DNA of 64,000 nucleotides from Saccostrea cucullata (taxonomy: Eukaryota): positions 1 through 64,000 of the forward strand of contig NW_026930714.1 of NCBI RefSeq assembly GCF_032062105.1. The letters are read 5' to 3'. Both the position numbers and the translations under genes were made by a program. Of the stretch, positions 1 to 64,000 are shown one piece after another. The notes under the pieces were generated by a model. That model was given only the letters and a program-made list of their open reading frames with translations, made no database searches and was not told the origin of the DNA. Each line of letters begins with the position of its first letter. Within the stretch, counting starts at the first letter, position 1.

Positions 1-1240
1 CATAATATTTGTTAATCAGAGCAACCCACATTCATTAGAATACATGTATAAAATTTGCAAGAAGTAATTATTGTATCAAACAAATCGTACTGACTTTTTA
101 ATAAAAGTTTGTACAATAGAAAATAGGTATTCCTTTAATATCATATAACGTTTCATCTCCCCAAAGTAAAGTGTGAGTATCGAGAGTATGTAATTTACGG
201 TTGTTTAATGAGTTGAAAAGTCGTTATTTTTTTTATTTATTTATTTAAGCAGAATTTTATATCTAAAAACATTCACTTTCAAATTTTATGCTTTAAAGAT
301 ATTAATGGTGGAAAACTGAGTAATTACAAACTGCATAAATAAAATCATATATTACTGCCTTTAAAAACGAAGATTACCTTTCAGTTTCCATACAAGTATA
401 AATGTTATTAACTGACTTGAAATAAAAATATATCGGAAAACAGTTTATCATATTTTCGGAATATATCATTACAATTGATGAATGACAATATTCAAAGGCA
501 AAGATATGCGTATTCAAGTCAAAAATGCAAATATGATATTTGCATAAATCACACAATTGTCCAACCAGCTTTTAACGACTGTCCGAAAAACATCGAGGTG
601 AATAATACACTATTATACTAACGTATCAGTAAAAAGGGCGGCTTTCTTTGGATAAGGCATTATTTCTATAAAAATATTCTGACCTGTGACAGCCGCCGTA
701 TGCTTTTCTGGAATCACGTACAGAAAATTATTGTCTTATACAAATCATAGCCATGATGACGATTTGTCATCCCCTGGCATATTTAAGACCAATCAGTTCG
801 ATATATCGATAGATTTGATCTGTCTGCACGTTAGGAGACCAGGTAAGACTAGCCTCCTTCTCTTTATTTCTTCGAAAATGTCCTTTTTTTCTCTCCATCT
901 GAGAAACTCGAATTTAACTTTACATTGAGTTGATGTTCTTTTGAACTAATCTAAACAAACACTCTTTTCTATAAGTGGAATTTTCTTTTTTGACATCTAC
1001 TTAGGTAAAGATTTGTCCATGAACCTATTAAGAACAAATGCAAATGTTTGAATGTTTTTTTAAGTTAGCTTGAAAGTGCTTTTTCCTCTTCAAATGAATC
1101 ACTGAAAATGAAATGTGATTAATAATTTTTTTTTTTTTTTTACAAATTTAAAGCTTTTTATTTACTTTAATTTTGAAGCCTTCCTGGTATAAAACTTTAA
1201 CTAAAACAAGACTTACAACATGTTATCAATATCTAAAGTA

Positions 1241-3085
1241 CAAGTTAGCAGCATATAAATATTTCTTCGAAATCTTTGATTAGTACTGAAATATGAACAA
1301 TGTCATTAAAGTAATGAAAGGGGTGCATTAGATCATTTGCGGAACAAGAATTATTTGATTTTAGCTATCCAATGGAATACACAATCATATTTTCCCCTAT
1401 CAGATGCACTAATAACACAGTCTTAGCATAAATCAAAATTGACCACCTATGATAAAATTTGTAACTAGCTAAATCAGAGTTACATGTACATGTATTTAAA
1501 TCGTATTTCATTCAACGAGATAAAACTTATTCTCTTCAATAACGGTTTGTTTTCTTTATAAACAAGTCTAATCTCAAACATCTTTTCTTGAAGATTCAAA
1601 TTGCTAATAAACCAATAATAAATGAAACAATATCAAACCTTGGTTTTCTAGCTGGACTACTCAGTCAGTACATATTTGTAGGTGACAAAATGCACGTCTA
1701 TTTCTGGAATATATCGTAAAATCGATTTCTGTCACCTTTGGGGTTAGAAAGTGGTATTTTATTATTGAGACATGACCACAAAACTATAAACTAAAAATAC
1801 GTGAATGATGATGCACAGTGTATTTAACAAGCATTTCCTTACAAGCACGCAAATGAGAATGAAAGATCTAAAATCACTAGAGAAGTCGATATAAATTTTA
1901 TATCAGGCCATGATCACGTTTTATTGTTTGTTAAGTTAGCAGCATATAAATTTTTTCATTAAAAAATCTATTTTTATATATTATTGATTTTTATATGCAA
2001 ACAGCATTTGTTTAATTATCATTAAAGTAATATGAAAAGGGTGCATGTTTATGATCATTTGAACATAAATCAAAGAAAATTATTTGATTTTCAGAATATG
2101 AAATTGTTAATACATTTAACTTCAAATTTTTCCCTTATTCAGAATTTTAAAAATGCACTAATTCAAACTTTACATTCTTGAAAACAGGTATATATCAAAA
2201 TTGACCATGACCTATGATAAAATTTGTAACTAGCTAAATCAGAGTTACATGTACATGTATTTAAATCGTATTTCATTCAGCGAGTATAAAAAGTTTTCTC
2301 TTCAATAATATTTGTTTTCTTAGGGCAAGTCTAATCTCAAACAGTTTTGTAAAATGTGCTTTATAGATTCAAATTGCTAATAAACCAATAATAAATGAAA
2401 CAATATCAAACCTTGGTTTTCTAGCTGGACTACTCAGTCAGTACATATTTGTAGGTGACAAAATGCACGTCTATTTCTGGAATATATGTAAAATCGAATT
2501 TCTTTGTGCTTTCTATATTAATACCTTTGGGGTTAGTTTAAGAGTTGGTAAAATGTTTTATAAATAATAATTAATTTCATTACAACATGTATTGGTAACA
2601 ATGCTTTATAAATAATAAAAATACGTGAATGATGATGCACAGTGTATTTAACAAGCATTTCCTTACAAGCACGCAAATGAGAATGAAAGATCTAAAATCA
2701 CTAGAGAAGTCGATATAAATTTTATATCTGTTAAGGCCATGATCACGTTTTTTTGTTTGTTAAGTCGTTCCAAGATTATTATTAAACTGAATTTTTTCAT
2801 TAAAAAATTATTTTTATATATTATTATTTTTATATGCAAACAGAGCATTTGTTTAATTATCACTATGAAATCTAATATGCCACATAAACCAATCTTGCTA
2901 AATGTAAACGTAACGAACATAAATCAAGAGAAAATGTCCATGAAGTGTGAGCACGATTTTCATGAATATGAAATTGTTATGCTTCATTTAACTTCAAATT
3001 TTTCAGTCCTTATTGACAGTTGAATTTTAAAAATGGTTCTATATTCAAACTTTACATTCTTGAAAAGCTAGGTATATATCATTTT
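1241..3085. repeat. Imperfect local tandem duplication (offset ~700-820 bp), possibly an assembly or consensus artefact
   Basis: Long near-identical blocks recur: 1431-1720 at ~2195-2490 and 1795-1930 at ~2617-2760. The middle copy is a mosaic of both neighbours. Confidence 0.75.
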
Positions 3086-3363
3086 GTGACTGAACATTAG
3101 CAATCTTGTGTATATGAGTGAGATGGGGAGCTTTCTTTACTTTTCGGTCGTATTTCTGTTTTTTTACATTTGATTTTCTTTCCACTCTGTAGAGATGTAA
3201 GAAATGTAAAGGGCAATAAAGTAGCTTTATAGAAATTGGCTCCTCTGCTATTTACATATATATACATGTACATGCATATCTGTTTATGTACTATTTATTT
3301 ATTTTATTTGTTTATTTATTTATTTATTTATTTAATTTTTACATTTTATGTAGAGCTTTGAAG

Positions 3364-3537
3364 ATGGGAAACCTAGCTTACCTCGTGTTCGCTCTTCTGC
3401 TAGTGGTCATCCTGAGCTTGTCGGCGGAAGCCTTTCCATACTTCGATGATTTTGAGTACCCCAGATTCTTCCGCCCCTCCCGCTCATTCTATCCATTCTT
3501 CGGTGGATTCGGTGATGACTTCTTCGATGACGATTGA
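3364..3537 (+). CDS. Small secreted Phe/Asp-rich peptide (57 aa; ~23-aa signal peptide plus 34-aa mature region)
   Basis: Polypyrimidine tract and TAG acceptor at 3351-3353, then ATG at 3364. Translation MGNLAYLVFALLLVVILSLSAEA|FPYFDDFEYPRFFRPSRSFYPFFGGFGDDFFDDD has an A-x-A cleavage motif. GC is higher than in the flanks. Confidence 0.75.
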   Translation: MGNLAYLVFALLLVVILSLSAEAFPYFDDFEYPRFFRPSRSFYPFFGGFGDDFFDDD

Positions 3538-3659
3538 TCATGGTAAAATTTTCTCTAATCATATTTTGTATAACAATGCAATCATTTCTATTGTGGATAA
3601 TCTCCCATTCTAGAAATTTGAAGCAATCATGATTCGTATTTAAAGCATGCATGAAATAT

Positions 3660-4445
3660 ATGGGGATAACGAACAGTATTCAAGATCAAAAGTCCATAAA
3701 ACAATACAAAATAGGAGCAGAGCAAACACGGAACTCCAAAACATCGGAGGTGGGATCAGGTGCCATATTTTGATTGTACACACAAATATGTTGAGGTTGA
3801 TATAAAAAGATGTTTGAGTTTCTAATTGACAATCTCTATGTGATTTTTTATTGAGATCAGGTCTTCCACAATTAATCTAATGGAATTCCCATGGGTAGCA
3901 ATTGCGCCCTGTTATTAGCAAAACTAACTTTTCCGTATGAAGCAGAATTTGTTCAAAATCTTATACGTGAAAAAAGAAGAAAACACTTGTTGTGGTCTTC
4001 CGCAGAATATTTAGAAACTGGTATATCAATGACGCTTTGTCAACTAACGATAGTAATTTCCACTCTTATGATGATATATCCCGGTGAACTTGAAATAAAC
4101 AATACCATAGAGTCCGAAACATGTTTCATATTTTGAATTTTTTTTTTCAAAAAAAAAGACGTTAATGATAATCTAGCAACAATGGTAAATTATAAAGGTG
4201 ATGTCAAATGTTGACTGACGTTTTCACACATATTGTTAGGCCATTATTTGAATACAGAATTGTCGAAAGATTGTTCCGTTAATTCCCGATCTTTACAAGG
4301 AGCACACGGCGGGTGTAACCGGTTGCATGGTACGGGATGCTTACTCCTCCTTGGCACTTGATTCCATCTCTGATGTCTTAGAGGTCCGTTTTGTTCTGCT
4401 TTCGTTTTTTATTGTTTAATGAACTACGAACTTGAATATTGTTCG
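3660..4445 (+). mobile_element. Degenerate Penelope-like retroelement fragment (RT remnant plus 3' segment; short inverted piece at ~3660-3765)
   Basis: GIPMGSNCA-LLA and IYPGELEI RT motifs with frameshifts. The 3' segment is shared with other copies in the window. Confidence 0.75.
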
Positions 4446-7400
4446 TTACCATCATATATTTCAAGGTTACTTAAATGTAAAAATTAAGAGGTCTATAGTC
4501 ATTACATGTATATTAATTTGCACTTTTCTTAATTTTATTTTCACAGAAAAAGGCCATCACATTTTTTTCTCTTCTTTTACAGTTAGAAATCAATTCATCT
4601 CAAGAAGCACCAACTCAAATACATATTGCACGGAGCATAAGGTCTCCAAAATCAAATAAATTTTGTTAATTTGCTTCTAATTTGTTGTATATTTTTTAAT
4701 ACACAGACAAATTGCAATGATCTTGTTCGGACATAGAGAGGACAACGATCAAAAGGGTCTGCATGTCCTAAAGATGTTTTCTACAGATAAACACAATCTT
4801 TACTACTAGTATGTCGTGGTATTCAAAGAAAGGAAAAAAAATAGGCATTGCAAAATGTGCATTTAATATTTCGAAAAAAAAAATCATTTCTGTTAAGATC
4901 TTCACCAAAGTGTCTGCGTAGATGTCAATTTGCTTTTTCTGTTATTCAATATTTGCTTTTTTGAAGTACGTGTCAGAAGTCTGTTTAAAGTATCCAATCC
5001 CTTGTGTAATAGATATTTCATGAATTATTTTTCGCATTTCACTAGGTTTCAGGGTTCAAAAGTATTTACAAACACAAGTGTTCCTTCTTTCAGTATTTAT
5101 ATTAGACAAGCATGCAGTAATGTCGTTGATATCCTTCAAAAATATGATTTTTTTACTGTTTATTTAACAAACACGAGAAAACATGTAGAGACCTAAACTT
5201 AAAGTTAAACAAATCTTGTTTTTTCGTTACTCAGAAGTCAGAAGCCTTAGTTTCTAAAATATTTTCTTTCTCGATCTATTATGTATTATAGAAATTTCCG
5301 TTAACATGTAATATTAACATAACTTATAATATTTTGTTAATTCTATTAAATGAGAAAAACTCTTCATTCATTTTTGGTTTAGCTTTTCTAGATGAATCGT
5401 ACAATATCTAGTTCAATTTCTTTAAAAATTAATTTATCAGATGGACTGCATTTTTATCTCTATTATTAAAAGTAAATGAACTGGAATACATGTTCAAAAG
5501 GTATCCTGTGATGAAATAAAAATATTTTCATATCAATATCGACCACATTATACATACATAGTAAGGAGATATAGGGTTCAAATAAATCCACTCCAAGATA
5601 TACTCCGTGTACATTGTACTCTGCACTCTGTTGGCTTTAGGAATATTATTAAGTATGTAACACAAATCGCAGCAACCAGACAAGGTTTTAAACGTTTTAA
5701 GATTCTTTTCTTTCGTTTATCTTCGTTACCTAATTTTGTGTCTGTTCTTACAATTTGATATTGTACAAGGGGGTAGGAATTTAATCCAACTATGAATACG
5801 CCCATTTCAAACTGTCAGATAGCACTTAAGACTGTTACTAATGATGTTTTCTGAAAGTTAGGCAAGAAGTATTTTAGCATTTTCTTTACATACAGTATTA
5901 TTTTTTAAATGAATTGAAAATTGATATGATGATTAAGTGTTATAATAAATTGAAAAAGTAATATACCGAAATTCGTTCAAAAAATAAATCACTAAAATAT
6001 CTTAATATAGAGATTTATCTGGGCGTTCATTAGTAGTAGAATTTTAATTTGTCAAATAAACTCATTCAATTCATAATTAATTTTCAATAAGATAAGCTTA
6101 CGATTAGATGTCCTTAGAACAAAGAAACGAAAAAAAGAAGAGGTGCACATGGTGTATCGTTCCTTTTGGAAACGATTTGATTTAATTCAAACAGAAAATC
6201 CATATGTGTAAGGAATTTTATTTTGTTATCAACGATTGTCCCCGGATATCGGGGCAAACTTGGAGTGGATAGTCCACAACCTGCTATCTTTAAAAGTTCA
6301 GAAATGGGTCAGGAATCTTCGTAAGAGAATCAATACATATCGGCGAGAGGTTCTTCGATTTTAAAGGGAGTAAAGCAAATTAAAGATCACCGATCGACTC
6401 CGTTATGCAAGATTGGAGGCTTTCACTTAACTTTTAAAAGTTTGTCTTCGGCATAGGAGTGTATATTTATAAACCGAGAGATATTGGTAAATGTTCTTAC
6501 CCTGAGAGAGGATTTTCTAGCAAAACATGTTTAAAAATAGATATTGGAGATAGACGTATGGTCTTCAAGGTGTGAATCAAGACACGTGCACAGGTAATTT
6601 GTAATCCAAAGAAAAAAACAATATTGAAGGAAAACGAATCAACTTGTGAAATAAAGAGAGAATACTGGTGGATAGGAGAATAAATCACATTGGACAGGTG
6701 AGTTTACCACTGCCTTATCTTTTAAACGTTTTCCAATTACACGAGAAATATCGGTTTACAAATTACATGGGGCCTGACAAGCTGTTTACAACATACTGAA
6801 TAGTTGAACAATTTTGTGTTTAAGATTCTAAACAGATCTGCGCATATTTGATTCCTTGCCTCTACATTTTTTCTCATGTTCATATAATTATATAGATTAG
6901 TATATTACAATGATTGTAATTTTAAGGGGGACATGAATTTCAAAGATGACTTTAGTTTTTAACATTTTCATTTTTTTTTAAATTATTAAATAACTATCTT
7001 CAATGTTGCCACTTTGAACACTGTTTTGCAATCTTGAGAACGATTGCTAACTTCTCCTTTAGCAGATTCAGTGCATATCTATTAAATTGTTGCTCTCAGA
7101 TGAAAATAAATTATACATTCATTTCACTAAATTCTAAATTAACAATTTTGAAAATGTAAATTGCTATATAAATTTAACACTACTTACATTTTAATTCAAA
7201 ATAGAAGAAACAAGCTTAAAAGTGAAATGATGATATAAAAGAAAACGAATGGGATTTAATCGAAAGAGAATATTCTCCGATTCTTTAATAGCATGAAATT
7301 AACGTTCTGTCAACCCTGAATAAAACCAGACCAAATTAAAAATATGCATTTTCTTTTATTATATTGAACCCTCATTGATAACCGGAATCTATTTAACGTA

Positions 7401-7644
7401 TTGAATTTTCAATAATACCGTCGGTTTCAATAGTGTTAAATAAATATTTCCTCTTGTCAACGAAGCTCGTCGTCTACATTTAAATTACAGTGCATATTCT
7501 AAAGTAGGCGTCTTCTTACTGAAAAGAAGACAAGTGTTACATACACGCCACTATTTGTTTGCTTCATTGTTCCTTAGTTGATTAAATTTTACATGTATAA
7601 GATAAGAAATTTTTTAATCATTAAGAATACACCAAAAATATCTA

Positions 7645-8686
7645 CAGGGTGTTTCACAATATATGTCACACATCTAAATGGGCATAATCTGAATATTGAG
7701 CATGATAACAAAAATACCAAAACACTATAGGAAAGCAAATAGATCTAAAATTATGATATTGCAAAGTATTGGGGAAATTATAATATATCATGAAGTAACT
7801 GATGATATAATCAGTGACCTCATAATGTCAGCTTTTCTCAAAATGGAGTACAACTTGCAGCAAAAATTGGTTGTAAACTTTAATTATTAGAACGATATCC
7901 TGAATATTGTACAGGGTGTGATGATGAAAAATATTCAGACCACAAATTCTTGTCTAGTTTTCATATATTAAGAAAAATAAGAGAGTTTGAACTAAATTTT
8001 AATGTTAAGATGAAAGACAGCTACATTCTGCCCCCCCCCCCCCCCCCAAAAAAAAAGAGAAGAAATGAGAACAATATTAAAGTGAAGTCAATCATTGAGA
8101 AAACCTCATAAAAGTTAGATCTGAGTTTTTGAAAATGGATTGTAACAATGCCGGTTAGTGCATCAAGTGTATTTAGAAATCTTAAATTTGAGTTGTTTGT
8201 CTGCATACAAGATTTCAGCATGTAAAGTCCGTTGACTTTCAGAGCTCGTTCAAGTTTGCAAGACTGACTGAAAGGAAGAGCGAAATGGGCACCAGTTAAC
8301 ACATGCAGGTAGTTCTGAAATGACACATTTATTTATATGCAACTTTAATTAAAAATAGATAATTATGTATTTTGAGGGTTCTAAGAAGCCAGATATAAAA
8401 CAAGAAAAGTCTCAAGTATCCTGTGAAACTTACAAAACAGTGGTCAGAAATTTCTATGCATTAGTCTCATAAGTTATTTAGGATATAATGTTGGGAAACA
8501 CTTGGAAAATAACGTTTAAGGATATGTTGCCATAGTAACTGAAGTGGAAAATGTTGGATACTTCTAACCCAAAAAAATAATTTTGAATTTATGCTGATTA
8601 AAATGATATATAAAATGTATATTTAGCTTTAGTTGTCATTTATCTATCTGTCTTTAGATGTGTGACATATATTGTGAAACACCCTG
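7645..8686. mobile_element. Non-autonomous Tc1/mariner-type DNA element (MITE)
   Basis: Perfect 34-bp TIR CAGGGTGTTTCACAATATATGTCACACATCTAAA at both ends, each flanked by TA. No transposase ORF. Confidence 0.9.
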
Positions 8687-9539
8687 TACATGTATAAATA
8701 GGTATGTAGTGAGAAAAATCAGCTTCACTTTTCGGTAAGGGGAGTTTTAAAAATAAAATTATGGGAAGGATTTTTAACACGTTTGAAAATATTGTAGGCA
8801 ACAGATTTCTTAACAAGTCATATTAAAAAAAAAAATAAAACATGCATAAAAAGACAAAAATATCTTAATAATCTTTTTAAACAGAAGAAAAAGTCAAAAT
8901 GGATTGATAATCTTTTCCCAGTAATATTTTAAATCTTATATATTTTATATAGATGATTGAAATATATATCATAAATTACCATGAATGTTGTTTTTAATTC
9001 AGTGTATGATAAAACATATAGATTTATCATGGCTCAAACCGCCTTTAAATAAATGCATTGAAATAATAAAAACATATGGTTTGGAATCTACATTAAAATC
9101 ATTTCCTACGAGTTTACCTTTAACAAGTGACAGATACTTTGTCTGTCCAGTGAAACTCTATAACTTTCAAATGCTTTTTGTTTGAACAAGGAAAGAGTGG
9201 ATTAAATGAAATTGATTTATTTTACGTCTGCTGTCAAACAATCGAATACCAGTATTAGAGAGTGGGCATCTATGCTCTATAAATAAGATTCAGGTCTTAA
9301 CTGTTTTTAACAACCTAGAAAAAAATTCAAATTTATTCTTCCGAAGCATTATGACAACTCTCTAAGGAAAATGCAGATCTTAAGACTGTTGAATAACTGG
9401 AACAAAATTTAAAAAATAATTCAGTTAAAAAACTCTAATCAGTCATTCAGCAAAAAGTGATAAAATAATAATTTTATTTCTCTGTCGCTAGCAAATTTAT
9501 CTTTAACATACACACATATAATTTCATATATTTTCTTGC

Positions 9540-10505
9540 CTTGGTCATTTGCTAAATTTTTTTTAAAAACATTCTGATTCTACACACAAGTACTCTGAAG
9601 TCGCCATAAAAAAGATGCTTGAGTTTGAGTGCTTGAGTTTCTGATTGACATTATCTATGTTGTTTTTAGAGACCAGGTCTTCGACCAATCTATTGGAATT
9701 CCAATGGGTATCAACTGCGCCCCGTTATTAGCAGACCTATTCTAAATCTTATGCATGAATATAAGAAAACACTTGCTGTAGCCTTCAACTCGACATTTAG
9801 ATATATCAACGACGTTTTATCAATGAACAATGGTAATTTCCATTCTTATGTAGATACGATATATCCCGGTGAACTTGAACTAAAAGACAACAGAGTCTAA
9901 CACATCTGCTTTATATCTAGATATTTTTCTTGAAAAAGACGTTAATGGTAAGCTAACAAACAAGCTCGATGATAAACGTGATGACTTTAACTTTTTCTAT
10001 TAACTAATTATGCAGCAATATACTTTCATCACTTGCATACGGAGTTCATATATCTCAGTTGATTCGATACGTATATGCAAAGGCATGCTCTATGTATGAA
10101 CAATTTCTAAAACAAGGTAAATTATTGATAAACAAGTTGATGAAACAAGAATATCACCAGTCTAGTTTAAAGTCGTCATTTCGTAAATTCTATGGTCGAT
10201 TCAATGACCTTGTCAGCAGATGCAATTCATTATTGAGTCAAATGCTGACAGACGTTTTTCATACTAATTGTTAGTCCATTATTTAAACACTGAATTGACG
10301 ACGGATTTTTCCGTTATATCCCGATTCCCGATCATGACAATGAGCATACGGCGGATGTGACCGGTCGGCAGGGGATGCTCACCCATCCATGGCACCTGAT
10401 CCCACCTCTGATGTTTTGATGGTCCATGATGTTTTGCTCTGCTCCTATTTTGTATTCTTTTATGGACTTTTGATCTTGAATCTTGTTCGTTATCGCCATA
10501 TGTTT
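9540..10505 (+). mobile_element. Degenerate Penelope-like retroelement (RT C-terminal half plus 3' UTR)
   Basis: GIPMGINCAPLLADL, FRYINDVLS, IYPGELELKD and FRKFYGRFNDLV..DVFHTNC* motifs, with stops and frameshifts. Confidence 0.85.
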
Positions 10506-11369
10506 CATAAACATGTTCAAATAATGACTACAGTTAAAGTTTTGACATATGAACATAAAAATAATTAGATTTCGCTATGAAATTTTCAGTTCCTTATCGT
10601 TCCGAGTTAATAAATATTAAAAAAAAATTAATTTCTCATATAAAAGGAAAATTCATATTCTCACAAAATATGCATGAAACTTGTATTATAATGAATCAAG
10701 TCATGCCGCAAAAATTATACCATATGATATAACTTTATCTTTTAAATTGTACATACCATGCAGAACTGAAAATGAAATGGAACTTACCTTAGGGTGAACT
10801 TGTAACATTTTGTTATCCATTCAAGTAACGTGACGTCAGATATTTAAGCCTGTTCATTTTCGATGTAACAAATGACAGACATTAAGGAATTGTCTTTCCT
10901 TAGACTTAATCTTCCAGAACTATGTGATGCTGGAAAGCAGTTTTAATATCTTGAAAACGAAATGCTGAATAGTTTTGGATAAAATTGTAAGATAAAACCG
11001 TTAAAAGTACGTTTTGTGTGAAAATAAACGTTTTCACTCCCCAAAAGTTAAATTTGATACAGGAAATCGTTTTTAAACACCGTTCTATACTTGTCATCCA
11101 AGTGTCGCAGTGGTTGGAAGGACTTTTTTCATGTTGTTACAAATTATTACTGTCAGGGACCACTTAAGGGTATACAATATAAACAAAACAGTTGTTCCAA
11201 ATATTCAATTACTAGTATGCTATGCATCTTTTAGTTTCTATAGATGTGTTTCAGTTCACTTAGAAAAAGAAACGGATATGTCCCGAATTTTGATATCGTT
11301 ATCATTTTCTAACAATTTTGATAAACTTGCTGTCATAAGACAGAGCTACATAACAAGATTCATGTAAAG

Positions 11370-11990
11370 ATAAAGAGCAATGATAATACTCAAAGTCCAA
11401 TTTATTAATTCAATTTGTAAGCACAGCAAACAATGATCTCTGAAACAGAGACAGGATTAGGTATTACAGAGAAGAGAGATTCCCTGCCGTCCAATTAGTC
11501 TCCAAGTTCTTCTTTTCATGATGAGGAAAACGACAAAAATCAAATGTCAATTCGGTAAACAAAATGATAGCCTTACAATACATATGAAAGACGTCAGTCT
11601 ACAGTCGATTTTTAGCAATAAATTGTATTCACAAAACAAGCCATTGTTGAAAAATGTTGACTTTAAACGAGATTGTTGATATTCATGGATCAACAACTTA
11701 TCTGTAAATGAAGGTTGCCTAGATCGTTTTAGAAATTATTCGTACGTAGAACAGTCTCTTACGTACTAAAAAATTGGAAAAACATGAACTCCATATACAG
11801 GTATATTTCTACATTAAAATAATACAGGAAACTGACCTTAGAACACGTTTATCATAAAATTTATTTGTTGCTTAGCTATCAGTCCCTTTTAATATTACAA
11901 CATCGAGATATGAAACTGTTGCTTCAGACTCTATGATGTTCTTTATTTCAAAGATGCATAGCTAAAGACAGATATGTAAAATAATCAAAA
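11370..11990 (-). mobile_element. Highly degenerate Penelope-like fragment
   Basis: Reverse-complement similarity to the 9540-10505 family (ccctgccg.., gactttaaacgag.., actccatatacaggt). Confidence 0.5.
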
Positions 11991-12796
11991 TTATTTCAAA
12001 TAGTGATTTTCAAAACGACAAAACGAAATGTTTGCAACGAAATATTTTGAATCTTGTTCCTTTCTTTTATTAAACGCTTAATATTCAATCTCTAGGAAAA
12101 AAGGTTGCAAACATCAGAAATAAATTTTGAGGTCTTCAGTTCCATTTTGAGGGCTCCTCTTTGACGACATGTGTGGTCAAGGTCTCTCAAAAGTTTGAGT
12201 TAGAATCAAACTTTCATTTAGAAATATCATTTTATTCAAAACATGATATTGCCCTTTTACATGCGGCTGACACCAAAGAAAGTTTTGCATTATATTATTC
12301 TTTGTAAGTGACTATAAAACAAAGATCTAAGTGAGAAAGTTTTCATGTGTAACGAAGATATATAGAGCACCAGGCCAAAAAAGAAATAAAGAAAAACACA
12401 GTGTTGGGGTAAATTATCCATGTATATCTTATGAATCTGAAATTTGAGATCAGCTAGGCTTTGTTTTTTTATATTGGAAGGGCATATACTAAGTGTATTT
12501 AAACCTAAAAATAGCTTATATGATTTTGATAACAAAGACATAGTGCCAAAAGTCATTTATATGGTTATTATGCATAAACATTTCTATTTTGAAGGAAATA
12601 AAATATAAAGGTAAGTGACAAATACCTGCCAGCGACTAATTTATATAAAAAATACATTAATTAATTTAGAAATTTATATAAAAACAGTAATGTTATATAT
12701 TATAAATGATCCAACACATGCACATTTTTCATGATACATATTAATGTTCACATTGTTAATTACTTGTATATGCGTTACTTGTACATCTCATTTAAC

Positions 12797-13400
12797 GTCA
12801 TCATTTCGTAAGTTCTATTGGTCGATACAATGACCTTGTCAGCAAATATAATTTATCATTGAGTCAAATGCTGACTGATGTTTTTCATACTGATTGTTAG
12901 TCCATTATTTATAAACTGAATTGACGACGGATTTTTCCGTTATTTCCCGATCATGACAAGGAGCACAAAGAGGGTGTGACCGGTCGGCAGGGGATGTTCA
13001 CTCCTCCATTGGATCTGATCCCTCCTCTGATAATTTGGAGGTCCGTGTTTGTTCTGCTCCTGTTTTGTATTGTTTTATGGACTTTTGATCTCGAACACTG
13101 TTCGTTATCTCCATATGTTTCATTACAATTTCCTAACCGAGACAGGCTATTGACAGATAAGTTGAGGTTAAAGAGATCTTAACAGCCTCGTTTGAAGTCA
13201 GAATTTCCTACATTCTATGAAGGTTTAATTGACCAATATATCCTATCATTTGGCTGTTTTATAACAATTTGTATGCCTAATAGTTCGTATTATATTGAAA
13301 TTACTTCTACCTATTCAACAGAGAGAGCGTACGGAGGGAGTAGTCAGTCGATAGGGGATACTTACTCCTCTTAGGCACCTGATACCATTTCTGGCTTGTA
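12797..13400 (+). mobile_element. Penelope-like 3' fragments (two adjacent pieces)
   Basis: 12797-13115 is near-identical to 10175-10500. A more diverged related piece lies at 13140-13390. Confidence 0.8.
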
Positions 13401-13688
13401 GATCTCAATTGGTCATAATGTTTGTAACATACTGTTATATGTCATATAGAATATACTTTTTCTTCCAAATGTTATCTGACATAACTATAGTCTATACGGA
13501 GTATATGTTTTTAAATTTGATATCGATTATTATACAGATTAAAGAATTGCACTTTTATTCTAATTTTAGGTATCCTTCATTACTTTGATAAGGCTTAGAT
13601 GAGACAAAACAGTATGCGCGGCAGGATTTCTCTTCAGGAGAAATGTCCATTCCTTTACAACAGTTATTTACTAGATCATTAGCCACTC

Positions 13689-14549
13689 ATGTTTCACAGA
13701 CAACCTAAACGGGATAGCAACTCACCTGGCAAAAAGATGGTTCACAAACCTGTTCTGGATGGAAGATTCCGAGATCGACAAGACAGCTATATCGAAACTC
13801 GGCCACGTCTTCATTCTGATAACGAAGTCCCTGAAATTGAAACTTCTCATAACTTTCTTCTCCCGCTCACTAAACGTGACTTTTACACGAGAAAAGACAC
13901 TGCCCGAAAGAACCTTCTAGGATACCTTTACACCCGACAACCTGTTCTTCATCGCAGCTATTCTTTCGTGGCTGGGGAGAAACCAGTCAACGAACCAGGT
14001 CTTCCTAAAATCGCATCTTTTTCTCGAGAAAAGTCCAATTTCAACCTAAGTAGTTCAAAGAACAGAAGCTATGAAATTACCCATCATGAACTGGGCGTTG
14101 GTCAATCATCCAAAGTCGGGAAAGTAAGAGAATTTTTGAAATCCGGAAGTTCTAGATCAATCTGTAGTGTGAAAAAGGATAACGCGAGTCCTCAAAGATC
14201 CCGGACTAATAGCAACAAAATGACATTGCCGGAAATTATTGAGGATCTAAATAACAACGAGAAATATGCAAATGACGTTTACTCAGAAGAAGAGTCGTTC
14301 GACAGACCTCGAGGTAGTGATCATGTGATAACTTTTGTGCCATCTAGGCTCATAGGGAACGAGCCAAAAGTCTATCCATCCAGACATAGACCCATTACGC
14401 CAAATTTATTGAAAAAACTAGATAAATTAAAGATTCCTAATCGAATACGAACCCAGGATTGGGTAAAGGTGTTACCATCAGACACTAGAGCATATATTGG
14501 AGAATCTCGAATTAATGCACAATATGTTCCAGAGGATATAGACGAATAG
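13689..14549 (+). CDS. Uncharacterised 286-aa basic, Ser/Arg-rich, probably disordered protein (single coding exon)
   Basis: 861-bp ORF in AT-rich DNA with an in-frame TAG just upstream of the ATG. Acceptor TAATTTTAG at 13561-13569 implies a spliced 5' UTR. No recognisable domain. Confidence 0.7.
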   Translation: MFHRQPKRDSNSPGKKMVHKPVLDGRFRDRQDSYIETRPRLHSDNEVPEIETSHNFLLPLTKRDFYTRKDTARKNLLGYLYTRQPVLHRSYSFVAGEKPVNEPGLPKIASFSREKSNFNLSSSKNRSYEITHHELGVGQSSKVGKVREFLKSGSSRSICSVKKDNASPQRSRTNSNKMTLPEIIEDLNNNEKYANDVYSEEESFDRPRGSDHVITFVPSRLIGNEPKVYPSRHRPITPNLLKKLDKLKIPNRIRTQDWVKVLPSDTRAYIGESRINAQYVPEDIDE

Positions 14550-14944
14550 TAATGGCGGTCTGGATGCACTATTTGTTTTTATCAAGTTTTTTATTGACAT
14601 TTTCATGATAAGATTTTTTATAAATTAAACCTTCAGCTCTTTGATGAAGAATTTCAAAAATTAACGAATCAATAACTGGCATAAATTCAAATTAATATTT
14701 ATGACTTCCATCTATTGCTCTACAAAAAAACAGATTATAAAAATGGTAGATATTACATGCTTTTATGTTAGGATTATGCTTTCAGACATTTTATAACATA
14801 CTTCCTTTACAGAATTGATAAAAAGGGGGTGATTGAAAAGTGTATCTAAAATTTACTATCTCTAAACTTGATCCTTATTTGTATTGTCATGTGTCGGAGA
14901 GAACTGTATTATAATTGTTTATGCATGGTTAAATATAATGAAAC

Positions 14945-15575
14945 TGTTATTAGCAGACCTATTTTTGTACTTATATAAAGGAGAATTTGTCAAAATCTAA
15001 TACGTGAAAAGAAGAAAACACTTCCTGTGGCCTTCCATTCGATCGACTTTTAGATATATCGACGAGGTATTGTCAATTAACAATTGTTATTTCCATTCTT
15101 ATGTCGATACTATATATCCCGGAGAGCTTGATATAAAAGATACCACAGAGTCTGACATATATGCTTCCTATTTGGATATTTTACTCGAATAAGTAAACAA
15201 CTTCCCTTACATATGCATCAATAGACCTTCATCATCTGCATATGGAGTTTATATCTCTCAGTTTATTCGATACGCAAGAGCATGCACTATGTATGACTGT
15301 ACAATTTCTAAAAGCGAGGAAAATTATTGATAAACGAGTTGACATAACAAGAGTATCAGCAGTGTTGTTTAAAGTCACTATTTTGTTAAGTTCTATGGTT
15401 GCAAAGGACTTGTCAGCAAATACAATCTATCATTAAGTCGAAAAATAACTGACGTTTTTCATACTAATTGTTAGTCCATTATTTACAAACTGAATTGACG
15501 ACGGATTTTTCCGTTATTTCCCGATCATGACAAGGAGCTCACAGCGGATCTTGAATACTGTTCGTTATCTCCATA
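14945..15575 (+). mobile_element. Degenerate Penelope-like RT fragment
   Basis: STFRYIDEVLSINN..YVDTIYPGELDIKDTTES..ASYLDI motif; 3' end matches the other copies. Confidence 0.85.
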
Positions 15576-16389
15576 ATTCATTACTTTCAATCTTGATCAA
15601 AATTTACGGTATGATCTTTTGAAAAAACAAGACTTTGTAAATATATTTTTTTTATCCTCATCAGACTCTGTTGCTTGAATATACTCTATCTAATACTTAT
15701 TACACATTATGCATGCAATATGCCACCTTGTTGAATCAAGAGGTGCTTATAAATTTCAATTTCAACACAAAAAATGGCTGTCCGTATTTCTGATATGAAA
15801 AACTTAATGATACGAAAAAAAAATCTTGCATTGACTTCCTGATGAATATTTAACGCATGAATTTCTCGGCTCATTTGTTTAAAATAGTGAATACTTAATG
15901 AATTAGCTGTCATGATATGGTTCCAGTATATATAGAATTTCTAGCCTGTTTCTGTATAAACTTTCATCCTGTTTGTTTGCTCAATATCGATTATGGAATT
16001 TGTTACAGATATCCGTAACATTGATCCTTTCCGCTCTATACTGTTTAGTACATGAATGTATCTTGATACGTATTCAACCTCGAGACATAACAGATATGTG
16101 AATAGGTTTAGAAATACAATGATGAGATAAAATCTGAATATAAAATTGTTGAAAATAATTACAGGATACAAATATACCGTTAAAGTTTTGAAATCTAAGG
16201 TTTGAATGAAAATTACACGTGTTTATTTTGGGTGTAAAAATGTTTGACTGAAAATTTCATTCCACCTGCTAAAATTGGGTGTACATCTGAAGTTTGGTGG
16301 CGCTCTTCAAATTGAATCCATTGATGACATTTTTTGTCAGCGCTTCGAACTATACTTAGTATTCTTACTGATCAGTTATGAAATATATG

Positions 16390-16690
16390 GATATAATGAA
16401 CAGAATGGGAGCAGAGCAAACACGAAGCTCTAAAACATCAGATGTGGAATCAGGTCAGGTCCCATGATAATGGAGAAGTGAGCAGTCACATCTACTATGG
16501 GCTCTTTGTCATGATGGGGAAATAACGGTAAAAATCGTCGACAACTGAAATGTTTAAATAATGGCCTAACAATAAGTATAAAAAACATACGACATGCAGT
16601 CAGTATGCAACTTAATGACAGCTTATATTTGCTAACTATGTCATTGTATCGACCATAAAAATGACAATTTTTAACGAGACTATGGTTTTT
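16390..16690 (-). mobile_element. Penelope-like 3' fragment
   Basis: Reverse complement of the family 3' segment (ggagcagagcaaacacg...). Confidence 0.6.
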
Positions 16691-16842
16691 CTTGTTTCAT
16701 CAATTTGTAATATATGCATTTACTACACTTCATTTGGATCGAAGAGTCATAAACATAGAGAAACTGAAAATATGGAAAATTGAAAAAAAACAACAAATTT
16801 TTCAACCGATGATGCTTGCATGCAGGCTTCATGAAAGAAATA

Positions 16843-17024
16843 CTGTAAATCACTTTTTATTCGCGAGAACTTTATTTTCGCGTAATAGTAATTCTCGCGT
16901 ATAATAGTATTCATTAAGATTATATAGAGCAATAACCACAATTCGCGAAACTTTTGTCTCGCTAATCAGGAGTCAATGACTGTCTCGAGAAAATAAGGTG
17001 TCGCGAAAATTAAGTGATCTACAG
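16843..17024. mobile_element. Short Tc1/mariner-like MITE
   Basis: Imperfect TIRs CTGTAAATCACTT../..AAGTGATCTACAG flanked by TA; internal TTCGCG/CGCGAA repeats. Confidence 0.75.
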
Positions 17025-17449
17025 TATTTTATTACATTTTTATTTCCTTCAAACATTAATCAATAAATAATCAATCGTTTTCTCAATAACTCTTAAATAA
17101 GAAAAACCATTTACGGACTATTAAGAATATTGTTTAAAAATGACTTTTAAATGAATTTAATTTGTTTAAACAAAATTTTTATGACGAAATAAATTCGTTA
17201 TCACAAACTCGAAAATTTTTTTAATGTATATCGAATTAAATTCGTTTTGAAAAAATCGATAATTGATTATTTCGAATTTTAAAATATTTTTAAGTAGTCT
17301 TAAAGGGCTACCATAGTCAATGAAGAGGAACATAGCTGTTTTTATTTCTTATAGAGACCGTTGTACGTTTTCATTTCACAAACATTTCACCATTTTATTT
17401 AGCTTTTTCCTTTATAATTTGAATACACGTGCACTTATTTAGCATGATA

Positions 17450-17985
17450 CATATGGAGATAACTAAAGGTATGCAACACCAAAAGTCATAAAATAATACA
17501 AAATAGGAGCATGCAGAGCAAACACGGACCTCCATCAGAAGTGGGATCAGGTGCCATGGACGAGTGTGCATCCCCTGCCGACCGTCACACTCACCGTGTG
17601 CTCCTGGTCATGATCGGGAAATAACGGAAAAATCCGTCAATTCAGTGTATAAATAATGGACTTACAATTAGTATGAAAAACGTCATTCAGCATTTGACTC
17701 AATGATAGATTGTATTTGCTGACAACTCAGTATATAAATAATGGACTAACAATTAGTATGAAAAACGTCTGTCAGCATTTGTCTAAATGATAAATTGTAT
17801 TTGCTGACAAGGTCATTGCATTGACCATAGAACTTTCGAAATTATGACTTTAAACGAGACTGCTGATATTCTTGTTTGTCAATCATTTACCTCATTTTAG
17901 AATTGTTCATAGTACGAAGAGCATGCTCTTGCGCATCGAATCACCTGAGATATATAAACTCCGTATGCAGGTGATGGAGGTACGT
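17450..17985 (-). mobile_element. Penelope-like 3' fragment with an internal ~85-bp duplication
   Basis: Reverse complement of 10020-10500; 17642-17725 is repeated at 17727-17810. Confidence 0.85.
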
Positions 17986-18479
17986 TTTACTGGTTGCGAA
18001 AACCAAAGAAATTTATTTTTTCTGTACCATTCTTAAGTTTTCTTACTAGGTTGTGTTTCAGCATTTGATTCAAGGTTCGTTGAAATTTCTGCTATTGTTA
18101 ACAAAATAAAGTAAGAATATCTGCCAGTTAATTTTTGATCCACTGTTGTTAAAACATATTCGAATAATATTTTTGCAAAATTACAAAATGCCACTCATCT
18201 CATCTTGTAAAAATGATAAAAGGAATAGTTTAATTCAGAAAATTACCAAAATTGATGTATAAGAGATATAAAAATATCATATTTTATAATCATGTAAAGA
18301 ACTGGATTCAGTAACAATAAATATAAACTAGAGATACTGTGTACACTGAGCTCACTAAATGATGCCCCCACCTCCTGTATGAATATAATGGCAAAGTCCA
18401 TGTTTTGCTCTGGGAGACCCGAAATAAGTGTCAGATAAAAACGTAAAAAATGAAGTGCACATTGGCATTCTGTAATCAA

Positions 18480-18845
18480 GAACCTGTAAAAGTATTATTA
18501 AATTTTATTTAATGATATAGGAAGAGTTGTGGATAAGAGATGGGTACCCTTCAATATAATAGAAAGAATGTCAGTGTCGATTTTTGCTACGGTTAACCTA
18601 CAATATGTGTCCAATCAAAAAGTAAAATAGGAGAAGAACAATGGCACTATGTAATAAAGATTTTGTGAAAGTCTCATTAAACTTTATTCAGTGTTTTGAT
18701 AGGAGTTGTGGATTATAGAAATGGGTACCCCCAAAGCGTAACAGACGGACGGACAAATAGACAGATGAACGTAAAGACGGGCAGACGAACATTTCGATCA
18801 CTATATACCCTCCCACTTTTCAAGCGGGGGTGGGGGTATAATGAT
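18480..18845. mobile_element. Helentron/HINE-like non-autonomous element end
   Basis: (GACG/GACA)n microsatellite and terminal hairpin CCCACTTTCAAGCGGGG. The same family occurs inverted at 51555-51870. Confidence 0.6.
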
Positions 18846-19097
18846 ATGCATGAAGAACAATAGTAGACCGCCTATCGGCACGATAACGTCCAACAAATTA
18901 GGTTACTATTGATAATCTGTATCTCCTGATTGAAAATACATGAATCGGTCGATCTCTATACCCCAACAGCAACCGGCTTAGATCATAGAAATAATATCCG
19001 TGCAGAAAAACAAAATAAAGTAATAATATATCTTCATAATAGAAAATACTAGTATCTGTGAAGTGTTATATAGAGCACTCAGCAAAAAAATATTTTA

Positions 19098-21760
19098 TCA
19101 CATGGTATACCCGGCACTGGGTGGATAAGCTGGATTGATGCCGCCGCCAACAGTCTGGGGATATTGCGGGGGAGGATATTGTGAGTATCCCTGGGGCTGT
19201 TGATACATTGGAGGAGGTGGGGCATGACTGTAGCCCGGGGGTGGTGGAGGGTAAGCCGGCACTGGTGGGCCTGTGTACTGGTTTTGTGTGTTGGAGTGCA
19301 CTGAGGAAAACAAAAAATATTAATTTTTAAATTGCAGAACAGTCCAAGATTAGAAAGAAATTCATATTTCAGATAAACTTGCATGTTTATCTATCAATGA
19401 AATTTTTAAGTGAAATTCATATTTCAGCAATTGTAAGCAACAGTTTTGACACCTTGTATTATCTTATTACAATGTATTAAGACACATATAATAATTTCCA
19501 TTTTATCCGTTGTGACACAGGTAATGTCAAGATTACTTATCTTGATTAAGCTTATCTTGTAGTTTATAGCTTAATATATATATATATATATATAGTTGTA
19601 ACATATGTGGTAATTTTGAGCAACTCTGAAAAGTTAGAACTTATTGTAGCACCTGTCGTTATTGGGAGCTTACCGATTGTGACACCTGTGGTATTGAGCT
19701 TACCGGTTGTGACACCTGTGGTTACTGTGAGCTTACCGATTGTGACACCTGTGTTATTGGGCTTACCTATTGTGACACCTGTGTTATTGAGCTTACCGAT
19801 TGTGACACCTGTCGTCATTGTGAGCTTACCGATTGTGACACCTGTGGTATTATTATGAAACGGCGCAATAATGGCTCCTCTGGATCTTTTCTTCTTCATG
19901 ACGACACACACCACGACCGCCGCAATCACCGCTAAACACACCAGGGCCCCCACCACAGCCCCAGCTATCGTGCCACCACTGTAAGGTCAAGGTGAATAAT
20001 ATACTGTATAAAGCTAGGGATAGGAGCAAGTGAAAAAAATACAAAATACATAGAGAAAAGAGGTGCAAATATACTTCAAAGTTAAGACGTTAAAATTATA
20101 TTAAGATTCCTATATTGTAAATCTCTTTAACTGCTGTAATTATAAAGTACTTTAATTAGCACTTTGATATCACGCGTCTTGCTCTATGTAGCACCGCTAG
20201 CCGTTATGTTTAGATCTCTACAACTGTTACAGTATATAGTGATCTTCAGCATTTTGATGCAACAGTTATTGGCCTGATTCTTAAGCACCACTAGCGGTTA
20301 TATTTAGATCTTTATAATCGAATATAGCGCTCTTTAGCCGATTGATGTAGCAGTTACTCGCCTAATTCTATGGCAATACTAACGTATATCTTAAGATTTC
20401 TAAAGGTTTTATAGAGTACTTTTAACAGTATTATATTACCAGCCTGGTTATAATTTTAACAACTCTAGCGGATATATTTAGATTTCTATAGCTACTTGTA
20501 TTATTATAGAGTACTTAACAGAATGTTACTCACCTAATTCTATAGCAACCCTATCGATTATTCAGATCTTTATGTCTATTTTACAGAGTACATTAGCAGT
20601 ATGATGAAACACAGCTGGTTTTATCGCAACACAAGCAGTTATATAAAGATCTCTATTGCTATTTGTAAACAACACTATCAGTTATATTTAGATTTCTATA
20701 GCTATTATTATAGAGTATACGTTAGCAGTATGATGTTACTCGCCTGGTTCTATAGCAACACTAGCGTTTATATAAAGATCTCTATTGTTATTTTTACACT
20801 TATTAAGTAGTATAATGTTACTCGCCTGGTTCTATAGCAGCAGTATCGATTATAATAAGTTCCACAGCAGGAGGAGTAGCAGTATTTTCTACCATAAGTA
20901 GAATAAGAGTAGTAGTATTTCTTAAAATAGCATGTCTCACCGGCCAGCACATCTAGTAGAAGAGATTAGAAATCATTGCTTTAATTCATAATGCTTAAAA
21001 CCTTTTATCACCAATACTGTTCAAACGATCTGAAAACTTAAAACGGATTTGTTAGTGGTTGATTGATAAATTGTTCAAGTGTTGCTTTATACGTCCGAAA
21101 CGAACATCTTTCACTCATGTAGAGACGTCATCTTAGTGACTTTTCAGTGGTCCTTCAGTCACTGAATGGATGGTGTATGGAACGCCATCACTGCCTTATA
21201 GCATACAACTATGCATTTATTACGTCAATTTATCATTACGTGATGTGAACATATCTTTACGTTATGTCCATTTTTTATGAGATGATGTAAATATATCTTA
21301 ACATCATGTCAATTTTTTCATTATGTCAGCACTTCATAACTTGAAGTAAAAAATTCATTATGTGAAGTGATAATTTGTTTACATTGTTTTAAAACTTTAT
21401 TACGTGGAATGAATGTTTCTTTGCATCATTTCATTTCCTTAATATGAGAGTCAAAATTGCATTACGTCAAGTAAATTGTGTTTTATTGTTAAAGTGGTTC
21501 ATCACATGATCAAAAGCCCATTGTTGTGTATATTTCTATTATATCAAAGTATTATTCACGTGATATGGATTTATCTTCATATTCGAGTGACATTTTCAGG
21601 TGAACACATACCTTTAGTGCTTTATTACTGTAAAAAGTGGTAACATAATGTGAACATATCCTATTCAGTTACCACTTTAGACATTATTCTGCGGTCACAT
21701 TTCATTGGATATATTATAAACTTATGCCGTCACTCTTTCTTATGTGATTTAAAAATTCAT

Positions 21761-21799
<39 letters not shown>

Positions 21800-24700
21800 T
21801 GCAAATTCGATAAAATTATTCGCATCTTTGTGTTTAATATAACATAATTTTTAGATGAATTTTAAACTTCATCGAGGTAAAGTTATGTTTAAAAAATTAC
21901 AGGCACATAATATCAACCCCCGTCGCCAGACATAAACAGAAAATGTAATGTTCAATGAAATTACAGCCCCCCCCCCCGAAAGTTCTTGTAAATAACATAG
22001 AATATAAAAAATATATACGTGGAAAAAAAGAGATTTACCGGTATACACGGCCATGCCCCTGGAAACAACAAGTGAACTAGGGATAGACATTTTTTGATTG
22101 GCTTGTTTAGTTTTTTGTAAATGATTTTTTTTTACTGGCTGACCTCCTCTTTCAAAAAAATGAATTTAATATCACTATAATGATGAAATCGTGAAATAAA
22201 ATCTTTGTTAAGAATATGTCAATTATTTGATAAACTGATAAACTAGTTAGTGAAAGTTAGTAAAAACGCCACTGAAATGTATTTATAAATGTATTTCCCA
22301 CTGAATGGTAATGGAACGATCACAGGAAAGGAACTCTTCAGTGCTTTATAGACCAAAAAGTTTTCAACTTAATTCAGCTAAACTTAATGTGAAACTAATT
22401 TTATCCTGTTTAGACTTTTATAATAAAAGAAAAAAATATTCAAAATAAAAGTCATGTGAATAATATTTGATTTATTCAATTATCAGATTAAAAAAATGAT
22501 TTTTTTTTACATTTACTTTAATTCACAGTCAGTGTTAAGGCTTTGCATGTTTCAAGACAATCATTTGTTTAAAGTTTTCATTTATACAATCCATTACGAC
22601 AGTTTTCTCTCTCGCCATTTTAGTGCTTGCGGAAGGAAAATACGTTATGCTCATATAAAGGCCAGGAGACAGCTTCTTCATAACGTAATAGTGAATCGAC
22701 ATAATGTAGAAGAGTTTTCACATATTGTGAGTGGTCATCAACAAAATAACTTTGTTAAAATAACTCACTCTGATTCGTAAGTTCCATGCAGGTAATATTG
22801 AAAGGTTGCTTAAATTCCTCATTTACAACATTTATGTAGTGTGGGTTAATGTCATAAAGAGTTGACAAACTGTAAGGGAAGGTTGGCACTAATTGCAATA
22901 GTAGGGTGGGTAACATTCAAAAACCTCTTCATGAGAAGAATTGAACAGTTGAAGTTACAGGGATTTTACAACCCCGTTAAAAGTTATCATACTAAACTCT
23001 ATGGCCAGTCTAATAATCTTATTAGAAAATATAACCTATCACTGGGTCGTAATTTGGCTTACTTGTTTCATACCAATTGTTAAGCCTTTGTCTTTATACT
23101 AATGTTGACTAAGGAATGATCCATCTACCTGACCAATACATAGGAAGCACATTGGTTGTGACCAGTCAACAGGGGATGCTTACTCCTCCTAGGCACCTCA
23201 TCCGATCTCTGGAATTTCTGTGGTTCTTGTAAATGCGTTGTTCACAGAATGTTATTGTATATAGTTTTTATGAGATCAATTTCCATTCGTTATCTACACC
23301 TGTTCCATTGAGAATTAGCTAAAACAAGGCATTTGACTTATACAAGTATGTTGATTCAGTTCTATTTTTCATGCTACAAATACAGCTAAAAATGTATCAA
23401 ATTTGTATTTAAAAACACATTGAAATATTTTTCTTTAATCATTAAAGAATCCAAGATTATGGGATGATAATGCAACACAAATCTAATCATTAAAAAATGA
23501 TTAACGTAATAATACAAAATGAACGAATATTTAACCATTCCGGGCAAGAGTGTACCTGACTGTTTACAATATAAAACGAAACGTATACGTGGCATGTAAG
23601 AAGCAAAACAAATTGCACCTTGCAAGTGATCTAGTAGAACATTTTTGTTTGCTTGCTTTTTTACTGCAGCTACAAAATTTTCCACTTAAATACAAGAAGA
23701 CAGTAAAAGTTCAAAGGCCAAGATTAACGGCGAAAAATCCAAGATAAAAGTTGGAAAAGTTGGAATTATCAACTTTAAACTTGAAATTATCAATTTTAAA
23801 CTTGAAAAGGCGAAGATTAAAGTTGAAGAATCAAACATTAAAGTTAGAATAACTAACGTCTTATAGTTGACGTTTCCAACTTTAAAATTATTACATGCTA
23901 CTTATACGTTCTGTACATGTGGTACCATGAATTTGCCGAAGGCAACCTTCAGAGCTAAAGAAAATATGCATTATGTGTCTTTGAAGGTTATAAACAGTCT
24001 AAAGAAGGGTAAACAGAGTGGTTTGGGATAGGATATGTTGACCGTGTGTATCGACCCAAGTAGCTTATTGTATGTACCTCCTCAAAAAAATATATCCAGT
24101 TATGAAAATTGTCTGAAATGCATCTTTTCTTAGATATAAAATACTATCGACTTAAATCAGCGAAAATTAACCTACAATCTGTAGCTAGTATATCTAATTC
24201 CGGTTTTTTAACAAAATGGCCGCCACTTCACAAAAGAATCAATCAATATATACGGACGAGTAAGTTCTCTTGCCTGTCGTCTATAGAACAACAAAGTACA
24301 TGTATGTATCGTATGAATCTTATTTGTCAATGGAGAGAAAACAGTTTAAGAATGAAAAAAAGTTTCTTGCATTTTCTTTAGGTGTAATTTCAATTATAAC
24401 TCTTTTCGTTTTCTCTATATATCTGCTCACCACAGGGAAATTTTAGGAACTTTGAGATGGATTAAACTGAAGTGAAAGTGCTCATGTGGGACAGATAATA
24501 AACTTAGCTTAAGACCAACAAAAAATCTCTTACTAACAATTCTTTTCGTCTTTCTAAATAATAAAGATACAGTACCAAAAAAAAAAGGCTTTGTAATTTT
24601 CCTTTAATGAGAAACACATTTCTAACCTTATACATCATAGTACATGTATAATGTGTGTTTCATTAACCACAGTGGTACACGTAGACGGAAAAAAATCAAT

Positions 24701-24838
24701 GCGGAAGGAATCTAACATTAATCAGTACTTTACATGTACATCACTGAAACAATTGAATGCAATATCTCAATCTGAAATATGAAAATATTACTTACATTCC
24801 ACGAAGGTCACAGCAATTAAAATGAGAAAATTATCCAT
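19098..24838 (-). CDS. CYYR1/Shisa-like type I membrane protein, 173 aa, 4 exons (24838-24796, 20952-20826, 19978-19830, 19300-19098)
   Basis: Signal peptide MDNFLILIAVTFVEYVLA; Cys/Tyr-rich ectodomain (C..C...CC......CC); TM GTIAGAVVGALVCLAVIAAVVVCVVM followed by KKKR; Pro/Tyr/Gln-rich tail. Intron phases 1,2,1 are consistent if intron 2 uses a GC donor. Confidence 0.85.
19640..19850 (-). repeat. Tandem 30/33-bp repeat spanning the exon 3 donor (~6.5 units)
   Basis: The unit GAGCTTACCGATTGTGACACCTGT(G/C).. recurs; on the minus strand each full unit carries G|GTAAGC. Confidence 0.95.
20175..20845. repeat. Degenerate ~80-88-bp tandem repeat overlapping the exon 2 donor
   Basis: Recurring GTTACTC(G/A)CCT(GG/AA)TTCTATAGCAAC.CTAGC..TTATATTTAGATCTCTA motif. 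Confidence 0.8.
21215..21590. repeat. Degenerate short-period tandem repeat (ttacgtca/tcattacgtga motif)
   Basis: Recurring TCATTACGTG/TTACGTCAA-like words about every 20-40 bp. Confidence 0.5.
22860..23310 (+). mobile_element. Diverged Penelope-like 3' fragment
   Basis: ORF end ..KLYGQSNNLIRKYNLSLG..FHTNC* followed by GTGACCAGTCAACAGGGGATGCTTACTCCTCC. Confidence 0.7.
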
Positions 24839-25120
24839 TTTCGATCAATCATGAATGCAACTGAGTTACAAAATACATAAAATAATTCTATTCATTGATC
24901 TCTGTTGCTATGTGATACTGATTCTGTGACGTTTAAAGGTAAACGCATTGATTAATTCTCACAGCGGATTAGGTATGAAAATCGAACATGTATAGAATTG
25001 CGTGTCTTAATTGACTCCATCATTTCTCTTATTTAAAATTCTATATATTGTTTCATCAACTGAAGTTGAAAATAAAATTAATTTTTAACACCATCTGTAT
25101 TTAGCAAATATGTACTATTT

Positions 25121-25123
<3 letters not shown>

Positions 25124-25171
<48 letters not shown>
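25124..25171. repeat. (TA)n microsatellite
   Basis: Direct observation. Similar tracts at 21763-21795, 54409-54443 and 57363-57426. Confidence 0.95.
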
Positions 25172-25177
<6 letters not shown>

Positions 25178-26013
25178 TATTAAAGGAGGATGTTTTTTTT
25201 ATGGATCGCCAATTATTTTGTGCTTATCATGATACATAGGTATAACTAATTAAATATGAAAAAACCACGGGAATGAATGTTGGAGTGGGAGAGGGGTTCT
25301 AAAGTATCTGTGTTTGCTCTCTACAGAAAACCGCAGAAGTAATAACAAATCAGGTTATTCCTTGGTGTAAAAGCTTAGGGATATTATTGCATGAACCCTG
25401 TCGTCCACACAGAAAATGTATTTCGTAAAAGAGAGGTGACTAGTTTGCTATTGGACAATGACTACTCTGCTCTAGAACTAAAACTTGCCCTAAAGACAGT
25501 ATGCCCTTCTCAAATAAGAACAGACTTTAAATTAGCAAAACTCACAACTTATCAAATAAAGTTACAGAAATTCTTGAGTTTGTATTCGTTAAGGGCATAT
25601 AATATGCCCTTCTCAAAAAAAACAGACTTTAAATTGGCAGAAATGTTCACAAATAAAGAACTTATACAAGAAACTTAGTATACAGAAATTAACTGTGAAA
25701 TCACAGTTTGTATTCGTTGTTTTAAGGGCATATAATTCAAGAAATGCAAAATATTACATATATTCTCAACAATTTCATGAATTTAAATATGCACCAAGAG
25801 TATCATTTGACCCCACGAAAATATGTGATTTTACATGCTTACGATAAAAACTTGTTCGAAAATAAGAAAAGAAGGGAAAGGAGCGTAAAGATAAAGAACA
25901 TAAAGTAAGTCTGCAAATGATAATTTTTTTAAGAAAAATCAAATGTTTATTGATAGTCAGAAAATGATGCTACGGTTTCCTTTAACATAATTATTCAGTA
26001 TACATGTATATAA

Positions 26014-28350
26014 TTAGTGAACGCCAAACACAACTGAACTTTCGTTATCACCGGCAAATATAACATACATATCTCGTATGTCATTAGAATTGTCATGCGT
26101 TTTGATTCCTGCTATTTGTCCGAGTCCTGGAAGATCTTTGGCTGTCGGTATTGCCCAGCTTAAAACGTCTCCTTCCATTTGAATGACGTAATTTTTATTT
26201 TGTGACCTGTTGATTCCTAGCGATTTACATAGATCAGAAAAAGCCACAGACGGCCCATTTACTAAAGTAGCAGTAAAAACTAAATGATCTGCAGCATTCA
26301 CGTTAGATCTTGTTACCATGATGTCAGATGTTATCATCGCTTTTGATTTCAGAACCTGAGAAATATTAATGCTTTTAATTATATTTCCTGAAAACGGAGA
26401 AATTTCGAGGATGATTTCTTTATTGCTGTGAACTGCCCAGACTGAAGAAGGTTCCTGTCTTTCTCTTTCACTTCTCCGTGTGGTGTCCCGCAGTGGACCA
26501 AACTTCTCCCATATTCCATCTTTTCTCTTGTCTATTGTATGTTGATCATTATTACCTTCTTCGTACGTTGCCATTGATGATAATGAAAACTCTGTCTTGA
26601 ACAGAATTTCAGGTATATTAGAAGTCCGGTTGTCCTGAATGGCCCAGAATTTGGTATTTCCGGTTCCGGTCCCGGATGGGGCCGGAAGACTGACATAAAC
26701 AGTGTCCGTATCCGAGTTCACCATGACACGAGGTGGAACCTTCTCTGTGTCACGTGGTTTCTCTTCTTCCTCTTGATCGAAGAAAACCACGTTTCCTCGA
26801 TTCATTGTCTTCTTTGGTTCTTCCATTTCAAAGTTGATCACCCAAGATATATGTAGTCTATCAACCATTCTTGGAATCACATCAATTGCATATAGACGGC
26901 GCATGCCTAGATTTCCTGGCTCCTGAAAACATTACGACAGAATTATAAAACGATAGACATACAAATCGAAAATCACCCTGAAATGATTGAAAAATATAAT
27001 TATTTTTACGACCTTGCTTCCTTCGGGAATAAACTGGGTTAGCACATACGCCCGACGACCAGATATTACAGGACTGAAAATCGGATGGAATGTTCCATTG
27101 ACCCGTTCAAGTTCACCAGGAAAAGGTATATTGGCATGCGCAACACCATCTAAGCGATTGATATAAATGTAGAATTGCATATTCAAAGTATAACTCAATC
27201 TATAGCATTAAATTTTGAGTGTATAAAATTCAATATTCATCTTAAAATGGCATACCAGGAAAATAACTGATGAGATATCCGTTCTTAGACACAAACACAA
27301 AGATATCGTCTTCCGTTATTGATAAACTAAAAATAAAAAATAGCATAGCTTAAATGTGGTAATTCATAAAGAATACAAGCATTTACTTTAAATTATTTAT
27401 GAAATGGTTCTTACAAAGTATTCATGTTGCATGCTCGTACCCGAGTGAAATATTTTTTCAAAAAATGTATGATAAAATACTAGTATATATGGAGATAATG
27501 AACAGAATTCAAGATTAAATGTCCATAAAACAATACAAAATAGGAGCAGAGCAAACATGGACCTCCAAAACATCAGAGGTGGAATCAGGTGCCGTGGAGG
27601 AGTGAGAATCCCCTGCCGACCGGTCACACACGCCGTGTGCTCCTTGTCATGGAAATAACGGAAAAATCCGTCGACAATTCAGTGTGTAAGTAAAGAAACC
27701 TGAATATAGGATACACCCAATCACTCATTCTTATAACTGGCTTGAGGGTCCCATCATCCATATACAGCACCAGACTATGTCCATCTGATCCGATGACGTC
27801 ACCATAAACATCCATCACCGGAAGAACCGGGAATCTTAAAATGCCATCTCTCCACATCAGATTTCCGGTTGCCACATCAAAACTGATGTACCCCCTGTAT
27901 AGAATTTTACAAAGACCCTAATATACCAACATATTTTGAAAATTGCACATTATTTATTTGGTTTATATATGGTTACAATTTTGTTATCGTAGGTTGGGAA
28001 GTTAGAAACTCTGCAAAAAAGTTTCAATTTCAAAAAAATTAAAAAGTTAACTTTTTTAATAAAAATGTTTTTGTTTACAAAGATAAAACTTACACTTCAC
28101 GAGGTCCATTTGATTGACAGATAATGTTGTTAGCATTTCCAACACAACCAAGAGCGTTTGGTACTGGACCTATGAAAAACTGAGATGTCCAGGCGATTGA
28201 AGCATTGATGGGCGGAGTCAAACTAAAGGAAAATGTCCCGGATGGACGACATCCATAACACGGACAGCTGGATACAAAATCCTGAAGTGATGCAGGGATG
28301 TTTATTAAAACACCCAAAACTGCAAGGCGTGCTATCAATTCAGTTGCCAT
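26014..28350 (-). CDS. Secreted PQQ-like beta-propeller protein, paralog A, ~522 aa, 5 exons (28350-28094, 27894-27700, 27326-27256, 27149-27013, 26922-26014)
   Basis: Signal peptide, CPCYGCRPSGTFS motif and PQQ-repeat-like GYISFDVATGNLMW. All introns GT-AG with phases 2,2,1,0; collinear with paralog B. The gene structure is well supported; the fold call is inference. Confidence 0.85.
27485..27690 (-). mobile_element. Penelope-like 3' fragment in intron 2 of paralog A
   Basis: Reverse complement of 12915-13115. Confidence 0.85.
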
Positions 28351-28752
28351 TTAAATAGGTTATATATCTACCCTTAAAGATGGTCGTACAATGTATATAT
28401 TCAGCTGAGCTATCGCGAGATATTGTTATCTTTAATTGTATGTAATAAAGGGCAACTCTATGTGATCATCTATATACTTAGGTATATTTATCTTATAATT
28501 ATCTATTTTTAAGAAGGATATGGTATAATGTTGTTAAACAATGGACAATGCGTTTAATTTTAGATTTATTTCAAAAATAATAATTACCAGAAGTATTGAA
28601 AAATTAATACATAATTTTACATACATATATATATATATGTACTCTGTTATCCCAAATAAATCATAAGGCGGTACAGATATCGCCGTGTTCATTGATAGAT
28701 AACCACTCCAGTGAGATGACCACGATCACAAGTAGTTAAATAACCAAAGATC
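28351..28752. promoter_or_regulatory. Candidate bidirectional promoter between the divergent paralogs
   Basis: Only 402 bp separate the two ATGs; the spacer contains TATA-like words and TCGCGAGA at ~28413. Confidence 0.55.
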
Positions 28753-31700
28753 ATGGCGGTCACTTTAGTCTCTACTATTGTATTTTTCTCCCTCTTTTGT
28801 GATGTTTATTCACTTCCGGTTGAGAGCTGCCCAATGTACGGCTGTCGTCCGTCGGGGACTTTTTCGTATGTTCTAAGCGTTACTTCTAACGTATCGTTAG
28901 CTTGGCCCAAGAGTTTTGTACAAGGACCGTATGTTAATTCCCTCGGCTGTGCTGCAAACGATGTCAATATTGTATGTCAAGCTAATGGATTACGAGATGA
29001 GTATGTACTAACTTTTTCACATTCATTTTTCTGGGATATAAAAACATCCAACATGTATCTGTGTTAATGCGGCTTAATTAAATTAGCAGTTCACATTTGA
29101 TTTTTTTCAAAAAGTTACTTCTTTTGATTATTTTAGAAAGTATTTTTCACTCATATGGAGACGCCATCACTTGTCGGTGGAGAGTTGCAAATTTTGTTCT
29201 ATACTCGGCACTCAGGGTCATTGAGCAGGGAAGGATTTTTTTGTGCCAGCACCTACTGTGTTTTATATGGTCTCATCCAAAGGACCGGCCTCCACGTCCC
29301 TCATTAAGATTCGAACCCGCGATGTAAGCATCAACTCCTTACTTCGCGACTCTAGAGCAGACGCTCTAACCACTGCCCCACGCGGGCGACCACTTCTTTA
29401 GAATGGTTGTGATCTATAAGTATGTGCATTCCAAAAATATAAACGACAATGAGTTCTGAGAATTAGCCATGAATAAGAATTCGTCTATTTTGATGGACAT
29501 TTATTTTACTTTTGTCTCTGCAGGGGATATGTGACCTTGATTCCAGACAATGGTACAGTAGCCTGGTATGGAGACGTTCTGAGGCGGCCTACATTGCCTA
29601 TCATGGACATTTATGGTGATGTCATTGGTACAGATGGACATAACCTAGTGATGTTTGACGCAGATGGAAAAATAGAGAAACCGCTGATCAATCTCGGGGA
29701 GAGTTTGTTTCCTACTTACAGGTAATTAGAGAAAGGGTTTACGATAAACGTTCTTGATACTTGATATTTTTCACATTTAATCTTTGAATAAATATTATAA
29801 TCCCTCTCTATAGTCTTACACTTTCCGAAGACAACGGCATCATAGCCATTGTTTCACGACAGGGGCTACTGGTTACCAAGGAATCTAGTAAGTCACTTTT
29901 TATCAGATTTTATTATTATTACAAGACATGTCATAATTTTCTTAGTTAGAATTTGAATCAGTGTTTTAAATGTACAGTGGAAACAATACAATTTGTTGGA
30001 TATCTCAAAATGTTGAGGAAAATAGAGCAAGATTATTTACGTCAAGGTCTTCAGTGTTTGTTGTGAATTTCCACCATATTCCTGTAGGTTTTGTTTCTGT
30101 AATTCTTTTCATTGCAAAGTCTATAAACAACAGAAATAGGAATCCAAATATTGTGCAACCCTGCTTATCTCCTGTTGTTATCTGGAACAAGTCATATTTT
30201 TCTCCATCTTCTAGAAATGGACAATGGAATGATTCCTGTAGGAATTTCACCATTTTCACCAATTTATCTAGTCAGAAGGATGTCATAGAAATACAAGATA
30301 GACTAAAACCCCTCTCTATTAATGAAATCGAATGTCTCCTCATGTTCAAGATAGGTTACAATGTTGAGTTCCATTCGGTACATCGATATAGGATATTACG
30401 GAGTGTAATTAGTTGTTCTGTTGTACTCTTCCCTCTTCTGAAGCCAGCTTGTTCCTCACGCAACTCTGTTCCCACTCCATCTTGGATCCTTTGTATCACT
30501 ATTATGGAGAATACTTTGCTCCAAATAAACAAAAGTGCTATACCTCTATAATTATCACATACTGATCTTACAACTTTTCTGGAATCTTCACAATCAGGCT
30601 TTTACTCCAAACCAATGGTATAGTTTCTGGCACCTATTTTTTTATATATATATATATAAATATCTTGCTGTTGCCTTTGTGTCTGCTTTTTAAAACATCT
30701 CAGCAGTAATCCCATCAACTAGCTTCTCCAGCTTTTCCTTTAGTTTCTTTATAGCCTTTATAGCCTTCGTGATCTCTTTTCGTACGGGACTTTTATCTCT
30801 TGCATCCCTTCCACAGTACTTAGTATCTTGTTGAATGCTTTCCTAGCATAAAAAGAAGCTCGATCTCCGATTTTCCTTCCTTGAAATCCTATTAAGTATC
30901 CCTGTTCTCGGATCCAAAGAACCTGCAACTTTTTTAGTCTTATGTCCATGTGTTTTTAATGTTTTAATTTTTTGTTTATCTCTTAAAAAATATTCATTGT
31001 TGAGATGCCACCACTTCCTGGTTGAGGGCTGCAATTTTAGACCTTTGCTGTATTCTGTGGCAGCACCTCCTGCGTCACAGCACCTCAGTTTAATAGGTCT
31101 TATCCGTAGGGAAGGTCTCCGTGTTACAGAGTGGATTAAACCCTCGACGTAAGGATCAGGTCCTTATTTTGTAACTGAAGAACAAACGCTTTGACGACTG
31201 CGGCACGAGAGTCATTAGTCTTTTTAGAGAGTTTACGAATACCAGTTTCCCCTGTGGTGGAGGAATTCAAGGTAGCAAAATGCTGCTTGGTAATGAAATC
31301 AAGTGACTCAGCAGATGACAGGTTTTCAGAAGCTGGGATCCAGACAAGGACAAGAAGAGAGTGGTAAGTAAAAACATCAGTGAATCAGGCAAAAAGTATG
31401 CTATATACAGCTGATATATACGAGACATCTTGGAAACACAAACACTGAGTGACAGGGCGTGGGATTGTTACACTTCCAGCAGTGATTAAAAGCTTCAGCA
31501 TCAGAAAAAGGCACCATGGTTCAGGCTGAAGTACGGCGCACTAAGGTAGATCAACGGAAAGCAAAATCAACTTGGAAAACAGGGGGCCTGGATGAAGTGG
31601 GACTTACCGGAGCGGTAATTAACCTGGGCAGGACCAGTTTAGGGTCTCTTTTCTGCTGAGATCAGTGTATGATACACTCTTATCTCCTGTAAACTTCCAA

Positions 31701-33239
31701 TAGTGGGGGCTAAGCGAAGACCCTATAGCTAAATGCTGCTTGGAAAGAGAGGGATAATGGTGCTTATTATATCAGGATGCCAAGTTTCGCTGACCCAAGG
31801 AAGACACAGTCCTGCGGGAGTTGGCTGGTGTGCTGGAGGCTGAGAGAAGAAGGAAACGACCAGCAGACAAGAAACAGAGACAGATACAGTTTGTGAGACA
31901 GGGTGAAGCAAGGGCTGACACAAGAGGGGCAAGGCGGACCTCAGTGTTGGATAGAGGACAAGACTGGGAGCTCATAGTCAATCTAGACAGGAAGTTAGTT
32001 TTCCCTAACATCGTGGAAACCAACCTAAGACCAGACGCAGTTTAAGTGTCCTAGCAGTCGAAGACTTTGATTGCAATAGAGCTGACTGTGCAGTGGGAAG
32101 AAAATCGTGAGGAGGCACATGAGAGGAAAAGCCTTAAGTATGCAGACCTCTTGGTAGACTGCAGGGATAGAGGCTAGAGTGTCTGGCTGTTTCCAATAGA
32201 GGTCGGCTGTAGAAGTTTCCCATCGCAATCAGTGTGGAAGCTGCTCACTTGATTAGGTGTATCAGAAAAAAGCATGCAAGATAGCAGCAAGAAATCTGGG
32301 AGAAGTAGTCCTTCTGGATATGGCACCGCCGAGATGATTTGTGCTGGAAGTCGGGATCCATCGAGTAGTGGATTGGCCACCACTGCTGACCCAACTAAAA
32401 GATGTCATGGTTTGAGGGCGAAACATCAGGTGAAGGTTGGGGACCATCTGATGACGATCGGAACCGACATTCGAGCACCAGGGGCGGAAGTTACAGATAG
32501 CTACAGGCATGCTTAAGAGTGCCAAGCTAACAGAAGAAAACCATCTTCTGTAAGTGAATACTAGAGGCGTAGAGTAAGTTCATTGTAGTCTCTATGTATG
32601 TCTTGAGTACTACCTCAGAAATAACGCCTGGTGATGCGGTTTGGTTTTAATTTTCAATTAAGGTCAAGATCTAGTAAATGAAAAGTGCCTACAGATTTAT
32701 CAAACTTGAGAAATAAACTCCTTTATTGGTGCTTTACAACTTTAGCTTGGTCAAATAAGGTGAAGTTTCGGGCATAATTTGTAGGTAAACAAGATGAAAA
32801 ACTGTATTTTAAACTGTCATTTTCAATGAAAAAATTAGAAAACCAGTCATGAATATGGGAGTTTTTCTCATATTCGACAAAGGAAATGTATCCAGATTGC
32901 CTACAGTCTCTCAGAAAACGGTAATTAGTTTGTTCATGGCCTCTTCTTTAAATCAATATCAAATTTAATATAGGTATCCGGTTTAATTTTCATATGATTT
33001 CAAATTGAATGTCATAAAAATACCTATTTTCTACATAATTCTGCTAAAGCCGTAAAGTACGGGAAAAAGAAAGTTGAAATTGATTATGACGTCATAATGG
33101 ATCTAGCACCAAAAAAGTAGTCTCAAGTTATTTACTAGATCTTGACCTTAAAGGGCTCTCTTTCTGCTGTCTTTGACTGATGGTCTATCGCGTTCTATAT
33201 ATGCAGATATATAGCTTTCTGTTTGGTTCAATGGTTCTT

Positions 33240-33318
<79 letters not shown>

Positions 33319-35306
33319 CAAAATTAAATCCAAGATAAACAAACAAGTTTACGTTTAATTTTTACACTAAGCGCTTTCGCCGTTACGGCTCTTCATAGTG
33401 TAACAATGATAATAAAAACAATACAACTTCGTTGTTATGACGTCGTTATTATGACGTCACAAAGGCAGCGTTATACATTGGCACAGGTAAATGTCAAAAA
33501 AGCGCCAAATGTATAGAGTTAAACACATGTACATTGTAATAAAATGGAACATTTCTTTAGAGCTAAAATGTTCAATTTACATTTAATTTAGGCTGAAATA
33601 ATTTAACAAAATAATCTTCCTTGGCCCTCCGTAATTGTTCATTATCTTCTGTGATTTTATAAAACGGAAATATCAAAAAGTTTCCATTCGCACATGAATC
33701 AAAATGTTCACTGCAAGGTGTATTCCTGACGGAGGGGTCTCGTATTTGTTGTTTATGGACTCTTACACGGTCAGCTAGTTTGTTACCGGTCTGTCCAATA
33801 TAGTCTTCCCCGCATGAAGTACAAGTCATACAGTATATTAAATTTCTAGTTTTGCATGACATATTCGCATTGACGGTAAACGTTTTACCACATTTAAATG
33901 TAAAATTTTCTCCGGTTTTTAAATAAGGGCAGGTTCCACACAGGGGATCCATACATTTGGCTACAGTGCGTTTTTCCTCATCCGATGAGAATCTGGCTCT
34001 TGTTAGGAGTTTCTTTAGGTTTGGAGGTTGGCGTCGGCTATAGATGATGCTCTTCGGGTCAATTAATTCCTTTAAATTTTGGGATTGCTGTAAAATAGGA
34101 AAACACTGTTTTACGGAGTTATATATATTAAGGTTCCGTGGGTTATGGGTAACGACCAGCGGGATTTCCTTATTGTTTTCCTGGCGTCCTCGTCTAGTAG
34201 AACGGAGATCTGCAGTCGGTATTGACTTGGCCTTTTCAATTGCTATATCTATTAAGTCTTTAGGATATTTTTGTCTGAGCAAAAATGTTTTTAATTCTTG
34301 TAGACGGCCATTTCTTCTGGTTTCATCTATGACAATGGTACAAACACGTCTGTGCAGATCTCCGTTCTACTAGACGAGGACGCCAGGAAAACAATAAGGA
34401 AATCCCGCTGGTCGTTACCCATAACCCACGGAACCTTAATATATATATAACTCCGTAAAACAGTGTTTTCCTATTTTACAGCAATCCCAAAATTTAAAGG
34501 AATTAATTGACCCGAAGAGCATCATCTATAGCCGACGCCAACCTCCAAACCTAAAGAAACTCCTAACAAGAGCCAGATTCTCATCGGATGAGGAAAAACG
34601 CACTGTTGCCAAATGTATGGATCCCCTGTGTGGAACCTGCCCTTATTTAAAAACCGGAGAAAATTTTACATTTAAATGTGGTAAAACGTTTACCGTCAAT
34701 GCGAATATGTCATGCAAAACTAGAAATTTAATATACTGTATGACTTGTACTTCATGCGGGGAAGACTATATTGGACAGACCGGTAACAAACTAGCTGACC
34801 GTGTAAGAGTCCATAAACAACAAATACGAGACCCCTCCGTCAGGAATACACCTTGCAGTGAACATTTTGATTCATGTGCGAATGGAAACTTTTTGATATT
34901 TCCGTTTTATAAAATCACAGAAGATAATGAACAATTACGGAGGGCCAAGGAAGATTATTTTGTTAAATTATTTCAGCCTAAATTAAATGTAAATTGAACA
35001 TTTTAGCTCTAAAGAAATGTTCCATTTTATTACAATGTACATGTGTTTAACTCTATACATTTGGCGCTTTTTTGACATTTACCTGTGCCAATGTATAACG
35101 CTGCCTTTGTGACGTCATAATAACGACATCATAACAACGAAGTTGTATTGTTTTTATTAGTATTGTTTTTATTATCATTGTTACACTCTGAAGAGCCGTA
35201 ACGGCGAAAGCGCTTAGTGTAAAAATTAAACGTAAACTTGTTTGTTTATCTTGGATTTAATTTTGATTTATAACTTAACCTATACCATGGACTTCTACAA
35301 CATTTT

Positions 35307-35395
<89 letters not shown>

Positions 35396-37483
35396 GTTTT
35401 TAGTAGTTTGAAATGGTTCTATTTTTTAGTTCCTTTTTCTACTCGGAAGATTGGTCGGTTATCCATTTGCAACGAGGGTCTCTCCTTTCCTTGACTTCTT
35501 GACAAATTTCTGGTGATCTCCTCCTTAAAGTCTCTCCCTCCTAGTCCATTTCTATCTAAGTACATGTATTTTCTCCAGCCAGCTTATCTGTTCTTTAGTT
35601 AACTTTTTATCCATTGCACATGTCAGTTAGCTCTCGTTTAGCTCGATTCTCACTCTTTTATATCCTTTATTCCTGTAGTTCTCTTTAGACGAAAGTCTGT
35701 TGGACAACTTACCATTTTAAAATATACAGAAAAAATTTCTCTCCAAATTTTCAAGAAAAAATTATAGTATTTTTAGAAAGATTTGTCCTTGGTCAGACAA
35801 ATTATAAATACATATATGACAGGCCTACATTTTTTCAATCAAAAAAAATATTACCAAAGTTTAATTTTTTGGAAAGTGTTTAGTCTAATTCATGGCAAAA
35901 TTTCATACCACATATGAAAATTCAGAAAGGCTTTGCACATAGGTAATGAATTTATGAAATACTAGTACAGAAACGTCATCTTAGCTCATTTAAAAGTTGT
36001 GACTAGGGACTGGCAAACTGGCAGACGTATAGATGATATGTTATGTCCCTGCACTTTCGCGAAAGTGGGGAATACATTGAAACGCTGCTTTTACATACGA
36101 TACAGTTGGAAGATATAAGGCACATTGGCTCAGTTTCTGCTGAGAAAATTTTAAAGCTTTTTATTTTTTTAATGCAGATGGCATACCTCATGCCTCCATG
36201 GATTTCCGGGCAGAGGAAGAGAGAACCAACGGAACTTTTATACCAGTAGCGCCACCTGTTGTGTCAGGACATCGTATTTACATCCTTACAGAGTTTCGAC
36301 CGGATTATAGTCTACATCAGGTTATAGTTACATATATTTGAATCATAAAAATTTAACATAAGAAGAAAACGGTTAGAAACACTGTATCATACTTAAACGT
36401 TGATGAGTAAAATTTCAATCATAGTCTTGACTGTTTGTAGGCGGTAATATGTTTAATTTGACTTTGCAATTAAAGCGATCCTTCGAATGACTGAGAAACA
36501 ATCTTTTATACCTATATATTTTTTTCTTTAAGCCTGATATCCTTGGAATGCAACGTTTGTTTGCTATTGACATGAAAAACGTGATGATGGGTCGTCTAGA
36601 AACAGCCTGGGTTTTTAACTTTGAAAGACTGGATAGATTAGGTCCGCTTGTCGGTGAATATCAACAAAACAAGCAGAATGCGCGAAATGAAAATCAGGAG
36701 GCTGGATTTGGTGTTGCTCCACAAATATTGAAAAACACGGACACAGATATGATCTACGTAAACTTGCCACCACCAGAGGGTGCAATAGATGCTCTACATC
36801 TCCTCTGGGGTTTCAAAGATGTAGCAAATGGTACAGATCCCGATCTTATTTTTAAAATTCCACAGCCATTGTCAAGAATTGCTATGTTCGAATCCAATAG
36901 TGGACCAGTTGTTGGAAAAAGGAAAAACAAAAATTTGGGGGGAAAATACAAACCTTTAACGCAAAGAAGAAAAGTAAATAGCGCCTCGTTATGGGGTGTT
37001 TCAGTGAATAGAAAACTTATTCTTCAGCTAAACCCAGATGATGGAACTGTGAAAAATCAAATTAGCCTCGATTCTGCGCTAAATATGACGTCATCAGTCG
37101 TTACATCTAAGATAATGGTAGCACGTTCTTCTGGCAGTTCGGATGATTTTCTCATATTTGGAGTGCAGGTAACACCTTCTAAAACTGGCGAAGGGGTAAA
37201 GGGATTCCGAGAGCTGAAGGGCAGAAAAACGGCCATGGATTCTCCAAAGAATTATGTTGTAAGTTTTAGGGAAAACAAAGTGAACTGGGTGTTTGAGACT
37301 CCAAATAACCGAGAGGTGAAGGGACAAATAGCTGGAGTACAGCGCTCCTCCGTGGACGGGTCCGACTTACTGGTCGTGTTTACCAGTGATTCTGAAGAAT
37401 CCGAAGTGTTTGCTCTAAAGTTTGACAAGACACCGGAAACTCTTAATAAGCCAAAAGTGGAGGAAGACCCTGGAAACCCTTAA
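28753..37483 (+). CDS. Secreted PQQ-like beta-propeller protein, paralog B, ~537 aa, 5 exons (28753-29000, 29524-29721, 29814-29887, 36178-36320, 36533-37483)
   Basis: Signal peptide, CPMYGCRPSGTFS, LPIMDIYGDVIGTDG, GMQRLFAID and GQIAG all match paralog A. Same intron phases 2,2,1,0; AATAAA at 37631. Confidence 0.85.
29130..29391 (-). mobile_element. tRNA-derived SINE
   Basis: A/B-box-like words on the minus strand (GCAGTGGTTAGAGCGTCTG; GGGTTCGAATC). A related degenerate copy lies at ~31000-31205. Confidence 0.65.
29960..30985 (-). mobile_element. Degenerate RTE-type LINE fragments
   Basis: EEQAGFRRG.STTEQLITLRNI, F.ITTG.KQGC.I...LFLLFIDFAMK and LEDLD..DLAL-like RT remnants. A further RTE-like C-terminal remnant lies at ~35400-35720. 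Confidence 0.7.
31220..32480 (+). mobile_element. Degenerate non-LTR retrotransposon 3' part with restriction-like endonuclease (HERO/R2-superfamily type)
   Basis: DWELIVNLDRKLVFP..VETNLRPDAV...IAIELTVQWEEN.EEAHERK.LKY.DL..C...G...FPIEVGCR, a PD-(D/E)xK RLE signature, broken by stops. Confidence 0.8.
32389..32460 (+). ncRNA. Hammerhead-like motif with permuted, pseudoknotted strand order
   Basis: GATGT-C (32401-06) pairs with GAA-ACATC (32420-27). ATGGT (32407-11) pairs with ACCAT (32443-47), which directly precedes CTGATGA (32448-54). An extra CCCAAC/GTTGGG helix is possible. No canonical stem II is evident. Confidence 0.5.
32662..33147. mobile_element. Non-autonomous DNA transposon with TTAA target site (Kolobok-like)
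   Basis: Perfect 18-bp TIR GGTCAAGATCTAGTAAAT with TTAA on both sides. Confidence 0.85.
33243..33314. repeat. (TA)n microsatellite flanking the Penelope palindrome (partner tract at 35310-35390)
   Basis: Direct observation. Confidence 0.95.
33314..34352 (-). mobile_element. Penelope-like element 3' end: RT thumb, GIY-YIG endonuclease (ORF 33572-34282) and pLTR
   Basis: C..C..C.YLKT zinc motif, NLIYCMTC..C..DYIGQTGN.L..RV..H and RRAKE.YF..LFQPKLN. Confidence 0.92.
33362..33403 (-). ncRNA. Hammerhead copy with a core mutation (CTGAAGA to ATGAAGA), probably inactive
   Basis: Identical to 35181-35222 except at position 33396. Confidence 0.7.
34353..35309 (+). mobile_element. Second, inverted Penelope-like 3' copy (GIY-YIG ORF 34617-34997 plus pLTR)
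   Basis: Near-perfect reverse complement of 33314-34214, with a 2-nt AT insertion at ~34441 and a ~15-bp duplication at ~35156. Confidence 0.92.
35181..35222 (+). ncRNA. Minimal type I hammerhead ribozyme in the Penelope pLTR
   Basis: TTACACT-CTGAAGA-GCCG taa CGGC-GAAA-GCGC-TT-AGTGTAA gives stem I, core, stem II and a palindromic short stem III. Confidence 0.85.
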
Positions 37484-37993
37484 TAAGCCAAAAGTGGAGG
37501 AATAACTTCCAATGATCCACGAAAGAATCATGCGAAGGATATGAAAGCTTAAATGATTTCGAAATCTGTTGATATTTTTTTTGAACGATTTGGTATATTA
37601 GAATGTATTTTGATCAATTTTCGTTTTATTAATAAACAACATGAATGCTTAGCAACTACGCGTCTGTACCCGCAATGAAACCTACGGTATCTTACTAACA
37701 AGAGTAGAACTGAATACTCAGTATTTATTATTATAGAAAATTTATTGTTAAACTACATATACATGTAATATATACAGTCATTTATTTAATAGAAAAATAA
37801 CAGAAAAGGAAACAATTTAAAACTAAATTATATTGGAAACGACACTTAATTTGCATATTCCAATTATACGCATCAGGAAGTAAGAACACAAATTCACAAT
37901 GAATTTCTGGCAAAATGCCTTCGTCTGAGAAAATACAATGTGTATTTATAATTGCTCTTTCTGTTGCTAGTTCCCATTATATTCTTTCTGTTG

Positions 37994-64000: not shown

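Follow-up and report, generated by a model that had tools for sequence, protein, structure and literature searches.

The hammerhead order in which the cleavage site is followed by GAAA and then by CUGANGA, type SGC, was described by Eckert et al. 2023 from HRIMA-1 and its variants, which cleave in vitro (PMC10085705). By that account, type SGC ribozymes come from metatranscriptomes only, with none in the genomes of known organisms; the text of the supplement gives no retrotransposon example, and the accompanying scheme of six permutations presumes no insertion of more than 1–2 nt beside CUGANGA in block C (PMC10085705). A change at the A9/G10.1 junction has been reported for the CChMVd (+) viroid hammerhead, in which an extra A is tolerated between these two positions (PMC1636495).

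Self-cleaving RNAs are also established in retrotransposons. For Penelope elements, which carry minimal, dimer-forming type I hammerheads, a circular template has been proposed (PMC4209133, PMC6765202), and in one reconstituted element hammerhead mutants showed no loss of insertion, with uncut RNA as the main substrate (PMC11167929). R2 and other non-LTR elements carry HDV-like ribozymes in the 5' UTR, where the cut defines the 5' end of the copies (PMC6765202, PMC13708176). Reviews from 2026 mention HERO elements in passing and, in the passages concerned, name 5' HDV-like ribozymes only.

Here we describe a conserved RNA at the tail of RLE non-LTR retrotransposons. It resembles type SGC in its S, G, C block order, its short linker between stems I and II, a helix that connects these two stems at their far sides and two core pseudoknots, but differs in two respects: block C (CUGANGA with its adjacent stem strands) is uninterrupted in type SGC, whereas here no stem II strand was found within 1–2 nt after CUGANGA, that strand lying 5' of block S with two helices bridging A9 and G10.1; and the motif is found in genomic retrotransposons rather than metatranscriptomes (PMC10085705). 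The circular block order and pseudoknot-free three-way junction of types I–III were likewise not found. As in CChMVd (+), the A9/G10.1 junction tolerates change, the single added base there being replaced in the present RNA by two helices and by the ends of the molecule itself (PMC1636495). With Penelope-like hammerheads it shares a ribozyme in a terminal repeat that arises through partial tandems, an internal start of reverse transcription and a proposed circle; those elements, however, have a reverse transcriptase (RT) of the telomerase-like kind and a GIY-YIG nuclease, whereas the present ones have an R2-group RT, an RLE nuclease and a self-contained six-helix fold (PMC4209133, PMC11167929). 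With HDV-like ribozymes it shares a self-cleaving RNA (predicted here) in an RLE non-LTR element; the ribozyme class and position differ, and no copy starts at the cut (PMC6765202, PMC13708176).

On sequence comparison, we consider it probable that this is a conserved six-helix RNA with a split hammerhead core, whose intact copies are likely to self-cleave and likely to re-ligate into a circular RNA template, and of which the copy described below is a decayed example. The block order is already known as type SGC; what is new is the A9/G10.1 break with its two extra helices. No description of the motif was found in the literature searched, which lay outside subscription journals, Repbase Reports, patents, figures and the ZWD alignment repository.

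The host element and its copy in the window

The locus lies in the window, a stretch of 64,000 nt from Saccostrea cucullata. An intact 1182-aa relative aligned by tblastn to 31233–32264, and the tail of the copy matches 41 places across the genome. These matches bear out the initial annotation, which had placed the motif at the 3' end of an RLE-type non-LTR retrotransposon. The features, by position in the window, are as follows.

31230–32561, plus strand: copy of an RLE non-LTR retrotransposon (HERO-like, 'family A'), 5'-truncated and decayed, ending at 32561 (tblastn, genome matches)
31233–32368, plus strand: end of the broken ORF (RT tail, CCHC knuckle, RLE nuclease), with the stop codon at 32366–32368 within hairpin P0a
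32350–32363, plus strand: 5' strand of closing helix P0, doubling as the last ORF codons (covariation)
32364–32387, plus strand: hairpin P0a, ending immediately before G10.1 (covariation)
32388–32395, plus strand: 5' strand of stem II from G10.1 (32388) and 5' strand of the interaction helix, overlapped here through a 3-nt deletion (sister-copy comparison)
32396–32411, plus strand: 5' side of the kink-turn (mutated here), stem III strand, GUC site and 5' strand of stem I (predicted cut after 32406)
32412–32427, plus strand: short linker, 3' strand of stem II (mutated here), GAAA core and stem III strand
32428–32454, plus strand: kink-turn bulge, 3' strand of the interaction helix, 3' strand of stem I and CUGAUGA core
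32455–32468, plus strand: 3' strand of P0, beginning immediately after A9

The element shows a single ORF, an RT, a CCHC knuckle and a C-terminal PD-(D/E)xK nuclease, as expected of RLE non-LTR elements. RT and zf-RVT were found in the intact relative L081, and a protein search of the genome returned 150 matches, including those of family B, which is young and has intact ORFs of 1,180–1,182 aa (RT, zf-RVT); its nearest structures in the PDB are L1 and R2 proteins. A search of representatives gave 7,039 relatives, without names or context, and none of 219 candidate viral contigs was related. Four relatives (P0182, P0190, P0197 and P0228; 1,311–1,422 aa) carry an additional Pfam domain, PF08719. 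Relatives with names come from molluscs, fish and lancelets, and no fixed target for insertion was seen; on these two points, among others, we provisionally assign the element to the HERO clade. The Tetraodon polyprotein Q7T1J8 is 50% identical to family B over 1,098 aa. It is probably Zebulon, a tandem-forming RLE element that Bouneau et al. in 2003 reportedly described as having a partial tandem structure, as shared by the present families; no ribozyme is known to have been described for it. If this identification is right, the tandem habit was already known and the ribozyme alone is new. A 5-bp repeat at 31225–31229 and 32562–32566 is a possible target duplication, and no consistent one was found among six family B insertions.

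All hammerhead words lie where the initial annotation had placed them and with the neighbours it had given: CCCAAC at 32390–32395, GATGTC at 32401–32406, ATGGT at 32407–32411, GAAACATC at 32420–32427, GTTGGG at 32436–32441, ACCAT at 32443–32447 and CTGATGA at 32448–32454. Its boundaries, 32389 to 32460, proved too narrow, as the conserved domain covers 32350–32468. The expectation that standard hammerhead searches would miss the motif was correct: Rfam searches of the window region and six loci gave no relevant family and no hammerhead match. Our own profile, which includes a sister copy of this family, gave a single match in the 64-kb window, the flagged motif (E 4e-15).

The decay of this copy, also noted at the outset, was confirmed by comparison with 29 sister copies: a 3-nt deletion affects the 5' strand of stem II, the 3' strand of stem II and the kink-turn side carry substitutions, and with the deletion and substitutions stem II does not pair. 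The copy is rejected by the relaxed parser of the motif, none of 30 family A copies passes the strict intactness pattern, and its folding is modest (z −1.9, by single-sequence folding, which cannot show pseudoknots). The window copy is very probably inactive.

A hammerhead core opened between A9 and G10.1

In families A, B, B2 and C of the genome and in the metagenome loci, the blocks follow one order: P0 5', hairpin P0a, stem II 5', interaction strand, stem III, NUH, stem I, short linker, stem II 3', GAAA, stem III, interaction strand, stem I, CUGANGA and P0 3'. The strand that pairs with the 3' side of stem II lies upstream of the cleavage block, where 89 of 90 cells pair across 18 families (registers fitted to pairing); the core is therefore broken between A9 and G10.1. 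The chain runs gapless from A9 into P0 in 16 of the 18 families and from P0a into G10.1 in 17. The hammerhead core as predicted is thus complete and in SGC order, with its backbone opened between these two nucleotides.

The same words could have come from a dimer, or from an ordinary type SGC hammerhead whose stem II lies downstream of CUGANGA. In family A alone, four downstream letters become pairable after a 1-nt insertion. Across the 18 families, however, a downstream partner pairs in 41, 46 or 33 of 90 cells, which is the chance level, and the letters 3' of CUGANGA covary with P0, not stem II. We rejected both readings, which are very improbable: stem II forms in cis with the upstream strand.

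The initial annotation was therefore right that the connectivity falls outside types I, II and III, but the order S-G-C had already been described as type SGC (PMC10085705); likewise, it had called for a pseudoknot or a dimer, and the pseudoknots are present while the dimer is not needed. The CCCAAC/GTTGGG helix that it had seen crossing the core is present and is the counterpart of the SGC helix between stems I and II, with a kink-turn consensus linking it to stem III in 11 of 18 families.

We infer that P0 and P0a, stacked on each other, keep A9 next to G10.1 and make up for the missing bond in the manner of a strand crossover. Stem III would be folded back to the interaction helix by a kink-turn or by a bulge of 5–6 nt. 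The kink-turn consensus (a 3-nt bulge, then tandem G.A/A.G beside a helix), located by sequence match at the junction of stem III and the interaction helix, is missing in the other seven families, which have a bulge or a partial match instead. In the families of L131, L154, L137 and L164, a one-sided bulge of 5–6 nt occupies the place of the kink-turn, a natural swap of bending modules.

Conservation and covariation across families

A scan of metagenomes found 80 related loci in 11 assemblies, many of them from one assembly. After leaving out 11 loci with a flank of <130 nt, a strict descriptor parsed 27 of 69 tails, compared with none of 6,900 dinucleotide shuffles and none of the 69 reverse strands; a relaxed descriptor parsed 57 of 141 loci. 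In a MAFFT alignment of 19 family representatives, hand-picked and intact, 93.1% of 667 cells were paired, a value reached by none of 500 shuffles, with slid partners at 35–41%, and 32 of 36 pairs showed double-sided changes. Stems I, II and III were paired at 98%, 97% and 97%, respectively (for stem I over three countable pairs, owing to gap placement), and all six helices covary: the three stems, the I–II interaction helix, P0 and P0a. RNAalifold, unaided, recovered the nested four, namely P0, P0a, the interaction helix and stem III. The core words and helices that the initial annotation had read from one copy hold up in this alignment, and the six-helix fold is almost certainly real.

A motif profile built from the 19-row alignment, in which 15 of the 80 metagenome loci are included, gave plus-strand matches in 64 of the 80 and no minus-strand match. 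In the matched loci the core letters were near-invariant (C3, U4 and A6 in 60/60; A13 and A14 in 63/63; U16.1 in 62/63), while N7 was free (U 36, A 14, C 9) and H17 avoided G (C 23, U 23, A 16, G 1). Among the representatives, the U16.1–A15.1 pair was UA in 19/19 and the 10.1–11.1 pair was GC in 17/19, with G.A in one family; A11.1 was found in 6 of 62 loci. One family (L134, L146, L160, L172, L185, L186 and L194) has A rather than C at 11.1, giving a fixed G.A at the base of stem II. Motif and helices are kept across proteins of 29–61% identity.

Chance assembly of short words within a decayed repeat would agree with the state of the window copy, decayed and only modestly folded. The absence of any match among 6,900 shuffles, the covariation and the conservation of core letters across such divergent proteins refute it, and we regard its probability as negligible.

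A free N7 and a G-avoiding H17 beside invariant catalytic letters point to selection that acts on the chemistry of cleavage as well as on shape. We judge it very likely that intact copies self-cleave after the predicted NUH site; intact tails are available at L236:1462–1573 (minus strand), L153:447–567, L124:2239–2356 and in L154. The same pattern speaks against a catalytically silent, hammerhead-shaped scaffold whose sole role is to bind the element's protein. That reading, which we hold to be improbable, draws on the position of the motif 45–155 nt ahead of the fixed end, where the RT must start, on an A9/G10.1 break without precedent in the literature searched, and on cleavage being predicted from the sequence.

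The stop codon usually lies within the proposed clamp

P0a holds the first in-frame stop past the last protein match in 39 of the 57 loci parsed and, counted by family, in 12 of 18. In 13 loci (family B and certain copies with frameshifts) the stop is upstream of the domain, in 4 it is downstream and in 1 it is in P0. The 5' half of the clamp is therefore usually coding, and a ribosome terminating there would pull it open; translation would thus turn the ribozyme off. A need for compactness could by itself also account for the overlap of ORF and clamp. A natural helix-gated ribozyme of this kind may serve RNA engineering and gene insertion based on retrotransposons.

Copy ends, tandems and a possible circular template

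Copies share a fixed 3' end beyond the predicted cut. In family B, with a unit of 3,826 bp, all 11 terminal copies examined end 83 nt past the cut, and the fixed end of family A lies 155 nt past it; two family C copies end 2–7 nt beyond the cut, one of them probably through a deletion. At their 5' end, full-length family B copies repeat part of the tail; these repeats measure 165 to 1,402 nt and span the cut. Using the first 401 nt of the unit as a query (30 of 42 matches examined, several of the places being duplicates), we found the unit start at 24 places, 22 of which are preceded by a motif-bearing tail, one by 17 nt of tail and one by nothing. Partial tandems occur in family A too, 5 of 40 metagenome loci continue into a next unit, and the tandem junctions are precise and identical in all tandems. 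Many relatives lie on contigs of 3.5–4.3 kb, about one unit; collapsed tandems or circles would assemble in this way, and the observation is not discriminating.

No copy was found to begin at the predicted cut among 30 copies of family B (of 36 matches), 12 of family A and 22 of family C. This speaks against the cut defining 5' ends as in R2, and agrees equally well with a circular template and an uncut one. By the circular route, a transcript of a partial tandem would carry two ribozymes, and cuts at both followed by joining would yield a circle of unit length. The RT would set off from one internal position, lying 83 nt (family B) or 155 nt (family A) beyond the cut, and continue around the circle, so that 3' ends are fixed, 5' ends vary and copies longer than a unit arise; during translation, a ribosome terminating in P0a would open the clamp and keep the ribozyme off. 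We see the arguments for and against this route as evenly balanced. The cut products would stay joined by ~25 base pairs, so the partner swap needed for closure of the circle is not trivial.

Alternatively, the ribozyme may be active while tandems arise from linear, uncut multimeric transcripts by internal initiation or template jumps, cleavage serving to trim, protect or destroy some transcripts in a regulatory role. The lack of copies starting at the cut in families A, B and C agrees with this, uncut Penelope RNA sets a precedent in vitro (PMC11167929), and a stop codon within the clamp suggests translation-linked control. Against it, 5' repeats of up to 1.4 kb over the cut in single-unit insertions would demand a donor of at least two units every time, and the tandem junctions are precise and identical throughout. 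We consider such linear multimers possible, if somewhat doubtful. RNA reads from 4 of 24 runs (29 and 23 raw reads) show no pile-up of ends and are too thin to count either way.

Taken jointly, the proposal would be a seventh natural hammerhead wiring, beyond the six block orders held to be possible: the core is split at A9/G10.1, a helical crossover with a protein-coding 5' half rebuilds it, and the ribozyme so formed, gated by translation, turns RNA into circles throughout an entire animal clade of R2-group retrotransposons. In this full form we advance it tentatively. It would extend hammerhead topology past the published block model and place non-circularly permuted ribozymes in animal genomes, a first in the literature searched. 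It would also provide an R2-group retrotransposon with a ribozyme in its tail and, probably, a circular template, in convergence with Penelope elements. It would allow a direct test of why these elements make partial tandems, with intact natural copies at hand for assay.

Other features of the window

Downstream of the locus, at 33243–35356, lie C-terminal fragments of Penelope-like GIY-YIG proteins in a partial tandem (33572–34366 and 34440–34997, minus strand; Pfam GIY-YIG), flanked by a 1-kb inverted repeat of 96% identity; no classical CUGANGA–GAAA hammerhead pattern was seen in this interval. The interval 26000–29730 holds a pair of similar genes of several exons, one per strand (ORFs at 28090–28350, minus, and 28744–29067, plus), with a start resembling a signal peptide and a cysteine motif in common; the one exon compared with Pfam gave no match. 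A run of 187 N at 52148–52334 falls in a tandem-repeat region near 52400–53900. The minus strand at 29970–30601 carries decayed pieces of a further LINE reverse transcriptase that on inspection looks RTE-like.
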